Below, piece after piece: positions 1-12,167 of a DNA stretch of 12,167 nt. The stretch is from a virus (taxonomy: Duplodnaviria; Heunggongvirae; Uroviricota; Caudoviricetes). How positions within the stretch are numbered: position 1 is the stretch's first letter; the number at the start of each line of letters is the position of its first letter. The position numbers were made by a program, and so were the translations under genes. The stretch is from positions 1 to 12,167 of IMG/VR virus record IMGVR_UViG_2617270997_000007; one strand, given 5' to 3'. Below the pieces are notes generated by a model. That model was not told the origin of the DNA. It was given only the letters and a program-made list of their open reading frames with translations, and searched no databases.

Positions 1-31
1 GGTAAATCTTTAAATTCCATCGTCAACCTCA

Positions 32-184
32 TCAGTCGGAGTTTCTTGCTAACCAGCGACGCGCGCCAGCTTCGGTTTTAAACGTTTTGCTTTTGGTATA
101 TGTCATGGCGGTGAATGTGCCGTCCTGGTTGGGGAACACACCACATACCAGAGATTCGCTGTTGCCAAGATCGATAGTATCCAT
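32..184 (-). CDS. Small hypothetical protein (50 aa) downstream of the repressor gene, at the position lambda uses for rex-type accessory genes
   Basis: The track ORF 32..289 begins with TTG and has no Shine-Dalgarno. The in-frame ATG at 184 is preceded on the - strand by GAGG with about 6 nt spacing, giving MDTIDLGNSESLVCGVFPNQDGTF... The longer TTG form cannot be excluded. Confidence 0.35.
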   Translation of the reverse strand: MDTIDLGNSESLVCGVFPNQDGTFTAMTYTKSKTFKTEAGARRWLARNSD

Positions 185-373
185 GCTGACCTCATTACCC
201 CTTAACGCCGGGTAGCGGAACTGTTTGCTGAGAACACCGTGCGGTGTCTTGATGGGTGGTAATTTAGTTTTATCATGAATGTTGGTCAAGCATTTTTAAT
301 GAGAAAACTCAATATTTAATGCAAAATAAAGCCAATACATTGAAATGTAAGGCTTTAAAATTTGTGAAGGGGG

Positions 374-781
374 TTACTGATGTTTGTTACGTTTGCGAGC
401 TTCTAGTAGCTCGGTGAATAGGCGATTAAAATTCTCAACGCGGGCACGGAGTTCGCTGATTTGTGCTTGCTGCTCTGATTTTGGAAGTGCGCGATACAAT
501 CGCAACATCTCCAACTCATCTTCCGATAAGTCTAAGGCGCTGTTGAGTGCTACTGGTGGATCTGGTGTTTTATCCTCGTCACCAAACAGTATCCAAGTTG
601 GTGAACATTGCAATACCTCAGCCAGGCGATGCAAATTTTGCCCGCGCGGGGCTGTATGGTCGCTTTCCCATAGTGAAATTGATGAGCCAGATACGCCAGC
701 GGCTTTGCTTAAATCGTTTTGACTTAAACCAACCTGTTTGCGTCTTTCTCTAATTCGTTGACCTAAAGTTTTCTCGTTCAT
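374..781 (-). CDS. dicA: HTH (XRE-family) prophage repressor, DicA-like, 135 aa, no peptidase S24 domain
   Basis: Complete ORF, MNEKTLGQRIRERRKQVGLSQNDLSKAAG... with the motif LQCSPTWILFGDEDK that I recall from E. coli DicA (also 135 aa). Divergent from a Cro-like gene. Too short to carry a LexA-like autocleavage domain. Confidence 0.8.
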   Translation of the reverse strand: MNEKTLGQRIRERRKQVGLSQNDLSKAAGVSGSSISLWESDHTAPRGQNLHRLAEVLQCSPTWILFGDEDKTPDPPVALNSALDLSEDELEMLRLYRALPKSEQQAQISELRARVENFNRLFTELLEARKRNKHQ

Positions 782-858
782 ATTTAGATATCTTAATAAC
801 CCTTGACTTGAGATTCCTTGAATGATTACTATTGAGAAAACTCAACTTTGGAGGGGTG
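782..858. promoter_or_regulatory. Divergent promoter/operator region between the repressor and Cro-like genes
   Basis: 77-bp intergenic spacer between divergent start codons. TTGACT at 803-808, an 18-bp spacer, then TACTAT at 827-832 could drive the Cro-like gene. GGAGGGG at 850-856 is its ribosome-binding site. Operator half-sites were not resolved by eye. Confidence 0.45.
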
Positions 859-1086
859 ATGTTTAAATCAGACGTAATTAATTTTTATGGGACGAAAGCC
901 AAAGTAGCGAAAGCTGCTGGTGTTGATCCATCTGCTGTTTCTCAATGGGGGGAACTGGTTCCTGAAGGTCGCGCGATGCGCCTGCAAGAGGCATCCGGCG
1001 GGGAACTTCAGTACGACCCCAAAGTTTATGACGAATATCGTAAGGCAAAGCGGGCGGGGCGGTTGAACAATGAAAATCACCCCTGA
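859..1086 (+). CDS. dicC: Cro/DicC-like small DNA-binding protein (75 aa)
   Basis: ATG 859 preceded by GGAGGGG; the track ORF starts further upstream at a TTG (832). Small basic protein divergent from the DicA-like repressor, the classic cro position. Sequence MFKSDVINFYGTKAKVAKAAGVDPSAVSQWGELVPEGRAMRLQEASGGELQYDPKVY... The symbol is from memory of DicC and is not verified. Confidence 0.55.
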   Translation: MFKSDVINFYGTKAKVAKAAGVDPSAVSQWGELVPEGRAMRLQEASGGELQYDPKVYDEYRKAKRAGRLNNENHP

Positions 1087-1621
1087 ACAGGTTTGTGAGG
1101 CTCTGGATGCCTGGGTATGTCGACCAGGAATGACACAGGAGCAAGCGACGATATTAATCACGGAAGCATTCTGGGCTCTGAAAGAACGCCCGAACATCGA
1201 TGTTCAACGCGTCACGTTTAATGATGGCGAGGTTGATCAACGGGCGCTGGGCGTTAACCGGGTGAAGATATTCGAACGCTGGAAAGCTATCGACACCAGG
1301 GATAAGCGGAAAAAATTCACGGCGCTGATTCCGGCAATTATGGAGGCTATCCGAATTAGTGATTTCAGGTTGTATCGTGAGATCAGTGATGGAAAAAGCA
1401 TTACGTACATGATCGCCGGATTAAACAAAGAATATGGCGATGTGGTGGAGTCCGGGCTGCTTTTTGCGGATCCAGCTGTTGTGGAACGTGAGACTGACGA
1501 GCTTATAGAAAAAGCTATTGCTTTCAAGCATGCGTATCGTCAGCAATATCAATATTACTTTGCAGATAAACAAATGTCTGCCAGGGGTTTGTATGAGTAT
1601 CGATGCACTACGATGGGCTAA
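1070..1621 (+). CDS. YdaT-like / CII-position early regulatory protein (183 aa)
   Basis: Complete ORF immediately after the Cro-like gene, overlapping its end by 17 nt. Lambda cII and Rac ydaT occupy this position. The family assignment rests on position and memory, not on a search. Confidence 0.45.
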   Translation: MKITPEQVCEALDAWVCRPGMTQEQATILITEAFWALKERPNIDVQRVTFNDGEVDQRALGVNRVKIFERWKAIDTRDKRKKFTALIPAIMEAIRISDFRLYREISDGKSITYMIAGLNKEYGDVVESGLLFADPAVVERETDELIEKAIAFKHAYRQQYQYYFADKQMSARGLYEYRCTTMG

Positions 1622-2633
1622 AAAGGTGAAAACCGGCAGTTCATCCAGTAAGTCTGTATTGACCTGGCTTGCTGATATGTGCGGTGCCGATTTGTGTGCA
1701 TACCCGTCTGTATCTGCACTGGCAGAAGTAACGGAACTAAACAAAAAGACTGTGCAGGACAGCTTACGACACCTGATGGAGATTGGGTTAATTGTTGATA
1801 CCGGTGAGAGAAAAGGCAGAACAAAGCAAATTGTGGTGTACCGACTTATCGGTGTAGAAGAAAGTGTTGCCGAGCCTGAATACACCCAAAAACGGGAGTC
1901 TTTAAAGGTGGGTAAAATTGGTGCTGTTAATAAAAACAGTACCGAAAATGGTTATGTTTCAGCACAAAACAGACCCAAAAACGGAACTCTTAGCTGCATG
2001 GAAAATAACCAAAGACACCCAAATTTTCCATCAAAGACACCCAAAAACGGATCACGGAACCCAAAGGAACCCAAAGATCTAAACCCCACACATAACGCAC
2101 GCGAGAGTGCTCCGACCAGTGAGCAGGAAGTTTTGTCGTTACAGGCAGCACCCCTTGTATTCCTGGATGGCCTGAGCGAACCCATCGGAAAATTACCGAT
2201 GACCGATAGCTGGTATCCGTCACGGGATTTTCGACGACGGGCTGCGTTGTGGGGGATGGCTTTGCCGGAGACAGAATTTACACCTGCTGAACTTGCCGCC
2301 TTCCGGGACTACTGGGCAGCGGAGGGGAAAGTGTTTACGCAGATTCAGTGGGAGCAGAAATTCGCCCGTCACGTAAATCACGTCAGGGCGCAGGTTAAAC
2401 CAGTCAGCAAGGGGGTAAACCATGCAGCAGCACCAGGTGGCACCGCATCACGGGCAGTTCAGGAAATTCGGGCAGCACGTGAGCAGTGGGAACGTGAAAA
2501 CGGATTTATCAGCGACGGAAACGGTCTGGAAGCTGTGGGAACTCATGGGGGAGGTTTATTCGAACCGCTGGACCCAGAAGAACGGGGCCGCACCTTCGAA
2601 GCTCTGGATTGCACAGATTGGCGCGATGACTGA
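1593..2633 (+). CDS. Phage replication initiation protein (O-like): N-terminal HTH/winged-helix domain, low-complexity linker, C-terminal domain
   Basis: ATG 1593 (MSIDALRWAKK...) chosen over the longer track start at 1518. N-terminus has an HTH-like segment (SVSALAEVTELNKKTVQDSLRHLMEIGLI). The linker is encoded by iteron-like DNA repeats. It lies immediately upstream of a lambda-P-like gene. Confidence 0.6.
   Translation: MSIDALRWAKKVKTGSSSSKSVLTWLADMCGADLCAYPSVSALAEVTELNKKTVQDSLRHLMEIGLIVDTGERKGRTKQIVVYRLIGVEESVAEPEYTQKRESLKVGKIGAVNKNSTENGYVSAQNRPKNGTLSCMENNQRHPNFPSKTPKNGSRNPKEPKDLNPTHNARESAPTSEQEVLSLQAAPLVFLDGLSEPIGKLPMTDSWYPSRDFRRRAALWGMALPETEFTPAELAAFRDYWAAEGKVFTQIQWEQKFARHVNHVRAQVKPVSKGVNHAAAPGGTASRAVQEIRAAREQWERENGFISDGNGLEAVGTHGGGLFEPLDPEERGRTFEALDCTDWRDD
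1966..2078. repeat. Iteron-like direct repeats with an adjacent AT-rich tract inside the O-like gene (candidate replication origin)
   Basis: The 13-mer acccaaaaacgga occurs at 1973-1985 and 2039-2051; caaagacacccaaa at 2010-2023 and 2032-2045; ggaacccaaa in tandem at 2056-2065 and 2066-2075. An AT-rich stretch lies just upstream (1921-1972). Confidence 0.4.
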
Positions 2634-3087
2634 GCAGCAAATCCGACAGGTCTGCCGCCAGTGCATGGACCGCTGCCGGGCGGGTGAAACATGGCCTCCG
2701 GACCTGGCTGAGTTTGTGGCGCTGATTTCAGAAAGCGGGGCCAATCCATTTGGCCTGACGGTGGATGCTGTGATGGAGGAGTACCGCCGCTGGCGTGATG
2801 AGTCCTGGCGATATGACGGAAGCGACAAATATCCGTGGCCTCAGCCTGTGCTGTACCACATCTGCCTCGAAATGCGTACCAGAGGGATTGAGCGCCAGAT
2901 GACGCAGGGTGAGTTAAAACGACTTGCGGAACGGCAACTGACGAAATGGGCAAAGCATGTTGGTAACGGGATGAGTGTTCCGCCAGTGCGACGACAACTG
3001 GAAGGGGCGAAACACCCGCAAGGGCCAACGCCAATTGAACGGCTGAAACAGGAATACGAACGCCGGAAGGCAGCTGGTTTTATTTGA
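2422..3087 (+). CDS. Replication protein P-like (DnaB helicase loader), 221 aa
   Basis: C-terminal two-thirds aligns by eye with lambda P as I remember it: PPDLAEFVALISE to PSPGQFVAWCREE, and YDGSDKYPWPQPVLYHIC...GELKRLAERQL to YPDAESYPWKSNAHYWLV...AELRRKAADEL. ATG 2422 has a strong AGGGGG site 7 nt upstream. Alternative starts are 2545 and 2626 (ATGACTGA overlapping the O-like stop). Confidence 0.7.
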   Translation: MQQHQVAPHHGQFRKFGQHVSSGNVKTDLSATETVWKLWELMGEVYSNRWTQKNGAAPSKLWIAQIGAMTEQQIRQVCRQCMDRCRAGETWPPDLAEFVALISESGANPFGLTVDAVMEEYRRWRDESWRYDGSDKYPWPQPVLYHICLEMRTRGIERQMTQGELKRLAERQLTKWAKHVGNGMSVPPVRRQLEGAKHPQGPTPIERLKQEYERRKAAGFI

Positions 3088-3120
3088 ATCTGAGAAACGA
3101 TTTTGTCGGAGGAAATTTTA

Positions 3121-3891
3121 ATGGAAACCGTATTTGACGCACTGAAAGCAATGGGAAAAGCCACATCGGTAGAACTGGCCGCGCGACTTGATATCAGTCG
3201 TGAAGAGGTTCTCAACGAGCTGTGGGAACTCAAAAGAAATGACGTCGTTGATAAAACTGGTCACACCTGGTTTCTGGCTGGCGAAGGTGAATCCCGGGTA
3301 ACCGAAGAGCGGCCAGTAAAATCTGAAGCACAGGATATGCTGACCGGAGAGGTCGAACAAAAAGTTACCGCAGACATGATGATTGAGTTTATCGGTCAGG
3401 ATGGTGCTAAAACGTGTGAGGAACTGGCGGGTAAGTTCGGCGTCAGTACTCGCAAGGTTGCCTCCACGCTGGCGGTGGTAACCGCAATGGGGCGGCTGGC
3501 ACGCGTTAATCAGAACGGTAAATTTCGTTACTGCATGCCGGGCGATAATTTACCAGCAGAGCCGAAAGCCGCGCTGGTAACGGAAAGTGATGGTAAGGCC
3601 TTTCCTCAGCCAGCAGGTGCTGCGTTACCAGTCCGGGAAGCCGCAACACAGGAAGAAATTAAAACAGAAACTGTGGCGGACATTGTGCAGCCGTTGCCAT
3701 CGTTTACCGAAACGCAAGCAGATGAGCTGATTTTTCCGTCCCTTCGCAGGGCAAACCTGGCGCTGCGCAGGGCGAAAAGTGATGTTCAGAAGTGGGAGCG
3801 AGTCTGCGCCGCGCTGCGGGAGCTGAACAAGCACCGGGATATTGTTCGACAGATTACTGATTCTTCCCGCCGTGTTGTATCGGAAAAGTGA
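3121..3891 (+). CDS. Hypothetical protein with two winged-helix-like segments (256 aa)
   Basis: ATG 3121 with GGAGG 8 nt upstream; the track ORF starts at TTG 3103. Two HTH-like stretches: [26 protein letters not shown] and [31 protein letters not shown]. First gene of a coupled operon. Confidence 0.6.
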
Positions 3892-3906
3892 TTGCCGGAG
3901 GCGCTT

Positions 3907-4299
3907 ATGGCAAAAGTATTTACACCAGAAGAGCGGGAAGAAGTGAAGGCGCGCATTGTGGAATTCGTGCGCCTGAGCGGACGAGAAACTTTTCGACAAC
4001 TGGCAGATAAAACGGGTGTCAGTAAGACCGCTATTCGTCGTTTATCTGGTGCGCTTGCGGCCAGTGGTGATGTCTGGCTCTCTGGTTGCGGGGTATTTCC
4101 ATCAGAGCAGGCGTATCGCGTATGGCGTAAGACACCGGAGAAGGCTGCTGACCCGACACTGATTCGAAAGTTACCTGACGGAGAAATACGTCGTTACAAC
4201 AGACGGCAGAACATAATTTTTCGTGAGTGCCGCCAGAGCGAAGTTATGCAGCGTGTGCTGGCGTTCTATCGGGGAAACTTTCAGGAGGTGATGGAGTGA
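3907..4299 (+). CDS. Hypothetical protein with an HTH-like segment (130 aa)
   Basis: ATG 3907 with GGAGG 5 nt upstream; the track ORF starts at TTG 3892. Contains FRQLADKTGVSKTAIRRL. Its stop TGA 4297-4299 overlaps the next gene's GTG start. Confidence 0.55.
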   Translation: MAKVFTPEEREEVKARIVEFVRLSGRETFRQLADKTGVSKTAIRRLSGALAASGDVWLSGCGVFPSEQAYRVWRKTPEKAADPTLIRKLPDGEIRRYNRRQNIIFRECRQSEVMQRVLAFYRGNFQEVME

Positions 4300-4592
4300 G
4301 GGTCAGAGTTTATATTGCCGGTCCAATGACGGGATATGAAAATTTCAACCGTGAGGCGTTTCACAAGGCGGAAGAGGAACTGAAACGGGAAGGGCATACC
4401 GTCTTAAACCCGGCAGTACTTCCGGACGGGCTGACACAGCCGCACTACATGGATATTTGCATGGCAATGATTCGTTGTGTGGATGCGATTTACATGCTGA
4501 ATGGCTGGCAGCGGTCAGCGGGCGCTAAGGCAGAGCTGGCACTGGCGGAGAAACTGGGGCATGCAGTGATTTATCAGGAGGTGGCTCAATGA
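4296..4592 (+). CDS. DUF4406 / nucleoside 2-deoxyribosyltransferase-like small protein (98 aa)
   Basis: GTG 4296 with AGGAGG 7 nt upstream and a GTGA start/stop overlap. Motif VYIAGPMTGYENFN, then a conserved acidic region, as in the deoxyribosyltransferase/Rcl-like fold. Assignment is from motif memory. Confidence 0.55.
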   Translation: MRVRVYIAGPMTGYENFNREAFHKAEEELKREGHTVLNPAVLPDGLTQPHYMDICMAMIRCVDAIYMLNGWQRSAGAKAELALAEKLGHAVIYQEVAQ

Positions 4593-5056
4593 GAGAGGTT
4601 AACTATGAGGCGCTTCGTGAGGCAGCACAAAACTATCAGTCGACGCTGGCGTGGTATCAGGCTATCCCGGACAGCCCAAATGCTGAACGGGATTGTGATG
4701 CGGCTCTTGCTGCATTTAAGCGTCACATCCGTCATCGGGAAGCGGATATTATCGCTGATTTGCTGGATGGACTGGAAGAAGCAAAATCACAACTCAAAGA
4801 GCAGCGTGAGTATTACGAAGGCGTTATCTCTGATGGGAGCAAGCGTATTGCTGAACTGGAAGCGCGGGAAGTTCAATTACCGACTCGCTACGACCTTCGA
4901 TATGGACACCCGATAAATGCAGATGAGCGACATGTCATGATACCTAAAGAAAATGGCAGTTGGCTTTACCTGATTGACCTAGAACACGCATTACGCGTCT
5001 CTGGCATTCGCATCAAAGGAGAGGAGCATGGAAATAAAACCCAGAGGATGAGTTAA
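4589..5056 (+). CDS. Hypothetical phage protein with a predicted coiled-coil region (155 aa)
   Basis: ATG 4589 overlaps the upstream stop (ATGA), with GGAGG upstream. No recognisable catalytic motif. Confidence 0.6.
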   Translation: MREVNYEALREAAQNYQSTLAWYQAIPDSPNAERDCDAALAAFKRHIRHREADIIADLLDGLEEAKSQLKEQREYYEGVISDGSKRIAELEAREVQLPTRYDLRYGHPINADERHVMIPKENGSWLYLIDLEHALRVSGIRIKGEEHGNKTQRMS

Positions 5057-5086
5057 GCAATATCGTTTTATTTCCGGTAAAAGAGG

Positions 5087-5385
5087 ATGACCCTCGTAAT
5101 CAGGTTAATTTTCTTTATGAGCCATCGGAAAGACCATATTGTCATCACGCCTCTGTCCGGGTTGACGAAAAAGAGCGTCAGGTCCGCTGTAAAATCTGCG
5201 GTGCAGTTGTGGAGCCATTTGACTGGATGCTCTCTGTGGCGAAAAGAGAAACCAGACTGGCAGATGATGTAAGGCACTTGCGCCAGGAGGAGCGGGAAAG
5301 GCGAAAAAATATAGAAAAGCTAATTCAGATTGAGCGTAACGCGAAAGCGCGGATACGCAGGGCGACAAAATCCAGAACTGAATAA
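5087..5385 (+). pseudogene. Zinc-ribbon/coiled-coil ORF with a disrupted start: open frame 5038-5385 has no ATG/GTG/TTG before 5209. Possible frameshift at the T-run 5109-5116 or non-canonical initiation
   Basis: Frame-1 translation is protein-like over about 115 codons: ...NQVNFLYEPSERPYCHHASVRVDEKERQVRCKICGAVVEPFDWMLSVAKRETRLADDVRHLRQEERERRKNIEKLIQIERNAKARIRRATKSRTE*. It fills an otherwise empty 420-bp gap in a tightly packed operon. The only upstream ATG (5087) is in another frame. Confidence 0.3.
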
Positions 5386-5454
5386 TTAAATTTAGCTCTG
5401 TTAAAAATTTAATCCTTAACCGGAGGGATTTCTGCACCCTCAGAACATCAGGAG

Positions 5455-5472
5455 GCCGCCCGAAAGGGCGGT
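5455..5472 (+). promoter_or_regulatory. GC-rich hairpin with GAAA loop between the Shine-Dalgarno AGGAGG (5450-5455) and the ATG at 5479
   Basis: Stem ccgccc (5456-5461), loop gaaa, stem gggcgg (5466-5471), plus a possible G-U closing pair 5455/5472. No U-tract follows, so it is not a typical terminator. Folding would bring the SD from 23 nt to about 7 nt from the start codon. Confidence 0.35.
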
Positions 5473-5478
5473 AGTTAA

Positions 5479-5661
5479 ATGCGAAAGTTTAAAATAATTA
5501 TTGAAACGGGAATAGCCGGTGGAGATTTCGAGGATGAATTCGAAGTGGATGATGATGCGACGCCTGATGAAATACATGACGAAGCAAAAGATATTTTCTT
5601 TAACTACTGCAATTACTCATATCACGAAATAAAAGACGAAGAGGAAGAGCAAAATGGCTGA
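5479..5661 (+). CDS. Small, highly acidic protein (60 aa)
   Basis: MRKFKIIIETGIAGGDFEDEFEVDDDATPDEIHDEAKDIFFNYCNYSYHEIKDEEEEQNG: about 40% Asp/Glu. Complete ORF in the coupled operon. Confidence 0.55.
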   Translation: MRKFKIIIETGIAGGDFEDEFEVDDDATPDEIHDEAKDIFFNYCNYSYHEIKDEEEEQNG

Positions 5662-5830
5662 TTTTGGTTCAACTAAATACAACGTCAGTTTTGAAGCATG
5701 GCATGAACTGTTAATGGACTATGCAGAGTTACGTGGTGGCAGTGCTGCTGATGCTGAAGCATGGCGTGATGATTATGAAGCAGGAAAAACTCCGGTCGAA
5801 GCATATTGTGATGAGTGGGGCGATGAATGA
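5654..5830 (+). CDS. Small acidic protein (58 aa), not in the supplied ORF track
   Basis: ATG 5654 with GAGGAAG 6 nt upstream, overlapping the previous stop. Translation MADFGSTKYNVSFEAWHELLMDYAELRGGSAADAEAWRDDYEAGKTPVEAYCDEWGDE*. Its stop TGA 5828-5830 overlaps the next ATG at 5827 (ATGA). Confidence 0.45.
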   Translation: MADFGSTKYNVSFEAWHELLMDYAELRGGSAADAEAWRDDYEAGKTPVEAYCDEWGDE

Positions 5831-6342
5831 GCGAGATTAATTATCAGGAAGGGCATGAAACGGCAGGGCAGGCAAAACCAGTTGCATGGCGATATCGCTA
5901 CGTGAAAAAAGACGTTACAGACTTTCAGGGGAAGCCGTGGGCTGGTGACTGGAAATATGTACCGACAAAAGAGGATTGTAACGACAGGCCGAACTATGAA
6001 ATTCAGGCCTTATTCATCGGCCCGCCAGTCCCGGTGACATCAGAAGGACTGGTTAAAGCCGTGCGCTTTTATGAACAGGTAAAGCGTGAGAATCCGCCAG
6101 TCGAAACAGGAGCATGGAAGGATGCTGTTGACTGGGTGCTCAGAGAGGCCTGCTGCGCTGCCATTCTGGGTAAAGCCGACAATCCACCAGCATCCGGCAA
6201 TCAGGTTAGCGAATTAACAATGTGGGTTAAACGACTGGTCAGTCAACTGAAAAAAGCTCAGCCGGACTGCAAATTACCGGAGAAGGCGATGGATTACCTG
6301 AAACGAAATGGACTGATAAGCGTGGAGGATGTTTTACGATGA
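5827..6342 (+). CDS. Hypothetical phage protein (171 aa), last gene of the coupled operon
   Basis: Complete ORF with ATGA coupling to the upstream small ORF. No recognisable motif. Confidence 0.6.
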   Translation: MSEINYQEGHETAGQAKPVAWRYRYVKKDVTDFQGKPWAGDWKYVPTKEDCNDRPNYEIQALFIGPPVPVTSEGLVKAVRFYEQVKRENPPVETGAWKDAVDWVLREACCAAILGKADNPPASGNQVSELTMWVKRLVSQLKKAQPDCKLPEKAMDYLKRNGLISVEDVLR

Positions 6343-6462
6343 ATATTTAGACTAAAGAGTTTGTAACGCTATGTAAGTGATTTTTTCTGGTTTAGATATT
6401 TATATGTTCGGCCAAATTGAGGTGTGTTTAAATGTTATTGCACATTGATTGTAGGGGGAATA

Positions 6463-6642
6463 ATGAAAAACGCATTGCAGTTTTTGTTTGTTGCGTTCTG
6501 GTTGTTCGCATCATGTATGCCCATCATCTTCACAGCAAGGTATATGGAAAAAATTGATGTTTTGATATTAATGTTTGGACATATAAATGCCCTTTTTTTA
6601 GGGGTGTTCATGGCGGTCATGTGCATTGAATACTGGCGGTAA
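6463..6642 (+). CDS. Small hydrophobic membrane protein (59 aa, two predicted TM helices) in an AT-rich moron
   Basis: ATG 6463 with GGGGGA just upstream; the track ORF starts at GTG 6424. Sequence MKNALQFLFVAFWLFASCMPIIFTARYMEKIDVLILMFGHINALFLGVFMAVMCIEYWR. The surrounding region 6343-6660 is visibly AT-rich compared with its neighbours. Confidence 0.45.
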   Translation: MKNALQFLFVAFWLFASCMPIIFTARYMEKIDVLILMFGHINALFLGVFMAVMCIEYWR

Positions 6643-6784
6643 ATACAGCGAACGCCATTGGTTTAGTTGGATATTTACTGTGCCGGACAAAAACGGTTTG
6701 CGGGGAAATCTTAGTTAAGTAGAATAACTGCGGGTGCTTGAGGCTATCTGTCTCAGGCATGAACACCAAAAGGCAGATAGAGAA

Positions 6785-6851
6785 AAGCCCCAGTTAACAT
6801 TACGCGTCCTGCAAGACGCTTAACATTAATCTGAGGCCATATCTATGCGAC
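6785..6851 (-). ncRNA. sok: Sok-like antisense RNA of the hok locus (approximate position)
   Basis: Expected by analogy with hok/sok loci. A candidate - strand promoter has TTGACC (complement of 6882-6887), an 18-bp spacer and TAATCT (complement of 6858-6863), directing transcription leftward across the hok leader. The 3' end is not defined. Confidence 0.25.
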
Positions 6852-6904
6852 ACATAGAGATTAGCCTCTTACGGACCGAAAGGTCAAGGAGAAGCAGGCT
6901 ATGA
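6845..6904 (+). CDS. Mok-like short upstream ORF (19 codons) coupled to hok
   Basis: ATG 6845, translation MRHIEISLLRTERSRRSRL*, with stop TGA 6902-6904 overlapping the hok ATG (ATGA). Too short to judge on composition alone. Confidence 0.25.
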   Translation: MRHIEISLLRTERSRRSRL

Positions 6905-7056
6905 AGCAGCAAAAGGCGATGTTAATCGCCCTGATCGTCATCTGTTTAACCGTCATAGTGACGGCACTGGTAACGAGGAAAGACCTCTGCGAGGTACGAA
7001 TCCGAACCGGCCAGACGGAGGTCGCTGTCTTCACAGCTTACGAACCTGAGGAGTAA
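6901..7056 (+). CDS. hokD: Hok/Gef-family type I toxin (51 aa), HokD/RelF-like
   Basis: Translation MKQQKAMLIALIVICLTVIVTALVTRKDLCEVRIRTGQTEVAVFTAYEPEE*, which matches Hok-family toxins and, as far as I recall, E. coli HokD closely. AAGGAG lies 9 nt upstream. Absent from the ORF track because it is under 60 aa. Confidence 0.85.
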   Translation: MKQQKAMLIALIVICLTVIVTALVTRKDLCEVRIRTGQTEVAVFTAYEPEE

Positions 7057-7126
7057 GAGACCCGGCGAGGGAGAAATCCCTCGCCACCTCTGATGTGGCA
7101 GGCATTCTCAACGCACCCGCACTTAA

Positions 7127-7150
7127 CCCGCTTCGGCGGGTTTTTGTTTT
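7127..7150 (+). terminator. Rho-independent terminator at the 3' end of the hok transcript
   Basis: Stem cccgc / loop ttcg / stem gcggg followed by tttttgttttt. A separate perfect 9-bp hairpin (ggcgaggga-gaaa-tccctcgcc, 7064-7085) lies just after the hok stop and may be the 3' fold-back element of hok mRNA. Confidence 0.75.
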
Positions 7151-7272
7151 TATTTTCAACGCATTTGAAGTTCTGGACGGTGCCGGAATAGAATCAAAAA
7201 TACTTAAGTAGCGCGCAGGGATAAGAGGGATGGTCCCTTAAAGGGGAGAGCTAATTATCCGGAAGGATTCTG

Positions 7273-7524
7273 ATGATGAACATCGAAGAACTGCGTAAAA
7301 TTTTTTGTGAAGATGGCCTCTATGCTGTGTGCGTTGAAAATGGAAATATTGTTAGTCATTACCGCATTGTGTGTTTGCAAAAAAATGGGGCTGCGTTAAT
7401 TAATTTTGTGGATGCCCGAGTGACGGACGGATTTATCTTGCGCGACGGTGAGTTTGTCACTTCATTACAGGTATTGAAAGAGATCGGAATAAAAGCTGGC
7501 TTTTCTGCTTTTTCAGAAGAATAA
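7273..7524 (+). CDS. rem: Rem-like small protein (83 aa)
   Basis: Complete ORF with GGAAGGA 5 nt upstream of ATGATG. Same size and position (between hok and the DUF968 gene) as rem in the K-12 Qin prophage. Symbol is from synteny and size, not sequence recall. Confidence 0.4.
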   Translation: MMNIEELRKIFCEDGLYAVCVENGNIVSHYRIVCLQKNGAALINFVDARVTDGFILRDGEFVTSLQVLKEIGIKAGFSAFSEE

Positions 7525-7590
7525 ACTCATCTACAATCTTGCGCGGGGCTGAACTCCCGCTGAGTAACACCGTGCCACCGGAGAAAACCG

Positions 7591-7869
7591 ATGGCACGCA
7601 ACGCAAAATATTACAAACATGATAATTCGACCGTTCTTGCCCACACGCACGAGCGGTATTCTCACGCATTTAAGTCAGACTGGTACCAGCATCCCCCATG
7701 CACTGAAGAACAGGCCGAATGGCTCATTCAGTGTTACCGCAGGCGCGGATGCGAGGTTAAAAAAGCCCTTAGCCTCGACTACCGTCACTGGATAATCTCC
7801 GTCAGGCTTCCTTACTCCGAACGCCCACCGCGTCTGTCCCGCACATTCCAGCAACGCATCTGGAGGTAA
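7591..7869 (+). CDS. Hypothetical phage protein (92 aa)
   Basis: Complete ORF with GGAG 8 nt upstream. Its stop lies 1 nt before the GTG start of the DUF968 gene. Confidence 0.55.
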   Translation: MARNAKYYKHDNSTVLAHTHERYSHAFKSDWYQHPPCTEEQAEWLIQCYRRRGCEVKKALSLDYRHWIISVRLPYSERPPRLSRTFQQRIWR

Positions 7870-7870
7870 C

Positions 7871-8917
7871 GTGCGGGTATTACTTCGACCTGTTCTGGTA
7901 CCGGAACTCGGGCTGGTGATCGTTAAGCCGGGCCGTGAATCCATGCCGGTATTCCACAATACCCGGGTACTGGTGGAGCCGGAACCGAAAAGCATGCGTA
8001 ATCTGCCGTCCGGGGTCGTTCCTGCCGTTCGCCAGCCGCTGGCGGAGGATAAATCATTACTGCCATTTTTCAGCGACGAACGAGTGATTCGTGCTGCTGG
8101 TGGCGCTGGCGCATTGTCTGACTGGTTACTGCGCCATGTTAAATCCTGCCAGTGGCCACACGGCGATTATCACCACAGTGAAACCGTCATTCACCGTTAT
8201 GGTACCGGCGCAATGGTGTTGTGCTGGCACTGCGACAACCAGCTGCGCGACCAGACCTCCGAATCACTCGGGCAACTTGCTCACCAAAACCTGTCTGCAT
8301 GGATGATTGACGTCATACGCCATGCAATGAATGGCTCGCAGGAACGGGAATTATCGCTGGCTGAATTATCCTGGTGGGCGGTCCGCAATCAGGTGGCGGA
8401 CGCGCTACCGGAAGCGGTATTACGTCGTTCGCTGGGGTTGCGTGCGGAAAAAATCCGCTCAATGTACCGTGAAAGCGACATCGTACCGGGAGAGCAGACC
8501 GCCACCAGCATACTGAAGCAGCGCACAAAAAATCTTGCGCCGCTGCCTCACGCCCACCAGCAAAACCCGCCACAGGAAGAGACGGTGGTCAGCATTGCCG
8601 TTGATCCTGAGTCTCCGGAATCTTTCATGAAACGACCTAAACGTCGCCGCTGGGTTAACGAGAAATACACACGCTGGGTGAAGACACAGCCGTGTGCGTG
8701 TTGTGGTAAGCCAGCCGACGATCCCCATCACCTGATTGGTCATGGTCAGGGCGGAATGGGGACAAAATCTCACGATATTTTCACGCTACCGCTGTGTCGG
8801 GAGCATCACAACGAGCTTCATGCGGATCCTCTGGCGTTCGAAGAAAAGCATGGTTCTCAGGTTGATTTAATTTTTCGTTTTCTTGATCACGCCTTTGCAA
8901 CTGGCGTGCTTGGGTAA
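7871..8917 (+). CDS. ydfU: DUF968-family protein (YdfU-like, 348 aa) with a C-terminal HNH-like zinc-finger motif
   Basis: GTG 7871 with GGAGG upstream. C-terminus CACCGKPADDPHHLIGHGQGGMGTKSHDIFTLPLCREHHNELH has the CxxC...HH...H...C..HH..H pattern of HNH nucleases. Size and position match Qin YdfU from memory. Confidence 0.6.
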   Translation: MRVLLRPVLVPELGLVIVKPGRESMPVFHNTRVLVEPEPKSMRNLPSGVVPAVRQPLAEDKSLLPFFSDERVIRAAGGAGALSDWLLRHVKSCQWPHGDYHHSETVIHRYGTGAMVLCWHCDNQLRDQTSESLGQLAHQNLSAWMIDVIRHAMNGSQERELSLAELSWWAVRNQVADALPEAVLRRSLGLRAEKIRSMYRESDIVPGEQTATSILKQRTKNLAPLPHAHQQNPPQEETVVSIAVDPESPESFMKRPKRRRWVNEKYTRWVKTQPCACCGKPADDPHHLIGHGQGGMGTKSHDIFTLPLCREHHNELHADPLAFEEKHGSQVDLIFRFLDHAFATGVLG

Positions 8918-8929
8918 AAGAGGTGACTG

Positions 8930-9304
8930 ATGCTCATAGATTTGGTTTTACCTTACCCGCCGACGGTGAACACTTACTGGCGACGCCGTGGCAGCACATA
9001 TTTTATCTCGGAGGAGGGAAAGCGTTATCGCCGGGCTGTGGCGCTTATTGTTTGCCAGCAGCGGCTGAAATTAAGCCTGTCCGGAAGGCTGGCGATAAAG
9101 GTGATTGCAGAGCCACCGGATAAGCGTCGTCGCGACCTGGACAATATCCTGAAAGCACCGCTGGATGCGCTGACGCATGCGGGAGTGTTAATGGACGATG
9201 AGCAGTTTGATGAAATCAATATCGTTCGTGGTCAGCCAGTATCTGGTGGACGTCTGGGGGTGAAGATTTACCCCATAATGCATGAAGAGCAGGTCAAAAA
9301 ATGA
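8930..9304 (+). CDS. rusA: RusA crossover-junction endodeoxyribonuclease (Holliday junction resolvase), 124 aa
   Basis: Motifs PYPPTVNTYWRRRG, RRRDLDNILKAPLDALT and MDDEQ line up with the RusA signature (WPPSNNRYY, RRRDLDN, DD.Q). AGAGGTGA upstream. Confidence 0.85.
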   Translation: MLIDLVLPYPPTVNTYWRRRGSTYFISEEGKRYRRAVALIVCQQRLKLSLSGRLAIKVIAEPPDKRRRDLDNILKAPLDALTHAGVLMDDEQFDEINIVRGQPVSGGRLGVKIYPIMHEEQVKK

Positions 9305-10122
9305 AACTGGAAGATTTACCGAAATACTACTCCCCAAAATCCCCTGGCCTGACCGATGCATCGGCCTCAACGTCAAAAGATGCGCTGAGTATCACTGATG
9401 TGATGGCCGCGCAGGGCATGACACAGAATCGGGCTGAGATGGGTTTTTCTGCGTTCCTGGGGAAAATGGGCATCAGTATGAATGACAGGGTGCGGGCAAC
9501 AGAATTACTGGCAGATTATGCACTCAGTCGGTGCGATCGTGTGGCGGCGTTGAGAAAACTTCCGGCAGAAATAAAACCGGTAGTGATGCGCATTATGGCT
9601 TCGTACGCTTTTGAGGATTATGCCCGCAGCGCAGCGAGTAAAAAGCAGTGCCCTTGTTGCTATGGGGAAAAATTTATTGAAAGCATAGTTTTTACAAACA
9701 AGGTCCAGTATCCGGATGGTAAGCCGCCGGTATGGGCAAAGTGTACGAAAGGTGTGTATCCGTCTTACTGGGAAGAATGGAAAAAAGTCAGGGAGGTGGT
9801 AAAAGTTGCCTGTCCGGAGTGTGGCGGAAAGGGTGAGGTTTCCACCGCCTGTAAGGATTGCCGTGGGCGTGGTGTCGCCATTCACCGTGAAGAGTCGGTA
9901 AAACGTGGTATGCCTGTTATCAGAGACTGCCAGCGTTGTGGTGGTCGTGGCTATGAAAGACTACCATCAACGGAGGCATTTAATGCTATATGCGAGGTGA
10001 CAAACCAGATAACACGCGCGTCATGGGAAAAAACAGTTAAGAAATTCTATGATGCGCTGGTGACCCGGTTTGATATTGAAGAAGCATGGGCTGAGCGGCA
10101 GTTAAAAAAGGTAACTAGGTAA
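9301..10122 (+). CDS. Late-gene antitermination protein Q-like (273 aa) with CxxC zinc fingers
   Basis: ATG 9301 overlaps the rusA stop (ATGA). Cys-rich C-terminal region CPECGGKGEVSTACKDCRGRG...CQRCGGRGY. Sits directly upstream of a lambda-type PR', the canonical Q position. Confidence 0.6.
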   Translation: MKLEDLPKYYSPKSPGLTDASASTSKDALSITDVMAAQGMTQNRAEMGFSAFLGKMGISMNDRVRATELLADYALSRCDRVAALRKLPAEIKPVVMRIMASYAFEDYARSAASKKQCPCCYGEKFIESIVFTNKVQYPDGKPPVWAKCTKGVYPSYWEEWKKVREVVKVACPECGGKGEVSTACKDCRGRGVAIHREESVKRGMPVIRDCQRCGGRGYERLPSTEAFNAICEVTNQITRASWEKTVKKFYDALVTRFDIEEAWAERQLKKVTR

Positions 10123-10128
10123 CAAGGT

Positions 10129-10156
10129 TGATTTTTCCGGAATCTGTGGTAAATTC
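10129..10156 (+). promoter_or_regulatory. Late promoter PR' (lambda-type), with the downstream pause-region motif
   Basis: -35 TTGATT (10129-10134), 16-bp spacer containing TGg, -10 TAAATT (10151-10156), then cgtcataacgATGGG. Lambda PR' as I recall it is TTGACT ... TAAATT tgactcaacgATGGG, so the -10 and the aacgATGGG block are shared. Confidence 0.6.
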
Positions 10157-10204
10157 GTCATAACGATGGGCCTTTTATGCCTGACGTTAGAAGAGTTTCT
10201 ACAA

Positions 10205-10229
10205 CCCGCCGCCGAGCGGGTTTTTTATT
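10205..10229 (+). terminator. Rho-independent terminator about 50-65 nt downstream of PR' (tR'-like)
   Basis: Stem cccgc (10206-10210), loop cgccga, stem gcggg (10217-10221), then tttttt. Confidence 0.6.
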
Positions 10230-10264
10230 GCGGAATTAATTACGGACCGTTATTATTCTGCTCC

Positions 10265-10340
10265 CGGCCCTTTAGCTCAGTGGTGAGAGCGAGCGACTCA
10301 TAATCGCCAGGTCGCTGGTTCAAATCCAGCAAGGGCCACC
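10265..10340 (+). tRNA. ileZ: tRNA-Ile2 (anticodon CAU, lysidine type; formally also readable as Met), 76 nt with encoded CCA
   Basis: Cloverleaf folded by hand: acceptor ggccctt/aagggcc, D-stem gctc/gagc, anticodon loop ctCATaa, T-arm gctgg-ttcaaat-ccagc, discriminator A, CCA. Near-identical to E. coli ileX as recalled. Confidence 0.85.
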
Positions 10341-10347
10341 ATCACAT

Positions 10348-10424
10348 ACCGCCATTAGCTCATCAGGAAAGAGCGCCAGCCTTCGAAGCTGGTTGCGCGG
10401 AGTTCGGGTCCCCGAAGGCGGTCC
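10348..10424 (+). tRNA. argN: tRNA-Arg (anticodon UCG), 77 nt, with non-canonical features
   Basis: Anticodon arm ccagc-ctTCGaa-gctgg is perfect and D-stem gctc/gagc is good. The acceptor stem has one A-A mismatch at pair 6, the T-stem has one A-C mismatch, and the T-loop is ttcgggt (G where the conserved A58 is expected). CCA is encoded. Confidence 0.6.
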
Positions 10425-10437
10425 ATTATCTGTATCC

Positions 10438-10514
10438 TGCGTTGTTAGCTCAGCCGGACAGAGCAATTGCCTTCTAAGCAATCGGTCACTGGTTCGAATC
10501 CAGTACAACGCGCC
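10438..10514 (+). tRNA. argO: tRNA-Arg (anticodon UCU), 77 nt with encoded CCA
   Basis: Clean cloverleaf: acceptor gcgttgt/acaacgc, D-stem gctc/gagc, anticodon arm attgc-ctTCTaa-gcaat, T-arm actgg-ttcgaat-ccagt, discriminator G, CCA. Confidence 0.85.
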
Positions 10515-10529
10515 ACACTTATTTTCCCT

Positions 10530-10552
10530 GGCTCGCTTTTGCGGGCTTTTTT
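10530..10552 (+). terminator. Rho-independent terminator after the tRNA cluster
   Basis: Stem ggctcgc (with one G-U pair), loop tttt, stem gcgggc, followed by a 7-nt T-run. Confidence 0.6.
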
Positions 10553-10557
10553 TTAAA

Positions 10558-10770
10558 TGTCTCACAATTCAGGCGGTTGACTGTTGTCTGGTTTGCGGGG
10601 AGTTTGTTAAAAGAAACTGGCATGGTGAATCCCCCTGTGCGGAGGGGCAATCAGCGAGTAGGTATATGGGATAATCGCGGATTCAGGTGCTGGTACTGAA
10701 TTCACCGGGAGGCACCCGGCACCATGCAATGGCACATAGCGCCACTCTCCAGCCCCTCTCCGGAGGGGCT
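10558..10770 (+). repeat. Structured repeat module A: promoter-like -35, two conserved GC hairpins and a terminal terminator hairpin (candidate small RNA or leader cassette)
   Basis: Shares ordered blocks with module B: ctcacaattcag; TTGACT (10574-10579); tttgttaaaa; hairpin cccct-gtgcgg-agggg (10629-10644); hairpin ccggg-aggca-cccgg (10702-10716) followed by ATG; terminator gcccctc-tccg-gaggggc (10749-10766) plus tttt. Confidence 0.6.
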
Positions 10771-10964
10771 TTTCTGTGCCGGATACATCACAGTTTCTGG
10801 AACCTTAGGTACTACAGTATCAGTCAGGGTGCTATATTTTCAGATGTGATGAAAGCCTGTCAGCAGGCAGGGCGTATCGGAAATGACCCAGTAGAGAAAA
10901 CGTTGACTCAGATACCGGTGCTGAGTTACCGGGAAACCGGCATCACATGACCGCTATCCTTCCA

Positions 10965-10991
10965 GGCCCATCCGCTCCGGTGGGCCTTTTT
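10965..10991 (+). terminator. Rho-independent terminator between the two repeat modules
   Basis: Stem ggccca (10965-10970), 10-nt loop, stem tgggcc (10981-10986), then ttttt. It closes a short unit containing a possible 33-codon ORF at 10849-10950, which has no convincing Shine-Dalgarno and is not called. Confidence 0.45.
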
Positions 10992-11028
10992 ACTGCAGAA
11001 AACAGGTTCCCCGTTAAATGCTATGTTG

Positions 11029-11262
11029 CTCACAATTCAGTAAGTTGACAGTTGCCTGTCAGACTGGGCATTTGTTAAAAAAATTTCGCATGGTGAATCC
11101 CCCTGAGCGGAGGGGCGACTGGTGACGGTATAATCTCTGATTATCAAAACGAGAATGACGCGGGTTTAGTGGCACCGGGCTGAACTCACCGGGAGGCACC
11201 CGGCACCATGTGCATGATGATACAGATACGCGGCTTTAGCCCCTCTCCGGAGGGGCTTTCTT
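11029..11262 (+). repeat. Structured repeat module B, paralogous to module A
   Basis: Same blocks in the same order: ctcacaattcag (11029-11040); TTGACA (11045-11050); tttgttaaaa; hairpin ccccctgagcggagggg; a TATAAT at 11129-11134; caccgggaggcacccggcaccATG; terminator gcccctc-tccg-gaggggc (11239-11256) plus T-tract. It has about 20 bp of insertion relative to A. Confidence 0.6.
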
Positions 11263-11267
11263 ATGGA

Positions 11268-11297
11268 CAAAAAAAGCCCGCGCTGGGAGACGCGGGC
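11268..11297 (-). terminator. Minus-strand intrinsic terminator immediately after module B
   Basis: On the + strand an A7 tract (11269-11275) precedes the hairpin gcccgcg-ctgggaga-cgcgggc (11276-11297). Read on the - strand this is hairpin plus U-tract. No convincing - strand gene lies upstream of it. Confidence 0.4.
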
Positions 11298-11490
11298 GGC
11301 AAGGAATAAACAATAAAACGTGAAGTAATATTTCAGCTGGCGAATAATACCCCATAGTAATCACTCTGCGCAACTGCGCGGTCTTTTTCGAATTGCGGGC
11401 TGTAGTCTCCCTTCTGCCATTGTCCTGTAACTTCCGGACTTCAGCCTGCTCCTTATCTGACTCACAACATTATCCCGCCCGGGAGGATTC

Positions 11491-11679
11491 ATGGCATTTA
11501 AACACTATGACGTGGTCAGGGCGGCATCGCCGTCAGACCTTGCGAAACGACTGACACAAAAACTGAAGGAGGGCTGGCAGCCGTTTGGTAGTCCGGTGGC
11601 CATAACCCCTTATACCCTGATGCAGGCGATTGCAGCAGAAGGTGATGTGGTGGTCAGTGGTGCAACTGAGCCGGAGTGA
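11491..11679 (+). CDS. DUF1737-like small protein (62 aa), commonly found just upstream of lambdoid lysis cassettes
   Basis: Complete ORF with GGGAGG 5 nt upstream. Translation [62 protein letters not shown]. Family assignment is from memory of position and size. Confidence 0.55.
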   Translation: MAFKHYDVVRAASPSDLAKRLTQKLKEGWQPFGSPVAITPYTLMQAIAAEGDVVVSGATEPE

Positions 11680-11837
11680 TACTACGTCATCGTACTGGCC
11701 CGGCATTCCAGGCCATAAAAGACGGTCTGGCAGTGGGACTAAATGCACTGACGCTGACGGATATTACCAAAAATGCAACGTATGGCGTTGAGATAGAAAG
11801 TCTGGTGCTGGAGATAAATGCACCGGCATCATCATAA
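11676..11837 (+). CDS. Possible small ORF (54 codons, GTG start) coupled to the DUF1737-like gene; not in the ORF track
   Basis: GTG 11676-11678 overlaps the upstream TGA (GTGA). Translation [53 protein letters not shown]. The upstream ribosome-binding site is weak. Confidence 0.3.
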
Positions 11838-11921
11838 AAAGTGAGCCAGTCAAATGGAAGGTATCGTTAAACTCACCGGTAGTGTCAGTGGGTCGTCTGA
11901 GACGCCTGCATGAGTTATCAG

Positions 11922-11950
11922 AGCCATCAGTACTTAACTGGTGGCTTTTT
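11922..11950 (+). terminator. Rho-independent terminator 28 nt upstream of the holin start
   Basis: Stem gccatcag (11922-11929), loop tacttaa, stem ctggtggc (one G-U pair), followed by ttttttatt. Confidence 0.55.
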
Positions 11951-11977
11951 TATTGTTGTCAGCTTCCGGATAACGGG

Positions 11978-12167
11978 AGACGGGGTATGTACCAGATGGA
12001 AAAAATCACAACAGGTGTGTCATACACCACGTCAGCGGTGGGAACGGGCTACTGGTTCCTGCAGTTGCTGGACAGGGTTTCCCCGTCTCAGTGGGCGGCA
12101 ATAGGCGTGCTGGGGAGTCTGCTGTTTGGGCTGCTGACATATCTGACTAACCTGTATTTCAAAATCA
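11978..12167 (+). CDS. S: Class II holin (phage 21 S21-type pinholin), 3' end cut off by the window
   Basis: Translation [60 protein letters not shown]... resembles S21 as recalled ([63 protein letters not shown]...). Two in-frame starts at codons 1 and 4 (ATG 11978 and 11987). No stop before position 12167. Confidence 0.8.

Follow-up and report, generated by a model that had tools for sequence, protein, structure and literature searches.

The window analyzed here, a stretch of viral DNA of 12,167 nucleotides (IMGVR_UViG_2617270997_000007:1-12167), carries two genes on the minus strand between positions 32 and 781, namely the gene of a 135-aa DicA-type prophage repressor (374–781) and, downstream of it, a homologue of the small gene ydfA (32–184). 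An earlier prediction for this DNA (hereafter the original prediction) had placed both ORFs here, and both proved to be real genes when searched against Pfam (HTH_3 at residues 10–64 of the repressor, E = 1.2e−16, with no other credible domain; DUF1391 in the small protein, E = 4.6e−28). To the right of the repressor gene lie three putative operators (783–845), the divergent gene of a Cro analogue (859–1086, plus strand), and a YdaT-family gene (1070–1621, plus strand). We consider it highly probable that positions 32–1100 form the immunity region of a lambdoid E. coli prophage of the Qin/mEp460 type, built like the cI-OR-cro and OL/PL regions of lambda and working by the switch described further below. 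The first 1100 nucleotides of the window were up to 99.7% identical to E. coli chromosomes; part of them was matched in 3893 of 5426 complete genomes, and 797 genomes carried at least 80% of them. In strain 266917_2, the 99.7%-identical element is a complete lambdoid prophage adjoining potC. Leftward of the repressor gene, the relative prophage encodes the DUF1391 protein (ydfA), a ydfB remnant, the DicF sRNA, an IsrK/C4/Ash-Rha module, dicB, a DUF1482 gene, an exonuclease, xis, and int, while rightward it encodes cro, the YdaT-like gene, replication genes, hokD, rem, rusA, Q, and tRNAs.

The repressor ORF begins with an ATG at position 781, and its product was 56% identical to DicA of E. coli K-12 over residues 5–132 (128/135 residues, E = 2e−51), both proteins being 135 aa long, which bears out, across the full length, the DicA-like character originally proposed. 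The protein is laid out as a Cro/C1-type helix-turn-helix (HTH) domain (residues ~6–68), a proline-rich linker, and a helical C-terminal region (residues ~87–134). The original prediction had described an HTH domain followed by a short C-terminal helix; the HTH as the sole domain was confirmed, but the short helix gave way to a conserved segment of ~65 residues consisting of the linker and two predicted helices (87–97 and 101–134, no beta strands) in a single-sequence AlphaFold model of low confidence (mean pLDDT 63) that served for secondary-structure class only. These C-terminal ~65 residues were ~60% identical to K-12 DicA, slightly more than the HTH part. As had also been proposed, the repressor carries no autocleavage domain: a Peptidase_S24 match was absent from the Pfam search at E ≤ 1, and the protein is in any case too short for such a domain. 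Its sole Ala-Gly pair, read from the sequence, falls inside the HTH (residues 28–29), and none is found in the linker; the Ala-Gly bond that RecA-mediated cleavage requires is likewise missing from DicA (PMC10448788). Because the S24 peptidase domain is absent, RecA-stimulated self-cleavage cannot inactivate this repressor. The start codon is not preceded by an SD sequence and is abutted by an operator copy (783–796), and a leaderless PRM-type transcript is plausible by analogy with lambda cI and PaaR2.

Three candidate sites spaced 24–25 bp apart (centre to centre) make up the right operator region (783–845). Two of them, TTTAGATATCTTAA (783–796) and TTGAGATTCCTTGA (808–821), were located by pattern search, and the third, TTGAGAAAACTCAA (832–845), is a perfect 14-bp palindrome situated just past the −10 element of the cro promoter; the region was also recovered in the repeat search, as direct/inverted repeats D3/I6. 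The pattern TTGAG-N4-CTCAA with ≤ 2 mismatches occurred 7 times in the 12,167 nt, and 4 of these matches fell in the two intergenic regions (~160 nt, ~0.08 expected there), i.e., at the three right sites and at 299–312 on the other side of the repressor gene, the other three being found elsewhere in the 12 kb. The PR-like promoter of cro/dicC (803–832, plus strand, TTGACT-N18-TACTAT) is overlapped by the operators at 808–821 and 832–845. It precedes the gene of the Cro analogue, a DicC-like protein of 75 aa belonging to the P22_Cro family (Pfam E = 1.1e−17) and 71% identical to K-12 DicC. Judging from this layout and from K-12 DicA, the repressor would bind DNA at these sites and repress both the ydfA and the cro promoters. 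In K-12, only one of three right operators predicted from sequence (Oc) bound DicA in vivo (PMC3441716), and for this reason the weaker operators proposed here may not all function. The YdaT-family gene in the cII position encodes 183 aa (Pfam YdaT_toxin, 25.2 bits against a cut-off of 21), overlaps the cro gene by 17 nt, and is annotated as 'toxin YdaT family'. Its product is a probable functional analogue of CII; work on prophage CP-933P has argued against a toxin role for YdaT and in favour of a CII-like activator (PMC8630535).

The interval from the repressor stop codon (374) to the ydfA start codon measured 189 nt, in line with the ~190 bp given originally for the downstream ORF on the repressor strand. 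A terminator-like hairpin with a U-run (323–357, minus strand) starts 17 nt past the stop codon; the RNA fold of 310–376 on the minus strand had an energy of −12.3 kcal/mol (z = −3.98), and 0 of 200 shuffled sequences folded as well. This hairpin was not called by a generic terminator scan because its stem is AT-rich. It probably represents the terminator of the repressor transcript, and as it is AT-rich and modest, a share of repressor transcripts could still extend into ydfA. Beyond the hairpin, the promoter scan placed a dicBp-like (PL-like) promoter at 261–289 on the minus strand (−35 TTGACC at 289–284, 17-nt spacer, −10 TAAATT at 266–261), with putative operators at two positions. The distal left operator, ATGAGAAAACTCAA (299–312), differs from TTGAG-N4-CTCAA by one mismatch, lies upstream of the −35 hexamer with its end 9 bp away, and is conserved in mEp460_ev081. 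The proximal one, TTTAGTTTTATCAT (263–276; ATGATAAAACTAAA on the minus strand), is a weaker copy that covers part of the promoter spacer and the −10 element; its mEp460 version, ATGAGAAAACTAAA, is nearer to the consensus. This degenerate copy pairs with 296–313 as an inverted repeat. An alignment showed the same TTGACC hexamer and the same architecture at K-12 dicBp, where Qin-type operators occupy the corresponding two positions. Because the hairpin, a separate promoter, and the operator copies intervene, ydfA would lie outside the repressor transcript and head a repressed PL-like operon; ydfA is likewise the first gene behind the early-left promoter in NZ_CP026723, K-12, and mEp460. By its position, ydfA thus reads as a repressed early gene in the place of the first PL gene (N in lambda), and not as a rider expressed in the lysogen.

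As gene 1 of this early-left (dicBF-type) operon, ydfA encodes 50 aa that align with the DUF1391 profile (PF07151) from position 1 to 48 of 48 (97.1 bits, cut-off 27.3), are 92% identical to K-12 YdfA, and correspond to PHROG 751, in which the function is unassigned. Its start codon had been left ambiguous between TTG289, with no SD, and ATG184, with a GAGG motif; the motif lies 5 nt before the ATG, and the ambiguity is now resolved in favour of ATG184. The longer reading (32–289, minus strand, 85 aa) draws on a frame that is open throughout from 289 to 32, but the DUF1391 profile aligns with residues 37–84 of this ORF and thus begins at the Met of ATG184, RefSeq annotates a matching 153-nt gene (the 50-aa form), and TTG289 forms the first three bases of the −35 hexamer TTGACC of the ydfA promoter. 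From this promoter to the ATG, the window, K-12, and mEp460 have nearly the same DNA apart from 1-nt indels, which shift the frame, and in K-12 a stop codon in frame with ydfA occurs upstream of it, at −93. Based on the profile start, the RefSeq gene, the position of TTG289 within the promoter, and the upstream frame shift and K-12 stop, ATG184 is the start of ydfA, and it is extremely improbable that the 85-aa ORF represents the real product. With this ORF as query, YdfA matched no PADLOC defence family at E ≤ 1. The comparison with solved structures returned a sub-threshold match of YdfA residues 18–39 to the head decoration protein of phage 21/lambda (E = 0.14), which was rejected; this match is the probable origin of the labels 'head-DNA stabilization protein D' carried by ydfA homologues in phage records ON470583, ON470580, and PV340562, which are probably an annotation artefact. 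The ydfA leader (window 185–256, minus strand, ~70 nt) is almost identical in the window, K-12 Qin, and mEp460_ev081, while the adjacent operators and the repressor gene have diverged strongly. It holds a small hairpin (ACACCG-CA-CGGTGT), but the fold energy of 182–256 (minus strand) was no better than that of shuffled sequences when a structured nut/put-like RNA was sought (z = +0.56), and the Rfam scan of window 1–1100 at E ≤ 10 gave only two chance-level miRNA matches, neither the leader nor the intergenic regions yielding a described RNA element. The conserved leader may simply mark a recombination boundary of the immunity module.

A candidate for switching off the repressor is encoded 6.5 kb from its gene: rem (7273–7524, plus strand) specifies an 83-aa antirepressor of DicA-type repressors with 93% identity to K-12 Rem. 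Rem was discovered by homology searches that started from the Gifsy antirepressor GfoA, and in K-12 it derepresses dicBp 165-fold (PMC10448788). With a proven antirepressor matched at this identity in the window and no S24 domain in the repressor, it is very probable that, as originally proposed, induction needs an antirepressor and not RecA-stimulated self-cleavage, and by analogy with K-12 derepression most likely proceeds via Rem. The promoter/terminator scan identified the hok terminator (7125–7142) and a promoter-like sequence (TTGAAG-N18-TAGAAT, 7165–7194) upstream of rem. A search for LexA boxes (CTGT-N8-ACAG) upstream of rem and in the immunity region gave none with ≤ 1 mismatch near rem, and matches in the window as a whole were at chance level (6 vs. 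3.6 expected); no copy of the TTGAG-N4-CTCAA operator was present in 7058–7272 upstream of rem. In PADLOC, Rem showed no homology to defence systems. The gene was present in 15 records of the phage collection, and all compared phage records with a full-length DicA-type repressor (HannyBb, the PPompW group, MN652886 'Rac', and mEp460_ev081) carried it, the rem and repressor genes of mEp460_ev081 being taken from its annotation and the other records being compared across two lists. In mEp460_ev081 and HannyBb, Rem is kept at 91.6% protein identity alongside this type of repressor. Between the window and Qin, Rem is 93% conserved but the repressors share just 56% identity, and one possibility that fits these values is that Rem targets the C-terminal half, which is conserved among DicA-family repressors, independently of operator specificity. 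If so, it could induce co-resident heteroimmune prophages in trans, as the Gifsy antirepressors do.

The closest characterised counterpart of this region belongs to the cryptic prophage Qin of E. coli K-12, in which DicA represses dicBp 22-fold and the dicBF transcript initiates at dicBp, upstream of ydfA (PMC10448788), and in which DicA also activates its own gene and represses dicC via the Oc operator (PMC10448788, PMC3441716). About 1% of K-12 cells derepress dicBp spontaneously, in a DicC-dependent and Rem-independent manner (PMC10448788). Qin and the window share a 135-aa repressor, a dicC gene divergent from dicA, and ydfA downstream on the dicA strand, with identities of 92% for YdfA, 71% for DicC, and 93% for Rem; the ~70-nt ydfA leader is near-identical, and the −35 hexamer and operator placement around the ydfA promoter are common to both, the Qin operon being dicBp-ydfABC-dicF-dicB. 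In contrast, the repressors are only 56% identical, and the Qin operator is TTGTTAGTCATAACTAACAA (Oc) whereas TTGAG-N4-CTCAA is found here; since the operators differ, so does the immunity specificity. Qin is moreover a decayed remnant, while close relatives of the element in the window are complete prophages with int, xis, replication, and Q genes. Conserved architecture combined with differing specificity is the usual picture among heteroimmune lambdoid phages, and the system has in this sense already been described: it is a heteroimmune member of the characterised DicA/DicC/dicBp/Rem family, for which the idea of an antirepressor has been published as well. The same immunity allele as in the window is found in mEp460_ev081 (LR597641, 91% nucleotide identity over window 1–1100) and in HannyBb (PP925841, 90% nucleotide identity over window 1–1100, repressor 96% identical), both of which have ydfA, the operators, cro, the YdaT-like gene, and rem, and differ from it in ~9% of nucleotides and in small intergenic indels. 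PMC10448788 explicitly mentions the former as a functional phage in which dicA, dicC, and rem are all present.

More distant systems resemble the region in part. The Salmonella prophages Gifsy-1 and Gifsy-3 are described, in the account given by PMC10448788 (citing Lemire et al. 2011), as having short lambdoid repressors without a cleavage site (GfoR/GftR), which are inactivated by small antirepressors encoded elsewhere in the prophage from LexA-controlled genes. By this description, a short non-cleavable repressor and a distant small antirepressor gene are common to both systems, but the antirepressor genes are LexA-controlled in Gifsy, while no CTGT-N8-ACAG box was found upstream of rem here. 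Lambda and P22 are similar in having a repressor, a tripartite OR, a divergent cro, and OL/PL on the repressor side. The repressor of the window resembles P22 C2 in its HTH domain; the three OR sites of lambda are also spaced similarly. Lambda cI and P22 C2, however, are autocleavable S24 repressors, and in lambda rexAB is carried on the cI transcript and expressed in lysogens, whereas here the repressor has no S24 domain and, judging by the layout, nothing is co-transcribed with it. The PaaR2-YdaS-YdaT system of prophage CP-933P (E. coli O157:H7) likewise combines a non-cleavable CI analogue, a Cro analogue, and a YdaT-family CII analogue in a bistable switch with a leaderless repressor gene (PMC8630535). 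It differs in that the toxin-antitoxin pair paaA2-parE2 is co-transcribed after the repressor gene, while the layout here suggests no such pair and the Cro analogue is of the P22_Cro/DicC type.

Taken together, a lysogen carrying this region would be maintained by a dimer of the 135-aa repressor bound to 14-bp TTGAG-N4-CTCAA operators. Bound at the three right operators, the repressor would shut the PR-like promoter and would probably also control its own expression from a PRM-like promoter that is weak and possibly leaderless, while at the two left operators around 261–289 it would shut the early-left operon headed by ydfA, which, to judge from near-identical prophages, should continue with ydfB, the DicF sRNA, dicB, the exonuclease gene, xis, and int. 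Transcription of the repressor gene probably stops at the hairpin just past the stop codon. Repression would most likely be relieved by Rem (7273–7524), and a DicC-dependent bistable flip, as in K-12 Qin, may provide a second route. The gene identities, the absence of S24, the arrangement of operators, promoters, and hairpin, and the presence of rem are observed in the window, while the repressed state of the ydfA promoter, the way Rem acts, and the bistable behaviour would carry over from experiments in K-12. As the operators differ and the repressor shares only 56% of its residues with the DicA that was tested, the repression exerted by the allele in the window and its sensitivity to Rem are extrapolated.

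The original prediction had likened the small ORF to the rexAB-type exclusion genes of lambda, in which case it would ride on the repressor transcript, be expressed in the lysogen, and exclude other phages. Its position directly downstream of the repressor gene on the same strand agrees with this, as do the ydfA transcripts detectable in wild-type stationary-phase cells of K-12 and the protection that DicB, a product of the same operon, gives against ManYZ-using phages, which links the operon to exclusion (PMC10448788). At the sequence level the comparison nevertheless fails, because the hairpin (z ~ −4) and an operator-flanked promoter of its own separate ydfA from the repressor gene and no PADLOC match was obtained; in addition, the K-12 transcript starts at the DicA-repressed dicBp (PMC10448788), and the known exclusion activity is that of DicB, YdfA having neither PADLOC similarity nor an assigned function. 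A lysogen-expressed exclusion gene is hence very improbable, and we retain ydfA as a repressed early gene. Since YdfA has no assigned function, it could also be a functional early regulator or exclusion factor in the position of lambda N instead of a passive small ORF, and the protein and its ~70-nt leader are near-invariant across heteroimmune prophages whose neighbouring repressor and operators have drifted apart (to 56%); we regard this, too, as very improbable.

With regard to the repressor, a cI/C2 remnant, truncated through loss of the S24 domain as its prophage decayed, would explain why residues 1–72 align with the N-terminal domain of P22 C2 (PDB 1adr, E = 2e−15) and why P22-type repressors match that part only. 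Yet the remaining C-terminal residues are at least as conserved towards K-12 DicA as the HTH, the length of 135 aa recurs in K-12, the PPompW prophages, HannyBb, and mEp460_ev081, a matching antirepressor gene co-occurs, and what follows codon 135 is the hairpin and the promoter. The chance of such a truncation is negligible, and DicA-type repressors constitute a family of their own. More weight is due to the view that derepression mostly bypasses Rem, with a repressor that is intrinsically unstable or temperature-sensitive and a switch that flips via the Cro analogue, Rem being only an accessory. In K-12, urea and high temperature induce dicBp in a DicC-dependent and Rem-independent way, adding to the ~1% spontaneous derepression (PMC10448788), raising the temperature from 25 °C to 37 °C weakens operator binding by DicA (PMC3441716), and neither an SOS box nor an evident signal input precedes rem in the window. 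Against it stand the conservation of rem in mEp460_ev081 and HannyBb and the effect of ectopic Rem, which is by far the strongest derepression seen in K-12 (PMC10448788). We consider a mainly Rem-independent switch unlikely, though appreciably less so than the readings above; as a route, it complements the model in which Rem relieves repression and does not exclude it.

The significance of these results lies mostly at the level of annotation and goes little beyond it: what is annotated as 'helix-turn-helix domain-containing protein' and 'DUF1391' in ~800 complete E. coli genomes corresponds to a heteroimmune switch of the DicA/dicBp type with its own operators and Rem. What turns on rem is a question already posed in the literature, and mEp460_ev081 and HannyBb offer practical systems for addressing it.

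Several further features were recorded elsewhere in the window and in its relative. A perfect CTGT-N8-ACAG sequence with an AT-rich centre, CTGTTAATAAAAACAG, is located at 1924–1939 inside an O-like replication gene (RefSeq 1593–2633) and could be a chance occurrence or an intragenic LexA site. The 99.7%-identical prophage (L001, 12065–13159, outside the window) encodes the IsrK sRNA, the C4 antisense RNA, and an Ash+Rha-domain protein between DicF and dicB, which together make up a secondary immunity-type module of P1/P7-like character, an insertion within the dicBF-type operon; its Rha-family protein was considered as a second antirepressor and rejected, since the domains identified in it were Ash and Phage_pRha, with ANT/KilAC absent. 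A hok/sok type I toxin-antitoxin locus (6732–7057; Rfam sok 106.7 bits, hokD at 6902–7057) immediately precedes rem, an arrangement shared with Qin. Three tRNA genes (10266–10515), one with a CAT anticodon (Met according to ARAGORN, Ile according to RefSeq), Arg-TCG, and Arg-TCT, are found just downstream of the Q antiterminator gene (9301–10122), an arrangement typical of Stx-like lambdoid prophages. The STnc100 sRNA family is represented twice, at 10591–10781 and 11059–11268 (136 and 165 bits), between the tRNAs and the late genes.

Follow-up and report, generated by a model that had tools for sequence, protein, structure and literature searches.

A candidate replication origin of the lambda kind within the initiator gene of PPompW-type lambdoid prophages

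Regarding a cluster of short direct repeats located inside a prophage replication gene, the question arises whether the repeats form a replication origin organized like that of phage lambda (PMC7466680), or whether they serve another purpose or none at all. The repeats considered here are found in the window (the whole stretch of DNA analysed, 12,167 bp in length) and lie in the gene for a replication initiator, hereafter rep. With a probability of roughly three in four, positions 1879–2080 would be the replication origin of a PPompW-type lambdoid prophage, placed inside the linker-coding part of its own initiator gene. No description of this origin was found in the literature searched; much subscription literature was outside the scope of the search, and an earlier account is possible.

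The prophage module and its initiator gene

Positions 1500–2700 of the window share 98.8% identity with PPompW-type lambdoid prophages of enterohaemorrhagic E. coli, and the closest database records are PPompW prophages that were deposited alongside Stx2a phages. The gene order (Table 1) was read from the open reading frames and from an annotated PPompW prophage relative. Downstream of a pR-like promoter, cro/dicC-like, YdaT-like, rep and P-like genes are arranged as an operon, and transcription from this promoter would cross the putative origin. The P-like gene, which overlaps the rep stop codon (ATGACTGA), encodes a protein that matches Pfam Phage_lambda_P (PF06992, 57.1 bits; cutoff, 26) and the PHROG "P-like helicase loader" (E = 4e-54). 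When 5,426 complete E. coli genomes were surveyed, 909 contained the module, with up to four copies in a genome; enterohaemorrhagic strains, such as O157:H7, are among the carriers. Among the RefSeq rows shown, the rep gene is named only "DnaT-like ssDNA-binding domain-containing protein".

In the rep product, a repeat-rich linker joins an HTH_36-like winged helix at the N-terminus to a C-domain of the DnaT type. In Pfam, the DnaT DNA-binding domain (PF17948) was matched at aa 202–267 with 60.4 bits (cutoff, 25; E = 1.4e-16), and HTH_36 was matched at aa 36–67 with 20.8 bits, which is under the cutoff of 25; homologues carry PF13730 (HTH_36). The NCBIfam DnaT model gave a partial match (90.8 bits), and phrog_1032, annotated as "replication initiation protein", was matched among PHROGs with E = 7e-90. 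An AlphaFold2 model of aa 1–91 (pLDDT 89) contains four helices and a beta-hairpin (67–74/80–85), the latter being the wing of the domain, DTGERKGRTKQIVVYRL. Foldseek matches of this model are generic winged-helix DNA binders, with the plasmid Rep–DNA complex 5kbj among many, and a PDB sequence search with the N-domain profile returned weak matches to generic winged-helix proteins and nothing else. Rightward from ~2073–2077, rep shows homology to the Rac-SA53 ydaU and pPE4 (Actinobacillus phage) genes, in both cases to the C-half.

In a preliminary description of this DNA, the gene was called O-like. The P-like gene downstream and a remote similarity of the N-domain, which gives weak matches to the "O-like" PHROGs 678 and 345 that are also matched by lambda O, are in line with this name. 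In contrast to lambda O, however, the initiator falls outside Pfam Phage_rep_O (PF04492), being linked to O only via these weak PHROG matches, and it combines HTH_36 with a C-domain of the DnaT type; a Rep_3 match was likewise not obtained in Pfam. Direct homology to lambda O was rejected on the negative Pfam result and on an hhalign profile comparison, the probability of which (3%) is insignificant. From these comparisons, rep would be O-like in function and remote N-terminal similarity only.

Table 1. Features of the prophage module and of the putative origin in the window
Feature	Position	Strand	Basis or remark
dicA/cI-like repressor gene	374–781	−	
pR-like sigma-70 promoter	803–832	+	consensus match only
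cro/dicC-like gene	between the pR-like promoter and the YdaT-like gene		
YdaT-like gene	1070–1621		
Replication initiator gene (rep), 346 aa	1593–2633	+	translation, Pfam, PHROG phrog_1032
Winged-helix DNA-binding domain coding region, aa 1–90	1593–1862	+	AlphaFold2, Foldseek
Iteron 1 (putative), core CCCAAAAACGG at 1885–1895	1879–1902	+	T-Q-K-R; invariant in 46 alleles
Decayed iteron (putative), GGGTAAAATTGG	1910–1921	+	codon-by-codon alignment with Edwardsiella phage EPP-1
Degenerate iteron (putative), CCGAAAATGG	1942–1951	+	T-E-N-G
Iteron 2 (putative), core CCCAAAAACGG at 1974–1984	1968–1991	+	P-K-N-G
Symmetric iteron variant (putative), CCCAAATTTTCC	2018–2029	+	H-P-N-F-P
Iteron 3 (putative), last, core CCCAAAAACGG at 2040–2050	2034–2057	+	P-K-N-G; invariant in 46 alleles
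Two GGAACCCAAA boxes (RGAAY boxes), 10-bp period	2056–2075	+	Tandem Repeats Finder
GATC (Dam) pair bracketing the boxes	2050–2053 and 2076–2079	.	
AAAGATCT	2073–2080		overlaps the right GATC
Module joint, AAACCCCACACATAAC	2081–2096	+	comparison with Rac-SA53 ydaU and pPE4
DnaT-like ssDNA-binding domain coding region, aa 202–267	2196–2393	+	Pfam PF17948, NCBIfam DnaT
Lambda-P-like helicase-loader gene, 153 aa	2626–3087	+	Pfam Phage_lambda_P, PHROG
DUF1627 gene	after the P-like gene (2626–3087)		

Repeat units and accompanying elements

The word ACCCAAA, around which the preliminary description had built its repeats, occurs six times in the window when both strands are scanned, against 2.24 copies expected from shuffles. 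All six copies are on the + strand (1884, 1973, 2017, 2039, 2059 and 2069), and the chance probability of finding six within 192 nt on one strand is estimated at ~1e-9. The spacings are 89, 44, 22, 20 and 10 bp, the last three being as previously given; they are non-multiples of 3, and the copies stand in codon phases 0, 2, 1, 2, 1 and 2. Although the word is real, the repeat unit proper is the 11-mer CCCAAAAACGG within a dyad-like site of ~24 bp, and the tandem 10-mers belong to a separate element. The best repeat family is the 24-mer listed as iterons 1–3 in Table 1, and no local direct-repeat family with three or more copies other than those of the rep linker was found in the 12-kb window. 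The array (1879–2057) is entirely on the + strand, corresponds to aa 98–153 of rep, and contains CCCAAAAACGG in perfect form three times (1885, 1974 and 2040), along with two degenerate copies and a symmetric variant (2018). Of the perfect copies, one encodes T-Q-K-R and two encode P-K-N-G. The repeats occupy linker codons (aa 98–162 of ORF 1593–2633) between the N-terminal and DnaT domains, as had been stated. The cluster had been noticed as such, but its left edge was drawn too far to the right, thereby missing the copies at 1879–1902 and 1942–1951; similarly, a pair of repeats reported as exact 13-mers is real, but these are exact 14-mers, CAAAGACACCCAAA, at 2010–2023 and 2032–2045.

Across 66 distinct sites, the consensus is AA-N5-(c)CC-R-AAAA-C-GG-(g)a-N3-TT, a site of ~24 bp with dyad-like ends and an asymmetric centre. 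Each putative origin has a single symmetric variant, CCCAAATTT(T)GG/CC; in relatives it reads CCCAAATTTGGG, CCCAATTTTGG or CCGTTTTTCC and stands before the last iteron or as the last iteron itself. In the window, the right part of the variant CCCAAATTTTCC lies within a 9-nt inverted repeat formed by ATGGAAAAT (1998–2006) and ATTTTCCAT (2023–2031). GGGTAAAATTGG would be a decayed iteron, as it aligns with an intact CCCAAAAACGG of Edwardsiella phage EPP-1. The order of elements is kept across lineages, namely direct iterons, one symmetric variant, the last iteron and then RGAAY boxes, which number two to four copies, 10–13 bp apart, in all lineages. In the window, these boxes are the perfect GGAACCCAAA tandem pointed out earlier (Tandem Repeats Finder, 2056–2076, period 10, 100% match), the first of which begins 5 nt past the last iteron. 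GATC sites flank the boxes on both sides in enterobacterial relatives, with CGGGATCC ... AAAGATCT conserved; AAAGATCT is also present in a Vibrio phage, and in EPP-1 it is in a different frame. The bracketing pair at 2050 and 2076 is the only GATC between 1473 and 6932 (5.4 kb).

An AT-rich stretch adjacent to the repeats had also been noted in the preliminary description. A moderate enrichment does exist, as 1900–1959 has 32% GC and 2002–2031 has low stability; however, neither is conserved as an AT tract. The least stable segments (1927–1956 and 2002–2031) lie between iterons, and the stretch 1900–1960 is not a conserved AT tract because relatives have further iterons there; its moderate AT-richness corresponds to decayed iterons. 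Neither the GC profile nor nearest-neighbour stability nor a comparison of 16 relatives anchored on the last iteron revealed a lambda-like AT tract by the iterons. The AT content of the 30 nt past the last iteron is 53% in the window and averages 59–63% in the 16 relatives. DnaA boxes (TTWTNCACA with one mismatch) occur 25 times against 24.5 expected, none of them meaningful at the repeats, and a search of 1800–2100 against Rfam for an RNA element gave no family.

The lack of an AT-rich unwinding element beside the repeats would fit a role in which the initiator or another phage protein binds these sites for a purpose other than initiation, such as autoregulation of rep-P, a transcription roadblock or copy-number control by handcuffing, the true origin being elsewhere. 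Such a role would also account for the single inverted CCGAAAACGG found ~18 nt upstream of the rep start in Edwardsiella phages and prophages, which resembles an operator. This alternative is considered unlikely, given that the 12-kb window holds no other iteron-like cluster, and that the RGAAY boxes, a second conserved element of non-coding type, follow the repeats in all lineages. The position, copy number, orientation and frame independence of the repeats, moreover, mirror the lambda origin in O (PMC7466680), in agreement with a replication origin.

Constraint on the DNA and association with the winged helix

Relatives with a matching N-domain were taken from phage records and from one-genome-per-species contigs; they include Edwardsiella, Enterobacter, Scandinavium, Kluyvera, Plesiomonas, Serratia, Yersinia and Reinekea loci as well as Vibrio phage H20, E. 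coli phage phiV10 and Acinetobacter phage AP22. Across 16 loci, drawn from 11 genera and phages, words of the CC[CG]AAAACGG type are confined to the part of rep that encodes the linker past the winged helix; all of them are on the + strand, and they occupy all three reading frames (52, 17 and 1 copies). Iteron 1 is kept at the equivalent place in Edwardsiella, Enterobacter, Serratia and other relatives, and iteron 3 is found in every relative with a DTGERKG-type wing. The word is kept at the equivalent place, in differing frames, in Enterobacterales, Vibrio, Acinetobacter, Reinekea, Burkholderia and a sludge-metagenome podovirus, and it persists in phages of 60–61% GC (Burkholderia phage Bcep176 and the EBPR podovirus from the sludge metagenome). 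Where it is read in frame as P[KE]NG in the 16 loci, codon choice is invariant: proline is CCC in 37/37 cases (12% elsewhere in these genes), lysine is AAA in 25/25 (46%), glutamate is GAA in 12/12 (54%) and asparagine is AAC in 37/37 (66%). Conserved residues of the N-domain, for comparison, have an identical codon in just 25–46%. As the word is kept across frames and hosts and the codon choice is invariant, the comparison shows that CCCAAAAACGG is under selection as DNA, whatever the reading frame, and the linker peptides PKNG, TQKR and HPNF would be by-products of DNA sites. The preliminary description had recommended a comparison of the iterons among relatives and had named a conserved protein linker over unconserved DNA repeats as the outcome against an origin; the comparison revealed the opposite, a DNA word kept across frames, hosts and base compositions under peptides that vary (TQKR, PKNG, HPNF).

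These data bear on the notion that the repeats are PKNG-type peptide repeats of a disordered linker that were born by slippage, with DNA repetition of no function. The region does encode a low-complexity linker, some relatives such as Vibrio phage H20 have in-frame 24-bp units, and an allele with a 10-bp deletion shows that slippage occurs. A peptide origin would, in contrast, hardly yield one DNA word in three frames with different peptides, or CCC in 37/37 cases while synonymous sites of the flanking domain are randomised, or a word kept against GC bias. The frame-independent word and the invariant synonymous positions therefore largely refute this explanation, which is regarded as very improbable, and they favour the reading as protein-binding sites in an origin.

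Variation among close copies was surveyed in 46 alleles from 80 near-identical loci; copies on viral contigs are 98–100% identical. Between 2002 and 2076, a single site is variable among the 46 alleles, and iterons 1 and 3 and the boxes are invariant. Iteron 2 is polymorphic (position 1983, G>A in 9/46 alleles), and in E. coli 12690 the loss of one 10-mer (10 bp) causes a frameshift that splits the rep gene. Considering the polymorphic middle iteron together with the two decayed copies, perhaps only some copies are needed. Many module carriers are cryptic prophages, and with at least one frameshifted allele, the activity of this particular copy is not guaranteed.

Several truncated or frame-shifted protein entries (P0005, P0008, P0023 and P0073) end near the repeats, as might be seen if CCCAAAAAC were a slippery site for ribosomal frameshifting that gives alternative initiator isoforms. 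This idea was rejected because the codon phases do not fit, no copy in the window being in the C-CCA-AAA phase required for a −1 slip; indels such as the 10-bp deletion account for the protein variants, and both the presence of several copies and the conservation over ~24-bp flanks speak against it. It is the least credible of the explanations weighed here, and an array of binding sites remains preferred.

The N-domain family comprises 2,275 clusters at 50% identity with E <= 1e-3 (482 at E <= 1e-10), and in 121 representatives the tetrapeptides that translate the word occur 1.85 times per linker and 0.01 times elsewhere. Relatives with another wing or another N-domain have other repeats at the equivalent linker position; for example, GGGGGTACAATTTTGCA is repeated eight times in the linker of Moraxella phage Mcat8 and GGTACCGAAATT four times in that of Acinetobacter phage Ab105-2phi. 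In alphaproteobacterial, Desulfovibrio, Meiothermus and actinobacterial loci, the linker contains repeats particular to them, at both the peptide and the DNA level. Rac-SA53 ydaU and the pPE4 gene, which have only the DnaT half in common with rep and carry other N-domains, lack the word. Since the repeats change with the N-domain and the DnaT-only genes are devoid of the word, the repeats are associated with the winged helix, and the C-domain is not their partner. In the loci compared, CCCAAAAACGG is thus shown to co-occur with one type of N-terminal winged helix.

Initiator-specific iterons normally diverge between phages. The retention of a 10–11-mer from Enterobacterales to Acinetobacter and Burkholderia phages could accordingly be taken to mean that the word is the site of a conserved host factor, or a structural array of bent A-tracts, instead of a site for the phage initiator. 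Against this interpretation, the word is present only where a DTGERKG-type winged helix is encoded, and within one host genus the repeats are replaced together with the domain (Acinetobacter phage AP22 versus Ab105-2phi). Genes having the DnaT half only are without the word, and DnaA boxes are not enriched. A host factor or bent array is judged improbable, somewhat more so than binding for a purpose other than initiation, and the phage initiator is favoured as the ligand.

Interpretation as a replication origin

The repeats are likely the binding sites (iterons) of the initiator. With selection acting at the DNA level and the repeats accompanying the DNA-binding domain, the preferred interpretation is an intragenic iteron origin of the lambda type. 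In the proposed mechanism, initiator dimers would use the winged helix to bind the iterons, with the CC/GG half-sites contacted by the recognition helix and the A-tract or flanks by the basic wing (ERKGRTK). The bound dimers would build an O-some-like nucleoprotein complex, and the adjoining segment would be opened; this segment contains the symmetric variant, the last iteron, two GGAAC boxes and two Dam sites. The DnaT-like C-domain may then hold single-stranded DNA and/or dock the P-like protein in its complex with host DnaB, and helicase loading would follow. Rightward transcription from the pR-like promoter would cross the site, as in lambda.

The iterons of lambda (tCCCTCAAAACGAGGGa) number four; within the O linker they are spaced 20, 24 and 23 bp apart, fall in three frames and give similar by-product peptides. 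The putative origin shares with the lambda origin, and with those of the Stx phages 933W and P27, direct repeats of one orientation in varied frames of the linker in the initiator gene. Further shared features are a dyad-like CCC...AAAAC...GGG flavour (tCCCTCAAAACGAGGGa in lambda and CCCAAAAACGG(G) in the window), an N-terminal winged-helix initiator, a P-like helicase-loader gene immediately downstream and an operon driven from a pR-like promoter beside a cI/cro-type switch. By contrast, the iteron core is 11 nt in the window and 18–19 nt in lambda, and the ~40-bp AT tract of lambda is replaced by RGAAY boxes (2–4) and, in enterobacteria, GATC pairs. In iteron plasmids (RepA/RepE/pi; e.g., pSC101, F, R6K and RK2), the iterons lie outside the rep gene, beside DnaA boxes and an AT-rich element. 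The window has the winged-helix type of initiator and several direct repeats in common with these plasmids, and 5kbj is among its Foldseek matches, whereas its repeats are intragenic, its DnaA boxes are at chance level and its initiator family is not Rep_3.

DopC and DopE are encoded by chromosomal genes for which domestication of O/P-like phage genes has been described (Brezellec et al. 2017, PMC5509034). The rep module shares with them a first gene that combines an HTH_36 N-terminus with a C-terminal DnaT motif and a second gene for a protein of the P family (PMC5509034). According to the authors, dopC has no iteron-like sequences and no origin function (PMC5509034), which stands in contrast to the full iteron array carried by the gene in the window; because of this array, the latter looks like the undomesticated, mobile-element phage form of DopC. 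The replication regions of "Eru"-type Stx phages were reported to be non-lambdoid, with HTH_36 and YdaT-like genes (PMC8951638, PMC8044961). Their setting is that of the window, namely E. coli prophages of enterohaemorrhagic strains in which genes for an HTH_36 protein and a YdaT-like product accompany the repressor. The "Eru" papers classify gene content only; the term "iteron" is absent, and no origin is defined (PMC8951638, PMC8044961). The arrangement is of the familiar lambda kind, in a module for which no description of the origin was found.

As a wider and rather tentative proposal, doubtful at present but worth stating, a single origin cassette composed of CC[CG]AAAACGG iterons, a symmetric variant, RGAAY boxes with a 10–13-bp period and, in enterics, two Dam sites may recur in gamma- and beta-proteobacterial phages, where hundreds of HTH_36 initiator clusters, though diverged, would share it. 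If so, the peptides PKNG, QKRD and TENGT would be nothing more than the translation of DNA sites that overprint coding sequence, and the initiators of unrelated prophages could recognise one another's origins, which would permit cross-activation or incompatibility among co-resident prophages. The RGAAY/GATC segment, instead of an AT tract, would then be a methylation-sensitive site of opening or helicase loading.

Prophage replication drives Shiga-toxin gene dosage and the outcomes of prophage induction, and knowing the positions of origins is therefore useful. For one class of "non-lambda" modules of prophage replication, the present findings name a concrete and testable candidate origin, and they supply targets for mutation that can be recoded synonymously. 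They would explain the odd low-complexity linkers of the PKNG/QKRD/ENGT type in at least hundreds of protein clusters, and the module is likely the phage counterpart to the domesticated DopC/DopE helicase-loading pair. The lambda paradigm would thereby be extended, not overturned.

Overlapping genes, RNA genes and GATC sites

Features of the window outside the putative origin are collected in the table below. The overlaps on both sides of rep, the initiator gene, suggest that the YdaT-like ORF, rep and the P-like gene are translationally coupled. In the deposited annotation of PPompW, a lambdoid prophage type of enterohaemorrhagic E. coli, the P-like gene begins 39 nt later than the 2626 ATG. 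As a sok antitoxin RNA was matched in Rfam, a putative hok/gef-type toxin-antitoxin locus is indicated in the prophage. The tRNA cluster is placed after the Q-like region, and tRNA genes are likewise found there in many Stx-type lambdoid prophages; both copies of STnc100 lie downstream of this cluster. GATC is markedly scarce in the window (1-12167), with 17 sites observed versus 43 ± 6 expected from shuffles, and the 5.4-kb stretch 1473-6932 contains just two, both at the putative origin.

Gene overlaps and RNA genes in the window
Feature	Position	Strand	Remark
YdaT-like ORF/rep overlap	1593-1621		rep start 29 nt inside YdaT-like ORF
rep/P-like overlap	2626-2633		P-like ATG overlaps rep stop (ATGACTGA)
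sok antitoxin RNA	6732-6903	+	Rfam, 107 bits
tRNA-Met-CAT, tRNA-Arg-TCG, tRNA-Arg-TCT	10266-10515	+	three genes
STnc100 sRNA family, two copies	10591-10781, 11059-11268	+	Rfam, 136 and 165 bits

Elements near the putative origin in relatives

Edwardsiella phage EPP-1 (L002, position 1483) and two Edwardsiella prophages (L091 and L093, position 1983) each carry a single inverted iteron word, CCGAAAACGG, located approximately 18 nt before the start codon of rep. This inverted copy may be an autoregulatory operator, and the window has none. Edwardsiella-, Serratia- and Plesiomonas-type relatives (L002, L090-L094) contain a GC-rich palindrome, CCCCC-AA-GGGGG, directly after AGATCT, approximately 40-60 nt past the last iteron. 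This palindrome, which resembles the inverted repeat flanking the lambda origin on its right side, does not occur in the window.

The module joint and the GGAACCCAAA tandem

The Rac-SA53 ydaU locus (L107, ~1460-1520) and Actinobacillus phage pPE4 (L108, ~1460-1510) have the C-half of the window's initiator in common from AAACCCCACACATA onwards, and the N-domains of their initiators are unrelated. Directly before the AAACCCCACACATA joint, both loci contain a short tandem repeat, with a different unit in each (two to three copies of GATACA, and three of CAGATAA), in a position equal to that of the GGAACCCAAA pair in the window. A natural allele in E. coli 12690 (NZ_CP074977.1) is missing one 10-bp GGAACCCAAA copy, equivalent to window 2056-2065, and the GGAACCCAAA tandem is therefore slippage-prone. 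The loss causes a frameshift of the initiator, which appears in RefSeq as an HTH protein and a DnaT-like pseudogene; thus, dead copies exist among the prophage modules.

Follow-up and report, generated by a model that had tools for sequence, protein, structure and literature searches.

A conserved overlap in which a phage replication initiator and a lambda P-type helicase loader are probably encoded by the same DNA

Two genes of the early rightward replication operon of a prophage (Caudoviricetes; IMG/VR record IMGVR_UViG_2617270997_000007, of which a stretch of 12,167 nucleotides, here called the window, was analyzed) appear to share more than two hundred nucleotides in different frames of the same strand. 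We asked whether both frames are translated across the shared DNA or whether one of the boundaries has been misplaced, a choice that an earlier note on this DNA had left undecided. The upstream initiator gene, named O-like in that note, lies on the + strand at 1593..2633 (346 aa); its frame is open over 1518..2633, its probable ATG is at 1593, its stop is the TGA at 2631-2633, and RefSeq uses identical coordinates. Downstream lies the gene for a helicase loader belonging to the lambda P family (2422..3087, + strand, 221 aa in its long form), which is read in the +1 frame with respect to O and opens just 3' of an in-frame TAA (2416-2418). Its ATG at 2422 follows, after a spacer of 6 nt, a Shine-Dalgarno (SD) sequence AAGGGGG (2409..2415, + strand) placed within the O coding frame; the open O frame and the strong SD reported from inspection of the sequence are therefore both real. 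The overlap (2422..2633, + strand) comprises 212 nt, that is about 70 codons per frame, corresponding to O residues 277-346 and P residues 1-71. Two further in-frame ATGs, put forward earlier as alternative P starts, are present as described: that of M42 (2545..2547, + strand), which would give a 180-aa form, and that of M69, contained together with the O stop in ATGACTGA (2626..2633, + strand) and used as the P start in RefSeq E. coli. Judging from the sequence evidence given below, we estimate a probability of roughly 0.8 that 2422-2633 is a genuine, anciently conserved overlap of the two genes.

The initiator is composed of an N-terminal HTH, an iteron-like repeat region, a DnaT DNA-binding domain (aa 202-267) and a C-terminal tail (aa 277-346). 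In the Pfam search, DnaT (PF17948) matched aa 202-267 with 60.4 bits (cut-off 25), HTH_36 reached 20.8 bits, which is under its cut-off, and Phage_rep_O (PF04492) gave no match in this protein; the NCBIfam DnaT model matched partially, and the domain was modelled confidently (pLDDT 78-92). RefSeq names the product at these coordinates "DnaT-like ssDNA-binding domain-containing protein", and the homologues carry either this name or "phage replisome organizer" in their sources. The label O-like is thus appropriate for position and role only, and not for family membership. Inside the gene, at 1879-2075, a 24-mer of the A(C)ACCCAAAAACGG type occurs three times, as does a 14-mer; both are putative iterons. 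The tail contains the motif ASRAVQEIRAAREQWERE (O aa 285-302; 2445..2498, + strand), predicted with modest confidence as an isolated helix (pLDDT ~57), and ends in a segment predicted to be disordered (aa 305-346, pLDDT 40-47). The helix motif is invariant among close homologues, and its S-x-A-x-Q-x-(I/V)-R-x-A-R pattern recurs in loci whose initiator bodies differ. A homologue search with the C-terminal 152 aa of O returned mostly partial E. coli fragments and no O-type proteins from non-P contexts.

The loader matched Phage_lambda_P (PF06992) with 59.3 bits (cut-off 26) over aa 55-188 of the 221-aa form, whereas NCBIfam held no model matching P. Homologues of 215-223 aa span the full length down to 48-56% identity. 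A profile search of the PDB found the lambda P chains 8v9t and 8v9s, and hhalign aligned the loader with lambda P at a probability of 91% over residues 86-195, sequence similarity between the two being detectable only from residue 86 onward. The AlphaFold model (mean pLDDT 77.8) found as best Foldseek matches lambda P in the DnaB-P complex 9oa1 (E = 8.7e-6, probability 1.00); the alignment with full-length lambda P covered 216 columns at a TM of only 0.45 and an rmsd of 11 A, values to be expected of a flexible multi-helix protein. Accordingly, it is the Pfam alignment and the fold match, rather than hhalign, that support homology of the N-terminal helices to lambda P. The remark that a P of 221 aa would be close to lambda P in length was correct, lambda P having 233 aa and the alignment of the model spanning its entire length. 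From this homology, we infer that the loader binds host DnaB and loads it.

Within the overlap, the part of P from W36 to A68 (2527..2625, + strand; opposite O aa 313-344) is conserved and modelled with a pLDDT of 82-88. The homologue alignment upstream of 2626 has six invariant columns (W50, K53, N54, G55, P58, and W62) and three near-invariant residues (M42, I45, and R49), W39 lying in the same part; the model places helices at residues 27-46, 48-54, and 60-67, the first beginning at about 2500. Over P residues 1-35, conservation is poor and disorder is predicted, with a pLDDT below 50 for aa 1-27. In two Erwinia loci, L030 and L037, P is preceded by AT-rich non-coding DNA and no gene overlaps it, and these stand-alone P genes keep the motif aWxLWdxMxxiYsNRWitKNG, so that this N-terminal region belongs to P itself.

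We then considered where P starts. An ATG with an SD motif is located 111-150 nt before the W50 codon in all 22 of the diverged representative loci compared. The anti-SD duplex at 2409-2415 has an energy of -11.8 kcal/mol; over the 22 loci, the mean at the long start was -9.15 kcal/mol versus -2.55 for the coding background, and 21 loci reached -6 or lower. The purine motif persists while the O residues that it encodes vary (GG, RG, EV, RV, GE, and others), and the Gly codons used at the SD are GGA 15, GGT 13, GGG 4, and GGC 0, against an even background. The O codon lying across the P ATG is xAT, which gives H, N, Y, or D in O. These observations support initiation of P at its own SD and the ATG at 2422, inside the initiator gene; that residues 1-35 are translated is deduced from the start signals (SD and ATG), from the lack of stops in the frame, and from the conservation of W36 and W39. 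The RNA around the start (2375-2470) folds with an MFE of -19.3 kcal/mol (z = 0.31 vs. shuffles), with no sign of an SD kept masked until translation of O opens it. A scan of 700-3300 for promoters and terminators yielded only two sites, a promoter-like one for the operon at 803-832 and a weak terminator-like one where P ends, and nothing directly before 2422.

Both frames are kept open beyond chance. When synonymous codons were resampled with the other protein held fixed in the 22 representative homologous loci, no O-frame stop was observed in the second half of the overlap versus 32.2 expected, and no P-frame stop in the first half versus 9.4 expected. At the 93 sites where a wobble T would create an O-frame stop, T was never found (25 expected). 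As a control, resampling of the non-overlapping parts of the genes reproduced the counts of off-frame stops (161 vs. 185; 217 vs. 219). For the open P frame in the first half, the result corresponds to roughly p = 1e-4 to 1e-5 if lineages are taken as independent, which they are not, so that the quoted probabilities are too small. Of the two options raised by the earlier note, it is genuine dual coding that gains from these data, with an SD and ATG at the equivalent of 2422 in 22 of 22 loci and both frames free of stops.

The main competitor to this reading is a P made only from the ATG at 2545, with 180 aa and an overlap of 89 nt, the frame at 2422-2544 remaining untranslated. M42 is nearly invariant, and the SD-like strength upstream of it is intermediate (mean -6.3, with -6 or lower in 11 of the 22 loci), although it comes largely from the W-E codons TGGGAG; this start was chosen by NCBI annotation in Salmonella, Citrobacter, Klebsiella, and others. 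The lack of conservation and the predicted disorder of P residues 1-27, and a dN/dS for the P frame of 0.66 in the first half, with an interval that includes 1, would also agree with it. Against it, W36 and W39 are conserved upstream of M42, even in stand-alone P ORFs that begin 10-26 residues earlier, and M42 sits within the predicted helix 27-46. The SD and ATG at the long start are far stronger, occur in every locus, and are maintained independently of the O-frame residues; no locus has a P-frame stop in the first half, versus 9.4 expected. Moreover, several loci, the window included, have an in-frame stop directly before the long-start ATG, so that openness of the P frame cannot be put down to the region in general. 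We consider it improbable that M42 is the only start. The near-invariance of M42 and its moderate SD-like context suggest instead that additional initiation at 2545 may produce the 180-aa form besides the long P.

If P started at the ATG at 2626, ATGACTGA would act as a termination-reinitiation site, P would have 153 aa, the overlap would shrink to 8 nt, and the upstream open frame would be an accident; this would reproduce the RefSeq/GenBank annotation in E. coli and in phage Rac-SA53. It would also correspond to the classic coupling by an ATGA-type start/stop overlap, the lambda O/P overlap being 4 nt. Nevertheless, six invariant residues and three predicted helices would be left out, which contradicts the idea that P homologues begin at the equivalent of 2626, and the upstream motif is kept in the stand-alone P genes. 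The SD strength at this site is at background (-1.5 in the window, mean -2.9), and 7 of the 22 loci have no start codon at position 69 but TTC, TGC, TGT, CTC, CTG, or TTG. In a 153-aa product, 17 residues would precede the position aligned with lambda P residue 94. The O stop, for its part, shifts among lineages, lying between 28 and 101 nt beyond the first base of the W50 codon; in intact loci the overlapping upstream gene thus always ends at least 28 nt past that codon, and O-like homologues ending before the equivalent of 2422 were never found. A P start at 2626 is, in our judgment, very improbable. Equally hard to credit is a programmed ribosomal frameshift that fuses initiator and P into one polypeptide, for which the long same-strand overlap leaves room and two database proteins, P0119 and P0103, that join a DnaT domain and P in one ORF could be cited. 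In programmed fusions of this type, as in IS3 transposases or phage tail chaperones, a downstream ORF lacking its own start is reached by -1 slippage at a heptamer. Here, P is +1 with respect to O (2422 mod 3 = 1, 1593 mod 3 = 0); a ribosome making the common -1 slip would land in the third frame and meet stops within the overlap; the O frame shows neither a stop nor a rare-codon pause after the SD; and P has its own conserved SD and ATG. We rejected the two DnaT-P fusions as evidence because they look like indel errors or decay: the contig of P0103 ("tig00000001") was assembled from error-prone long reads and carries numerous short, broken genes, evidence that covers P0103 only, and the C-terminus of P0119 is frameshifted.

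If P does start at 2422, as we favor, the two proteins share the overlap unequally, and constraint is largely partitioned in that each half is dominated by one protein. Among 43 unique sequences at >= 85% identity, dN/dS in 2425-2532 was 0.19 for the O frame versus 0.66 for the P frame, whereas in 2533-2630 dN/dS for the P frame fell to 0.007 (dS 0.162). Identities in the deep set agree with this split. In the second half, the O tail showed no measurable amino-acid constraint, its frame being conserved no better than the untranslated third frame, and strict "dual coding" is thus confined to a few codons. It is seen as a wobble bias at P codons G43 and S47, with diversities of 0.27 and 0.20 versus ~0.65 elsewhere, where G is favored and keeps the O residues G320 and E324 of the stretch GGxLFEPLD. 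In the comparison of synonymous sites proposed in the earlier note, the overall P-synonymous rate in 2533-2630, 0.162 with a wide interval (0.07-0.28), is equal to the 0.166 outside the overlap. At deep divergence, synonymous diversity is saturated (0.60 vs. 0.65), which makes weak constraint unmeasurable in the O tail outside the two biased codons.

The predicted structures suggest a reciprocal arrangement of order and disorder, with the disordered P 1-27 opposite the O helix 285-302 and the disordered O 305-346 opposite the P helices. We propose that the initiator is read in frame 0 to the TGA at 2631-2633 and that ribosomes load separately at the SD of P to make, in the +1 frame, a 221-aa protein co-linear with lambda P. 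The first ~110 nt of the overlap would serve the conserved helix of the initiator tail, the P frame contributing there no more than a leader that is disordered and evolves fast. The last ~100 nt would be devoted to the first three conserved helices of P, and the initiator tail read from them is disordered; in it, amino-acid changes at P-synonymous sites accumulate at about the neutral rate while the frame stays open and G320 and E324 are kept. By analogy with lambda O-P, the initiator may use its tail helix to recruit P or the P-DnaB complex.

The overlap measures 179-224 nt in the 22 Enterobacterales representative loci (~16 genera), ~212 nt in Vibrio phage D62, and ~194 nt in Vibrio phage D68, and the relation of the O and P frames is identical in every overlapping locus of the Enterobacterales and Vibrio phages; the two Erwinia loci are those without any overlapping upstream gene. 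The module is present in 1,253 of 5,426 complete E. coli genomes. What varies is the upstream gene, which contains Phage_rep_O, DUF1376, HTH_36, or DnaT domains or has no Pfam match, so that the constant tail and overlap follow at least four Pfam-distinct kinds of initiator body; in locus L021, a true Phage_rep_O protein is paired with the same tail and overlap. Close relatives show a mosaic junction at ~2073-2080. As the tail and the 5' end of P occupy one stretch of DNA, recombination presumably cannot separate tail from loader, and "tail plus P" would act as one portable cassette joined to several unrelated initiator bodies.

Gene order and operon position are common to lambda and the window, the window loader is a Phage_lambda_P member that structurally matches lambda P bound to DnaB, and the initiator gene holds repeats just as the lambda initiator gene holds its iterons. 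The C-terminal region of lambda O binds P. In relatives of the window, the initiator has its N-terminal part exchanged independently of the C-terminal part and P, which fits the lambda paradigm of the O C-terminal part contacting P. The differences are also clear: the lambda O/P overlap of 4 nt is replaced in the window by one of 212 nt, with the P SD, ATG, and ~70 codons inside the initiator gene, and where lambda O has Phage_rep_O, the window initiator has a DnaT-like domain, then a helix, and finally a disordered tail. The neighborhood (repressor, Cro-like gene, YdaT-family gene, initiator, loader, and DUF1627 gene) is shared with the Rac-type regions of E. coli (dicA/racR, ydaS, ydaT, ydaU, and ydaV), and phage Rac-SA53 has the same module at 89% identity. 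In K-12 Rac, YdaU (DUF1376) ends in a DnaT-like IPPGFRG tip and is followed without overlap by YdaV, an ATP-binding protein that we take to be DnaC-type, there being no P-type loader; comparison of YdaU with the O tail gave no significant similarity (E = 0.29).

Same-strand overlaps produced by overprinting in viruses follow a general principle: where one of the two proteins is structured, its partner is disordered. The window overlap is likewise out-of-frame, with reciprocal order and disorder, one-sided constraint in each half, and an internal gene with its own SD. However, overprinting means that a novel gene is born in an older one, whereas here two old, independently folding replication proteins overlap at their termini, each extending into the other, and the overlap is conserved in Enterobacterales and Vibrio phages while the upstream body is swapped. 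A literature search found no published description of this overlap, its incomplete coverage leaving novelty unproven.

The loader has been annotated inconsistently, with 140, 153, 180, or 221 aa. It has 153 aa in the three RefSeq E. coli records inspected and in the Rac-SA53 phage record, and is still shorter, 141 aa, in the PPompW phage record, all these calls lacking the conserved N-terminal helices; for Vibrio phage D62, annotation of the downstream gene sets in only ~330 nt 3' of the probable start. The 153-aa "replication protein P" of RefSeq E. coli is a truncated call that avoids the overlap and loses 68 residues, and studies of the structure, function, or phylogeny of P-type loaders that use such entries would take a truncated protein. 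The locus is a clear example of a long overlap suppressed by gene finders yet conserved across phage families of Gammaproteobacteria, with a tidy split in which the disordered segment of each protein lies opposite the structured one of the other. Two single-base mutations, each of which would disable one gene and be synonymous in the other, are at hand.

The finding also offers a testable idea of how mosaic phages keep the loader-binding tail of the initiator matched to the loader. We tentatively suggest, as a possibility that we hold to be on balance unlikely, that the overlap is an evolved linkage device in which the docking helix and the loader N-terminus occupy the same ~200 bases and are inherited as an indivisible unit, with co-translational assembly favored. 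If this were true, any origin-binding protein fused in frame upstream would gain a docking tail and a loader at once, and both nascent chains would emerge from the same stretch of mRNA, which would favor the co-translational assembly of initiator and loader. It would then represent a general design rule by which interacting modules are kept matched in mosaic phage genomes.

The initiator gene O runs along the plus strand from a probable ATG at 1593 to the TGA at 2631-2633 (frame 0, 346 aa), and the helicase-loader gene P occupies 2422-3087 of the same strand in the +1 frame (221 aa), such that the two share 212 nt (2422-2633). A TAA at 2416-2418 immediately precedes the open P frame, AAGGGGG at 2409-2415 lies ahead of the ATG at 2422, and further in-frame ATGs are present at 2545 (residue M42) and 2626 (M69), where 2626-2633 reads ATGACTGA; every element of the observation in the earlier note was borne out. 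In the O-like protein, the domain search placed a DnaT DNA-binding domain at aa 202-267 (60.4 bits) and a weak HTH at the N-terminus, and no Phage_rep_O domain. P belongs to the Phage_lambda_P family, and its long form aligns to the Pfam profile from residue 55 on, upstream of M69. The neighbourhood (repressor, Cro-like gene, YdaT-family gene, initiator, loader and DUF1627 gene) is of the Rac-type or lambdoid prophage kind. E. coli strain DA33137 carries a 99.9% identical copy of window 2100-3100, a stretch matched in 1,253 of 5,426 complete E. coli genomes. A second same-strand overlap, of 29 nt (1593-1621), places the YdaT-family gene (1070-1621, Pfam YdaT_toxin) over the initiator start, in agreement with RefSeq annotation. 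The E. coli-type module was also found at 89% nucleotide identity in the record of Actinobacillus phage vB_Apl-pPE4 (PP818812.1, hit H13). Such a host is unexpected for a module of enterobacterial prophages, and the record is possibly mislabelled or contaminated.

The start of P is in practice unsettled, since annotated lengths differ among sources, and annotation evidently avoids long overlaps. In RefSeq E. coli records and phage Rac-SA53, the gene begins at the 2626 equivalent (153 aa, 8-nt overlap). The PPompW phage records place the start still further downstream (141 aa), and NCBI annotation of Salmonella, Citrobacter and Klebsiella places it at the M42 equivalent (180-181 aa); the remaining sources give 215-223 aa. 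We aligned 31 P homologues with identities down to 42%. Residues W50, K53, N54, G55, P58 and W62 were invariant and M42, I45 and R49 nearly so, all of them upstream of M69, and residues 1-35 were variable with indels. The homologues therefore do not begin at the 2626 equivalent; between a genuine overlap and a wrong boundary, the choice posed in the earlier note, the alignments contradict the annotated 2626 start and the overlap holds. In an AlphaFold model built from this alignment, residues 1-27 were disordered and followed by confident helices at 27-46, 48-54 and 60-67 (pLDDT 82-88), and the closest structural matches were the lambda P chains in the DnaB-P complex (216 columns aligned). Sequence comparison pairs residue 86 with residue 94 of lambda P (233 aa), and the 221-aa form is accordingly co-linear with it. 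In two Erwinia loci (L030 and L037, ~2750-3000), the P-type gene stands alone: AT-rich non-coding DNA of ~100-250 nt precedes it, and neither an overlapping gene nor an adjacent in-frame initiator gene is present. Both loci keep the motif aWxLWdxMxxiYsNRWitKNG, and its conservation thus belongs to P and is no shadow of another frame.

Start signals were compared by anti-SD duplex energies across ~16 enterobacterial genera (22 representative loci). Each locus has an ATG 111-150 nt ahead of the W50 codon, with a mean energy of -9.15 kcal/mol (-6 or lower in 21 of 22) against a coding-sequence background of -2.55, and the strong SD noted at ATG 2422 is thus a conserved feature. The SD is kept at the nucleotide level as the O-frame residues there vary (GG, RG, EV, RV, GE, GD and others); Gly is encoded at this site by GGA or GGT, with no GGC, against even usage in the background, and the O codon across the ATG of P has the form xAT throughout (H, N, Y or D). 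The M42 site lay in between (-6.3), mostly owing to the TGGGAG of its W-E codons, and M42 may act as an additional start; that P starts only there, with an 89-nt overlap, appears improbable beside the long-start signal. The 2626-equivalent site was at background (-2.9) and is a non-start codon in 7 of the 22 loci. Neither an RNA structure that would mask the P start nor an internal promoter ahead of it was supported by the analysis.

The long overlap from 2422 is itself conserved. P is in frame +1 relative to O in all 22 representatives, where the upstream gene, stop codon included, reaches 32-101 nt beyond the first base of the W50 codon, hence not ending before the 2422 equivalent, and the overlaps measure 179-224 nt, as opposed to 4 nt in lambda. 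None of ~125 loci had an intact module without the long P frame. A tblastn search of phage records reached Vibrio phages, 124 records of which match the P protein. In Vibrio phage D62 (L126, 2001-2660), the P frame opens after a TAA, encodes the same motif and starts at an ATG 212 nt upstream of the stop of the gene annotated as "replication initiation O-like"; the record's downstream gene is only a 108-aa "hypothetical protein" from 2334, a much later start, so that the loader is annotated in truncated form and unrecognised. Phage D68 (L127, ~1899-2534) has an overlap of ~194 nt. Leclercia adecarboxylata NCTC13032 (L036, ~3000-3170) and Candidatus Symbiopectobacterium (L039) carry frameshifts or stops in P and the initiator tail; these copies are pseudogenised prophage remnants.

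Frame-specific rates, from 43 unique sequences of at least 85% identity, divide the overlap between the two proteins. In the first half (2425-2532), dN/dS was 0.19 in the O frame (dS 0.10) and 0.66, with an interval that includes 1, in the P frame (dS 0.056); in the second half (2533-2630), it was 0.007 in the P frame, compared with 0.066 for P alone (2634-3084). Dual coding, as raised in the earlier note, is thus largely partitioned, each half being constrained for one protein. P-synonymous dS was unchanged in the second half (0.162 vs 0.166 for P alone), and changes affecting only the O tail accumulate there at about the neutral rate. Deep-set pairwise identities agree with this split: O 0.34, P 0.27 and the unused third frame 0.24 in the first half, and P 0.52 in the second, with O (0.34) no better than the third frame (0.37). 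In the second half, O leaves a mark of its own at two sites only: the wobble positions of G43 and S47 in P are strongly biased to G (diversity 0.27 and 0.20 vs ~0.65), which keeps O residues G320 and E324 in GGxLFEPLD. A model of the C-terminal 152 residues of O gave a confident DnaT domain, a disordered linker, an isolated helix at 285-302 (the conserved ASRAVQEIRAAREQW motif) and a disordered tail at 305-346; taken with the constraint, the structured segment of either protein faces a disordered segment of its partner.

Both frames are also more open than chance would leave them. Outside the overlap, off-frame stops make up 4.1% of codons when O is read in the P frame and 4.9% when P is read in the O frame. 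With one protein held fixed and synonymous codons resampled from pooled usage in the 22 loci, we observed 0 O-frame stops in the P-dominated half vs 32.2 expected, 0 P-frame stops in the O-dominated half vs 9.4, and 0 wobble T vs 25 at the 93 positions where T makes an O-frame stop; outside the overlap, the control matched the observed counts (161 vs 185; 217 vs 219). The nominal probabilities of 1e-15 and 1e-5 make the case look too strong because lineages are not independent, but the direction is unambiguous. A frameshift fusion of O and P is unlikely: two database proteins, P0119 and P0103, join the DnaT and P domains in one ORF, but P is +1 relative to O with the -1 frame closed, P has its own start signals, P0103 (L124, the sole contig retrieved) comes from an error-prone long-read assembly ("tig00000001") with many short broken genes, P0119 has a frameshifted C-terminus, and both are probably indel artefacts or decaying prophage rather than natural fusions.

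The gene upstream of P carries Phage_rep_O (L021), DUF1376 (L022), HTH_36 (L023) or DnaT (the window, L010 and L033) domains, or nothing recognisable by domain (L024, L028 and L029), and all share a tail pattern and a like overlap; similarity between these otherwise unrelated proteins sets in at about the SD of P. Among close relatives, a mosaic junction falls at window ~2073-2080, just after iteron-like repeats: many align only from about position 481-488 of 1593-3087, among them E. albertii L006 with its 100% identical P. The HTH and repeats are thus swapped independently of the block formed by DnaT domain, tail and P. The direct repeats (1879-2075, between the HTH and DnaT domain) comprise a 24-mer around ACCCAAAAACGG three times (starts 1879, 1968 and 2034), CAAAGACACCCAAA three times and tandem GGAACCCAAA; they are probably the phage origin, lying inside the initiator gene as the lambda ori lies inside O. 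Since the C-terminal part of lambda O binds P, the O-tail helix may, by analogy, dock P or P-DnaB, and the overlap would make tail and loader genetically inseparable. In K-12 Rac (L125, 1620-3230), YdaU (DUF1376) ends in ...NTVSLPDSAIPPGFRG, which we take to resemble the C-terminal tip of host DnaT, and the next gene, which does not overlap it, encodes the ATP-binding protein YdaV and not a P-type loader; this suggests that the initiator's C-terminal end co-varies with loader type.

The overlap is real, and the module is of the lambda initiator-loader type with the usual 4-nt junction replaced by a conserved ~200-nt overlap of partitioned constraint, a description of which was not found in the literature searched. 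It reveals no new kind of system, but it corrects a widespread annotation error in P, shows reciprocal overprinting in a clean natural case and suggests a readily testable way in which modules may stay matched in mosaic phages.

Follow-up and report, generated by a model that had tools for sequence, protein, structure and literature searches.

Independently exchanged accessory cassettes probably make up the segment at the nin position of a Rac/Qin-type lambdoid Escherichia coli prophage

The window, a 12,167-nucleotide stretch of an IMG/VR caudovirus record, carries eight + strand genes (positions 3121-6342) that span the interval from the gene for replication protein P to the hok/sok, DUF968, RusA and Q genes, and they raise the question of whether they form one undescribed module, as a sequence-only reading of this DNA had proposed, or an accessory array of a familiar kind. 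We favour the second answer, and give a probability of about 0.8 to the reading that the block is a delayed-early accessory segment in the rightward operon of a Rac/Qin-type (Rac/lambda-type) lambdoid E. coli prophage, built as a mosaic of independently exchanged cassettes (Table 1). The genes leave 108 of 3222 bases non-coding (3892-3906 and 5386-5478; ~97% coding). The five junctions at which start and stop codons had been said to overlap or nearly touch are all present in the sequence: the stop TGA of gene 1 (3889-3891) is followed by a 15-nt spacer and the ATG at 3907, genes 2 and 3 share GTGA at 4296-4299, genes 3 and 4 share ATGA at 4589-4592, the DUF7167 and phrog_519 genes overlap by 8 nt (ATGGCTGA, 5654-5661), and the phrog_519 and phrog_660 genes share ATGA at 5827-5830. 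The starts are identical in the NCBI PGAP annotation of an E. coli locus that is 99.8% identical (L001), where the call for the DUF1627 gene is also the same, and the family matches behind the gene calls reach E = 1.7e-133 (Pfam, PHROG), which puts these genes far beyond chance ORFs.

Table 1. Genes of the block, by family, and the ribosome-binding module within it (window positions).
Feature	Position	Strand	Basis or remark
DUF1627/YdaW-like, 256 aa	3121..3891	+	first accessory gene downstream of P
DUF977 ('LygF' in some phage records), 130 aa, pI 10, HTH	3907..4299	+	PF06163, PHROG 142
DUF4406, 98 aa, GTG start	4296..4592	+	PF14359, PHROG 355, AlphaFold2
Ead/Ea22-like coiled coil, 155 aa (153 aa in relatives)	4589..5056	+	PF13935, phrog_250
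Zinc-ribbon + basic coiled coil (phrog_1621; 118 aa in relatives)	5028..5385	+	frameshifted in window
Ribosome-binding module of DUF7167	5450..5478	+	AGGAGG 5450-5455, hairpin 5456-5471, 7-nt spacer, ATG 5479
DUF7167 mini-protein, 60 aa, pI 4.05, 20 acidic / 5 basic residues	5479..5661	+	PF23768 at 7.9e-15, phrog_1997 at 9e-31
phrog_519 mini-protein, 58 aa, pI 4.06	5654..5830	+	phrog_519 at 2e-22
phrog_660, 171 aa, three-segment chimera related to Ead/Ea22	5827..6342	+	phrog_660 at 4.2e-75

The block had been described as standing in place of the nin region, and it does fill the P-to-DUF968/RusA/Q interval; it is the positional counterpart of the lambda nin region. The lambda ren-nin region (P, ren, ninB-ninI, Q) shares with it the position between replication genes and Q, the use of a single strand, the dense packing and the 4-nt ATGA-type overlaps, so that the overlap architecture is typical and not distinctive. 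In Pfam and PHROG searches, none of the eight products encoded in 3121-6342 matched NinB, C, D, E, F, G, H or I. Where lambda has NinG/Rap, the prophage has RusA and DUF968, downstream of the block. Unlike lambda, it has a DUF1627 gene inserted between P and the gene for the Ren homologue, and a hok/sok toxin-antitoxin locus comes after the block.

Clear GGAGG-type Shine-Dalgarno sequences precede genes 1-4 and the zinc-ribbon gene, but the earlier statement that every gene has its own does not extend to phrog_519 and phrog_660, where they are weak, and the AGGAGG of DUF7167 lies 23 nt upstream of the ATG, with a hairpin in between. A crude consensus scan of the + strand found no promoter-like or terminator-like site inside the block, Rfam gave nothing there, and the first strong terminator is at 7125-7142, past hokD. 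The eight genes appear to form a single transcription unit with partial translational coupling. Its transcription would most likely occur only upon induction or infection, via read-through from the early rightward promoter, and its message would be a densely packed polycistron whose translation is coupled in part, like that of the lambda ren-nin genes.

The sequence-only reading had named the product types correctly: protein 1 has two HTH-like stretches, protein 2 an HTH, protein 3 is DUF4406, protein 4 an Ea22-type coiled coil, and two acidic mini-proteins and a 171-aa protein are present. Its description of the proteins as uncharacterised is apt for most of them. The module itself can hardly be called undescribed: each product falls into a Pfam DUF or PHROG family, and annotations of this very arrangement exist for 189 complete E. 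coli genomes; the accessory array is ordinary in kind, and RefSeq already carries its annotation.

The product of gene 1 matched PF07789 over residues 91-245 (2.5e-98, 326.7 bits against a gathering cut-off of 28.1) and phrog_630 at 1.7e-133. Weak matches to HTH families at residues 4-57 and 84-137 point to two N-terminal winged-helix-like stretches ahead of the DUF1627 C-terminal region. The family is small, with 175 representative clusters among 1.84 billion proteins. By homology, this protein would be a tandem winged-helix factor that binds DNA or protein and is linked to replication/recombination genes. The order of DicC/YdaS-like and YdaT-like genes, replication genes and a DUF1627 gene is shared with ydaS-ydaT-ydaU-ydaV-ydaW of the K-12 Rac prophage, and phage records call homologues of the block's genes YdaW and LygF. 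In K-12 Rac, all that is left of the DUF1627 gene is a diverged piece from its 5' end (query positions 9-473, ~83-86% identity), and the remainder of the block is missing.

The DUF977 protein matched PF06163 at 1.8e-40 and PHROG 142, 'Ren-like exclusion protein', at 4.3e-43. BLASTP aligned it with lambda Ren itself (1e-10, 30% identity over 90 aa), including the conserved C-terminal FxECRQSxxMxRVLAxY, and its gene is the second after P where lambda ren follows P directly. On this sequence comparison, it is homologous to lambda Ren, which counters Rex exclusion; the DUF977 protein would by homology work in the same way, in escape from Rex-type exclusion and/or in a replication-linked role. Proteins 1 and 2 could be auxiliary replication/recombination factors, not accessory 'morons' (non-essential add-on genes), in which case the beginning of the block would, by function, be part of the replication module. 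In E. coli prophages the DUF1627 gene does come right after a gene for P or for a DnaC-like loader, in P2-like early operons distant DUF1627 homologues overlap a RecE-type Exonuc_VIII gene at its stop codon, and lambda ren, whose product interacts with the Rex proteins in a two-hybrid assay, has been called 'likely involved in DNA replication' (bioRxiv 10.1101/2021.04.19.439022). However, searches gave no similarity to known initiators, loaders or annealing proteins, ydaW survives as a truncated remnant in K-12 Rac, and phage ArgO145 has a short DUF1627 fragment gene distant from its replication genes. Lambda ren is moreover non-essential, and we regard the assignment of genes 1 and 2 to the replication module as rather doubtful.

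The third product, which matched PF14359 at 5.7e-38 and PHROG 355 at 3e-48, gave no significant match when its sequence was searched against PDB chains. Its AlphaFold2 model (pLDDT 90.4, pTM 0.84) was compared with the PDB by Foldseek, and the best matches were nucleoside deoxyribosyltransferases (NDT), DNPH1/Rcl and MilB/BcmB (probability 1.00), with a TMq, the TM-score normalised to the query, of 0.70-0.77 and a target-normalised TM-score of about 0.5. The best 40 PDB matches were all NDT, DNPH1/Rcl, MilB, BcmB or an uncharacterised Enterococcus protein. As modelled, the DUF4406 protein has an NDT/DNPH1-type Rossmann-like alpha/beta fold in a minimal form, 98 aa against ~130-160 aa for the solved enzymes of the superfamily, and it covers about half of each target. 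Residues Y6, D53, S74, G76 and E80 are invariant in 36 DUF4406 homologues, and a Y-x-A-G-P motif marks the N-terminal strand. E80 belongs to an invariant S-x-G-A-x-A-E motif, which in the model lies where the helix that follows strand 3 begins; the catalytic Glu of the NDT superfamily would be expected in this position, and Y6 and D53 are candidates for its Tyr and Asp helpers. Among viral relatives there are fusions to dATP/dGTP diphosphohydrolase and to other domains that handle nucleotides. Homology and predicted fold suggest a putative small enzyme that cuts the base-sugar bond of a nucleotide, or a nucleotide binder, acting on a nucleotide pool.

The fourth product matched PF13935 at 9.9e-12, above the gathering score, and phrog_250 at 1.1e-40. 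BLASTP against lambda Ea22 (9e-17) gave 39% identity over the N-terminus and coiled coil, where EQREYYEGVISDGSKRIA is identical in both proteins. The alignment stops near residue 108, and the C-terminal domain of lambda Ea22, which has a solved NMR fold, has no similarity in the gene 4 product, nor did that product match any PDB sequence. These alignments identify gene 4 as encoding a homologue of lambda Ea22. The earlier statement that no recognisable nin-region genes are present is not supported as regards proteins 2 and 4, which have these lambda homologues. Tetramer formation is reported for lambda and Stx-phage Ea22, and from homology the Ea22-like protein would be an oligomeric coiled-coil factor biasing the lysis-lysogeny decision. 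Ea22 was reported to be pro-lysogenic, with C-terminal domains that vary between phages (PMC7093339, PMC10834534).

The same conserved N-terminus and coiled coil are found in the exo-xis region (ea22, ea8.5, orf60a/61/63) of lambda and Stx phages, although the lambda C-terminal domain is unlike that of the block protein. As in the block, the gene after ea22 there encodes a small zinc-binding protein: in lambda it is ea8.5, and 933W and Tyrion have a homologue of the zinc-ribbon gene at this place. Between the zinc-ribbon protein and Ea8.5 themselves, no sequence similarity was detectable. Stx phage ArgO145 carries the identical cassette (Ead/zinc-ribbon/DUF7167/phrog_519/Ead) in its early-left operon, adjoining recT-exo-ssb, whereas in the block it stands in the rightward operon. 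The phrog_660 protein, at the end of the block, also has partial matches to phrog_250, phrog_924 and phrog_26213 and begins MSEINYQ, like lambda Ea22. Its middle segment is the conserved one; the phrog_660 alignment has alternative N- and C-termini around residues 66-110, and recurrent recombination breakpoints lie near window positions 6100 and 6153. The structure model of this protein is poor (pLDDT 58.8).

A zinc-ribbon ORF had been noticed in the window, and the intact protein of relatives does match phrog_1621 at 2e-56 and, weakly, a TFIIB-type family (Zn_Ribbon_TF, E = 1.6e-4, below the Pfam cut-off); in the window, however, the gene is frameshifted. Alignment with L001 gives CCC at 5040-5042 where relatives have CC. 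Because of this extra C, the frame of the ATG at 5028, from which relatives read 118 aa, ends at a stop (5049-5051) after 7 codons, and the frame of the body (5041-5385) has no start before GTG 5209. The same base changes the last residues of the Ead/Ea22-like protein. None of 1434 RefSeq E. coli records carrying this junction has the extra C, which is present in 3 IMG/VR contigs from 2 genomes; the frameshift allele is rare but inherited. This one-base insertion inactivates the zinc-ribbon gene in the lineage of the window.

If the block moved as a unit, its parts would share one distribution, but comparison across relatives shows it scrambled, with unequal segment prevalence and free recombination. 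Counting a genome when at least 80% of the query was covered, we found the whole block in 189 of 5426 complete E. coli genomes and segments of it in 476, 828, 1226 and 295. In related loci, sub-blocks recur and genes for HNH, methyltransferase, DUF4014 and DUF4752 proteins are found as insertions; among 80 IMG/VR loci, Ead was present in 30/72, DUF4406 in 30/70 and phrog_660 in 35/76, and only the zinc-ribbon/DUF7167/phrog_519 trio was constant. GC content falls from 0.51-0.53 to 0.42-0.45 over positions 5000-5900. The block consists of four cassettes, namely DUF1627 with the Ren-like DUF977, DUF4406 with the Ea22-like gene, zinc ribbon/DUF7167/phrog_519, and the chimeric phrog_660, and it is not a dedicated multi-protein system.

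These distributions bear on the proposal that the entire block forms a single coherent module for host takeover or anti-defence, whose eight products would act jointly against restriction or other host immunity. Accessory genes at this genomic position are often counter-defence genes, the Rex-countering Ren has its homologue here, and two products have the extreme acidity of DNA mimics. Experimental hints are limited to the anti-Rex phenotype of Ren and one hit in an overexpression screen, in which the K-12 ydaW fragment scored as blocking the retron-Sen2 toxin (bioRxiv 10.1101/2020.06.22.160242). However, a unit of this kind is difficult to reconcile with 189 genomes holding the whole against 295-1226 holding segments, with frequent insertion and replacement, and with a zinc-ribbon gene so dispensable that a lineage has kept it in frameshifted form. 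The second homologue of known effect, Ea22, acts on lysogeny and not on defence (PMC7093339). PADLOC found no match to defence-related models beyond weak HTH-type ones (E of at least 2e-4) in proteins 1 and 2 and nothing in the other products, which is weak negative evidence since its models cover defence, not anti-defence, proteins. We consider a joint anti-defence module highly improbable, and retain the mosaic of accessory cassettes.

Within this mosaic, the trio is nearly invariant, so that this part at least may be a true functional module. The phrog_519 gene comes directly after DUF7167 in all 78 IMG/VR loci with enough downstream sequence, and the zinc-ribbon gene is 5' of DUF7167 in 75 of 79. 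The trio could then be the only true functional cassette of the block, in which a basic zinc-ribbon coiled coil and two acidic mini-proteins (net charge about -15 for DUF7167 and -11 for phrog_519) would form, for example, an inhibitor/regulator set or DNA mimics, hopping between early-left and early-right operons. It is the most prevalent segment (1226 genomes), it has its own low GC content and its order is the same in the early-left operon of ArgO145. DUF7167 also takes a private upstream element along: the ribosome-binding module, whose hairpin has a 6-bp GC stem and a GAAA loop and is part of the minimum-free-energy fold, stays with DUF7167 in 7 loci with a different upstream neighbour, and one variant of the hairpin retains pairing via G-U pairs. 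Yet the more distant phages 933W, Tyrion and Providencia phage PSTCR8lys have no DUF7167 or phrog_519 homologues after their zinc-ribbon homologue, the linkage was counted among near-identical E. coli sequences and may reflect only recent common descent, and the frameshift in the window hits the zinc-ribbon partner but leaves the other two genes intact. We therefore hold it unlikely that the trio alone is the functional unit, and keep it as one cassette of the mosaic.

A separate observation concerns gene order in one diverged contig (L088), where the succession DUF1627 ... DUF4406 ... Ead/Ea22 recurs though its DUF1627 is only 31% identical; some functional linkage among these three genes may therefore exist.

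The window covers the early region of a lambdoid E. coli prophage of the Rac/Qin type, with the block studied here inside it; the features are collected in the table. PGAP, the NCBI annotation pipeline, has already annotated a locus with 99.8% identity across the block, in E. coli AF57 and in many further genomes, and the array is neither a new system nor the undescribed module for which the sequence-only reading had seen the best candidate here. The five overlapping or near-touching gene junctions named in that reading are located exactly where it had placed them, with identical PGAP starts, and coding sequence makes up 96.6% of the block, all on a single strand. It had also given each gene its own Shine-Dalgarno sequence; GGAGG-type motifs precede genes 1 to 4 and the zinc-ribbon gene, but the last two genes have only weak ones. 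The lambda P-ren-ninB...Q genes show this pattern of 4-nt overlaps as well, and the architecture of the block is thus typical of lambdoid delayed-early operons. A consensus scan of the + strand found no promoter-like and no terminator-like site within the block, the first strong terminator being located after hokD, and Rfam found no RNA family there. A repeat search gave short matches alone, consistent with chance. A terminator-like site at 3062-3078 was considered as a tR2 equivalent ahead of the block; it is weak (5 pairs including 2 G-U), and since such sites are fewer than expected from shuffled sequences it is not claimed as such. Homology, fold, mosaicism and the frameshift described below are established by the data; the block would be transcribed by read-through from the early rightward promoter and its genes would be translationally coupled, and the roles of individual products are proposed from homology and fold.

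Features of the window and family support for the products of the block
Feature	Position	Direction or place	Family support
Repressor gene	374-781	leftward	
DicC/Cro-like and YdaT-like genes		between repressor gene and replication genes	
Replication gene with DnaT-like domain	1593-2633		
Lambda-P-like gene	2626-3087		
Block under study	3121-6342		
DUF1627 (gene 1)	3121-3891	block	Pfam match 2.5e-98
DUF977 (gene 2)		block	Pfam match 1.8e-40
DUF4406	4296-4592	block	Pfam match 5.7e-38
Ead/Ea22-like (gene 4)		block	Pfam match (Ead_Ea22) 9.9e-12
Zinc ribbon, DUF7167 and phrog_519 genes (trio)	5028-5830	block	
Zinc ribbon		block	PHROG 1621
AGGAGG-hairpin element	5450-5481	upstream of DUF7167 ATG	
DUF7167		block	Pfam match 7.9e-15
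phrog_519		block	PHROG 519
EAWHE / EAWRD repeat	5692-5706, 5755-5769	within phrog_519	
phrog_660 (gene 8)	5827-6342	block	PHROG 660
Hydrophobic ORF	6424-6642 (ATG 6463)	spacer, block to sok/hokD	
sok/hokD, rem, DUF968, RusA		between block and Q gene	
sok antisense RNA of hokD	6732-6903	just past block	
First strong terminator	7125-7142	after hokD	
Antiterminator Q gene	9301-10122		
tRNA-Met(CAT), tRNA-Arg(TCG), tRNA-Arg(TCT)	10266-10515	after Q gene	
Two STnc100 sRNA copies	10591-10781, 11059-11268	after tRNA genes	

Looking at the products, none of which had been recognised as a nin-region gene, we found family support for all eight by Pfam or PHROG profile searches, with homologues of lambda Ren and Ea22 among them. 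PDB sequence searches with DUF1627, DUF977, DUF4406 (single sequence and profile), Ead and phrog_660 gave chance-level matches alone, and the NCBIfam matches were all to HTH families and sub-threshold. PADLOC returned nothing meaningful, with no defence-related family matched. In the literature that could be searched there was no mention of DUF7167 or of the RefSeq protein accessions, and incidental mentions alone of DUF4406. By similarity, gene 2 encodes a Ren homologue (BLASTP against the lambda protein, 1e-10; PHROG 142 'Ren-like exclusion protein', 4.3e-43), a modest lead for work on RexAB-type exclusion. In lambda, ren is immediately downstream of P; it is probably replication-linked, and Ren-Rex interactions were seen in two-hybrid assays (preprint 10.1101/2021.04.19.439022). 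The gene 4 product shares its N-terminus and coiled coil with lambda Ea22 (9e-17, 39% identity), with no homology found for its C-terminal domain. Ea22 is a tetrameric, pro-lysogenic protein of the exo-xis region whose C-terminal domains vary among phages (PMC7093339, PMC10834534). A paralogue with a zinc-ribbon neighbour in a rightward operon, as here, is a further lead.

We then asked how the block is distributed. Some part of it is present in 3771 of 5426 complete E. coli genomes, and the full arrangement (at least 80% query coverage) in only 189 of them; at the same coverage, the DUF1627-DUF977 segment is found in 476 genomes, DUF4406-Ead in 828, zinc ribbon-DUF7167-phrog_519 in 1226 and phrog_660 in 295. 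Among the matches listed, query stretches 1-904, 1902-3001 and 2279-3000 recur as sub-blocks, and HNH, methyltransferase, DUF4014 and DUF4752 genes are inserted within the arrangement. Neighbours vary as well: in IMG/VR loci chosen by DUF7167, Ead is present in just 30/72, DUF4406 in 30/70 and phrog_660 in 35/76. The block thus does not move as one unit. Mosaicism extends into the last gene, whose product, judged from its alignments, is a three-segment chimera. Its opening residues, MSEINYQ, are shared with lambda Ea22, and its conserved core (residues 66-110) is joined elsewhere to different N- and C-termini, Ead/Ea22 and DUF551 modules among them, relatives exchanging N- as well as C-terminal segments; many E. 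coli genomes have recombination breakpoints at the same places, close to 6100 and 6153. The model of this 171-aa protein, built from 32 aligned sequences, was poor (pLDDT 58.8, and near 80 only in a small beta domain at residues 20-62) and no fold was assigned because of this; Foldseek against the PDB gave no match at E <= 0.001. Taken together, these results show that the block is a mosaic accessory array of an ordinary kind, annotated already and belonging to a very common type of E. coli prophage. What stands of the earlier interpretation is the position of the block, its packing and the mostly uncharacterised functions of its products; the block is neither unrecognisable nor a unit.

The most tightly linked genes are those of the trio, which about a quarter of the complete E. 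coli genomes carry. In a set of 80 IMG/VR loci selected for DUF7167 (denominators vary per gene), phrog_519 comes after DUF7167 in 78/78 and the zinc-ribbon gene before it in 75/79; across the trio, GC content declines from 0.51-0.53 to 0.42-0.45. An identical Ead/zinc-ribbon/DUF7167/phrog_519/Ead cassette lies beside recT-exo-ssb in the early-left operon of the Stx phage ArgO145 (L090 4989-7637), and the Ead-then-zinc-ribbon pair, which is shared by distant phages of the lambdoid and P22-like kinds, is also found in 933W (L097 1471-2765) and Enterobacter phage Tyrion (L095 1621-2896). In its second half the block thus consists of exo-xis-type material located in a rightward operon. After the distant zinc-ribbon homologues of Tyrion, 933W and Providencia phage PSTCR8lys, neither DUF7167 nor phrog_519 was found. 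The lambda ea22-ea8.5 pair is a positional analogue; a comparison of the zinc-ribbon protein with Ea8.5 gave no significant sequence similarity, and the resemblance is treated as positional only. The DUF7167 and phrog_519 mini-proteins are acidic (pI 4.05 and 4.06) and had no informative matches. Near-identical E. coli proteins alone were recovered as DUF7167 homologues, so that no diverse alignment was possible. The phrog_519 protein contains an internal repeat with a 21-residue spacing. A reading to which we give a low probability is that a basic zinc-ribbon coiled-coil protein and the two very acidic mini-proteins form a self-contained host-takeover or counter-defence cassette that, in lambdoid phages of E. 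coli, moves from one early operon to the other, leftward or rightward.

An AGGAGG precedes the ATG of the DUF7167 gene by 23 nt, and between the two lies a 6-bp GC hairpin (GAAA loop); the 7-nt spacer from hairpin to ATG would be the effective Shine-Dalgarno spacing if the hairpin forms. Where a different gene stands upstream, this element still accompanies the DUF7167 gene. It has the look of a Shine-Dalgarno sequence split by a hairpin, similar to the ribosome-binding sites, likewise split, of T4 genes 38 and 25.

The zinc-ribbon gene is broken in the window. In relatives the protein has 118 aa from an ATG at 5028 and its gene overlaps the Ead gene by 23 nt; within this overlap the window has CCC at 5040-5042 in place of CC, and the ATG frame consequently stops after seven codons. 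The first start in the frame of the body (5041-5385) is a GTG at 5209. The extra C also changes the Ead C-terminus (155 aa versus 153). Among 1434 RefSeq E. coli records (1424 genomes) that contain this 61-nt junction, none matched it at 99% or above, meaning that the extra C is absent from all of them; it was found in three IMG/VR contigs from two genomes, and in one of these 24 substitutions over 8.2 kb separate the contig from the window. A lone sequencing error was ruled out by the allele's presence in that diverged contig, which makes the extra C a rare inherited allele. As a speculation, the CCC-AGA context might permit some +1 slippage.

We finally considered DUF4406, a 98-aa protein widespread in phages. 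Structure prediction, as had been suggested, gave a fold for it: its confident model (pLDDT 90.4) best matched, in the PDB, nucleoside 2-deoxyribosyltransferases (NDTs), DNPH1/Rcl and the CMP N-glycosidases MilB and BcmB (query-normalised TM-score 0.70-0.77). As a minimal protein with a deoxyribosyltransferase fold, it lends itself to enzymology. Among viral relatives, fusions to dATP/dGTP diphosphohydrolase or to other domains that handle nucleotides are frequent, and Y6, D53, S74, G76 and E80, invariant in 36 homologues from Enterobacterales and Vibrio, are compatible with a putative active site, as judged from sequence alignment. The retron-Sen2 toxin RcaT is presumably NDT-like; literature confirmation of an NDT-like retron effector concerns retron Eco1 only. 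The DUF4406 gene lies two genes downstream of DUF1627, an order repeated in L088, a contig with a 31%-identical DUF1627. The K-12 remnant ydaW, a DUF1627 member, is listed among the RcaT blockers of an overexpression screen (bioRxiv 10.1101/2020.06.22.160242), a circumstantial link to the possibility, of low probability, that DUF4406 clears a modified nucleotide, or a nucleotide signal of the host, in counter-defence. Jointly, the chance that the trio is a host-takeover or counter-defence cassette, or that DUF4406, as a minimal enzyme cleaving the base-sugar bond of nucleotides, has such a role, appears slim; if any product were a counter-defence factor, this would matter for phage-host biology.

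DUF1627 itself has two winged-helix-like stretches by profile matches and belongs to a small family (175 representative clusters), whose distant members either follow P or, in P2-like early operons, overlap the stop codon of a RecE-type exonuclease gene. Such an overlap with Exonuc_VIII genes hints at a link to recombination functions. In the comparison loci L084 (2777-5756) and L086 (3026-5768), the DUF1627 homologues (28-38% identity) begin 11 nt before the Exonuc_VIII stop. Past the block, an ORF in a 39% GC spacer, without a match in Pfam or PHROG and uncalled by PGAP in the near-identical locus, encodes a very hydrophobic peptide of 59 to 72 aa, probably a two-helix membrane peptide.

Follow-up and report, generated by a model that had tools for sequence, protein, structure and literature searches.

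Within the 12,167 nucleotides of the Caudoviricetes record analysed here (IMGVR_UViG_2617270997_000007; hereafter the window), a gene encoding only 98 amino acids is wedged between two others in a prophage early region, and the question it raises is whether so small a protein can be an enzyme and, if so, what it would act upon. The gene is an open reading frame on the plus strand that runs from a GTG at 4296 to a TGA at 4590-4592 (98 codons and a stop, from the sequence and the list of reading frames), and its translated product begins MRVRVYIAGPMTGYENFN. Its immediate surroundings are as follows:

3892..4299, plus strand: DUF977 gene (helix-turn-helix, 'Ren-like'), upstream; Pfam DUF977 at 2e-40, PHROG 142
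4283..4288, plus strand: Shine-Dalgarno sequence AGGAGG, 7 nt 5' of the GTG at 4296, read from the sequence
4296..4592, plus strand: DUF4406 coding sequence; open reading frame, Pfam PF14359 match, RefSeq CDS
4589..5056, plus strand: Ead/Ea22-like gene, downstream; Pfam Ead_Ea22 at 9.9e-12, RefSeq annotation

The DUF977 stop shares bases with the GTG start (GTGA) and the DUF4406 stop with the ATG of the Ea22-like gene (ATGA), and the three genes form a tight operon, probably with translational coupling. RefSeq holds an identical 297-nt CDS in E. coli SMS-3-5, WP_001266130.1, named "DUF4406 domain-containing protein". A longer start at GTG 4227 (121 aa) was dropped because RefSeq and the homologues begin at 4296 or two codons later, and an antisense open reading frame at 4345-4467 was dropped because its only support is that it is the complement of a conserved gene.

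The protein is a full-length member of DUF4406 and is already annotated so in RefSeq. It matches Pfam DUF4406 (PF14359) over profile positions 2-91 of 91 with 129.7 bits against a cut-off of 22 (E 5.7e-38), far beyond chance, and the DUF4406 identity suggested by the initial annotation is thereby confirmed by HMM search. DUF1937, DUF7768 and Nuc_deoxyrib_tr, all of them related families, account for the other Pfam matches, which are weak; among the three, Nuc_deoxyrib_tr (PF05014) reaches 14.4 bits against a cut-off of 28.8, below threshold, and the protein is a superfamily relative of the nucleoside 2-deoxyribosyltransferases (NDTs), not a member of PF05014. DUF1937, which includes PDB 1t1j (P. 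aeruginosa PA1492), is a separate Pfam family and the match adds nothing on function. PHROG 355 ("nucleoside 2-deoxyribosyltransferase") matches at 3e-48, and the NCBIfam and PADLOC profile libraries gave no match to the protein. Searches of PDB sequences and of the literature found neither a characterised member of the family nor a solved structure detectable by sequence. The literature on DUF4406 amounted to three papers with passing mentions and no functional study was found in it, nor in a literature search on PF14359, DUF1937, DUF7768 and YtoQ; wider literature searches on deoxyribosyltransferases in phages, lambdoid ones included, and in anti-defence brought up retron effectors and the enzymes of Z-genome phages, with the DUF4406 family absent.

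The window corresponds to the early part of an E. coli prophage of lambdoid (Qin/Rac-like) type, and the DUF4406 gene belongs to its early rightward operon. Three features serve as landmarks:

374-781, minus strand: cI-like repressor gene
803..832, plus strand: pR-like promoter candidate from a consensus scan, 9 of 12 positions; a consensus match only
9301-10122: Q antiterminator gene

Lying in the gap between the cI-like and cro-like genes, the promoter candidate at 803-832 would drive the same-strand array that includes DUF4406. The order 3' of it is cro-like, YdaT-like, O-like and P replication genes, DUF1627, DUF977, DUF4406 and Ea22-like, and beyond the Ea22-like gene follow several small open reading frames, hok/sok, DUF968, RusA, the Q antiterminator and three tRNA genes. 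A scan of positions 700-6500 found terminator-like matches to be rarer than in shuffled sequence, the sole one upstream of DUF4406 being a weak 5-bp stem at 3062-3078.

The gene is very common and already annotated, and for the window its description goes no further than the annotation already available. Of 5,426 complete E. coli genomes, 1,210 (about 22%) have the 297-nt gene at an identity of at least 80%, in up to four copies per genome and mostly directly after DUF977, its usual upstream neighbour in this species; the surrounding 1.3-kb block occurs in 459 genomes. An exhaustive HMMER search at E ≤ 0.001 returned 12,253 cluster representatives (50% identity), and tblastn located the domain in 344 phage genomes, with hosts including Vibrio, Arthrobacter, Mycobacterium, Aeromonas, Pseudomonas and Klebsiella among others. 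Most of these tblastn alignments end at query residue 74, and at least 80% of the query is covered in only 7 of the 344 places. This is probably due to the low-complexity filter, which would mask the alanine-rich segment S-A-G-A-K-A-E-L-A-L-A that contains the predicted catalytic Glu, so that the active-site motif of the family may regularly escape automated comparisons by BLAST.

Neighbourhoods were compared by clustering the open reading frames of 80 genome loci (from Proteobacteria, Planctomycetota, Actinomycetes, Firmicutes, Chloroflexota and others) and by checking eight phages singly. In the eight phages and the 80 loci the gene sits in temperate-phage early regions, and the homologues examined across many bacterial phyla come almost entirely from such phage or prophage regions. 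Among the 80 loci, genes within 5 kb include an S24 repressor in 25, Dam in 13, RusA in 12, an integrase in 11, DnaB in 9 and replication protein O in 8, and no obligate neighbour was found. Most likely the protein works alone. Pfam and PHROGs revealed no recurrent fusion partner among 46 longer homologues, which have only idiosyncratic extensions, helix-turn-helix domains or DUF551. The PHROG labels 'MazG-like pyrophosphatase' and 'hydrolase' and GenBank names such as 'MazG-like protein' and 'deoxycytidylate deaminase' were dropped as pointers to function, being attached to plain stand-alone DUF4406 proteins or, in Orisa01, to a 43-codon CDS that covers only the C-terminal end of DUF4406.

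The fold provides the first step towards an activity. A confident AlphaFold2 model built from a 20-sequence alignment (pLDDT 90.3, pTM 0.83) has the order strand-helix-strand-helix-strand-helix-strand, with four strands (E4-8, E35-37, E64-67, E90-93) and three helices, and Foldseek ranks T. brucei NDT at the top (E 2.8e-5), followed by other NDTs, human DNPH1 and MilB. The sequence evidence agrees, since a profile of 72 DUF4406 sequences matches T. brucei NDT over the full length of the domain (E 2.2e-6) and, more weakly, L. mexicana NDT, BlsM, BcmB and MilB. It was only with this diversified profile that NDT, BlsM and MilB were reached; PDB searches with the single sequence or the 20-sequence alignment gave spurious matches only and were set aside, and DNPH1/Rcl gave no direct sequence-profile match to DUF4406. 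The assignment is solid: the window protein has the flavodoxin-like α/β fold common to NDT, Rcl and MilB, and the deoxyribosyltransferase/Rcl-like fold that the initial annotation had read from the motif is indeed the one found. The model ends after strand 4, lacking a fifth strand and the C-terminal helix, and the five-stranded parallel sheet of the superfamily (2-1-3-4-5), with its C-terminal elements that complete the active site of the partner subunit, is thus absent from it. The term 'mini' is apt because characterised relatives have 135-170 aa and a five-stranded sheet.

Whether this fold still carries an active site was judged from conservation in a diverse set of 72 DUF4406 domains, the most distant of which share about 34% identity with the window protein, and three segments matter here:

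4308..4334, plus strand: β1 strand and Gly-rich loop, VYIAGPMTG, residues 5-13; strand E4-8 in the model
4458..4460, plus strand: Cys55 codon (TGC), at the triad Asp/Asn position of characterised relatives
4515..4535, plus strand: S74-A-G76-A-K-A-E80 motif, predicted phosphate-binding Ser/Gly and catalytic Glu nucleophile

G9, F22, S74 and E80 are invariant across the alignment, and Y6 (Y or F), G13, N18, P39, P43, G45, Y51, M58, W71, G76, A77 and A84 are nearly so. The VYIAGPMTG...NF motif noticed at the outset lies at residues 5-13 with NF at 16-17, just as described, and its loop is strongly kept (G9 in 72/72, G13 in 70/72). Y6 (codon 4311-4313) is the triad Tyr and lies opposite the Tyr in KIYIAGP of T. 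brucei NDT; 65 of the 72 sequences have Y at this position and 7 have F. The 'acidic region' said to lie downstream of the motif resolves to one invariant residue, E80 (codon 4533-4535), which aligns with the catalytic Glu of T. brucei NDT, BlsM, BcmB and MilB (E103). The initial annotation had staked its reading on similarity to the fold and on an aligned catalytic acid, and both were found, E80 standing opposite MilB E103 and present in 72/72. S74 (72/72) and G76 (71/72) precede it, and S74-x-G76-x-x-x-E80 aligns with SPGTHVE of MilB, BlsM and BcmB and with DCGTAFE of T. brucei NDT. The window protein thus displays the signature of monophosphate N-glycosidases, a Ser rather than an Asp six residues before the Glu and then a Gly.

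Compared with the characterised relatives, Tyr and Glu are kept and the Asp/Asn of the triad, on the helix before strand 3, is replaced by Cys55, which the HMM alignments place opposite MilB Asp78, the Asp of BlsM and Asn53 of T. brucei NDT. Cys is the commonest residue here (47 of 72, or 65%), followed by Asp (11, or 15%), Gly (5), Thr (4) and Ala (3). The DUF4406 family seems to have exchanged its general-acid residue and retained the nucleophile. The nearby D53 was considered as the triad Asp and dropped, being kept in only 28/72 and lying two residues away from Cys55, the residue that aligns.

Our essential contention is that the gene encodes a minimal retaining N-glycosidase of the NDT, DNPH1 (Rcl) and MilB superfamily, cutting the base off a 5'-phosphorylated nucleotide, a reading to which we give slightly better than even credence. 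From the family, fold, conservation and motif alignment we infer a catalytic activity, a phosphate on its substrate and a role in infection of the following kind. The protein would be a stand-alone enzyme, made together with the replication proteins from the prophage's early rightward operon, and its substrate would be of the nucleoside 5'-monophosphate type. Ser74, Gly76 and the Gly-rich loop that follows strand 1 would bind the 5'-phosphate; Glu80, placed by Tyr6, would attack C1' of the sugar and release the base; and the resulting (deoxy)ribosyl-5-phosphate-enzyme ester would be hydrolysed by water. The predicted outcome is that one particular (deoxy)nucleotide in the pool of the infected cell would lose its base.

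Such a scheme has precedents in characterised enzymes, from which the window protein also departs in several ways. In the MilB-hmCMP structure, Ser97 and Gly99 touch the phosphate and Asp78 the ribose and base, with E103 as nucleophile, and MilB is described as five-stranded and dimeric (PMC4081090). With about 170 aa, five strands and a dimeric state, it reads the base through Phe22/Arg23 and has Asp78 where the window protein has Cys55; the profile similarity of DUF4406 to the CMP (hydroxymethyl-CMP) N-glycosidases MilB, BlsM and BcmB is marginal (E 0.035-0.47). The triad of DNPH1 is Y24/D80/E104; the intermediate is covalently bound to E104, and the departing base takes its proton from D80 (PMC10603095). 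In the window protein, a Cys stands in for D80 of this 2'-deoxynucleoside 5'-phosphate N-hydrolase (DNPH1/Rcl), and there is no E55/H56 helical element, no shielding loop and no C-terminal extension into the partner subunit. NDTs (T. brucei, Leishmania, Lactobacillus; PF05014) are the best match by both sequence and Foldseek, with Tyr and Glu aligned, and the T. brucei enzyme likewise lacks an Asp at the middle triad position (Asn53); however, NDTs have Asp in place of Ser74, and the window protein lacks about 40% of their chain, namely strand 5 with the C-terminal tail. DmtZ of the Z-genome phages, likened here by description, resembles the proposed enzyme in being phage-encoded, of the NDT superfamily and with a non-Asp middle triad residue (Tyr6/Asn77/Glu103); it has uncharged 5'-pocket residues and acts on dAMP (PMC12884076). 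This dAMP hydrolase and deoxyribose-5-phosphate transferase therefore acts on a dNMP, but it has a domain of about 145 aa with five strands, a Trp124 lid from the partner subunit and a defined dZ pathway, and no PurZ, DatZ or DpoZ context was found in the prophage around DUF4406. Given Cys55 in place of Asp/Asn and the absent C-terminal strand and helix, the window protein must depart from its characterised relatives in either its leaving-group chemistry or its oligomeric active site.

In proposing hydrolysis of a monophosphate we need to explain why the protein should not be what its names imply, a genuine nucleoside 2-deoxyribosyltransferase, moving bases from one deoxynucleoside to another in salvage or base exchange. 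This is the name used by PHROG 355 and many GenBank phage records, T. brucei NDT is the best match for profile and Foldseek alike, and phage NDTs with transferase activity do exist (bioRxiv 10.1101/2025.10.22.683976). Yet the phage annotations are homology labels, not experiments, and the PF05014 score falls under its cut-off. Six positions before the Glu, T. brucei NDT has Asp76, and this Asp of NDTs is credited with binding the 5'-OH, whereas DUF4406 has an invariant Ser, as do the monophosphate hydrolases MilB, BlsM and BcmB and also Rcl. Missing from the model, too, is the C-terminal segment that in NDTs helps to bind the sugar hydroxyls in the neighbouring subunit, and we regard a transferase as distinctly unlikely. 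We give similarly little credence to a glycohydrolase, TIR-like or of DrHyd type, whose target in counter-defence or host takeover would be NAD+ or an immune messenger derived from ADP-ribose (for example, the gcADPR of Thoeris). What recommends it is structural similarity only; every significant profile match is to an NDT or CMP-hydrolase protein and none to a TIR, the PADLOC defence models give no match, and Thoeris- or NAD-related genes are absent from the neighbourhoods examined. As a milder argument, NADase-type TIR and DrHyd are significantly under-represented in viruses, which, in the network of viral NAD/ADPr systems surveyed, carry only ARC-type DrHyd domains (PMC9503650).

A different objection is that the protein need not be an enzyme at all, being instead a non-catalytic nucleotide binder that serves as a sponge, a sensor or a small protein-binding regulator. 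It is very small, its canonical active site is incomplete, the triad Asp included, and several phage anti-defence proteins are small sponges. The TIR-DrHyd-SLOG clade, moreover, includes inactive sensor versions (PMC9503650). Against this stands the strict retention of the Glu and the preceding Ser and Gly across 72 sequences, down to about 34% identity, with the Tyr kept as well; such invariance is typical of retained catalysis, and a binder is in our judgement unlikely.

If the N-glycosidase proposed here is active, it would be among the commonest phage-encoded activities on the nucleotide pool and a natural minimal scaffold for its class, and its substrate could reveal a nucleotide important in phage-host conflict; the wider family is a sensible choice for biochemical work. 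A bolder version, which we consider very improbable, would make DUF4406 proteins minimal N-glycosidases with which phages destroy a nucleotide, modified or signalling, that serves host immunity as an alarm or weapon. Speculatively, the target might be Dam-derived m6-dAMP, another nucleotide messenger or a toxic analogue. It is reported that m6-dAMP triggers the PUA-Cal-HAD defence of E. coli (bioRxiv 10.64898/2026.01.15.699771) and that N6-substituted AMPs inhibit DNPH1 (PMC3834327). The m6-dAMP idea arises from hints only, namely the monophosphate motif, occasional adjacency to Dam and this inhibition of DNPH1; if true, a widespread family of anti-defence enzymes would so far have gone unrecognised, one with an unusual active site of Tyr, Cys and Glu.

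The Dam link itself (13 of 80 loci, a raw count) corresponds to one BLAST cluster, whose scanned members, at loci L040, L053 and L056, match the phage Dam methyltransferase family PF05869; L051, L052, L071, L077 and L030 are also among the loci named with open reading frames of this cluster, together with others. In four loci, which by their coordinates are L052, L056, L071 and L077 (Aeromonas, Cloacimonadales, Actinomycetes), the Dam-type frame starts less than 80 nt from the end of the DUF4406 frame. Phage phiKO2 and the Arthrobacter phage Abidatro have a DNA methylase a few genes upstream of DUF4406.

Several neighbours of the gene in the window deserve mention in their own right. Both upstream genes (3103-4299, plus strand) encode helix-turn-helix proteins: DUF1627 (262 aa, 3e-98), which has weak PADLOC matches to Csa3 and CARF-associated HTH models (E 1.5e-4), and DUF977 (135 aa, 2e-40), labelled 'Ren-like exclusion protein' by PHROG. 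The Ea22-like protein (4589-5056, plus strand) has a marginal Pfam match to the MucB/RseB N-terminal domain (23.5 bits, cut-off 22.3), and its counterpart in some RefSeq genomes is named 'sigma-E factor regulatory protein RseB domain-containing protein'. At 6732-7056 (plus strand) lies a type I toxin-antitoxin locus, hok/sok, composed of Rfam sok at 6732-6903 (106.7 bits) and a hokD open reading frame at 6901-7056; its layout is identical to that of the annotated hokD of the SMS-3-5 prophage. Downstream of the Q gene lie tRNA genes for Met(CAT), Arg(TCG) and Arg(TCT) at 10266-10515, followed by two copies of the sRNA family STnc100 at 10591-10781 and 11059-11268 (136 and 165 bits; the region 10266-11268 on the plus strand).

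Follow-up and report, generated by a model that had tools for sequence, protein, structure and literature searches.

A one-base insertion very probably accounts for a start-less zinc-ribbon reading frame in a lambdoid prophage of Escherichia coli

Results

Gene content of the locus

The window, that is, the whole 12,167-nt stretch analysed (positions 1 to 12,167 of IMG/VR record IMGVR_UViG_2617270997_000007), forms the early-right part of a prophage of lambdoid (Rac/Qin-like) type. Its genes follow in the order repressor, Cro and YdaT; DnaT-like and P replication genes; DUF1627, DUF977 and DUF4406; an Ea22-like gene; the zinc-ribbon gene that is the subject of this work; DUF7167 and two small ORFs; sok/hokD and rem; DUF968, RusA and a Q-like antiterminator; and three tRNAs. 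A preliminary description of this DNA regarded the stretch around the zinc-ribbon gene as the only gap in a densely packed operon; this holds roughly for positions ~1070-6342, but a second non-coding stretch, which holds sok, is found at ~6343-6900.

The Ead/Ea22-like gene occupies positions 4589-5056 of the + strand, on which the other features of the locus described here also lie; in the ORF list it encodes 155 amino acids in this window, and it matches Pfam Ead_Ea22 with E=9.9e-12. In frame 1, a TAA at 5035-5037 is followed by an open stretch that ends with the TAA at 5383-5385. Both the sequence and the ORF list bear out the earlier observation that frame 1, open from 5038 to 5385, contains no ATG, GTG or TTG before 5209; the GTG at 5209 is the earliest canonical start in this frame and opens an ORF of 58 amino acids (5209-5385). 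An ATG at 5087 in frame 2, which opens a 61-aa ORF, and a tttt-c-ttt run at 5109-5116 are likewise present as described. The frame-1 translation, including …PEDELSNIVLFPVKEDDPRNQVNFLYEPSERPYCHHASVRVDEKERQVRCKICG…, is protein-like, with a CHH…CKIC pattern and a basic helical tail, and is 100% identical to an intact protein that 1000 or more contigs encode.

An intact single-frame homologue and its start

When the region 4900-5500 was compared by megablast with phage records, matches were obtained in several E. coli phages, and three of these have an annotated intact gene at the equivalent site. The gp17 protein of ArgO145 (YP_009907882.1) has 118 residues, reads MEIKPEDELSNIVLFPVKEDD… and begins at an ATG (MEIKPEDELSN…), whereas its counterpart in vB_EcoS-689R5 (URC08890.1) begins at a GTG (VEINPEDELSN…). 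From residue 6 onward the homologue equals the frame-1 peptide of the window; five codons precede that point, starting from an ATG equivalent to position 5028. In the window this ATG (5028-5030), which the preliminary description overlooked, lies in frame 3, within the final codons of the gene upstream of it (4589-5056), and is preceded at a distance of 6 nt by a Shine-Dalgarno sequence, AAGGAG (5016-5021), which is invariant in the alignment with the three phages. RefSeq annotation of NZ_CP026723 (E. coli strain 266917_2) places an intact 118-aa gene at the same start, and there, as in the annotation of the intact neighbours, the gene overlaps the upstream Ea22-like gene by 23 nt. The preliminary description had proposed a search for an intact single-frame homologue and the position of its start, and this proved to be the decisive check.

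Three orthologues (ArgO145 gp17, 689R5 URC08890.1 and E. coli WP_104858444.1) were compared with the window gene more closely. All three belong to PHROG 1621 and are annotated as 'hypothetical protein'; they are 95-100% identical to the window gene at the protein level, lie like it between an Ea22-like gene and a DUF7167 gene, and share with it the Shine-Dalgarno sequence, the start and the 23-nt overlap. They differ in that they have CC and are read in a single frame, whereas the window has CCC. In ArgO145 and Stx2a phages the gene follows another Ea22-like gene, elsewhere in the phage genome. In six phage records with an unrelated upstream flank, similarity begins at window position 5001, 27 nt 5' of the ATG; a module boundary therefore lies at the gene junction.

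A single inserted C alters two proteins

Alignment with the three phages placed a 1-nt, frame-shifting insertion at 5040-5042, where the window has CCC and the intact copies have CC. The extra C is the sole length difference between the window and these phages (ATGGAAATAAAACCCAGAGG in the window, ATGGAAATAAAA-CCAGAGG in the phages). Read with CC, the start of the gene is ATG GAA ATA AAA CCA GAG GAT GAG (MEIKPEDE…); read with CCC, it is ATG GAA ATA AAA CCC AGA GGA TGA, which encodes MEIKPRG followed by a stop and leaves the downstream part in frame 1. What remains at the true start is thus a 7-codon ORF in frame 3 (5028-5051, TGA at 5049-5051), and codons 5/6 to 118 with the stop TAA at 5383-5385 make up the frame-1 remainder (5041-5385), in which the coding sequence is otherwise undamaged.

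The same difference was seen against the closest complete E. coli genome, NZ_CP026723: over 10,513 aligned bases there were 30 mismatches and one gap, and that sole gap is the extra C. With the C removed, the window gene is nucleotide-identical to an intact allele found in 16 IMG/VR copies. The gene in the window consequently shows both an indel relative to intact orthologues and a premature stop (MEIKPRG-stop), as a frameshift pseudogene does, and it has no uninterrupted ORF from its own start, the C separating the ATG at 5028 from the rest. The preliminary description was right that the gene is split by a frameshift but wrong about the site and the mechanism, the lesion lying at 5040-5042, four codons after the ATG at 5028; among the three options that it offered (a decaying pseudogene, a sequencing or assembly indel, and programmed slippage), the first comes closest.

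In the window, the final 29 nt of the Ea22-like gene overlap the start of the zinc-ribbon gene, and the extra C also alters the Ea22-like C-terminus, from …NKTRG (153 aa, TGA) to …NKTQRMS (155 aa, TAA at 5054-5056). A single base inserted in the gene overlap therefore changes two proteins simultaneously.

The family and its predicted structure

The intact homologue matches PHROG 1621, a family of unknown function, over residues 1-117 with E=1.5e-56; this full-length match is that of the intact homologue, to whose allele the window gene corresponds once the C is removed. Database homologues numbered 151, down to ~46% identity, and were spread across Enterobacterales (E. coli, Shigella, Salmonella, Klebsiella, Kluyvera, Yokenella, Erwinia, Serratia, Pluralibacter and Yersinia); all are 'hypothetical'.

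Conservation was judged on an alignment of 38 sequences from ~10 genera. Four potential ligands, C38, H40, C54 and C57, are invariant in all 38 and present in the window peptide; their codons lie at 5140-5142 (Cys38), 5146-5148 (His40), 5188-5190 (Cys54) and 5197-5199 (Cys57), wild-type numbering, and bound a putative zinc-knuckle region at 5140-5199. Upstream, an N-terminal motif, E-x-E-L-x-N…F-P, is encoded at 5044-5075; across the ~10 genera its E6, E8, L9 and N11 hardly vary, and its F15 and P16 do not vary at all. The most conserved stretch of the 38 sequences is C-terminal, LRxEExxRRxNIEKLIQIERNAKARIRR, much of which is invariant. The window peptide is hence a PHROG 1621 sequence both in its invariant ligands and in its conserved C-terminal helix motif. 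When 30 distinct intact alleles of the E. coli type were compared, the variable sites fell on the three codon positions as 8/10/32, the pattern that would be expected under purifying selection in frame 1. Because of the 100% match to an intact protein, the conservation of the family and this codon-position bias, the openness of frame 1 can be taken as more than chance.

An AlphaFold (AF2) model was built from the 38-sequence alignment with the window's frame-1 peptide as its first row. Mean pLDDT was 76.7, the N-terminus being of low confidence. The model has short beta-hairpins around the four ligands, followed by one unbroken helix of ~55 residues (model residues 59-113) with block-mean pLDDT of ~83-97 for residues 61-110; this predicted long, basic C-terminal alpha-helix is encoded at 5215-5382. 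The product is accordingly modelled as a disordered acidic N-terminus, a predicted C-x-H…C-x-x-C zinc knuckle and a ~55-residue basic helix, and the earlier wording, a zinc ribbon with a basic helical tail, is a fair structural description. A Pfam match, to Zn_Ribbon_TF (PF08271), scored 21.5 bits (E=1.6e-4), under the gathering cut-off of 29 bits, and indicates resemblance only. TFIIB-type zinc ribbons (PF08271; PDB 1pft) likewise consist of a short beta-hairpin knuckle with four metal ligands; in the present protein, however, the first ligand pair is C-x-H, not C-x-x-C, and the ~55-residue basic helix is without counterpart in the TFIIB-type ribbon. Foldseek against the PDB returned no significant match, a TFIIB zinc ribbon ranking first with E=0.21. 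Sequences in the PDB gave no match in a profile search, no NCBIfam family matched, and none of the papers listed by one literature search dealt with this gene. Our guess would be that zinc stabilises a small protein which forms dimers or binds a partner, either nucleic acid or a second protein.

Distribution of the CCC allele

The occurrence of the insertion was surveyed with a 67-nt probe centred on it; a single indel lowers identity below 99%, so a match was called as CCC at 99% identity or above. By this measure the CCC allele was found at 0 of 1,940 places (in 1,581 genomes) among 5,426 complete E. coli genomes, in 0 of 10 copies in phage records and in 0 of 8 copies in plasmid records. 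The exact CCC 36-mer had no occurrence in GTDB species representatives, nor had the exact CCC 31-mer in JGI metagenomes. In IMG/VR the 36-mer occurs in 3 contigs from 2 genomes, as against at least 120 loci with the CC form. The 155-aa variant of the Ea22-like protein serves as a marker of the CCC allele, because only CCC can produce it; this variant was counted on 92 contigs, drawn from assemblies in NCBI, ENA and Logan, compared with 1000 or more contigs for the 153-aa form.

Five NCBI assemblies retrieved via the 155-aa protein all carry CCC, with 3-4 SNPs relative to the window in 6.5 kb and one substitution in the shifted ORF among the five. The three IMG/VR contigs with CCC differ from the window at 0-3 positions over 4184-8500; one of them is 98.4% identical overall, with the local 4 kb nearly identical, and its differences fall almost entirely at 8526-10228, a different antiterminator module. 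The carriers, among them GCA_000711525.1 and GCA_037638815.1, are thus nearly identical to one another, and independent isolates have the lesion in their DNA. From these comparisons the CCC allele is judged to be rare and derived; it travels with a single, nearly clonal prophage haplotype that a minority of E. coli isolates carry. Since the allele recurs in independent assemblies, the extra C is probably a genuine mutation and not a read error.

Other copies of the gene are also broken. Of 115 full-length IMG/VR copies, 12 (~10%) carry other disruptions; among these are two different nonsense mutations (8 copies) and three different frameshifts, and in 2 further IMG/VR copies homology is replaced part-way through the gene. 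Because these lesions are independent, the gene is evidently dispensable for the resident prophage, and the CCC allele represents one more loss.

Discussion

A frameshifted allele of a conserved prophage gene

We conclude with considerable confidence that positions 5028-5385 hold a frameshifted allele of a conserved 118-aa lambdoid-prophage gene. In the normal state, translation would begin at the ATG that follows AAGGAG, 23 nt inside the 3' end of the Ea22-like gene; because the start overlaps the end of its neighbour in this way, translational coupling is suggested. Insertion of one C into the CC of codon 5 converted CCA-GAG to CCC-AGA-G, such that ribosomes starting at 5028 yield MEIKPRG and terminate at the TGA at 5049, leaving the remaining 113 codons in frame 1 with no canonical start; the same base extends the Ea22-like protein, giving it a new tail (…TRG to …TQRMS). 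The insertion is a recent mutation, because the gene is otherwise identical to a common intact allele and shows no second lesion. Most likely the CCC allele is null or strongly reduced in function. It is an ordinary recent one-base frameshift and represents no new kind of gene expression; both alleles are already present in public databases.

Possible residual expression by +1 slippage

How complete the loss would be may depend on what ribosomes do at CCC-AGA-G (5040-5046), a candidate intrinsic +1 slippage site that the insertion itself created. It is possible, if doubtful, that the allele is leaky, with function reduced and not absent through intrinsic +1 frameshifting at this site and with no evolved recoding signal. 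Under such a scheme, peptidyl-tRNA-Pro (the proM isoacceptor, which reads CCN) would slip from CCC to CCA during the time that the A site needs to acquire the rare tRNA for AGA, and GAG would be read next; the product would be MEIKP|EDELSN…, the exact wild-type 118-aa protein, for which MEIKPEDELSNIVLFPVK would be a diagnostic peptide. The required anatomy is present, the slip having to precede the TGA at 5049, and there is precedent for the event. Huseby et al. (2020) described a +1-nt insertion in chromosomal rpoB of E. coli that is suppressed by a slip of the proM tRNA-Pro on a bare CCC-AGG-C, where a 5% +1 shift rescues the insertion (PMC7022156); E. coli CCC_UGA sites often shift at >1% (PMC5009743).

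The rpoB Ser531 insertion resembles the present allele closely: in both, insertion of one C puts CCC and a rare arginine codon in frame, and in both a slip from CCC to CCA would restore the downstream frame (PMC7022156). They differ in that mass spectrometry and reporters demonstrated the rpoB shift, at AGG and in a gene that is essential and highly expressed (PMC7022156), whereas the present candidate site has AGA, in a dispensable gene and with a phage-supplied tRNA-Arg(TCT). That tRNA, encoded by the prophage itself at 10439-10515, reads AGA and should shorten the pause on which slippage depends. In addition, no Shine-Dalgarno-like stimulator is found at prfB-type spacing, the nearest GAGGAG ending at 5026, 13 nt upstream, and the site is missing from every other gene copy examined, so it is neither conserved nor selected. 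Measurable +1 suppression at CCC-AGA-G is for these reasons conceivable but improbable. If it does occur, a few per cent of ribosomes would shift, and the allele would parallel, in the wild, the laboratory case of CCC-AGG-C in rpoB. The fuller proposal, that one C both breaks the gene and creates the slippery site, giving an allele of reduced function that suppresses itself and is gaining ground within a lineage of E. coli prophages, is more speculative still, and we regard it as unlikely.

Programmed slippage, as offered in the preliminary description, is a different matter and is not supported, because the CCC site is missing from all other copies. Known programmed +1 sites include CUU_UGA in prfB, and CCC_UGA in the Listeria phage tsh gene and in pheL (reviewed in PMC5009743). 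CCC-AGA-G is like them in pairing a slippery P-site codon with a slowly decoded A-site codon, a likeness of anatomy only; they are conserved among homologues and often accompanied by a stimulator, whereas CCC-AGA-G occurs on one haplotype with no stimulator evident. Homologues in ~10 genera have no two-frame arrangement; the gene is read in one frame at 120 or more loci in IMG/VR, as it is in 10 phage and 8 plasmid records, and CCC is absent from all 1,940 E. coli places. No Rfam match, at E up to 1, that could represent a stimulatory element was obtained in 4950-5500, and no known RNA element or terminator was found in the same interval. Slippage at the level of transcription is also judged unlikely, because the A4 and C3 runs are too short.

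Less likely alternatives: initiation within frame 1, artefact and other starts

Public gene calls in four carrier records begin a 107-aa 'hypothetical protein' (MVLFPV…) at an ATC codon (5062-5064), and 53 contigs with NCBI accessions encode this 107-aa product. The ATC follows the Ea22 stop by 5 nt and the stop of the mini-ORF by 10 nt, and an N-truncated protein might be made there by non-canonical initiation, perhaps as re-initiation after the stops at 5049-5051 or 5054-5056. We consider this improbable, and neither this route nor +1 slippage would alter the main conclusion. In E. coli, initiation at ATC is very weak; the codon has no Shine-Dalgarno sequence at a suitable distance (GAGG at 5044-5047 is 14 nt away), and the product would be without the nearly invariant E6, E8, L9 and N11. 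Most likely the ATC start is an annotation device and spurious, the 107-aa call being probably a homology-driven extension.

Slightly less credible again is an intact gene disguised by a sequencing or assembly error, another of the options put forward in the preliminary description. A one-base length change in a short homopolymer beside AAAA, missing from all 5,426 complete E. coli genomes, is what such an error might look like, but the identical allele is found in the three IMG/VR contigs (2 genomes) and in five separate NCBI assemblies, the marker protein occurs on 92 contigs from NCBI, ENA and Logan, and a 3-base run is not typical of homopolymer errors.

Translation from the ATG at 5087 with a one-base shift into frame 1 at the T-run (5109-5116), giving the product MTLVIRLIF-LYEPSE…, can be set aside almost entirely, although the ATG and the run exist: intact homologues have the identical T-run, with no indel, and frame 1 continues through it as …NFLYEP…; the product would be deprived of the conserved residues of 5044-5086, including the N-terminal motif at 5044-5075; and the actual lesion lies elsewhere, at 5040-5042. 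A short gene from GTG 5209 or ATG 5227 was rejected as well: three of the four invariant zinc ligands would be missing, GTG 5209 beginning after Cys57 and ATG 5227 later still, and no homologue starts at either position.

Implications

No unusual biology has to be invoked for the start-less ORF. In annotation it should appear as a frameshifted copy, starting at ATG 5028, of a hypothetical prophage gene that is already known, and neither the 107-aa protein from ATC nor the 58-aa ORF from GTG 5209 fits as an annotation. The PHROG 1621 family to which the gene belongs is widespread in Enterobacterales prophages. Intrinsic +1 frameshift suppression could be tested cheaply on the natural CCC-AGA-G of this allele, and, were such suppression to prove true, annotation would be wrongly discarding some 'frameshifted' genes.

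Disruption of the zinc-ribbon gene in other prophages

The zinc-ribbon gene has been disrupted independently in other prophages among the IMG/VR contigs (loci L008, L040, L115, L122, L058, L066, L107, L027, L070, L045 and L056); the lesions include two different nonsense mutations, which account for eight copies, three frameshifts, and two cases in which the 3' part of the gene has been replaced. In some database entries the Ea22-like and zinc-ribbon frames are fused, as in the 202-aa homologue P0004 from Escherichia marmotae. The region in which the Ea22-like and zinc-ribbon genes overlap seems to be indel-prone.

The CCC allele, in which one extra C at 5040-5042 shifts the frame, is also carried by IMG/VR UViG_2617270997 contigs 000005 (L005) and 000002 (L006), both from one genome. 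Their identity to the window is 99.96-99.98%, and each of them stops at window position 9605. This suggests that the prophage segment occurs twice in that genome and that the assembly broke where a repeat or module boundary is shared.

The junction upstream of the zinc-ribbon gene

In the six phage records whose upstream flank is unrelated to that of the window, similarity to the window begins at 5001, 27 nt 5' of the ATG. The conserved junction CTGGCATTCGCATCAAAGGAGAGGAGC (window 5001-5027, shared with the phage loci L001-L003) codes for a C-terminal tail, …GIRIKGEEHGNK…, that otherwise dissimilar upstream genes have in common, and PHROG matches covering residues 138-152 alone agree with such a shared tail. 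This junction between genes is a typical mosaic boundary.

RNA elements and tRNA genes downstream

A strong GC hairpin (GCCGCCC-GAAA-GGGCGGU, 5454-5471), which lacks a T-tail, lies within the intergenic gap at 5386-5478 and directly precedes the start codon of the DUF7167 gene, an ATG at 5479. The hairpin was absent from the terminator-scan calls; the 95-nt gap that contains it gave a folding energy of -28 kcal/mol (z = -2.2). Further downstream, a sok antitoxin RNA (6732-6903; Rfam RF01794, 106.7 bits) adjoins a 51-aa Hok-family ORF (6901-7056), annotated as hokD in the closest genome, and the pair makes up a type I toxin-antitoxin module within the prophage.

ARAGORN identified three phage-borne tRNA genes at 10266-10515, 3' of the Q-like antiterminator, with anticodons CAT, Arg(TCG) and Arg(TCT); the CAT tRNA was called 'Met', whereas its equivalent is tRNA-Ile in RefSeq annotation. 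The sRNA family STnc100 (RF02076) is represented twice 3' of the cluster, at 10591-10781 (136 bits) and 11059-11268 (165 bits). The phage tRNA-Arg(TCT) reads the rare AGA codon, and is therefore relevant to any AGA-dependent pausing at 5043-5045.

What the first reader, a model, noticed from the sequence alone, without database searches (positions are those of the whole stretch)
5449..5481. Hairpin between the Shine-Dalgarno and the start codon (possible structure-dependent initiation)
Directly visible: AGGAGG lies 23 nt upstream of ATG 5479, too far for normal initiation, but a 6-7-bp GC stem with a GAAA tetraloop sits exactly between them. Folding would shorten the effective spacing to about 7 nt. 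This would make translation of the acidic mini-protein depend on RNA folding. It could also be a processing site.
Basis: seen in the sequence. Interest (0 to 1): 0.4.

Follow-up and report, generated by a model that had tools for sequence, protein, structure and literature searches.

The report
Portable hairpin-split ribosome binding site
The hairpin between the ribosome-binding sequence and the start codon is real, and it is part of a short conserved cassette that lambdoid prophages in about half of complete E. coli genomes place in front of several unrelated small genes, most likely to loop out 16 bases so that a distant ribosome-binding sequence sits at working distance from the start codon, as in two phage T4 genes.

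Summary
AGGAGG (5450-5455) is followed directly by a 6-7 bp G+C stem with a GAAA loop (5455/5456-5471/5472). Seven bases later comes ATG 5479, the true start of a 60-aa DUF7167 protein.

The hairpin does not belong to this gene. A 26-nt module, TC[A/G]GGAGG-CCGCCC-GAAA-GGGCGG-TA, recurs in lambdoid prophages. It is found in 2604 of 5426 complete E. coli genomes, up to 7 copies each, and is never annotated.

- It has two different upstream contexts and at least five unrelated downstream protein families.
- The start codon lies 6-9 nt after the stem in 94% of instances.
- The one family with an 11-nt spacer carries its own GGAG.
- The SD and the 3' arm are about six times less diverse than third codon positions.
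- 5' arm changes are mostly C-to-U, which keeps G-U pairs.

Formal covariation is not significant because the copies are too alike.

Best reading: a portable split translation-initiation region of the T4 gene 38/25 type that also marks a mosaic junction. No U-tract, no boxA and no Rfam match were found. Dependence on folding remains untested. A distant DUF7167 homologue uses an ordinary SD without a hairpin.

The parts
5448..5473 (+). Minimal shared module TC-AGGAGG-CCGCCC-GAAA-GGGCGG-TA (SD plus hairpin). This is the unit that recurs with different sequence on both sides.
   Evidence: Homology with context II copies begins 2-3 nt before the SD. Homology with copies in front of other genes ends 2 nt after the stem.
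5450..5455 (+). Shine-Dalgarno sequence AGGAGG, 23 nt before the ATG.
   Evidence: GGAG is invariant in all 123 copies recovered with an anchor that did not include it. Duplex with the 16S 3' end is -10.3 kcal/mol. Nucleotide diversity is 0.031 against 0.20 at third codon positions.
5455..5472 (+). Hairpin: stem C5456-G5471 to C5461-G5466 (six G-C pairs) plus G5455-U5472, with the GNRA tetraloop GAAA at 5462-5465.
   Evidence: 95-96% of cells are paired across 48-75 distinct copies. Variants are mostly C-to-U in the 5' arm. There is one G-C to A-U double change.
5472..5478 (+). A/U-rich spacer TAGTTAA between stem and start. It contains no SD-like word and ends in an in-frame TAA.
   Evidence: Spacer lengths of 6, 7, 8 and 9 nt account for 217 of 231 copies with a called ORF.
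5479..5661 (+). 60-aa acidic protein of family DUF7167 / phrog_1997. It is the first gene of a block of three overlapping ORFs (5479-5661, 5654-5830, 5827-6342).
   Evidence: The same CDS is annotated in ON470612.
5384..5447 (+). Upstream half of the long form of the cassette (context I). It comprises an A+T-only inverted repeat 5385-5393/5405-5413, the invariant ATCCTTAACCGGAGGG (5412-5427), and a possible hairpin G5423-G5427 with C5437-C5441. UCCU 5413-5416 and CCUC 5438-5441 are complementary to the SD.
   Evidence: The structures are thermodynamic predictions. The only compensated pair is one A-U/U-A swap in the A+T repeat.

Best explanation
The hairpin is the core of a portable, self-contained translation-initiation cassette of lambdoid prophages.

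Proposed mechanism:
- A strong SD (AGGAGG) is followed at once by a very stable 16-nt GNRA hairpin.
- After the hairpin comes a short A/U-rich spacer and then the start codon.
- On the mRNA the hairpin folds and bulges out of the path between the SD/anti-SD helix and the P site.
- The 23-nt linear distance then behaves like 6-9 nt, and the 30S subunit can use the SD. This is the mechanism shown experimentally for T4 genes 38 and 25.

Because the SD and the structure next to it travel together, any gene placed 6-9 nt after the stem gets the same initiation region. The cassette therefore also sits at the junctions where early-region genes are exchanged between phages.

Shown here: the anatomy, the correct start codon, the recurrence in front of unrelated genes, the constrained spacing, and stronger conservation than in the neighbouring coding sequence.

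Inferred: that the hairpin forms in vivo, that the upstream AGGAGG is the SD used, and that folding is needed for (rather than neutral or harmful to) initiation.
For: 1. Anatomy and stability: (stem pair probability 0.998; -12.4 to -14.4 kcal/mol).
2. True start; in-frame TAA at 5476-5478.
3. Recurrence: 2604 of 5426 complete E. coli genomes, 4245 places; 288 copies in fetched loci.
4. The module occurs in two upstream contexts and before at least five protein clusters unrelated by BLASTP. These are a 72-aa membrane-like protein, DUF7167, Ead/Ea22-like proteins, a ~173-aa protein and a 43-aa protein. The same genes are found behind both contexts.
5. The stem-to-start distance is 6-9 nt in 217 of 231 copies. 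None of these spacers holds an SD-like word. The one family with 11 nt has its own GGAG. ATG and GTG alternate at the same position in the Ea22-like genes.
6. Among copies anchored only on an upstream 16-mer, diversity is 0.031 in the SD and 0.033 in the 3' arm, against 0.09-0.10 at codon positions 1-2 and 0.20 at position 3 of the adjacent ORF.
7. The arms differ as an RNA on the + strand would predict. C-to-U changes opposite G occupy 20 cells at 5 of 6 C sites. G-to-A changes opposite C occupy 6 cells at 3 of 6 G sites. One is rescued by a compensatory change (counts).
8. Precedent: T4 gene 38 (22 to 5 nt) and gene 25 (27 to 11 nt), with mutational and probing support (PMC3014915).
9. PGAP and the GenBank submitters place the start right after the module.
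Against: - Formal covariation is not significant: 225 of 500 shuffles reach the observed number of double changes, and the RNAalifold covariation term is -0.12 kcal/mol. The copies are more than 90% alike, so pairing could simply be inherited.
- The spacing constraint is predicted equally if the SD-like 3' arm GGGCGGU (-8.2 kcal/mol) is the functional SD when the stem is open.
- In the long (context I) form, the GGAG of the SD is predicted to be only 0.30-0.48 unpaired, because CCUC 5438-5441 or UCCU 5413-5416 can pair with it. In context II it is 0.90 unpaired.
- High similarity could reflect recent spread by recombination rather than selection.
- A distant DUF7167 gene works without the hairpin.
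- No expression data were available.
Confidence: 0.55

Rival explanations
1. Mosaic-junction linker. The 26-nt module is kept mainly because it is a patch of shared sequence at gene boundaries where homologous recombination swaps early-region genes between lambdoid phages. The SD is functional, but the hairpin has no positive role in initiation. It would be neutral, or merely a structural insulator.
For: Homology breaks fall exactly at the two ends of the module. Both upstream contexts are found joined to the same four downstream gene families. Copies are more than 90% identical with no significant covariation. The element appears confined to E. coli/Shigella prophages in a one-genome-per-species scan, which suggests recent spread.
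Against: A pure linker need not contain an SD plus a very stable GNRA hairpin. It also need not sit at a fixed 6-9 nt from start codons that lack any SD of their own. The two arms differ in diversity (0.136 against 0.033) in the direction expected for an RNA on the coding strand, which a DNA-level homology patch does not predict. This reading is compatible with the best explanation rather than exclusive of it.
Confidence: 0.2
2. Inhibitory hairpin. The functional SD is the 3' arm GGGCGGU, which lies at a normal 6-7 nt from the ATG, and the stem locks it away. The upstream AGGAGG is too far away to act, or is only a standby site. Translation would then be low unless the stem is opened, for instance by ribosomes or helicases arriving from upstream.
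For: GGGCGGU pairs with the 16S 3' end at -8.2 kcal/mol. The 3' arm is as conserved as the SD, whereas the 5' arm is not. In the distant homologue, an ordinary SD (GGGGAG) occupies the position that the 3' arm occupies here. The 6-9 nt spacing fits this model equally well.
Against: The stem is far too stable to open spontaneously (-12 to -14 kcal/mol, probability 0.998). In context II, a ribosome stopping at the upstream TAA would reach only to about the SD, by my estimate from ribosome footprint size. The invariant perfect GGAG immediately 5' of the stem would be unexplained. C-to-U tolerance in the 5' arm already explains the difference between the arms.
Confidence: 0.13
3. Operator or processing/stability element. 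The hairpin next to the SD would be a binding site for a phage or host RNA-binding protein that represses or activates translation. Alternatively it would be a barrier that defines and protects an mRNA end after cleavage in the A/U-rich region upstream.
For: The conserved GNRA loop (GAAA in 274 of 288 copies) and invariant flanks resemble protein-recognised hairpins. Stable operator hairpins inside initiation regions are known (rpmE and thrS, PMC7297116). The A/U-rich sequence upstream (5386-5412) would suit RNase E.
Against: No candidate protein travels with the module. The downstream genes differ and the two upstream contexts differ. Loop variants GGCA, GAGA and TAAA exist. At 7 bp the stem is too short for RNase III, from general knowledge of that enzyme. 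No Rfam family matches.
Confidence: 0.1
4. Transcription signal: either an intrinsic terminator or attenuator, or a nut-like boxB site for N-type antitermination within the early operon.
For: It is a G+C-rich hairpin with a GNRA loop in a lambdoid early operon, lying between the replication genes and the nin-like region where lambda has tR2 (position from my own knowledge). The same 19-mer followed by TTTTCTTTT acts as an obvious terminator in one unrelated contig (L139).
Against: There is no U-tract. The stem is followed by UAGUUAAAU here and by A-rich spacers elsewhere, and the terminator scan found none on either strand. No boxA-like GCTCTT lies upstream. The loop is a tetraloop rather than the pentaloop of lambda/P22 boxB. 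There are up to 7 copies per genome and two per operon 1.0-1.7 kb apart, always 6-9 nt before a start codon.
Confidence: 0.02

Closest known systems
Split (hairpin-bridged) translation initiation regions of phage T4 genes 38 and 25 (Nivinskas et al. 1999; Malys and Nivinskas 2009; reviewed in PMC3014915)
   Same: An SD too far from the start codon (22 and 27 nt in T4, 23 nt here). A stable hairpin lies entirely within the spacer. The effective spacing after folding is in the working range (5 and 11 nt in T4, 6-9 nt here). The arrangement is conserved among related phages.
   Different: There is no sequence homology with the T4 regions. Here the SD abuts the stem directly. The unit is not tied to one gene but is shared by at least five unrelated gene families and two upstream contexts. 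It is found in temperate lambdoid prophages. There is no mutational or probing evidence yet.
Non-contiguous initiation regions with an operator hairpin (E. coli rpmE and thrS; PMC7297116)
   Same: A stable conserved stem-loop sits inside the initiation region without abolishing initiation.
   Different: In those cases the hairpin separates an AU-rich enhancer from the SD, not the SD from the start codon, and it is the binding site of a known repressor protein.
Conserved boundary or linker sequences at mosaic junctions of lambdoid phage genomes (described for HK97/HK022 and HK620; from my own knowledge, not checked in the held library)
   Same: A short conserved sequence lies exactly at gene boundaries, with unrelated sequence on either side, in the early regions of lambdoid phages.
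   Different: Those are discussed as recombination sites without a defined RNA structure. This one has a defined SD-hairpin-start geometry and strand-asymmetric conservation.
Lambda-type nut boxB hairpins
   Same: A short G+C stem with a GNRA-type purine-rich loop in an early lambdoid transcript.
   Different: The loop is a tetraloop, not a pentaloop. There is no boxA. There are many copies per prophage or genome. Its position is fixed relative to start codons, not relative to promoters.

Membership tests
Split (hairpin-bridged) translation initiation region, T4 gene 38/25 type | A canonical SD at a linear distance from the start codon that is too long for direct use (more than about 15 nt) | tested here: met
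   AGGAGG 5450-5455 lies 23 nt before ATG 5479. The same holds in all copies, at 22-25 nt.
Split (hairpin-bridged) translation initiation region, T4 gene 38/25 type | A stable local hairpin contained entirely in the SD-start spacer | tested here: met
   6-7 bp stem with a GAAA loop, -12.4 to -14.4 kcal/mol, pair probability 0.998.
Split (hairpin-bridged) translation initiation region, T4 gene 38/25 type | An effective SD-start spacing after folding within the functional range (T4: 5 and 11 nt) | tested here: met
   7 nt in the window. 6-9 nt in 217 of 231 copies in front of five gene families.
Split (hairpin-bridged) translation initiation region, T4 gene 38/25 type | The arrangement is conserved among relatives, with base pairing maintained | tested here: inconclusive
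   The arrangement is conserved and 95% of cells are paired, mostly through G-U-preserving changes. There is only one double change, and the shuffle control is not exceeded.
Split (hairpin-bridged) translation initiation region, T4 gene 38/25 type | Stem-disrupting mutations lower translation and compensatory mutations restore it; the structure is seen by probing | not testable with these tools
   Needs reporter fusions, toeprinting and DMS/SHAPE probing.
Intrinsic (Rho-independent) terminator | A G+C-rich hairpin followed directly by a U-rich tract | tested here: not met
   The tail is UAGUUAAAU. The scan found no terminator-like site in 4500-6500 on either strand. Tails in other copies are A-rich.
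Lambdoid nut site (boxA + boxB) | A boxA consensus a few bases 5' of a boxB hairpin with a 5-nt GNRNA-type loop; one site per early operon near the promoter | tested here: not met
   No GCTCTT-like boxA in 5400-5455. The loop is a tetraloop. Several copies occur per prophage and up to 7 per genome.
SD-sequestering hairpin (thermometer or riboswitch-like occlusion) | The SD used by the ribosome is base-paired within the stem | tested here: inconclusive
   AGGAGG lies outside the stem, except G5455 at probability 0.65. The SD-like GGGCGGU is inside it. Which of the two is used cannot be decided from sequence.
Any curated RNA family (Rfam 15) | A match at or above the gathering score | tested here: not met
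   No match at 5300-5600. The best is SscA at 18.5 bits against a gathering score of 60, E = 1.

The most novel reading that the evidence does not exclude
The cassette would be a natural 'standard part'. It would be a context-independent translation-initiation adaptor in which a hairpin clamps the SD in a fixed geometry and shields it from whatever coding sequence follows. The same 26 nt would double as the recombination joint through which lambdoid phages exchange early accessory genes. In its long form, competing anti-SD-like words (UCCU, CCCUC) would add a folding switch that tunes expression.
Probability: 0.25. Interest if true: 0.6.

Novelty: new member of a known kind. Interest (0 to 1): 0.45.

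Why it matters
Hairpin-bridged ribosome binding sites are textbook curiosities known from two T4 genes. If this one works the same way, the mechanism is not a T4 oddity. It would be in routine use in temperate phages carried by about half of sequenced E. coli, including O157:H7.

It would also give a concrete example of a non-coding unit that is both an expression signal and a mosaic joint, which bears on how phage accessory genes stay expressible after being shuffled.

Practically, gene callers disagree at these sites. DUF7167 entries of 78-93 aa read through the cassette. Knowing the module fixes the start codons of several families of small prophage proteins.

Tried and rejected
- Rfam, at gathering score and at permissive thresholds: nothing at the site.
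- Promoter and terminator consensus scans: nothing at 5386-5478.
- Literature search for the stem sequence and its complement: no paper. Searches on lambdoid boundary sequences and the exo-xis region gave no description of the element. Orf60a of lambda is a different protein from this 60-aa ORF.
- K-12 Rac prophage: no copy within 3 mismatches, so standard K-12 data sets cannot be used.
- One-genome-per-species scan. Four of the seven stretches are in E. coli or Shigella and three are on other contigs. Of those three I read only the Collinsella contig, which carries a cassette of the E. coli type and is probably contamination. No divergent copies were obtained for a real covariation test.
- Protein-guided locus search returned only 100%-identical DUF7167 genes and was useless for divergence.
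- Coding reading of the cassette as an N-terminal extension, as in 84-93-aa database entries. Rejected for three reasons. The window has an in-frame TAA before the ATG. Indels in the upstream loop change the frame. Spacers of 6, 7, 8 and 9 nt put the cassette in different frames relative to the genes.
- A first diversity calculation was discarded because alignment gaps scrambled codon phase and all regions were ascertained by search patterns. It was repeated on the 16-mer-anchored set only.

Full report
**1. The observation**

The sequence reads ...CATC AGGAGG CCGCCC GAAA GGGCGG TAGTTAA ATG....
- AGGAGG is at 5450-5455.
- The stem arms are at 5456-5461 and 5466-5471, and the loop at 5462-5465.
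- A possible seventh pair is G5455-U5472.
- The ATG is at 5479.

The linear SD-to-start distance is 23 nt, or 7 nt if the 16-nt hairpin is looped out.

The hairpin is the only feature retained in the centroid fold of 71-nt and 135-nt contexts. Alone it has -12.4 kcal/mol (6 bp) or -14.4 kcal/mol (7 bp). In a 200-nt context its pairs have a mean probability of 0.998.

A loosely defined 'SD-like word, stem, start codon' motif turns up about 1.2 times per shuffled window. The strict form did not occur in 3000 shuffles. The real argument that this is not chance is comparative, as set out below.

**2. The start codon**

The ORF 5479-5661 (60 aa, very acidic) is a member of Pfam DUF7167 (E 8e-15) and of phrog_1997, which it matches from position 1 to 57 of 57.
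- An in-frame TAA (5476-5478) forbids any upstream extension in the window.
- A homologue 64% identical (P0045) begins with the same MRKFK. It is preceded by an ordinary SD, GGGGAG, 6 nt upstream, with no hairpin.

So ATG 5479 is the start, and the hairpin is not an inherent feature of this gene family.

**3. Setting**

The window is a lambdoid (Qin/Rac-like) prophage. The near-identical phage record ON470612 annotates, on the + strand, dicC, cII, O, LygF, a hypothetical gene, then this ORF, followed by hok, ydfU, rusA and Q.

The site lies in a 93-nt gap in an otherwise tightly packed rightward operon. The ORF it precedes overlaps the next two ORFs (5654-5830 and 5827-6342). The site therefore heads a block of translationally coupled genes.

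**4. The hairpin belongs to a recurrent cassette**

BLAST hits in phage records covered only the intergenic part and were followed by different genes. Pattern scans of IMG/VR were anchored on four different parts of the region. They gave 288 copies in 100 distinct local contexts.

The shared core is 26 nt: TC[A/G]GGAGG-CCGCCC-GAAA-GGGCGG-TA. It occurs in two upstream contexts.
- Context I, as in the window, is a roughly 65-nt conserved leader. It has an A+T-only inverted repeat, the invariant ATCCTTAACCGGAGGG, and a possible second hairpin GAGGG/CCCUC.
- Context II starts 4 nt after the stop codon of another gene (...CACAACGATTAATGTC).

Downstream there are at least five protein clusters unrelated by BLASTP:
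- a 72-aa membrane-like protein;
- DUF7167;
- Ead/Ea22-like proteins of 107-322 aa;
- a ~173-aa protein;
- a 43-aa protein.

Four of these families occur behind both contexts.

In complete E. coli genomes, the 74-nt leader is found in 2604 of 5426 genomes at 4245 places, up to 7 per genome, and never under an annotated feature. A one-genome-per-species scan returned seven stretches. Four are in E. coli or Shigella and three lie on other contigs. Of those three I read only the Collinsella contig, which carries a cassette of the E. coli type and is probably contamination. K-12 Rac lacks the element.

**5. Geometry is constrained**

In 231 copies with a callable ORF, the distance from the stem to the start codon is as follows.

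| Stem-to-start distance | Copies |
|---|---|
| 6 nt | 96 |
| 7 nt | 76 |
| 8 nt | 7 |
| 9 nt | 38 |
| 11 nt | 9 |
| 2 nt | 5 |

- None of the 6-9 nt spacers contains GGAG, GAGG or AGGA.
- The 11-nt spacer (TGGAGATAATA) carries its own GGAG at a normal distance.
- In the 2-nt cases my script stopped at the first ATG that opens an ORF of 40 codons or more. In three of them a second, in-frame ATG lies 8 nt after the stem (MKMTELTK). The other two (MKNDRINQ) were not resolved.
- In the Ea22-like genes, ATG and GTG alternate at the same position.
- PGAP and the GenBank submitters call the starts immediately after the module.

Genes of five families thus depend on an SD supplied by the module, 22-25 nt away in linear sequence.

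**6. Conservation and pairing**

I took 30 distinct haplotypes recovered with an anchor outside the SD, hairpin and ORF. Nucleotide diversity was as follows.

| Region | Diversity |
|---|---|
| SD | 0.031 |
| 3' arm | 0.033 |
| Upstream loop and linker | 0.04-0.05 |
| 5' arm | 0.136 |
| Loop | 0.136 |
| Spacer | 0.145 |
| ORF codon positions 1 and 2 | 0.09-0.10 |
| ORF codon position 3 | 0.20 |

The SD and the 3' arm are therefore more conserved than the protein-coding positions next to them.

Across 48 distinct module sequences, 95.2% of cells form a standard pair. There are 28 one-sided changes that keep pairing, 16 that break it, and one G-C to A-U double change.

The shuffle control is not exceeded, so this is not statistical covariation. 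RNAalifold on 75 long-form copies gives a covariation term of only -0.12 kcal/mol.

What the variants do show is a strand asymmetry. C-to-U changes opposite G, tolerated as G-U in a + strand RNA, fill 20 cells at 5 of 6 C sites. G-to-A changes opposite C fill 6 cells at 3 of 6 G sites (my count). This matches the four-fold difference in diversity between the arms. A DNA-level palindrome or a minus-strand RNA would not predict this direction. The cells are not independent events, so I treat this as suggestive only.

**7. Mechanism**

The best-supported reading is a split initiation region. The hairpin folds, and the SD and the start codon come within 6-9 nt of each other, perhaps 2-3 nt more if the width of the helix end is counted (my inference). 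The 30S subunit then binds normally.

This has direct experimental precedent. In T4 gene 38, a hairpin reduces 22 nt to 5. In gene 25, it reduces 27 nt to 11. Destabilising mutations lower initiation, and the gene 25 structure is conserved in T-even phages (PMC3014915). Spacings beyond about 13-15 nt are poorly used in E. coli; this is from my own knowledge of the spacing literature and was not checked here.

Because the module carries both the SD and its neighbouring structure, it should give similar initiation in front of any gene. That fits its presence at mosaic joints.

**8. What weakens this**

- No significant covariation was found.
- The 3' arm GGGCGGU is itself a fair SD (-8.2 kcal/mol against -10.3 for AGGAGG) at 6-7 nt from the start. 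In the distant homologue, an ordinary SD occupies that position. The spacing rule therefore fits a 'masked SD' model as well, or a dual arrangement in which some SD lies about 7 nt from the start whether the stem is folded or not.
- In the long form, the SD is predicted to be partly paired with CCUC 5438-5441 or UCCU 5413-5416. The unpaired probability is 0.30 in the window and has a median of 0.48 in context I, against 0.90 in context II. The leader may therefore modulate rather than simply promote initiation.
- Similarity may owe much to recent recombinational spread.

**9. Rivals rejected or ranked low**

- Intrinsic terminator: there is no U-tract on either strand. One unrelated contig has the same stem followed by a T-run, which shows only that the stem is a generic stable hairpin.
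- nut boxB: there is no boxA, the loop is a tetraloop, there are many copies, and the position is tied to start codons.
- RNase III site: the stem is too short.
- Known RNA family: none.
- Coding extension: excluded by the in-frame stop, by the frame-shifting indels and by the variable spacer length.

**10. Novelty and verdict**

I found no description of this element. It is best filed as a new member of the known class of hairpin-bridged ribosome binding sites. Its additional traits are that it is portable between genes and very widespread in E. coli prophages.

I put about 0.55 on the split-site mechanism. My confidence is much higher, about 0.9, that the module is a conserved functional unit tied to translation starts. 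Interest is moderate: it is not surprising in principle, but it is a clean, easily testable generalisation of a mechanism known from only two genes.

Noticed in passing
window 5030-5060 (gene spanning about 5029-5385): The gene upstream of the cassette (phrog_1621 family) carries one extra C in the run AAAACCCAGAGG compared with ON470612. After MEIKP the frame runs into a stop, and the rest of the protein continues in another frame (5209-5385 matches profile positions 64-121). It is a frameshifted pseudogene or a sequencing error.
   Followed up: partly
window 5385-5393 / 5405-5413: A perfect 9-bp inverted repeat made only of A and T (ATTAAATTT / AAATTTAAT, 11-nt loop) lies just after the upstream stop codon, in a stretch with stop codons in all three frames. 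A second subtype of the cassette keeps 6 of the pairs, with one A-U to U-A swap (17 of 75 sequences).
   Followed up: partly
window 5412-5441: The invariant ATCCTTAACCGGAGGG contains a second SD-like GGAGGG and UCCUUA, which is identical to the last six bases of 16S rRNA. GAGGG 5423-5427 can pair with CCCUC 5437-5441, and CCUC or UCCU can instead pair with the real SD. This is a possible folding switch with no covariation to support it. In three IMG/VR loci (L011, L040, L043) the same 16-mer is not followed by the rest of the cassette. In L040 and L043 an ATG lies 6-7 nt after it, so there it may serve directly as an ordinary ribosome binding site.
   Followed up: partly
proteins P0003, P0004, P0009 (database homologues of window 5479-5661): Public DUF7167 entries of 84-93 aa begin upstream of the conserved MRKFK. 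P0003 and P0009 read through the cassette (…SLTGGISAPSEHQEAARKGGSE-MRKFK…), and P0004 has a different extension. These are probably start-codon miscalls that arise where the spacer variant TAGTGAA lacks the in-frame stop. In P0003 the ATG itself is changed (…GGSERRKFK).
   Followed up: partly
L002 about 1610-1630 and similar loci (Ea22-like genes behind the module): In the spacer TAATGAAAAATGACTGA, a four-codon mini-ORF (ATG AAA AAT GAC TGA) starts 2 nt after the stem and overlaps the real start codon.
   Followed up: no
window 6732-6903; 10266-10512; 10591-10781 and 11059-11268: Rfam matches above the gathering score: sok antitoxin RNA of a hok/sok-type locus, three tRNA genes downstream of the Q-like gene, and two copies of the sRNA family STnc100.
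   Followed up: no
L127, L131, L133 (GTDB contigs of Ruminiclostridium, Candidatus Curtissbacteria and a Collinsella MAG): These non-enterobacterial records contain the 19-mer of the cassette. L133 carries a full cassette of the E. coli type, which suggests E. coli prophage contamination or mis-binning.
   Followed up: partly
L021, L054, L091, L101, L161, L231: Single prophage contigs carry two copies of the module 1.0-1.7 kb apart, each heading a different small gene. One early operon can therefore use the cassette repeatedly.
   Followed up: partly

What the first reader, a model, noticed from the sequence alone, without database searches (positions are those of the whole stretch)
5479..5830. 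Pair of tiny, strongly acidic proteins: candidate DNA-mimic or anti-defence factors
Directly visible: two adjacent coupled ORFs of 60 and 58 aa, both dominated by Asp/Glu (for example DFEDEFEVDDDATPDEIHDEAKD and KDEEEEQNG; AEAWRDDYEAGKTPVEAYCDEWGDE). Established knowledge: small acidic phage proteins such as Ocr and ArdA-like proteins act as DNA mimics or inhibit host defence and DNA-binding proteins. The first gene also has an unusual hairpin between its Shine-Dalgarno and start codon.
Basis: inference. Interest (0 to 1): 0.55.

Follow-up and report, generated by a model that had tools for sequence, protein, structure and literature searches.

The report
Two small acidic prophage accessory proteins
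Two real, very acidic 60- and 58-residue proteins of unknown function travel as one small cassette in E. coli lambdoid prophages. They are reasonable but untested candidates for inhibitors of host enzymes, and nothing links them to any known DNA mimic or anti-defence family.

Summary
ORF1 (5479-5661, 60 aa, net charge -15) and ORF2 (5654-5830, 58 aa, net -11) are the most acidic products in the window. They overlap by 8 nt, and ORF2 overlaps the next gene by 4 nt. A stable hairpin sits between ORF1's AGGAGG and its ATG.

Both genes look real: they are under purifying selection, AlphaFold2 folds them with confidence, and their acidity is conserved across each family. ORF1 belongs to Pfam DUF7167. 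ORF2 is the core of phrog_519 and has no Pfam family.

The two families occur separately in virulent phages and other prophages. ORF2 relatives also sit on IncI2 plasmids, including the mcr-1 plasmid pHNSHP45. The pairing is therefore an E. coli mosaic cassette, not an obligate two-part system.

Sequence, profile and fold searches found no link to Ocr, ArdA, T7 gp5.9, Gp2 or any solved structure. The anti-defence reading is neither refuted nor supported beyond circumstance.

The hairpin fits the T4 gene 38/25 "split Shine-Dalgarno" design, cutting a 23-nt spacing to 6-7 nt.

Interest is moderate to low: good screening candidates, nothing demonstrably new.

The parts
5440..5870 (+). Minimal mosaic cassette: Shine-Dalgarno sequence, hairpin, ORF1 and ORF2. 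It is shared between otherwise different prophage backgrounds.
   Evidence: In blastn of window 4001-7500 against 89 related loci, left homology boundaries cluster at 5440-5450 (10 loci) and right boundaries at 5820-5870 (10 loci). Phage hits begin at about 5378 or end at about 5848.
5450..5455 (+). AGGAGG Shine-Dalgarno sequence of ORF1, 23 nt upstream of the ATG in the linear sequence.
   Evidence: It is kept even where the sequence upstream of it is replaced.
5455..5472 (+). RNA hairpin G-CCGCCC / GAAA / GGGCGG-U (7 bp, GNRA tetraloop) between the Shine-Dalgarno sequence and the start codon. With the stem formed, the effective spacing is 6-7 nt.
   Evidence: Free energy -15.5 kcal/mol, z = -2.7. 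Among 200 copies matched by pattern (not deduplicated; distinct copies are about 80), 185 are fully paired. These include C-to-U changes that keep G.U pairs, a GAAA-to-GGCA loop that is still GNRA, and one compensatory G-C to A-U change (4 copies) whose A.C intermediate is also seen (7 copies). The other 15 copies carry mismatches.
5479..5661 (+). ORF1: 60 aa, DUF7167 (PF23768) / phrog_1997, net charge -15. Predicted beta-hairpin (2-8, 17-23) plus an amphipathic helix (29-43) with an acidic face, and a disordered acidic tail.
5641..5645 (+). GAGGA Shine-Dalgarno-like motif 8 nt before the ORF2 ATG, lying inside the ORF1 acidic tail codons.
   Evidence: Read directly from the sequence.
5654..5830 (+). 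ORF2: 58 aa, core of phrog_519, no Pfam family, net charge -11. Predicted three-helix bundle (13-26, 35-42, 47-55) with a conserved aromatic core (F13, W16, W37, Y41; W/F/Y at 55).
5827..6342 (+). Downstream gene (171 aa, phrog_660) whose ATG overlaps the ORF2 stop (ATGA). This is context, not part of the cassette; it is replaced by other genes in other prophages.

Best explanation
ORF1 and ORF2 are two independent, genuinely expressed small acidic accessory proteins of the lambdoid early-right ('nin'/'ea'-type) gene array. In E. coli prophages they happen to be fixed together as one roughly 430-bp mosaic cassette.

The cassette has no promoter or terminator of its own. It is read from the early rightward transcript.
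- ORF1 is initiated through a split Shine-Dalgarno sequence. The stable GNRA hairpin loops out 16-18 nt and brings AGGAGG to 6-7 nt from the AUG, as in T4 genes 38 and 25.
- ORF2 and the following gene are translated by coupling through overlapping stop and start codons.

Each protein most likely acts stoichiometrically, not as an enzyme. It would bind a basic, nucleic-acid-binding surface of a host or competitor protein through its conserved acidic face and so block or redirect it. Candidate targets are a nuclease, a restriction or other defence complex, or a nucleoid or replication protein. This makes them host-takeover or anti-defence decoys.

Shown: coding status, conserved acidity, the predicted folds, cassette mobility and the hairpin anatomy.
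Inferred: expression timing, the hairpin's role in translation, and the whole binding/inhibition step, including the target.
For: Real genes:
- DUF7167 match at 55 bits against a cut-off of 24.4.
- phrog_1997 at E = 9e-31 and phrog_519 at E = 2e-22.
- pN/pS of 0.06-0.18 in most divergent alleles.
- pLDDT 88.5 and 79.7.

Acidity is a family trait, not a local quirk. Median net charge is -12 and -11. In ORF1, 11 acidic columns (E9, D19, E22, D24-26, D30, E31, E35, D38, E50) are acidic in at least 80% of 41 diverse members. The ORF1 helix 29-43 places D30, E31, D34, E35 and D38 on one face.

Both proteins are too small for enzymes and carry no DNA-binding motif.

The distribution is typical of accessory or counter-defence genes:
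- DNA matching 5400-5900 occurs in 2521 of 5426 complete E. coli genomes, 1741 of them over at least 80% of that stretch.
- ORF1 relatives occur in Klebsiella Guernseyvirinae, Enterococcus Herelleviridae, Phapecoctavirus and P22-like prophages.
- ORF2 relatives occur in Ackermannviridae, Autographiviridae, Enterobacter prophages and 561 plasmids, 516 of them conjugative, including IncI2 pHNSHP45.

In Guernseyvirinae the ORF1 relative overlaps the start of the DUF2800/PD-(D/E)XK nuclease gene, inside the nuclease, ssDNA-binding protein and polymerase module. T7 gp5.9, the acidic RecBCD-inhibiting DNA mimic, is arranged the same way before gene 6 exonuclease.

The cassette has no sigma-70-like promoter on its own strand and no terminator-like site within 5000-6500.

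Split Shine-Dalgarno sequence: geometry and stability, conservation with one compensatory change, and the T4 precedent of 22 to 5 nt and 27 to 11 nt (PMC3014915). Distant ORF1 relatives without the hairpin have an ordinary GGAGG 5-8 nt from the ATG.
Against: No target, phenotype or expression data exist for either family.

Many small phage proteins are acidic without being mimics.

The neighbourhood signal is weak. Early phage operons are full of DNA-metabolism genes anyway. The Enterococcus 'exonuclease' neighbour is really an ASCH/DUF3850 protein. In Vi01 the ORF2 relative lies just after the major capsid gene, which is not an obviously early position.

About a quarter of distinct cassette copies carry premature stops, so the genes are dispensable in resident prophages.

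Fifteen of 200 hairpin copies have mismatches, yet their ORFs are intact.
Confidence: 0.35

Rival explanations
1. The proteins are accessory factors of the phage's own DNA replication or recombination machinery. They would bind and regulate the phage nuclease, ssDNA-binding protein or polymerase through acidic patches or tails, much as ssDNA-binding proteins use an acidic C-terminal tail. They would not target host defences.
For: ORF1 relatives sit inside replication or recombination modules:
- Nmad5, unknown gene, DUF7167, DUF2800 nuclease, unknown gene, Enc34-type ssDNA-binding protein, then DNA polymerase after two small ORFs, in Guernseyvirinae.
- Arf, Erf, SSB, unknown gene, Dam, DUF7167, theta, in a P22-like prophage.
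- Between the O/P-like replication genes and RusA in this window.

The ORF1 family ends in a short acidic tail.
Against: The gene is absent from most phages that carry the same modules. It moves as a mosaic cassette between unrelated flanks. It also occurs in arrays of small unknown genes with no replication genes nearby, in Phapecoctavirus, PsgM04F and L106/L107. ORF2 relatives on IncI2, IncU and IncT plasmids and after the capsid gene in Vi01 are not in replication modules.
Confidence: 0.2
2. The proteins modulate the lysis-lysogeny decision or host physiology, like the small lambda exo-xis region proteins. They would tune prophage maintenance, induction or the host cell cycle, not counter defence.
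For: They lie in the early operon among Ead/Ea22, DUF551-like, DUF977 and DUF1627 genes, whose lambdoid relatives are non-essential 'ea'/'nin' genes. In Enterobacter prophages the ORF2 relative lies directly after Ead/Ea22, either before xis-int or in the nin region. The cassette is very common in resident E. coli prophages.
Against: Both families are also present in strictly virulent phages, which have no lysogeny decision: Ackermannviridae, Herelleviridae, Guernseyvirinae and Autographiviridae. ORF2 is also on conjugative plasmids.
Confidence: 0.15
3. ORF1 and ORF2 form an obligate two-subunit complex, a single functional unit, as the reader's word 'pair' implies.
For: The offset between the two starts was 175 nt in 83 of 84 E. 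coli-type loci and 174 nt in the other. They overlap by 8 nt and move together as a minimal cassette.
Against: Outside E. coli and Shigella the families are never seen together:
- In six more distant loci carrying an ORF1 relative, from Klebsiella, Enterococcus and Pseudomonas phages or genomes and a Bacilli MAG, tblastn found no ORF2 relative.
- ORF2 relatives follow DUF1187, Ead/Ea22 or other genes.
- Homology to the window starts exactly at the ORF2 ATG in those contexts.

The 84 loci are nearly all close copies of one cassette, so they do not count as independent evidence.
Confidence: 0.1
4. They are decaying or selfish ORFs with no function, and the hairpin is an incidental GC-rich palindrome.
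For: About a quarter of distinct cassette copies carry premature stops. No function is known. Some hairpin variants have mismatches.
Against: Both are under purifying selection. Both families are conserved across distant phage groups and bacterial phyla at 35-50% identity with the same length. Fold predictions are confident. Acidic and aromatic columns are conserved.
Confidence: 0.05

Closest known systems
Pfam DUF7167 (PF23768) / PHROG phrog_1997
   Same: ORF1 is a full-length member: residues 2-53 cover the whole 60-position model at 55 bits, and NCBI names it 'DUF7167 family protein'.
   Different: Nothing sets it apart. The family itself has no assigned function, and a full-text search found no paper mentioning it.
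PHROG phrog_519 (uncharacterised; predicted as anti-CRISPR by PaCRISPR in Kuttervirus, PMC9409062)
   Same: ORF2 matches profile positions 76-137 of 143 at E = 2e-22. The Vi01-type and plasmid relatives have the same length and the same conserved F/W/W/Y core.
   Different: No Pfam family covers it. The anti-CRISPR label is only a machine-learning score, not an experiment.
T7 gp5.9 (52-aa acidic DNA mimic that inhibits RecBCD)
   Same: Similar size and strongly acidic. In Guernseyvirinae the ORF1 relative overlaps the start of the phage nuclease gene, just as gene 5.9 overlaps gene 6.
   Different: No sequence or profile similarity (hhalign probability 0.02%). In this window there is no adjacent nuclease gene.
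Ocr (T7 gp0.3) and ArdA DNA-mimic anti-restriction proteins
   Same: Strongly acidic phage or plasmid proteins of early or accessory regions, which work by occupying DNA-binding sites.
Split Shine-Dalgarno sites of T4 genes 38 and 25
   Same: An SD-like sequence lies too far from the AUG (23 nt here; 22 and 27 nt in T4). A stable hairpin lies wholly in between and restores a functional spacing (6-7 nt here; 5 and 11 nt in T4) (PMC3014915).
   Different: The phage, gene and sequence are unrelated, and the role is not tested experimentally here. The variation is shallow, with one compensatory change.
Small non-essential 'ea'/'nin'/exo-xis genes of lambdoid phages (Ead/Ea22, Ea8.5, Orf60a/61/63, NinE and others)
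   Same: Same genomic niche, size range, mosaic inheritance and dispensability.
   Different: No homology to any of them. Unlike those genes, both families also occur in virulent phages.

Membership tests
Pfam DUF7167 (PF23768) | Score above the curated gathering threshold over the full model | tested here: met
   55.1 bits against a cut-off of 24.4; residues 2-53 match model positions 1-60 of 60. NCBI annotates it as 'DUF7167 family protein'.
PHROG phrog_519 (ORF2) | Significant full-length match of the protein to the family profile | tested here: met
   E = 2e-22; residues 1-58 match profile positions 76-137 of 143. The Vi01 relative matches the same part. The N-terminal 75 profile positions are not the DUF1187 domain.
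Ocr (T7 gp0.3) anti-restriction family | Sequence or profile homology to Ocr | tested here: not met
   No Pfam hit at E <= 1. hhalign of the ORF1 family against T7 gp0.3 gives probability 0.08%.
ArdA anti-restriction family | Sequence homology to the ArdA Pfam family, or a matching fold | tested here: not met
T7 gp5.9-like RecBCD inhibitors | Sequence or profile homology to gp5.9 | tested here: not met
   hhalign probability 0.02% for ORF1 and 0.3% for ORF2.
T7 gp5.9-like RecBCD inhibitors | Gene placed immediately before, and overlapping, the phage exonuclease gene | tested here: inconclusive
   Met for ORF1 relatives in Klebsiella Guernseyvirinae. Not met in this window or in other contexts.
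DNA-mimic proteins (functional class) | Strong net negative charge, conserved across the family | tested here: met
   Net -15 and -11. Family medians are -12 and -11, with conserved acidic columns.
DNA-mimic proteins (functional class) | Exposed carboxylates arranged with the spacing of DNA backbone phosphates | not testable with these tools
   Model coordinates are not exposed. Only the secondary structure is returned. The helix periodicity places D30/E31/D34/E35/D38 on one face, which is suggestive at most.
DNA-mimic proteins (functional class) | Binds the DNA-binding site of a target protein and competes with DNA | not testable with these tools
   This needs pull-down or competition assays, or multimer structure prediction.
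Known anti-phage defence components (PADLOC) | Match to any defence-system protein model | tested here: not met
   No hit at E <= 1.
Split Shine-Dalgarno initiation site (T4 gene 38/25 type) | A strong SD-like sequence too far from the AUG for direct use | tested here: met
   AGGAGG at 5450-5455 and the AUG at 5479: 23 nt between them.
Split Shine-Dalgarno initiation site (T4 gene 38/25 type) | A stable hairpin entirely between the SD and the AUG that restores a 5-11 nt spacing | tested here: met
   Hairpin at 5455-5472, -15.5 kcal/mol; 6-7 nt remain.
Split Shine-Dalgarno initiation site (T4 gene 38/25 type) | Structure conserved through covariation | tested here: inconclusive
   Of 200 copies, 185 are fully paired. 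There is one G-C to A-U compensatory change and several changes that keep G.U pairs, but 15 copies have mismatches and the overall diversity is low.
Split Shine-Dalgarno initiation site (T4 gene 38/25 type) | Stem-destabilising mutations reduce translation and compensatory mutations restore it | not testable with these tools
   This needs reporter fusions.

The most novel reading that the evidence does not exclude
DUF7167 (ORF1) and the phrog_519 core (ORF2) are two previously unrecognised families of miniature acidic decoy inhibitors. Phages, and for ORF2 conjugative plasmids such as the mcr-1 IncI2 backbone, would use them to neutralise a host nuclease or defence complex. One candidate target is RecBCD or a restriction or BREX-type system, with ORF1 as a functional analogue of T7 gp5.9. 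A cassette carried by roughly a third to a half of E. coli genomes would then be a hidden reservoir of anti-defence genes.
Probability: 0.2. Interest if true: 0.6.

Novelty: new member of a known kind. Interest (0 to 1): 0.33.

Why it matters
If either protein is an inhibitor of a host nuclease or defence system, it would add a new, very small family to the anti-defence repertoire. That family would already be present in a large share of E. coli genomes, in therapeutic-type virulent phages (Kuttervirus, Taipeivirus-like Klebsiella phages, Enterococcus Herelleviridae) and, for ORF2, on the IncI2 plasmids that spread mcr-1. It would be relevant to phage host range and to plasmid establishment.

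The hairpin would be a further natural example, outside the T-even phages, of a split Shine-Dalgarno site. It would also be a caution for gene callers and expression predictors that score SD-AUG spacing linearly.

If they are not inhibitors, these are simply two more small unknown 'nin/ea' genes.

Tried and rejected
- **Homology to solved structures.** phmmer and profile searches of the PDB gave nothing significant. The best was a compositional match of the ORF1 profile to designed proteins and uL23 at E around 1e-3 to 2e-2, which I do not credit.
- **Family libraries.** NCBIfam and PADLOC gave no hits. No Pfam family covers any of 33 ORF2 relatives.
- **Literature.** Searches for DUF7167, the Pfam accession, protein accessions and PHROG numbers found nothing except a PaCRISPR prediction.
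- **phrog_519 as a DUF1187-ORF2 fusion.** Rejected. DUF1187 belongs to phrog_5753, and the 127-aa 'fusion' P0179 looks like a frameshift artefact.
- **DUF7167 regularly next to exonucleases.** Only the Guernseyvirinae case stands. The Enterococcus 'exonuclease' is ASCH/DUF3850, and other contexts have no nuclease.
- **Hairpin as terminator or known RNA.** No T-run, no terminator call and no Rfam match. The CCC-GAAA-GGG core loosely recalls lambda boxB, but there is no boxA-like sequence upstream and the position is wrong for a nut site, so I dropped this.
- **The upstream stem 5423-5441.** Natural variants break it, so I do not count it as a feature.
- **Genome-collection scan for diverse ORF1 loci.** It returned only 4 loci. 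The viral-contig scan returned 80 near-identical E. coli copies, which were useful for cassette boundaries but not for diversity.

Full report
**1. What is in the sequence**

The window is the early-right region of a lambdoid (Qin/Rac/Stx-like) E. coli prophage. In order it holds:
- a cI-like repressor (374-781, minus strand) and a cro-like gene;
- a YdaT-like gene;
- an O-like gene with a DnaT domain, and a lambda P-like gene;
- DUF1627, DUF977 and DUF4406 genes;
- Ead/Ea22 (4589-5056);
- a 58-aa basic ORF (5209-5385);
- the two ORFs of the finding;
- a 171-aa phrog_660 gene;
- sok/hok;
- DUF968, RusA and antiterminator Q;
- three tRNAs and two STnc100 sRNA copies.

ORF1 is 5479-5661 (60 aa) and ORF2 is 5654-5830 (58 aa). 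Their net charges are -15 and -11 and their pI is about 4.05. The other 20 ORFs I took as genes range from -6 to +12.

ORF1 and ORF2 overlap by 8 nt (ATGGCTGA). ORF2 and the next gene overlap by 4 nt (ATGA).

AGGAGG (5450-5455) is followed by a 7-bp hairpin with a GAAA loop (5455-5472). Its free energy is -15.5 kcal/mol, and 2 of 200 shuffles fold as well. Six more bases follow, then the ATG. An in-frame TAA just before the ATG excludes a longer ORF.

**2. Are they genes?**

Yes, on four grounds.
- ORF1 matches Pfam DUF7167 over the full model, at 55 bits against a cut-off of 24.4, and also matches phrog_1997. ORF2 matches the core of phrog_519.
- For the more divergent E. coli alleles, pN/pS is 0.06-0.12 for ORF1 and 0.07-0.18 for ORF2 in four of five alleles with pS above 0.05 (0.47 in the fifth).
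- AlphaFold2 gives confident small folds. ORF1 (pLDDT 88.5) is a beta-hairpin (2-8, 17-23) packed against a helix (29-43), with a disordered acidic tail. ORF2 (pLDDT 79.7) is a three-helix bundle.
- Both families keep the same length and motifs at 35-50% identity in very distant hosts.

NCBI annotates them as 'DUF7167 family protein' (WP_001224662.1) and 'hypothetical protein' (WP_000753058.1). Source names in the large protein collection say only 'prophage protein' or 'hypothetical'.

**3. Acidity is a conserved family property**

Across 41 ORF1 relatives the median net charge is -12. Eleven columns are acidic in at least 80% of members (E9, D19, E22, D24-26, D30, E31, E35, D38, E50). Across 33 ORF2 relatives the median is -11.

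In ORF2 the most conserved positions are aromatic core residues (F13, W16, W37, Y41; W/F/Y at 55), with acidic positions around them.

**4. Distribution, and whether this is a 'pair'**

DNA matching 5400-5900 is present in 2521 of 5426 complete E. coli genomes, and 1741 of them hold at least 80% of that stretch.

In 83 of 84 E. coli-type loci the two starts are 175 nt apart, and 174 nt in the other. Homology breakpoints define a minimal mosaic unit of about 5440-5870. The Shine-Dalgarno sequence and hairpin therefore travel with the genes, while the flanking genes differ.

Outside E. coli and Shigella the families separate.
- ORF1 relatives occur without ORF2 in:
  - a Klebsiella temperate phage;
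  - Klebsiella Guernseyvirinae, where the gene overlaps the start of the DUF2800/PD-(D/E)XK nuclease gene in the nuclease, Enc34-type ssDNA-binding protein and polymerase module;
  - Enterococcus Herelleviridae;
  - Phapecoctavirus and a Pseudomonas phage;
  - a P22-like prophage, between Dam and theta and downstream of Erf-SSB.
- ORF2 relatives occur without ORF1 in:
  - Ackermannviridae, just after the major capsid gene;
  - an Autographivirus and a Lastavirus;
  - Enterobacter prophages, directly after Ead/Ea22 in either early operon;
  - 561 plasmids, 516 of them conjugative. About 420 of these are roughly 60-kb IncI2 plasmids at 86% identity, including the mcr-1 plasmid pHNSHP45. There the gene follows a DUF1187/RcbA-like gene with the same ATGGCTGA overlap. 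Large IncU and IncT plasmids carry it in arrays of small unknown genes.

Homology to the window begins exactly at the ORF2 ATG in those contexts.

In a scan of 1.8 billion cluster representatives, ORF2 has only 58 related clusters at E <= 1e-3, nearly all stand-alone proteins of 50-65 aa.

I conclude that these are two independent accessory genes. E. coli prophages inherit them as one cassette, but they are not an obligate two-component system.

**5. Tests of the DNA-mimic / anti-defence reading**

All direct tests were negative or not possible.
- No Pfam, NCBIfam or PADLOC match to any characterised family at E <= 1.
- No PDB relative by sequence or profile.
- BFVD returns only uncharacterised phage proteins.
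- hhalign against T7 Ocr, Gp2 and gp5.9 gives probabilities below 1%.
- There is no literature on either family, apart from a PaCRISPR score that labelled phrog_519 proteins of Kuttervirus as candidate anti-CRISPRs. That is a prediction only (PMC9409062).
- Model coordinates are not exposed, so the decisive geometric test, carboxylate spacing on the surface, could not be run.

What remains in favour is circumstantial:
- small size and conserved acidity;
- an acidic face on the ORF1 helix;
- occurrence in accessory arrays of virulent and temperate phages and conjugative plasmids;
- mosaic mobility;
- the Guernseyvirinae arrangement, which mirrors T7 gene 5.9 and gene 6.

**6. Most likely mechanism**

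I commit, at about 0.35 confidence, to the following model.
- The cassette is read from the early rightward transcript. No promoter-like site on its strand and no terminator-like site lies within 5000-6500.
- ORF1 initiates through a split Shine-Dalgarno site.
- ORF2 and the next gene are coupled through overlapping stop and start codons.
- Each protein acts stoichiometrically as an acidic decoy on a basic, nucleic-acid-binding surface of a host or competitor protein.

The rivals are:
- an accessory role in the phage's own replication or recombination (0.2);
- modulation of lysogeny or host physiology, like the lambda exo-xis genes (0.15), weakened by the families' presence in virulent phages and plasmids;
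- an obligate ORF1-ORF2 complex (0.1), weakened by their separate distribution;
- junk (0.05), contradicted by selection and conservation.

**7. The hairpin**

Its anatomy matches the split Shine-Dalgarno sites of T4 genes 38 and 25. In those, an intervening structure reduces 22 nt to 5 and 27 nt to 11, and destabilising mutations lower translation (PMC3014915). Here 23 nt become 6-7.

Among 200 copies matched by pattern in viral contigs, 185 are fully paired. The copies are not deduplicated, and distinct contexts number about 80. The variants include:
- C-to-U changes that keep G.U pairs;
- a GAAA-to-GGCA loop, which is still a GNRA tetraloop;
- one compensatory G-C to A-U change (4 copies), with its A.C intermediate also present (7 copies).

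The other 15 copies have mismatches but intact ORFs. Distant ORF1 relatives lack the hairpin and have an ordinary GGAGG 5-8 nt from the ATG.

The structure is real and plausibly functional. The covariation evidence is thin, and the role in translation is an inference.

**8. Novelty and score**

ORF1 belongs to an already catalogued family of unknown function, and ORF2 to a catalogued PHROG. No new kind of system is demonstrated. If they are inhibitors, they would be new families within a known kind: small acidic phage or plasmid decoys.

They are sensible candidates for anti-defence screens, because they are so widespread and because ORF2 sits on the mcr-1 IncI2 backbone. The present evidence does not lift them above many other small acidic phage ORFs of unknown function. 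Interest: 0.33.

Noticed in passing
window 6732-7056: A hok/sok-type type I toxin-antitoxin locus: the sok antitoxin RNA (Rfam RF01794, 107 bits) at 6732-6903 and a 51-aa Hok-like ORF at 6901-7056.
   Followed up: partly
window 10266-11268: Directly after antiterminator Q (9301-10122) lie tRNA-Met, tRNA-Arg(tcg) and tRNA-Arg(tct) at 10266-10515. Two copies of the sRNA STnc100 follow at 10591-10781 and 11059-11268. The tRNA cluster after Q recalls the late-region start of Stx-type lambdoid phages (from my own knowledge, not tested here).
   Followed up: partly
L093 (pHNSHP45, NZ_KP347127.1) 1090-1474; L099 5586-6183: An ORF2 homologue (86% identity) sits on about 420 IncI2 plasmids, including the mcr-1 plasmid pHNSHP45. 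The local order is CaiF/GrlA-like regulator, DUF1187/RcbA-like gene, ORF2 homologue, SPFH, NfeD. Homology with the window starts exactly at ATGGCTGA, and that same octamer again supplies the stop codon of the unrelated upstream gene, both there and on an IncU plasmid.
   Followed up: partly
PP818812.1 (Actinobacillus phage vB_Apl-pPE4) 11316-11940; L006 (Collinsella MAG contig): A phage recorded as infecting Actinobacillus pleuropneumoniae and a MAG binned as Collinsella both carry the E. coli cassette, the phage at 95% nucleotide identity and the MAG contig at 98% identity to ORF1. These look like mis-assigned or contaminating E. coli prophage DNA.
   Followed up: no
IMG/VR loci L010-L192 (cassette copies): About a quarter of the distinct cassette copies have premature stops or lost starts in ORF1 or ORF2. 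Examples are the ATA start in 'phage Rac' MN652886 and truncations to 36, 45 or 57 aa. This is consistent with decay in cryptic prophages.
   Followed up: partly
L005 2471-3013 (Enterococcus phage vB_EfaM_Ef2.1); L105 3513-4013: The gene annotated 'exonuclease (ACLAME 70)' just upstream of the DUF7167 homologue in Enterococcus Herelleviridae appears, from its counterpart in the near-identical metagenomic locus L105, to hit Pfam ASCH/DUF3850 rather than a nuclease family. The deposited annotation is doubtful.
   Followed up: partly
P0076 (E. coli, 72 aa); P0179 (127 aa); P0123 (84 aa): Odd ORF2 variants in public data:
- P0076 carries a 14-residue internal tandem duplication (DDYEAGKTPVEAYC twice).
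- P0179 is a frameshift fusion of DUF1187 and ORF2. It has made a 90%-identity cluster mix the two families under the name 'DUF1187'.
- P0123 is a chimera with a SIS-domain N-terminus.
   Followed up: no
window 5423-5441: A second possible stem (GAGGG-N9-CCCTC) lies upstream of the Shine-Dalgarno sequence. Natural variants (CCTTC, CCATC, GATGG) break it, so it is probably not a conserved structure.
   Followed up: yes

Follow-up and report, generated by a model that had tools for sequence, protein, structure and literature searches.

The described systems closest to the locus reported here are the morons of lambdoid phages, the class II holins, the small regulatory membrane proteins of bacteria, and the Hok/Gef type I toxins. 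Morons of lambdoid phages were reportedly defined by Hendrix and colleagues, with HK97 gp15 and lambda bor and lom as examples. Class II holins and pinholins (e.g., S68 of phage 21) have about 60 to 70 residues and two membrane helices. Small bacterial membrane proteins can bind and regulate larger membrane proteins. Regarding Hok, the passages of one report that deal with a prophage hokW-sokW locus describe it as switched on at induction and as doubling phage release, and these passages contain no discussion of upstream ORFs (PMC8621323).

The window analyzed here (i.e., the whole stretch of DNA, 12,167 nucleotides) corresponds to the rightward early region of an Escherichia coli lambdoid prophage of the Rac/Qin type. 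It contains a 59-codon ORF (ORF59) directly upstream of a hok/sok locus. Our main reading, to which we assign a probability of roughly 0.6, is that ORF59 encodes a 59-residue, two-helix inner-membrane protein carried on a 346-bp cassette, in a slot that runs from the replication/ead block to the -35 element of the hok promoter. The features of the window that bear on this reading are as follows.

374-781, minus strand: cI-like repressor gene.
From 832, plus strand: cro, YdaT-like, replication O/P-like, DUF1627, DUF977, DUF4406, and ead-like genes.
5827-6342, plus strand: upstream early-operon gene, 171 aa, matching PHROG 660 (function unknown).
Ending at 6343: left junction of the cassette, the upstream stop codon region ACGATGA (…TTTTACGATGA; …GATGTTTTACGATGA).
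6344-6689, plus strand: exchangeable cassette of 346 bp carrying ORF59, delimited by the junction sequences in relatives.
6343-6462, plus strand: AT-rich untranslated leader, 30.8% GC, with 14 variable sites in 120 nt.
6454-6459, plus strand: Shine-Dalgarno sequence GGGGGA, 3 nt 5' of the ATG.
6463-6642, plus strand: ORF59 coding sequence, 59 aa (MKNALQFLFVAFWLFASCMPIIFTARYMEKIDVLILMFGHINALFLGVFMAVMCIEYWR), with the ATG at 6463 and the stop codon ending at 6642.
6593-6599, plus strand: homopolymer run of seven T residues within ORF59, where most frameshifted database variants start (e.g., ...INALFFRGVHGGHVH).
6690-6725, plus strand: right junction AAAAACGGTTTGCGGGG and, after it, the hok promoter.
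6698-6703 and 6720-6725, plus strand: -35 (TTGCGG) and -10 (TAGAAT) elements of the hok promoter, spacing of 16, the only promoter in the interval.
6732-6903, plus strand: leader of the hok mRNA, with the sok antisense region (Rfam RF01794, 106.7 bits).
6901-7056, plus strand: coding sequence of the Hok toxin, 51 aa (Pfam HOK_GEF, 1.2e-23; the identical protein is HokD in RefSeq).
7125-7142, plus strand: intrinsic terminator hairpin ending the hok transcript.
3' of hok, in order: rem, DUF968, rusA, Q, three tRNA genes, and two STnc100 copies.

The RefSeq annotation of a near-identical chromosome (strain 7/2, NZ_CP023820) follows the same gene layout as the window, and no gene is called there between the PHROG 660 gene and hokD. 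The genes from cro through Q all point in one direction, and ORF59 is co-oriented with this early-right operon. Beyond Q, outside the window, a near-identical prophage record (L001) encodes a class II holin and a lysozyme. The hok/sok type I toxin-antitoxin neighbor downstream of ORF59 had been missed in an earlier note made on this DNA.

That note had described a local drop in GC content and a single short ORF with its own GGGGGA ribosome-binding site. The GC drop was borne out: the interval 6343-6660 has a GC content of 35.8%, compared with 49.7% for the whole window, and is the GC minimum, falling among the lowest 0.7% of all 318-nt windows. The GC contents of ORF59 by codon position were 0.34 (GC1), 0.29 (GC2), and 0.53 (GC3), the last being like that of the neighboring genes. 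The low GC content of the coding sequence arises at codon positions 1 and 2 because the protein is rich in Phe, Ile, Leu, and Met, and the intrinsically AT-rich part is the 120-nt leader only. The ribosome-binding site is indeed present, and in about half of the related copies it is upgraded to the canonical AGGAGGA by an A at position 6456. The ORF is not literally single, in that it is overlapped by two others, of 41 aa on the plus strand and 63 aa on the minus strand, with the 59-aa frame being the only conserved one. The length of ORF59 is not coding evidence, because 19% of dinucleotide shuffles of 6343-6731 contained an ORF with an ATG start and this length or more (P = 0.19). No significant RNA structure was found at the ORF59 start (fold z = 0.37) or in the leader, and an Rfam search of 6343-6660 returned no family match.

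The evidence that ORF59 is a coding sequence came mainly from a diverged paralog. When 1.84 billion representative proteins were searched exhaustively with HMMER for relatives of ORF59, the matches consisted of close copies and one 59-residue paralog of equal length (P0042; 44% identity, E = 4.8e-10), with no other relatives. A follow-up profile search revealed that many E. coli strains carry the paralog (P0047 cluster) as well, and the DNA of the paralog was present in 1,045 of 5,426 complete genomes. The paralog locus is a prophage remnant of Rac type, approximately 1.5 kb long, between ttcA and uspF/ompN, where the gene is surrounded by fragments of an integrase gene and of a DUF1627 gene; the genome of L208/L209 is that of E. 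coli, at the Rac attachment site adjoining ttcA.

ORF59 and its paralog are 59% identical at the nucleotide level over 180 nt with no indels, whereas alignment of the flanks needs 7 to 12 gap columns. The dN value was 0.46 and the dS value was approximately 2 (i.e., saturated), for a dN/dS ratio of about 0.23. In frame +1, 27 of 60 positions were identical (BLOSUM sum of 155), and 14 codons differed while specifying the same residue. The other five frames gave 15 to 18 identities and BLOSUM sums of 0 to 64, each with stop codons in at least one of the two sequences. In a simulation of neutral divergence, 16.8 ± 2.5 identical residues were expected compared with the 26 seen (P = 1.5e-4), and the frame stayed open in only 3% of cases (P = 0.03). 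Conservation in relatives, the lack of which the earlier note had listed as refuting, was found for the 59-aa frame only. The ORF was also intact in 114 of 116 copies (98%) sampled by means of an upstream noncoding 20-mer anchor; such intact copies carry little weight alone, because they are nearly identical.

Many GenBank entries give a 72-aa version that starts at a GTG (position 6424). This candidate was rejected, as the extension is polymorphic and is broken by an indel. The paralog has no in-frame ATG, GTG, or TTG between the preceding stop codon and its ATG. The true start is therefore the ATG at 6463. We conclude that ORF59 is a real gene, and we rate the gene and its membrane-protein product together as very probable.

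ORF59 is widespread among sequenced E. coli strains. With megablast and a 421-nt query (6300-6720), matches were found in 1,641 of 5,426 complete E. coli genomes; blastn with a 388-nt query (6343-6730) gave matches in 1,585 of them. A near-full-length copy is present in approximately 1,550 genomes, the count for the window type being 1,552 to 1,641 depending on the search mode and query span. The copies found by blastn were all 95 to 100% identical, and megablast added 27 records at 90 to 95%. In a scan of genome contigs, matches were limited to Shigella and E. coli, and a plasmid collection yielded four matches (all at least 97% identical), one of them labeled Klebsiella oxytoca. K-12 MG1655 lacks ORF59. 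As judged from these matches, the family appears not to extend beyond Rac/Qin-type lambdoid prophages of Escherichia and Shigella.

Approximately 29% of complete E. coli genomes thus carry ORF59 and another 19% carry the paralog, and RefSeq annotates neither; in the genome copies examined, ORF59 was never called by RefSeq/PGAP. Database copies are named "hypothetical protein" or, now and then, "membrane protein," and a literature search for the peptide found no paper. Two INPHARED phage records and PhiR42_1 annotate a coding sequence on the minus strand here. This minus-strand ORF, named "hornerin" or "hypothetical protein" in the three records, was rejected as a gene, because its frame is not conserved in the paralog. 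ORF59 is a clean case of a conserved small membrane protein overlooked by standard pipelines, at a position where some phage records annotate the wrong strand.

The earlier note had also described the product as very hydrophobic and as a two-helix membrane protein, and both descriptions agree with our predictions. The GRAVY score is 1.20, with hydrophobic segments at approximately residues 4-25 and 33-55 separated by a loop (RYMEKID); hydropathy windows of at least 2.0 covered residues 7-23 and 33-55. AlphaFold2, run on a nine-sequence alignment, modeled helices at residues 2-24 and 30-58 with a mean pLDDT of 72. Residues invariant in both lineages include S17, C18, P20, I21, I22, and T24 in helix 1, F38, G39, N42, A43, and L44 in helix 2, and E56, W58, and R59 at the C terminus; position 47 is Gly except for a Val in one paralog variant (P0049). 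Small-xxx-small repeats mediate helix packing, and G39-A43-G47 of ORF59 are spaced as such a repeat. We infer that the protein would form a helical hairpin in the inner membrane, with cytoplasmic N and C termini and an acidic or neutral loop outside. It may self-associate or bind another membrane protein through G39-A43-G47 together with the polar intrahelical residues S17, C18, T24, and N42, and it would act at the membrane during the lytic program.

Family and fold searches gave no clue to its role. ORF59 had no Pfam match at E values up to 1, a search in which the neighboring hok scored 1.2e-23, and no match to PADLOC defense profiles at E values up to 1. For ORF59 and the paralog together, nothing significant was found in Pfam, PHROGs, NCBIfam, or PADLOC; the best weak profile score (TIGR03647 with the paralog, E = 0.031) was below the cutoff and was attributed to composition. 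A PDB profile search returned 0 matches, and Foldseek against BFVD returned generic viral helical hairpins only, none at an E value of 0.001 or lower. The exclusion, toxin, and holin-like roles raised in the earlier note thus found no supporting family or fold match in Pfam, PHROGs, NCBIfam, PADLOC, PDB, or BFVD. By these searches, ORF59 represents a new family of a familiar kind. Any specific biological role, with Hok modulation, exclusion, and toxicity as the candidates, is doubtful.

A possible but clearly less probable alternative to the two-helix protein is a lipoprotein precursor, in which a signal peptide (residues 1-17) would be cut before Cys18 to leave a 42-residue lipidated peptide with one C-terminal helix. 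The PROSITE lipobox rule calls for K or R within the first seven residues, an uncharged stretch, and the lipobox Cys. Both paralogs matched a regular expression of this rule, with K/R in the first seven residues, an uncharged stretch, and L-F-A-S-C or I-V-I-S-C ending in Cys18; processing to a lipopeptide that keeps one membrane helix is accordingly a real contender to the hairpin. The invariance of S17 and C18 among variable neighbors points the same way. However, the stretch that follows the Cys (MPIIFTA) is hydrophobic and prolongs helix 1 in the model, an unusual arrangement in mature lipoproteins, and a small residue followed by Cys can arise by chance in a hydrophobic helix. The lipoprotein reading is about how the protein matures and could be combined with any role proposed here.

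ORF59 is carried on a unit that has been exchanged between sharp junctions. In relatives whose upstream gene and hok promoter are the same as here, a 78-nt cassette lies between identical junctions and encodes a 27-residue hydrophobic peptide whose start is within the ATGA overlap. The right junction (AAAAACGGTTTGCGGG) overlaps the hok -35 element. In 37 of 80 loci, hok comes after the upstream gene with no ORF59 between them, and the ORF59 cassette is joined to at least three different upstream contexts in different prophages. Because relatives show different contents between identical junctions, we consider the cassette character to be real. The earlier note had taken the compositional break as a sign of horizontal insertion. 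The insertion itself is supported by this exchange of cassettes, whereas the compositional argument is weakened by the neighbor-like GC3 of the ORF.

The same note had called the segment a moron, a term that in its strict sense does not fit the expression signals. No sigma-70-like promoter was found 5' of 6463 in a strict or a lenient scan, both of which were consensus based, so that weak or alternative promoters could escape them. No intrinsic terminator follows ORF59; the sole terminator-like site in 6100-7300 is that of hok. The simplest model is that ORF59 is probably expressed by read-through from the early-right operon, with which it is co-oriented. ORF59 would then be transcribed with the rightward early (pR-type) operon at induction or infection and not autonomously in the lysogen.

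A classical moron, expressed autonomously in the lysogen to the benefit of host or prophage (e.g., by superinfection exclusion like that of HK97 gp15 or T4 Imm), is an unlikely explanation, and somewhat less likely than lipoprotein maturation. It would account for the cassette behavior between conserved flanks, for the small membrane protein, and for the AT-rich 120-nt leader, which is unusual among tightly packed early genes. The paralog offers a further point in its favor, being intact in a remnant of about 1.5 kb without a pR operon and having a plausible extended -10 element (TGaCATAAT) approximately 75 nt upstream of its start; autonomous expression is thus conceivable. However, the window ORF has no promoter of acceptable geometry on its 5' side and no terminator on its 3' side, its GC3 is normal, and no exclusion or defense match was obtained in PADLOC, PHROGs, or Pfam.

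The polymorphism within each lineage raises the question of whether ORF59 is still under constraint. Eight nonsynonymous polymorphisms (A16V, M28I, I31V, M37I, H40Y, L44I, V52G, and M53T) and no synonymous ones were found in the window lineage, and four nonsynonymous and no synonymous ones in the paralog lineage. Given an expected synonymous fraction of 0.20 to 0.32, the chance of observing no synonymous change among 12 is approximately 0.07 to 0.01, and the variation inside either lineage shows no trace of purifying selection. This pattern could reflect relaxed constraint, an excess among very close genomes, or diversifying selection; a nonsynonymous excess among very close relatives is a known effect of time dependence. 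Frameshifted alleles of ORF59 exist, mostly at the run of seven T residues, and are rare when counted by contigs. A diverged copy in a decaying prophage (L008) is also frameshifted.

That ORF59 was once functional and that the present copies decay or drift neutrally is accordingly a minority reading, less probable than the moron. Beyond the 12 nonsynonymous changes and the frameshifted alleles, including that in the decaying prophage, it draws on the position of the paralog among gene fragments and on the 95 to 100% identity of the copies, which gives their intactness little statistical power. On the other hand, 98% of the unbiased copies are intact, the Shine-Dalgarno sequence has been retained or improved, and the density of polymorphism is lower in the ORF (4.4%) than in the flanks (9 to 12%). 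The substitutions are mostly conservative hydrophobic exchanges, and their nonsynonymous excess could itself be a time-dependence effect or diversifying selection.

The proximity to hok was examined across copies of ORF59 and across hok loci. The sok leader continues 3' of ORF59 in all 104 of 104 haplotype-sampled copies. Among 97 copies of ORF59, hok was at the expected distance in 73 (intact in 72), and in 23 the hok start codon was the exact site of a large insertion. Downstream of the paralog only the 3' half of hok remains, the promoter -10 element, the leader, and the N-terminal half having been deleted. Because the paralog also precedes a hok remnant, the two lineages share hok as a neighbor across saturated dS.

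In two samples of hok loci, ORF59 was present in 15 of 78 and 15 of 111, and other small hydrophobic ORFs of three types (27, approximately 30, and 49 residues) were present in 33 of 78 and 59 of 111. Some small hydrophobic ORF thus occupied the slot in 62% and 67% of hok loci, and about one third had none; the background, defined as such ORFs ending no more than 200 nt from randomly chosen positions of these loci, was 9%. None of these slot ORFs is related to ORF59, and the only kinship among them is between the 30- and 49-residue types (t3 and t4). Homology of ORF59 with the other slot ORFs or with Hok was considered but not supported (shuffle P of at least 0.04, uncorrected across 12 comparisons), the similarity to Hok being marginal (P = 0.04). 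The 27-residue ORF looks coding, because the differences between the compared copies are mostly synonymous (five synonymous and two nonsynonymous). The enrichment of the slot for small hydrophobic ORFs is suggestive and represents three or four independent cassettes. Identical Hok proteins were found with every cassette type, which argues against a specific coevolving partnership.

These observations bear on a reading that we regard as quite unlikely, namely, that ORF59 and the other slot ORFs modulate Hok in the membrane (e.g., as an antiholin-like timer or immunity function) and thereby tune early lysis. In its most explicit form, to which we give equally little credence, hok/sok would have a third component: the slot would be set aside for small membrane proteins, namely, ORF59 together with two or more unrelated families (27 to 49 residues), that work with Hok in the membrane (e.g., by delaying, localizing, or neutralizing it). 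Both ancient ORF59 lineages lie directly upstream of hok, and the slot is filled, by three unrelated families, far above background; the reported activation of hokW-sokW on induction, with a doubling of phage release, would suit such a function (PMC8621323). However, the slot lacks any such ORF in about one third of hok loci, and identical Hok proteins are paired with all cassette types, with no covariation. ORF59 also stays intact where hok is cut off (23 of 97 copies) or deleted (the paralog, 1,045 genomes), and the cassettes amount to few independent events. If the reading were true, ORF59 would amount to a single allele at a modular "Hok modulator" position and not to a moron in its own right, with Hok-assisted lysis timed to phage development, and the ORFs beside hok/sok would bear on the control of prophage Hok during induction. 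If ORF59 is unconnected to Hok, it is one more uncharacterized phage accessory membrane protein.

Finally, that the interval holds no plus-strand gene, being a spacer with a regulatory or noncoding RNA or carrying a real minus-strand ORF, is highly improbable: the two INPHARED records and PhiR42_1 annotate the minus strand and RefSeq annotates nothing, but the minus frames have two to eight stop codons in the paralog and low similarity, and the search for an antisense RNA found no Rfam match, no significant RNA structure, and no minus-strand promoter or terminator within 6343-6660.

The two-helix cassette protein that we favor can thus be set against the systems described at the outset. Like the morons, the ORF59 cassette is an extra element between shared flanks, with a leader of different composition and a small membrane-associated product. 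Unlike them, it has no recognizable promoter or terminator of its own, its low GC content is due to hydrophobic codons, and it has no sequence kinship to any characterized moron product. ORF59 resembles the class II holins and pinholins in size, in its two helices with probably cytoplasmic ends, and in the glycine-zipper-like small-xxx-small repeat in helix 2. It differs from holins in having no Pfam or PHROG holin match and in lying in the early region between the replication/ead genes and hok, with no endolysin neighbor; moreover, prophage record L001 has a separate class II holin further downstream.

Like the Hok/Gef type I toxins, ORF59 is small, very hydrophobic, and prophage borne, and it adjoins hok/sok. 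Compared with Hok/Gef proteins (PF01848), it has two helices rather than one, no HOK_GEF match, and no antisense RNA signal. It shares its size, its hydrophobicity, and the presence of conserved polar residues inside helices with the regulatory small membrane proteins of bacteria, but it is phage borne and taxonomically restricted, with no detected homology to them. Its closest counterpart is the paralog of the P0047 cluster, which resides in a prophage remnant of approximately 1.5 kb with a 5'-deleted hok and is found in 1,045 of 5,426 genomes, compared with 1,552 to 1,641 for ORF59, and which shares with ORF59 the motifs SCxPII, LMFGHxNAL, and IExWR and the position upstream of hok.

The interval upstream of the hok promoter was surveyed in two samples (loci L245 to L404 and L406 onward) over the 200 nt 5' of the hok mRNA start (window positions 6530 to 6731). 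At 62 to 67% of the hok loci, this slot was occupied by one of four small hydrophobic ORFs, against a background of 9% for such ORFs at random positions. No family match was found for any of the four types.

Small hydrophobic ORFs in the slot upstream of the hok promoter
ORF59, the predicted membrane protein of the window: 59 aa
27-aa ORF: MTWPEALTTVGIAMAVALVVYSICRWG
~30-aa ORF: MLVLKCALAIAAVMAIYCLAVVLMDHLSD
49-aa ORF: relative of the ~30-aa ORF

In some hok loci (L299 and L262), the AAAACGG junction is immediately preceded by a perfect 22-bp palindrome (CGATATGGGAATTCCCATATCG), which lies ~45 to 70 nt 5' of the point where the hok mRNA starts.

Among 5426 complete E. coli genomes, 1045 contain a 59-aa paralog of ORF59 (44% identity) inside a Rac-prophage remnant of ~1.5 kb. 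The hok gene that follows the paralog is missing its promoter -10 element, its leader, and the N-terminal half of its product. No feature is annotated by RefSeq at the paralog site.

Loci of the paralog
L208, 829-1140
L244, ~7100-7500: strain CEA601S, ttcA-uspF interval

Substitution polymorphisms within the window-type and paralog-type lineages were exclusively nonsynonymous (12 of 12; window 6463-6642 and L208 829-1008), in contrast to a dN/dS of ~0.23 between the lineages.

Three public phage records annotate a CDS on the minus strand over ORF59, under the name "hornerin" in two of them. This CDS was rejected as a gene because the same frame contains stops in the paralog; it is very likely a mis-annotation.

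Minus-strand CDS over ORF59
Window, 6435-6626 (-)
L004 (PhiR42_1), 3066-3317
L005, 3063-3314

Among the database protein variants that carry frameshifts (e.g., P0020, P0023, and P0025), most begin to diverge at a T7 run within ORF59 (window 6593-6599). Many of them derive from read-level assemblies, and these may be sequencing errors.

RNA features were observed elsewhere in the window. Downstream of the Q antiterminator gene is a tRNA cluster (tRNA-Met, tRNA-Arg(tcg), and tRNA-Arg(tct)), along with STnc100, an sRNA family represented by two copies in tandem. The model of the Hfq-binding sRNA isrK gave a subthreshold match (26.6 bits versus a gathering score of 50) that extends across the 3' untranslated region of hok and its terminator; this match probably reflects no more than the terminator hairpin.

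RNA features of the window
10266-10515, 10591-10781, and 11059-11268: tRNA cluster and STnc100 copies
7065-7146: isrK-model match

Of the 97 ORF59-bearing loci, 23 carry a large insertion that begins just past GGCTAT, within the hok start codon (window ~6887-6903; e.g., L003 and L004), and a transposase gene follows in both loci of this type whose annotation was examined (L003 and L004). ORF59 and the sok leader are absent from K-12 MG1655, where the homology of hokD to the window begins only at position 6887, downstream of relBE.

Follow-up and report, generated by a model that had tools for sequence, protein, structure and literature searches.

The closely related hokW-sokW cassette, which likewise sits in a lambdoid prophage (the Stx2 prophage Sp5, or 933W, of Escherichia coli O157:H7), is experimentally a type I toxin–antitoxin pair, in which sokW counteracts the toxicity of HokW. 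Takada et al. found that a promoter-less sokW construct lost protection against HokW. On treatment with mitomycin C, sokW is lost and HokW is induced in a RecA-dependent manner, and deleting hokW-sokW halves phage release, a two-fold effect. HokW is 44% identical to the Hok protein of plasmid R1, as reported, and the R1 hok/mok/sok locus (parB) has a proven plasmid-stabilizing role. In R1, 19 mok codons lie ahead of the hok start, and premature stops among them abolish Hok; mok translation is needed up to the hok Shine-Dalgarno (SD) sequence and start but is dispensable past the hok start. The last stem-loop of the truncated R1 hok mRNA protects it from 3′ exonucleases. In E. coli K-12, the family includes hokC (gef)/mokC/sokC and, in the Qin cryptic prophage, hokD (relF). 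More broadly, an enrichment of hok genes in prophages, of about four-fold, has been reported, and representative Hok homologues are reported to be toxic whatever their location.

The DNA analyzed here, a 12,167-nucleotide stretch of viral sequence (the window), very probably contains an intact hok/mok/sok type I toxin–antitoxin locus of the hokD/hokW kind, in identity as well as in molecular mechanism. A cassette of the hokD type is already known and ordinary, being common to most E. coli genomes. The initial annotation had proposed a Hok/Sok-type locus embedded in a prophage at 6660–7160, and three independent profile searches agreed with that proposal, two of them on the toxin (Pfam and PHROG) and one on the leader RNA (Rfam RF01794). 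An identical locus elsewhere carries the RefSeq name “hokD,” and every named regulatory element could be located in the window. The cassette does lie within the proposed interval, but its conserved part is slightly narrower, at about 6708–7150. By analogy with the experimentally studied homologue hokW-sokW, the toxin would be active and an antisense transcript would be made. The toxin gene and the motifs nearest to it are the following.

6901–7056, plus strand: hok toxin gene, encoding 51 aa (MKQQKAMLIALIVICLTVIVTALVTRKDLCEVRIRTGQTEVAVFTAYEPEE); assigned by Pfam, PHROG, and the RefSeq HokD accession
6886–6891, plus strand: hok SD, AAGGAG, recognized from the sequence; nearly invariant in relatives, its opposite strand overlapping the sok −35 box
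7039–7042, plus strand: TACG motif at the hok Tyr47 codon, of the type reported as a TadA A-to-I editing site (Tyr to Cys)

This 51-aa frame was said to have been missed by the open reading frame (ORF) track, and a listing with a minimum length of 20 aa (min_aa 20) indeed recovered it on the plus strand; its absence from the track may reflect the default cut-off of 60 aa. The encoded protein matches Pfam HOK_GEF (PF01848) over the entire profile (positions 1–42 of 42; E = 1.2e-23; 82.9 bits vs. a cut-off of 22) and PHROG 251, “MokW-like host killing” (2.8e-33). RefSeq HokD, WP_000813254.1, is the protein both at the 100%-identical locus of E. coli AR_0013 and at hokD of a K-12-like strain. The NCBIfam HMMs for the Hok family and for HokA score the window protein below their cut-offs, and the name HokD, therefore, rests on sequence identity. 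Matches to Hok-family proteins of plasmids are ∼43% identical. Across at least 80 phage contigs, the Hok protein is identical despite DNA substitutions inside the coding region. In the K-12 hokD mRNA, editing to Cys by TadA has been reported at the Tyr corresponding to Tyr47 (PMC5630033). Folding around the TACG motif in the window gave no local hairpin above background (z = −0.5). A 57-aa ORF on the minus strand (6861–7034) runs antisense to hok.

The cassette was compared with K-12 hokD. The two loci encode the same toxin accession and have the same downstream neighbors (rem, a small hypothetical gene, and a DUF968/ydfU gene), and from 6887 onward their DNA is 99.3% identical. Upstream of that point, they part. 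K-12-like hokD retains only the hok SD part (from 6887), the ORF, and the 3′ region, and relB-relE replaces everything before them; lost there are tac, ucb, mok, the predicted hok promoter, and the larger part of the predicted sok, a set that the window carries in full.

The leader that K-12 hokD lacks can be placed among hok loci through other relatives, since it aligns with K-12-type hokC/mokC, with the mok/hok region of phage Rac, and with the Rfam model at full length, the reverse of the outcome that the initial annotation had named as refuting its proposal. Its core is 83% identical to that of K-12 hokC, with tac, ucb, the mok SD and ATG, and the hok SD in common. In contrast to the window cassette, the hokC locus is chromosomal, with an adjoining IS element (IS186/IS421 family) and a different 3′ UTR; mokC is in frame with hokC and shares its stop codon, which is not so for the window mok; and the predicted Sok hairpin of the window is longer than that of hokC-type loci by ∼18 nucleotides. 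With hokW-sokW the leader agrees at nearly every base: in our alignment A2, relatives are matched by primers YO-351, YO-421/422, and YO-592, and the predicted sok promoter and Sok target lie at the same positions. The two differ in the toxin’s C terminus (…VAVFVDYESEK in HokW vs. …VAVFTAYEPEE in the window protein), in the sequence of the Sok 5′-tail region, and in mok, which has 70 codons in frame with hok in the hokW-type leader and 19 codons in the window. Plasmid R1 shares with the window the tac/fbi and ucb/dcb elements, the GAGG mok SD, an antisense Sok (predicted in the window) that covers the start of mok, and the number of mok codons (19) before the hok start. However, R1 mok is reported to be 70 aa long and to overlap the hok coding sequence, whereas the window mok stops at the hok start, and the R1 locus is plasmid-borne, whereas the window cassette is in a prophage.

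The mok elements of the window are the following.

6845–6904, plus strand: mok leader ORF, short allele; 19 sense codons (MRHIEISLLRTERSRRSRL) followed by a TGA that overlaps the hok ATG
6833–6836, plus strand: mok SD, GAGG, 8 nt before the mok ATG; invariant in 68 sequences

A 19-codon upstream ORF with a stop overlapping the hok ATG had been noted initially, and it is present exactly in that form, with its ATG at 6845, its TGA at 6902–6904, and the hok ATG at 6901–6903 (ATGA). It runs across the hok SD as far as the hok ATG. We identify it as a mok homologue because its ATG and its GAGG are invariant in the 68 related sequences, a finding that also ruled out a chance ORF. The Mok-like coupling proposed for it is supported in that the short ORF is mok, but what the window carries is a frameshifted allele, not the usual form: relative to other loci, the window mok has a 2-nt deletion right after ATGC, which shifts the reading frame. 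Among 110 IMG/VR phage contigs, retrieved with the tac sequence, mok is in frame with hok and 70 codons long in 81, of the 19-codon window type in 12 (always with an intact hok), and in an R1-like overlapping frame (−58, 68 codons) in 7. In phage Rac (MN652886), too, mok overlaps in the R1-like frame and is 69 codons long. The window type occurs in 13 of the 84 loci with an identical Hok protein, a count that includes the window itself and locus L001. Among 5,426 complete E. coli genomes, its 70-nt mok region was found at ≥99% identity in 783 records (about 14%), always with an intact hok, and this number rules out a private mutation or a sequencing error.

An overlap of stop and start codons is the standard arrangement for translational coupling. 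By analogy with R1, the 19-codon allele should be functional, because mok translation is required there only as far as the hok start. The coexistence of three mok/hok frame relationships argues that the Mok peptide itself is without function and probably irrelevant.

On the opposite strand, a promoter and an antisense RNA can be predicted.

6858–6887, minus strand: predicted sok promoter, with −35 TTGACC (6887–6882), an 18-nt spacer, and −10 TAATCT (6863–6858), found by eye
6782–6851, minus strand: predicted Sok antisense RNA, ∼70 nt; 5′ end by homology with K-12 sokC

The candidate antisense promoter of the initial annotation fared unevenly: the arrangement TTGACC-18-TAATCT is visible by eye and plausible, but a consensus promoter scan reported no minus-strand promoter. 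In the alignment, the TAATCT box falls exactly on the TAGGTTA block replaced in the promoter-less sokW construct (primers YO-421/422), and the key positions of the sok −10 box (T6862 and A6858 on the plus strand) are invariant in all 68 relatives. In K-12, the annotated sokC starts 9 nt inside mokC; by alignment, the Sok 5′ end would fall at ∼6851 in the window, and transcription would run from 6851 to ∼6782. The sokW probe YO-592 spans the same stretch. The predicted RNA has a ∼13-nt single-stranded 5′ tail over the mok AUG and a long hairpin over the mok SD, ending in UUUUCUCU; it folds into the hairpin plus a U-tail at −33.8 kcal/mol (z = −5.5).

The hok mRNA and its structural elements were located as follows.

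6697–6725, plus strand: predicted hok promoter, with −10 TAGAAT (6720–6725) and a weak −35, TTTGCG/TTGCGG (∼6697–6703)
6732–7146, plus strand: predicted full-length hok mRNA; 5′ end predicted, 3′ end at the terminator
6732–6743, plus strand: tac element (GGGUGCUUGAGG) at the mRNA 5′ end; pairs with 7106–7118 in the minimum-energy fold
6787–6793, plus strand: ucb/anti-SD, GCCCCAG; pairs with the mok SD GAGG in the closed form (folds)
6864–6868, plus strand: dcb-like box, GCCUC; potential partner of the mok SD when the leader is open (constrained fold)
7064–7085, plus strand: 3′ hairpin after the hok stop, 9 bp, GC-rich, GAAA loop
7106–7118, plus strand: fbi element (UCUCAACGCACCC); pairs with tac (helix 1)
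7125–7150, plus strand: intrinsic terminator, with a 7-bp stem (7125–7142), a UUCG loop, and a U-run

The TAGAAT box is nearly invariant in the 68 relatives. The consensus scan of the window did not flag the hok promoter, whose −35 is weak, and the hok and sok promoters are, therefore, predicted ones, placed by homology and reported by the scan in neither case. Upstream of ∼6708, the sequence differs between phages, and we take this position as the rough left edge of the cassette for that reason. Rfam RF01794 (hok/sok) matches 6732–6903 on the plus strand over its full length (model positions 1–157 of 157; 106.7 bits vs. a gathering score of 59). Because this match begins 7 nt after the TAGAAT box, the hok transcript probably starts at ∼6730–6732. 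The Rfam family is labeled “sok,” yet what it matches here is the hok-sense strand, up to the hok AUG.

The full-length mRNA folds at −166.7 kcal/mol (z = −8.1 vs. shuffles) with its 5′ and 3′ ends paired. The tac-fbi helix has 12 pairs in the minimum-energy fold, corresponds to inverted repeat I2, and is 99.3% paired in relatives; covariation among the 68 relatives was absent from this helix, where both arms are invariant and the test is, thus, uninformative. When the window fold was mapped onto the 68 distinct related cassettes, 97.4% of cells were paired, and 14 pairs had compensatory double changes vs. 2.9 in shuffles and 3–7 in slid controls. The perfect 9-bp hairpin that had been noted just after the hok stop was recovered (GGCGAGGGA/TCCCTCGCC at 7064–7072/7077–7085; −19.7 kcal/mol, z = −5.4), and one of its pairs (helix 16) appears as A-U, G-U, and G-C across relatives. 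By analogy with R1, it is probably the protective 3′ end of a processed, translatable mRNA. The terminator, too, was found by the scan as the stem plus a T-run, with a fold z of −3.9 and four pairs with compensatory changes in relatives (helix 17).

We examined the energetics of leader opening in these folds. Enforcing tac-ucb pairing costs 14.6 kcal/mol in the full-length mRNA and 4.6 once the 3′ end is removed, and under this constraint the mok SD shifts onto the GCCUC box, matching the published open form of R1. The unconstrained minimum-energy fold of the 3′-shortened mRNA stayed closed and did not reproduce the published refolding. Opening of the leader after 3′ trimming is, in these models, consistent with the published scheme, although thermodynamics alone does not reproduce the switch.

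The elements of the cassette are seen in the sequence; how they would work over time we infer from R1 hok/sok and Sp5 hokW-sokW. The weak TAGAAT promoter would give a stable mRNA of ∼415 nt in which tac pairs with fbi and the anti-SD box covers the mok ribosome-binding site, and this full-length form would be neither translated nor bound by Sok. Slow trimming of the 3′ end back to the 9-bp hairpin would remove fbi and open the leader. Short-lived Sok of ∼70 nt, transcribed from the promoter inside mok, would then pair with the mok start region, block mok translation, and mark the duplex for cleavage. Since hok would have no independent ribosome access, it would be translated only along with mok; in this allele, ribosomes would cross the hok SD within the 19 mok codons, stop at the UGA of the AUGA overlap, and restart on hok. 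Once the supply of Sok ends, Hok would be made and inserted into the inner membrane, leading to depolarization or cell death.

The prophage context proposed by the initial annotation was borne out. Over positions 1–10228, the window is 99% identical to a lambdoid prophage that E. coli AR_0013 carries and that has genes for cI/Cro, replication, RusA, and Q, and the 501-nt segment that contains the cassette is 100% identical to the AR_0013 chromosomal locus, where the matched feature is annotated “hokD.” The cassette lies among the early-right genes, with the replication genes on one side and Q on the other. In the AR_0013 prophage, the cI/Cro-type regulators, the replication genes, a DUF968/HNH-like gene, RusA, and the Q-type antiterminator are on the same strand as hok, and the cassette and its neighbors have a common orientation in all phage loci examined. 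DNA resembling the segment was found in 4,938 of 5,426 complete E. coli genomes, at a median of two places per genome and at up to nine.

As for what the cassette does in this setting, we tentatively suggest, at somewhat short of even chances, a role at prophage induction: as for hokW-sokW, release of Hok would aid lysis and phage release. Against this role, phage release was shown for HokW, with its differing C terminus, and the effect was only two-fold. That the cassette can be recognized by its structure but no longer functions, as a chromosomal hok copy in decay whose 2-nt mok deletion may uncouple or weaken hok translation, seems to us very improbable. The five chromosomal hok loci of K-12 are, it is true, widely regarded as inactive; hokA, hokB, and hokC reportedly gave no postsegregational killing; and in the window, the sok and hok promoters are sub-consensus and mok departs from the majority in-frame 70-codon form. 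Yet all elements are intact and conserved, and the closely related hokW-sokW is active. The departure in mok would matter little if the R1 result holds here, where translating mok further than the hok start is dispensable, and the presence of the short allele in about 14% of complete E. coli genomes, although compatible with a dead copy, would not be expected of one. Nor would decay readily account for a Hok protein kept identical in at least 80 phage contigs despite substitutions in the coding DNA.

Two other roles, prophage retention and exclusion of other phages, are possible either as alternatives or in addition to a role at induction. In a defensive role, a lytic phage that halts host transcription would cause Sok to decay, and Hok would kill the cell early so that the infection aborts, protecting the lysogens and their prophage. 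The R1 hok/sok system reportedly cut the plating efficiency of T4 by 42% and shrank its plaques, but the plasmid was a high-copy one and the effect modest. The four-fold enrichment of hok in prophages, which often carry defense genes, would also fit, whereas hok genes are not enriched beside known defense systems and the effect measured for the prophage homologue is the phage’s own release; we consider defense unlikely. For retention by addiction, a cell freed of the prophage would be left with the stable hok mRNA but not with Sok and would die. Plasmid hok/sok classically works in this way, and prophage maintenance is among the known roles of toxin–antitoxin systems. However, the chromosomal hok loci tested reportedly gave no postsegregational killing, and prophage loss normally proceeds by excision or induction, an event that would in itself set off the system, so we regard addiction as distinctly unlikely.

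If the cassette acts at induction, antiterminated early-right transcription could read through it and occlude the convergent sok promoter. Such read-through is conceivable because the neighboring genes are co-oriented and the 1.3 kb upstream of the cassette has no terminator-like site. Collision between this transcription and sok might also be the cause of the unexplained RecA-dependent loss of sokW, but this is only an idea.

The most variable block of the cassette is 6838–6859, with 0.69 bits per column vs. 0.03–0.27 elsewhere and 17 haplotypes among 67 sequences (24 when a larger set was used). Within it fall the mok start and the single-stranded 5′ tail predicted for Sok. The simplest explanation of its variability is relaxed constraint. 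A more speculative reading of the sequences, which we think doubtful, is that the haplotypes define Sok specificity types, each prophage controlling only its own toxin. Co-resident cassettes, up to nine per genome, would then be without cross-protection, and the 19-codon mok allele would be one of the types. Among the IMG/VR loci, the Sok-tail haplotypes differed in three of four same-genome pairs and were the same in one, a sample that is far too small.

At the AR_0013 locus, RefSeq annotates only the hokD coding sequence, and mok, sok, and the structured mRNA features are absent; beyond correct annotation, the importance of the cassette is small. The window holds the complete ancestral form of the cassette, of which a stump next to relBE is all that K-12 keeps. 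In the short mok allele, the R1 mutagenesis result on mok translation up to the hok start has a natural counterpart. Sok-tail specificity types, if they are real, would be relevant to the way in which genomes rich in prophages keep toxin–antitoxin copies of the same family independent.

Directly downstream of the Q antiterminator gene lie three tRNA genes, and two tandem copies of the STnc100 sRNA family follow:

9301-10122, Q antiterminator gene
10266-10515, three tRNA genes (a Met-type with CAT anticodon, Arg-TCG, and Arg-TCT)
10591-10781 and 11059-11268, STnc100 family sRNA (RF02076), two tandem copies scoring 136 and 165 bits

The STnc100 copies sit in the late-promoter region, 3′ of the tRNA genes. 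Up to 10228, the window shares 99% identity with the E. coli AR_0013 prophage, whereas only patchy matches of 88-94% are found beyond. On sequence comparison, position 10228, right after the Q gene, is a mosaic junction.

On its upstream side, the hok cassette is adjoined by a short reading frame:

6463-6642, + strand, strongly hydrophobic ORF of 59 aa (MKNALQFLFVAFWLFASCMPIIF...), with Shine-Dalgarno GGGGGA

This ORF carries no annotation in the matching RefSeq record, and its product had no match in Pfam, PHROG, or NCBIfam. Counterparts with the same position and orientation and 93-100% amino-acid identity were present in 15 of 80 phage loci.

Within the cassette, the two ends of the hok mRNA are complementary over a longer stretch than its Rfam-defined 5′ end (6732) would allow. 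Positions 6725-6737 are 92% complementary to 7113-7125 (13 nt), and this complementarity reaches into the -10 region, 7 nt upstream of that end. Therefore, the transcript may start at 6730 instead of 6732, or the extended complementarity may be coincidental. Near the end of the hok coding sequence, we also located a motif associated with A-to-I editing by TadA:

7039-7042, TACG motif, formed by the hok Tyr47 codon TAC and the following G

Tyr-to-Cys editing has been reported for the Tyr47 position in the hokD mRNA of K-12 (PMC5630033). Local structure prediction around 7039-7042 gave no hairpin above background.

The hok cassette is highly conserved apart from one block, 6838-6859, where variability is greatest (0.69 bits per column, with 17-24 haplotypes). 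This block coincides with the neighborhood of the mok start codon as well as with the predicted start site and 5′ single-stranded tail of the candidate antisense RNA Sok. Its variability could mean that constraint is relaxed here or that the specificity of Sok has diversified. Comparison of mok in the window (6845-6904) with related phage loci (L006-L206) revealed that its frame relative to hok varies among prophage cassettes. An in-frame mok of 70 codons was found in 81 of 110 phage contigs, a 19-codon mok with stop-start overlap in 12/110, and a mok in an R1-like overlapping frame in 7/110. This variability in frame argues against a function of the Mok peptide in its own right.

What the first reader, a model, noticed from the sequence alone, without database searches (positions are those of the whole stretch)
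7591..8917. DUF968 protein with an HNH-like zinc-finger C-terminus and a small upstream partner
Directly visible: the last roughly 45 residues have the CxxC...HH...H...C..HH..H spacing typical of HNH nuclease and zinc-finger motifs. A 92-aa ORF ends 1 nt before its GTG start, suggesting a two-gene unit or a split gene. It lies next to rusA, which fits a DNA-processing role. The function of DUF968 is, to my knowledge, unestablished.
Basis: partly seen in the sequence, partly recalled or inferred. Interest (0 to 1): 0.45.

Follow-up and report, generated by a model that had tools for sequence, protein, structure and literature searches.

The report
Prophage YdfU-type HNH nuclease gene pair
This is the well-known but biochemically untested YdfU (DUF968) gene of a lambda-like E. 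coli prophage, a predicted DNA-cutting enzyme sitting beside the RusA resolvase, preceded by a small, genuinely protein-coding companion gene that nobody has studied.

Summary

The 92-aa upstream ORF is a real gene: dN/dS is 0.06-0.26 over codons 27-92. It is separate from DUF968, not a split gene, and its last codons (TGG AGG TAA) supply the Shine-Dalgarno for the GTG start. An intact, unannotated copy lies in K-12 MG1655.

Its ~66-aa homologues lie directly upstream of three different His-Me nuclease families (DUF968, YbcO, NinG) in 13 of 18 sampled prophage/phage loci, but not in the most divergent ones.

Most likely this is a nin-region recombination nuclease module. Nuclease activity, substrate and the partner's role are inferred, not shown. 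Interest is low to moderate.

The parts
7591..7869 (+). Small partner gene, 92 aa (RefSeq WP_001405664, 'hypothetical protein'). Codons 1-26 (7591-7668) are a variable, disordered N-terminal tail. Codons 27-92 (7669-7866) are the conserved ~66-aa core, with a beta-alpha-beta-beta fold and the tail LPYSERPPRLSRTFQQRIWR.
   Evidence: phrog_1212 matches residues 27-92 at E=3e-35; there is no Pfam, NCBIfam or PADLOC hit. dN/dS is 0.06-0.26 in codons 27-92 and 0.6-1.7 in codons 1-26. AlphaFold gives pLDDT about 30 for residues 1-28 and 81-86 for the core. Homologues occur in 59 phage records.
7862..7873 (+). Coupling junction GGAGG-TAA-C-GTG. The Shine-Dalgarno lies inside the last two sense codons (TGG AGG) of the small gene. 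It is followed by the stop codon, one spacer base, and the GTG start of DUF968.
   Evidence: The sequence ATCTGGAGGTAACGTG is identical in the five further loci compared, although those loci differ at synonymous sites elsewhere. No slippery heptamer is present. The DUF968 frame is +1 relative to the small ORF.
7871..8917 (+). DUF968 / YdfU-type protein, 348 aa (WP_001265091).
   Evidence: Pfam PF06147 E=1.4e-76 and full-length phrog_96 'HNH endonuclease' E=1e-176. The window gene is 100% identical to its RefSeq annotation. The K-12 ydfU locus has the same layout.
7871..8335 (+). N-terminal domain (residues 1-155), with no detectable structural relative. It carries a conserved Cys/His motif, C93-Q...Y-H101-H102...L-C118-W-H-C121-D-N, at window 8147-8239.
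8348..8626 (+). Conserved helical segment (residues 160-190, LSLAELSWWA...LP) followed by a disordered linker (about 191-252). The linker contains the short conserved motifs RESD and VDPE.PE.FM.RPK.
   Evidence: Alignment A1 shows K257 invariant and P256 at least 90% conserved. pLDDT falls to 42-66 over residues 190-240.
8627..8914 (+). C-terminal His-Me finger (HNH) nuclease domain, residues 253-348. Predicted zinc ligands are C275, C278, C309 and H312. Predicted catalytic or metal-binding residues are H287 (or H286), D302, H313 and H317. The motif spans window 8693-8821.
8930..9304 (+). rusA, Holliday-junction resolvase, the next gene in the module.
   Evidence: PF05866 E=5e-17 and phrog_34.
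9301..10122 (+). Late-gene antiterminator Q; it marks the end of the nin region.
   Evidence: PF03589 E=2e-54.

Best explanation
The window is the nin region (between the replication genes and Q) of a Qin-like lambdoid E. coli prophage. Gene order is hokD, rem, small 92-aa gene, YdfU-type DUF968 gene, rusA, Q.

The DUF968 protein has three parts:
- a 155-residue N-terminal Cys/His domain with no recognisable relative;
- a short helical segment followed by a disordered linker;
- a C-terminal zinc-stabilised beta-beta-alpha-metal (HNH/His-Me finger) nuclease domain of the YbcO / P1 Ref / phiNM1 Gp16 lineage, with every predicted zinc ligand and catalytic residue intact.

It occupies the slot that lambda fills with NinG/Rap and DLP12 fills with YbcO. 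The most likely role is therefore a DNA nicking or branch-processing endonuclease made from the delayed-early transcript. It would act on phage or host recombination and replication intermediates, possibly RecA-bound DNA as for Ref and Gp16, upstream of resolution by RusA. The N-terminal domain and basic linker would supply targeting.

The small gene is a separate, purifying-selected protein translated just ahead of it. The DUF968 GTG start sits 1 nt after the small gene's stop and uses a Shine-Dalgarno embedded in its last codons, so the two are probably translationally coupled and made together. The small protein plausibly modulates or assists the nuclease.

Shown: gene structure, family membership, predicted fold, conservation, synteny, and selection on the small ORF. 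Inferred: nuclease activity, substrate, any RecA link, translational coupling, and any physical interaction between the two proteins.
For: - Identity of the locus: 100% match to E. coli chromosomes with the same annotation. K-12 Qin has the layout rem, [unannotated 92-aa ORF], ydfU, Q.
- Family: PF06147 E=1.4e-76 and phrog_96 'HNH endonuclease'.
- Homology to a characterised enzyme: phiNM1 Gp16 shares C-x2-C-G-K-P...LCREHHNExHA. BLASTP E=1e-9 and hhalign probability 94.9%. Gp16 itself passes the DUF968 gathering cutoff, 29.1 against 27.8 bits. Gp16 is a nickase that binds RecA (PMC12817073).
- Conservation: C275 and D302 are invariant, and HH and C309xxHHxxxH are kept in most homologues.
- Literature: DUF968 and DUF1364 form His-Me finger group 7, with RusA and Q as neighbours (PMC5714182).
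- Small gene: dN/dS 0.06-0.26 in the core. The junction is conserved.
- Linkage: the small gene travels with DUF968 while its upstream neighbour changes among rem, ParDE, BOF, DUF6414 and LexA-like genes.
- Homologues of the small protein sit 4 nt or less from NinG (Gifsy-2, SPN3UB, GF-2), YbcO (mEp237, phiES15, a Klebsiella phage) or DUF968.
Against: - No biochemical data exist for YdfU or YbcO.
- PDB sequence searches give only sub-threshold hits; 3g27 is top at E=0.86.
- The window protein is below threshold for HNHc_6 (22.4 against 26.6 bits). It has no Pfam hit to RecA_dep_nuc, YbcO or NinG, so any RecA or branch specificity is inferred by analogy only.
- Some divergent DUF968 members have lost the catalytic histidines or the zinc cysteines, so activity is not universal in the family.
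- The small gene is not obligatory. DUF968 homologues at 38-44% identity have an antirepressor gene upstream instead. In Erwinia, Pantoea and Ravinvirus phages the small gene is not adjacent to a His-Me nuclease. Lambda Rap lacks it (own knowledge).
- The tools returned no interface or PAE readout, so no interaction between the two proteins was tested.
Confidence: 0.6

Rival explanations
1. The small gene is only a syntenic nin-region neighbour with its own function, for example DNA or RNA binding in recombination. It is not a functional partner of the nuclease. The tight spacing would then be ordinary phage gene packing, and the conserved C-terminal W-R/G would reflect the embedded ribosome-binding site.
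For: Adjacency breaks in divergent phages:
- Erwinia vB_EhrS_59 has Dcm and NinF between the small gene and NinG.
- Pantoea PA-1 has four genes between them.
- Ravinviruses (PY54, YDC107_1) place the small gene next to an unknown ORF or a DEDDh 3'-5' exonuclease.

Distant DUF968 genes lack it. The last codons TGG AGG coincide with the Shine-Dalgarno. Lambda Rap is active alone (own knowledge of Sharples et al.).
Against: The downstream neighbour is a His-Me nuclease in 13 of 18 sampled loci, spread over three Pfam families, while the upstream neighbour takes at least 8 different identities. The tail motif LPxSE..PR..R..Q+.W is kept at the protein level across 36-48% identical homologues.
Confidence: 0.35
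2. The pair is a toxin-antitoxin-like or nuclease-immunity module, or a prophage defence or exclusion cassette. The small protein would neutralise a toxic HNH nuclease that is unleashed on infection or stress.
For: - The arrangement of a small upstream ORF coupled to a nuclease resembles type II TA operons.
- The relative Gp16 is toxic to its host (PMC12817073).
- The pair sits among TA genes: hokD here, relBE in Qin, ParDE in L002.
- The region is retained in cryptic prophages, with a match in 4564 of 5426 E. coli genomes.
- One GenBank record labels the small ORF 'toxin to Rem'.
Against: - There is no PADLOC hit for either protein.
- The position is the conserved nin slot upstream of rusA and Q, not a moron-type insertion.
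- The same small protein precedes NinG, a recombination enzyme not known to be toxic.
- The 'toxin to Rem' label has no literature behind it.
- In E. albertii the DUF968 gene is frameshifted while the small ORF stays intact. That is the opposite of what antitoxin addiction predicts, although it is not decisive.
Confidence: 0.12
3. The C-terminal domain is a non-catalytic zinc finger or DNA-binding module, and YdfU is a regulator rather than a nuclease.
For: Divergent family members P0326, P0340 and P0367 keep the cysteines but lack HH and the H312/H317 equivalents. A family member has been annotated as a transcriptional regulator (PMC5714182). In Gp16, single catalytic-His mutants only partly relieved the phenotype, whereas zinc-ligand mutants abolished it.
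Against: The window protein keeps every catalytic and zinc position. D302 is invariant, and HH is kept in 26 of 29 aligned sequences. The closest structural and sequence relatives are active nucleases.
Confidence: 0.08
4. It is a packaging-associated or homing HNH endonuclease, either a terminase helper for cos cleavage or a selfish mobile endonuclease.
Against: The gene lies in the early nin region next to rusA and Q, and none of the sampled loci shows a terminase gene beside it. Synteny is stable, and it is not inserted into another gene.
Confidence: 0.03

Closest known systems
E. coli K-12 YdfU (b1560, Qin cryptic prophage), Pfam PF06147 DUF968
   Same: It is the orthologue, with the same length (348 vs 349 aa), domain order and motifs. 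The flanks match: rem upstream and Q downstream. The same 92-aa ORF precedes it with the same 1-nt junction. A K-12-like fusion protein, P0044, is 85% identical.
   Different: Here rusA lies between DUF968 and Q, whereas Qin lacks rusA. In K-12 the small ORF is not annotated.
Staphylococcus phage phiNM1 Gp16 (Pfam HNHc_6), a RecA-interacting HNH nickase (PMC12817073)
   Same: The HNH domains are homologous, sharing C-x2-C-GKP...LCREHHNExHA: E=1e-9 and hhalign probability 94.9%. Gp16 also scores above the DUF968 cutoff. Both are early-region phage genes, and a rusA gene lies about 3 kb downstream in the same phiNM1 region.
   Different: The Gp16 N-terminus is NinB/Orf-like. The YdfU N-terminal domain is unrelated, with no NinB Pfam hit and no 1PC6 fold match. 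The window protein is below the HNHc_6 cutoff. No activity, RecA binding or toxicity is known for YdfU.
Bacteriophage P1 Ref, RecA-dependent HNH endonuclease (PDB 3PLW, PF16786)
   Different: The window protein has no Pfam RecA_dep_nuc hit. Ref has no structured N-terminal domain. RecA dependence is untested here.
DLP12 YbcO (DUF1364, PF07102, PDB 3G27)
   Different: YbcO is the bare 96-aa nuclease domain, while YdfU adds about 250 N-terminal residues. Sequence similarity is only sub-threshold, E=0.86. YbcO is also biochemically uncharacterised.
Lambda NinG/Rap structure-specific endonuclease (PF05766)
   Same: It is a positional analogue in the nin region upstream of Q and a member of the His-Me finger superfamily (PMC5714182). 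In Gifsy-2, SPN3UB and GF-2 it is preceded by the same small-protein family.
   Different: There is no detectable sequence match. Rap resolves and nicks branched DNA on its own, and phages with NinG usually lack rusA.

Membership tests
Pfam PF06147 DUF968 (YdfU family) | HMM score above the curated gathering cutoff | tested here: met
   256.7 bits against a cutoff of 27.8, E=1.4e-76, residues 160-345.
Pfam PF06147 DUF968 (YdfU family) | Full-length collinearity with YdfU-type proteins and lambdoid nin-region context | tested here: met
   29 homologues at 26-85% identity align from residue 1 to 347. phrog_96 matches residues 1-347. The K-12 ydfU locus has the same layout.
His-Me finger / HNH superfamily | Beta-beta-alpha-metal fold | tested here: met
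His-Me finger / HNH superfamily | Catalytic His on strand 1, Asn/Asp on strand 2, and a metal-binding His/Asn on the helix | tested here: met
   H286-H287, D302 (invariant) and H313/H317 are present. They align with Gp16 H157, H185 and H189.
His-Me finger / HNH superfamily | Structural zinc site CxxC...CxxH (zinc-finger HNH subclass) | tested here: met
   C275/C278 and C309/H312 are present and align with Gp16 C145/C148 and C181/H184. Metal binding itself was not tested.
His-Me finger / HNH superfamily | Divalent-metal-dependent nuclease activity | not testable with these tools
   No biochemical report on YdfU or YbcO was found.
Pfam PF16784 HNHc_6 (phiNM1 Gp16 / phiETA Orf20 type) | HMM score above the gathering cutoff | tested here: not met
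   22.4 bits against a cutoff of 26.6, and only residues 270-318 match.
Pfam PF16784 HNHc_6 (phiNM1 Gp16 / phiETA Orf20 type) | NinB/Orf-like N-terminal domain fused to the HNH domain | tested here: not met
Pfam PF16786 RecA-dependent nuclease (P1 Ref) | HMM match, and RecA-dependent cleavage | tested here: not met
Pfam PF07102 YbcO / DUF1364 | HMM match | tested here: not met
Pfam PF05766 NinG/Rap | HMM match | tested here: not met
   There is no hit. NinG is a positional analogue only.
Type II toxin-antitoxin or nuclease-immunity pair | A small cognate protein that binds and neutralises a toxic enzyme; a match to known defence or TA models | tested here: inconclusive
   The gene arrangement fits. 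PADLOC gives no hit, and Pfam gives no TA family for either protein. Toxicity and neutralisation cannot be tested here.
Tandem HNH duplication (N-terminal domain as a second, degenerate His-Me finger) | Detectable sequence or fold similarity between residues 60-158 and the C-terminal domain | tested here: inconclusive

The most novel reading that the evidence does not exclude
The ~66-aa small-protein family (phrog_1212 and relatives) is a dedicated, previously undescribed accessory or regulatory subunit. It could be an inhibitor, chaperone or specificity factor. It would be shared by three different nin-region His-Me finger nuclease families (YdfU/DUF968, YbcO/DUF1364, NinG/Rap) in enterobacterial lambdoid phages and produced by translational coupling with them. 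E. coli K-12 would then carry an unannotated, functional gene for it upstream of ydfU.
Probability: 0.3. Interest if true: 0.55.

Novelty: already known. Interest (0 to 1): 0.3.

Why it matters
YdfU-type genes are among the most widespread prophage genes in E. coli. The 2.2-kb region finds a match in 4564 of 5426 complete genomes. They also sit in Stx-converting phages next to the Q switch that controls toxin expression. Even so, neither YdfU nor YbcO has been tested biochemically.

The relatives Ref and Gp16 are RecA-linked nucleases, and Ref has been linked to phage-enhanced antibiotic lethality. This gives a concrete, testable hypothesis for a K-12 y-gene. The small companion gene is a cheap extra lead: it is an apparently unannotated K-12 ORF under purifying selection that tracks three nuclease families. 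None of this changes the basic classification, which was already published.

Tried and rejected
1. PDB sequence search with the full protein found only spurious C2H2 zinc fingers. Domain profiles gave sub-threshold hits.
2. NCBIfam and PADLOC gave no hits for either protein.
3. Apparent fusions of the N-terminal domain to tail, portal and capsid domains (P0263, P0308, P0309, P0245, P0288) look like chimeras from prophage decay or misassembly. I did not treat them as real architectures.
4. The long 'homologues' P0001, P0002, P0003 and P0005 carry internal duplications, probably assembly artefacts.
5. The split-gene idea is rejected. There is one fusion only (P0044), and no homologue has an N-terminal extension.
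6. Programmed frameshifting is unsupported. There is no slippery heptamer, although the +1 frame is open for 25 codons upstream.
7. The idea that the N-terminal domain is a second HNH is supported only by weak, in-register alignments, and fold searches do not back it.
9. The genome-contig scan for the small protein relies on exact peptide patterns and found only Escherichia and Shigella. tblastn against phages was needed to see the wider family.
10. The GenBank label 'toxin to Rem' has no supporting paper.
11. Promoter and terminator scans around the pair were no better than shuffled sequence.
12. The prediction tool returns no coordinates or PAE, so modelling the natural fusion could not test docking of the small protein onto YdfU.

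Full report
**What is in the sequence.**
- Window 7591-7869 is a 92-aa ORF. Its TAA stop is followed by one base and then the GTG of a 348-aa ORF at 7871-8917.
- rusA (8930-9304) and the antiterminator Q gene (9301-10122) follow. hokD (6901-7056) and rem (7273-7524) precede.
- The 2.2-kb stretch is 100% identical to E. coli chromosomes, and RefSeq annotates exactly these CDSs: 'hypothetical protein', 'DUF968 domain-containing protein', RusA, antitermination protein.
- Some match to the stretch occurs in 4564 of 5426 complete E. coli genomes. It also occurs in temperate phages, including Stx2a-converting phages where the gene is labelled ydfU.
- The window is therefore the nin region of a Qin-like lambdoid prophage.
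- One correction applies. The Cys/His pattern lies at residues 275-317 (window 8693-8821), with about 30 helical residues after it, so it is not the very C-terminus.

**The large protein: family membership.**
- Pfam DUF968 matches residues 160-345 at E=1.4e-76.
- PHROG 96, already labelled 'HNH endonuclease', matches the full length.
- A weak HNHc_6 hit falls below its cutoff.
- An exhaustive representative search found 3112 relatives, including full-length homologues down to 26% identity.

**The large protein: conservation.** This comes from a 29-sequence alignment.
- C93, C118, K257, C275, D302, P307 and G328 are invariant.
- All homologues begin at the same Met, which supports the GTG start.
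- The C-terminal motif C275xxC278...H286H287...D302...C309xxH312H313xxxH317 is intact here.
- A few divergent members lack the histidines, and others lack two of the cysteines.

**The large protein: structure.**
- An AlphaFold model built on that alignment is confident (mean pLDDT 86.6). It shows a beta-beta-alpha unit at 284-318.

**Link to characterised enzymes.**
- Literature searches found no experiments on YdfU or YbcO.
- The computational assignment is already published. Curtis et al. 2014 noted the zinc-finger HNH motif in DUF968 (PMC4118853).
- Jablonska et al. 2017 placed DUF968 and DUF1364/YbcO together as His-Me finger group 7. They named YdfU explicitly and noted RusA and Q as its neighbours (PMC5714182).
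- A 2026 paper characterises S. aureus phage phiNM1 Gp16. It is a NinB-like plus HNH protein that nicks DNA, binds RecA, is toxic to the host and promotes lytic growth (PMC12817073).
- I retrieved Gp16 (L021:4052-4723). It is HNHc_6 by Pfam and also passes the DUF968 cutoff.
- Its HNH region aligns to the window protein at 39% identity over 59 residues (E=1e-9), with hhalign probability 94.9%.
- The zinc ligands and catalytic histidines mutated in that study correspond to C278, C309, H312, H287, H313 and H317 here.

**The rest of the large protein.**
- Residues 1-155 form a confidently modelled domain with its own PHROG (11007). It carries a conserved motif, CQ...Y(C/H)H...LCWH(H/C)DN.
- I tested whether this is a second, degenerate HNH. 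Profile-profile and BLAST alignments are in register but weak: hhalign probability 2.6%, and E=0.08 against Gp16.
- Residues 160-190 are a conserved helical segment.
- Residues 191-252 are a disordered linker with short conserved motifs and a basic stretch just before the nuclease domain. This is reminiscent of Ref's basic N-terminal segment.

**The small gene: a real, separate gene.**
- Close homologues (147 clusters) are confined to Escherichia and Shigella. They keep a length of 90-92 aa at 64-98% identity.
- Codons 27-92 are under strong purifying selection: dN/dS 0.06-0.26 with pS up to 0.54. Codons 1-26 evolve almost neutrally and carry in-frame indels.
- AlphaFold predicts a disordered N-terminus, a beta-alpha-beta-beta core and a low-confidence conserved tail.
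- The junction ATCTGGAGGTAACGTG is identical in the five further loci compared. The last two sense codons (TGG AGG) are also the Shine-Dalgarno for the downstream GTG. This argues for translational coupling, and it partly explains the conserved terminal W-R.
- Only one natural in-frame fusion was found, P0044 on one contig. No homologue of the large protein has an N-terminal extension. It is a two-gene unit, not a split gene.
- K-12 MG1655 carries an intact copy between rem and ydfU that is not annotated: NC_000913.3 complement 1644306-1644584.

**How far the partnership extends.**
- In Escherichia loci the upstream neighbour varies among rem, ParDE, a BOF protein, DUF6414 and others. The pair, rusA and Q stay together.
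- A 53%-identical DUF968 from a metagenome and a Klebsiella phage both have a 67-aa homologue overlapping the DUF968 start.
- tblastn with that 67-aa protein finds 59 phage records across Enterobacterales.
- The gene immediately downstream, 4 nt or less away, falls into three families (Pfam):
  - NinG/Rap in Gifsy-2, SPN3UB and Edwardsiella GF-2;
  - YbcO in mEp237, Cronobacter phiES15 and a Klebsiella phage;
  - DUF968 here.
- The upstream gene in those phages is often an Orf/NinB-like protein (DUF1367 or YbcN).
- Overall, 13 of 18 sampled loci have a His-Me nuclease directly downstream.
- The link is not universal:
  - Erwinia and Pantoea phages have intervening genes before NinG;
  - Ravinviruses place the small gene beside an unknown ORF or a DEDDh exonuclease;
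  - DUF968 genes at 38-44% identity have an antirepressor gene upstream instead.
- Functional partnership is therefore plausible but unproven. Plain synteny remains a serious rival.

**Mechanism and verdict.**
- The best-supported reading is a delayed-early recombination or DNA-processing module. A zinc-stabilised HNH nuclease (YdfU) would be targeted by its N-terminal domain and basic linker. It would be co-translated with a small companion protein and followed by the RusA resolvase.
- It sits in the genomic slot that other lambdoid phages fill with Rap or YbcO.
- By analogy with Ref and Gp16 it may nick RecA-bound or branched DNA. That step is inference.
- The rivals are a TA- or defence-like pair, a non-catalytic zinc finger, and a packaging or homing HNH. 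All are less supported: PADLOC gives no hit, every catalytic residue is intact, and no terminase gene lies nearby.
- The gene is a known family member with a published fold assignment, so I rate the novelty as 'already known' and the interest as low to moderate.
- The residual value lies in the untested biochemistry of a very common K-12 and prophage gene, and in the unstudied small companion family.

Noticed in passing
L020 2807-3085 minus strand (NC_000913.3 complement 1644306-1644584): E. coli K-12 MG1655 has an intact 92-aa homologue of the small ORF between rem and ydfU. It has the same 1-nt junction, but no CDS is annotated there.
   Followed up: partly
window 10266-10515: Three tRNA genes lie just downstream of Q: CAT anticodon (ARAGORN calls it Met, RefSeq calls it Ile), Arg-TCG and Arg-TCT. 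This is typical of Stx-type lambdoid prophages.
   Followed up: no
window 6901-7056 and 7125-7142: A hokD type I toxin gene (PF01848) is followed by a terminator-like hairpin. Different toxin-antitoxin or moron genes (ParDE, relBE, BOF, PemK) occupy this neighbourhood in related prophages.
   Followed up: no
L010 3281-4338 (Escherichia albertii CP117575): The DUF968 gene is frameshifted in the linker (ORFs 3281-3925 and 3952-4338) and has H317 replaced by Y. The upstream small ORF and the downstream rusA stay intact.
   Followed up: partly
alignment A1 (proteins P0326, P0340, P0367; P0278, P0306, P0337, P0330, P0364): One divergent DUF968 branch keeps the four zinc cysteines but has lost the catalytic histidines. 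Another keeps the histidines but has lost C278 and, in most members, C309. This suggests repeated loss of catalysis or of the zinc site.
   Followed up: no
window 8495-8641 (DUF968 residues 209-257): The disordered linker contains short conserved motifs, RESD and VDPE.PE.FM.RPK, with K257 invariant. These could be docking peptides for a host or phage protein.
   Followed up: no
proteins P0045, P0046, P0053 (607 aa) and P0011 (441 aa): There are rare read-through fusions of DUF968 to the Q antiterminator. A separate variant has its first 11 residues replaced by a sigma-70 region-4-like HTH. Each is seen on only a few contigs.
   Followed up: no
L039 2423-2701 (phage vB_EcoS-640R1, ON470612): The small ORF is labelled 'toxin to Rem' in this GenBank record. 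No paper supporting that name was found.
   Followed up: yes
L031, L033, L036, L037, L038, L042, L043: In many enterobacterial phages the order is Orf/NinB-like gene (DUF1367 or YbcN), then the small gene, then the His-Me nuclease. These are separate-gene counterparts of the NinB-HNH fusion seen in Gram-positive phage Gp16.
   Followed up: partly
L023 (scaffold assigned to a Veillonella parvula MAG): An E. coli-type prophage segment with an 88%-identical small ORF sits in a Veillonella metagenome bin. This is probably a mis-binned contig.
   Followed up: no
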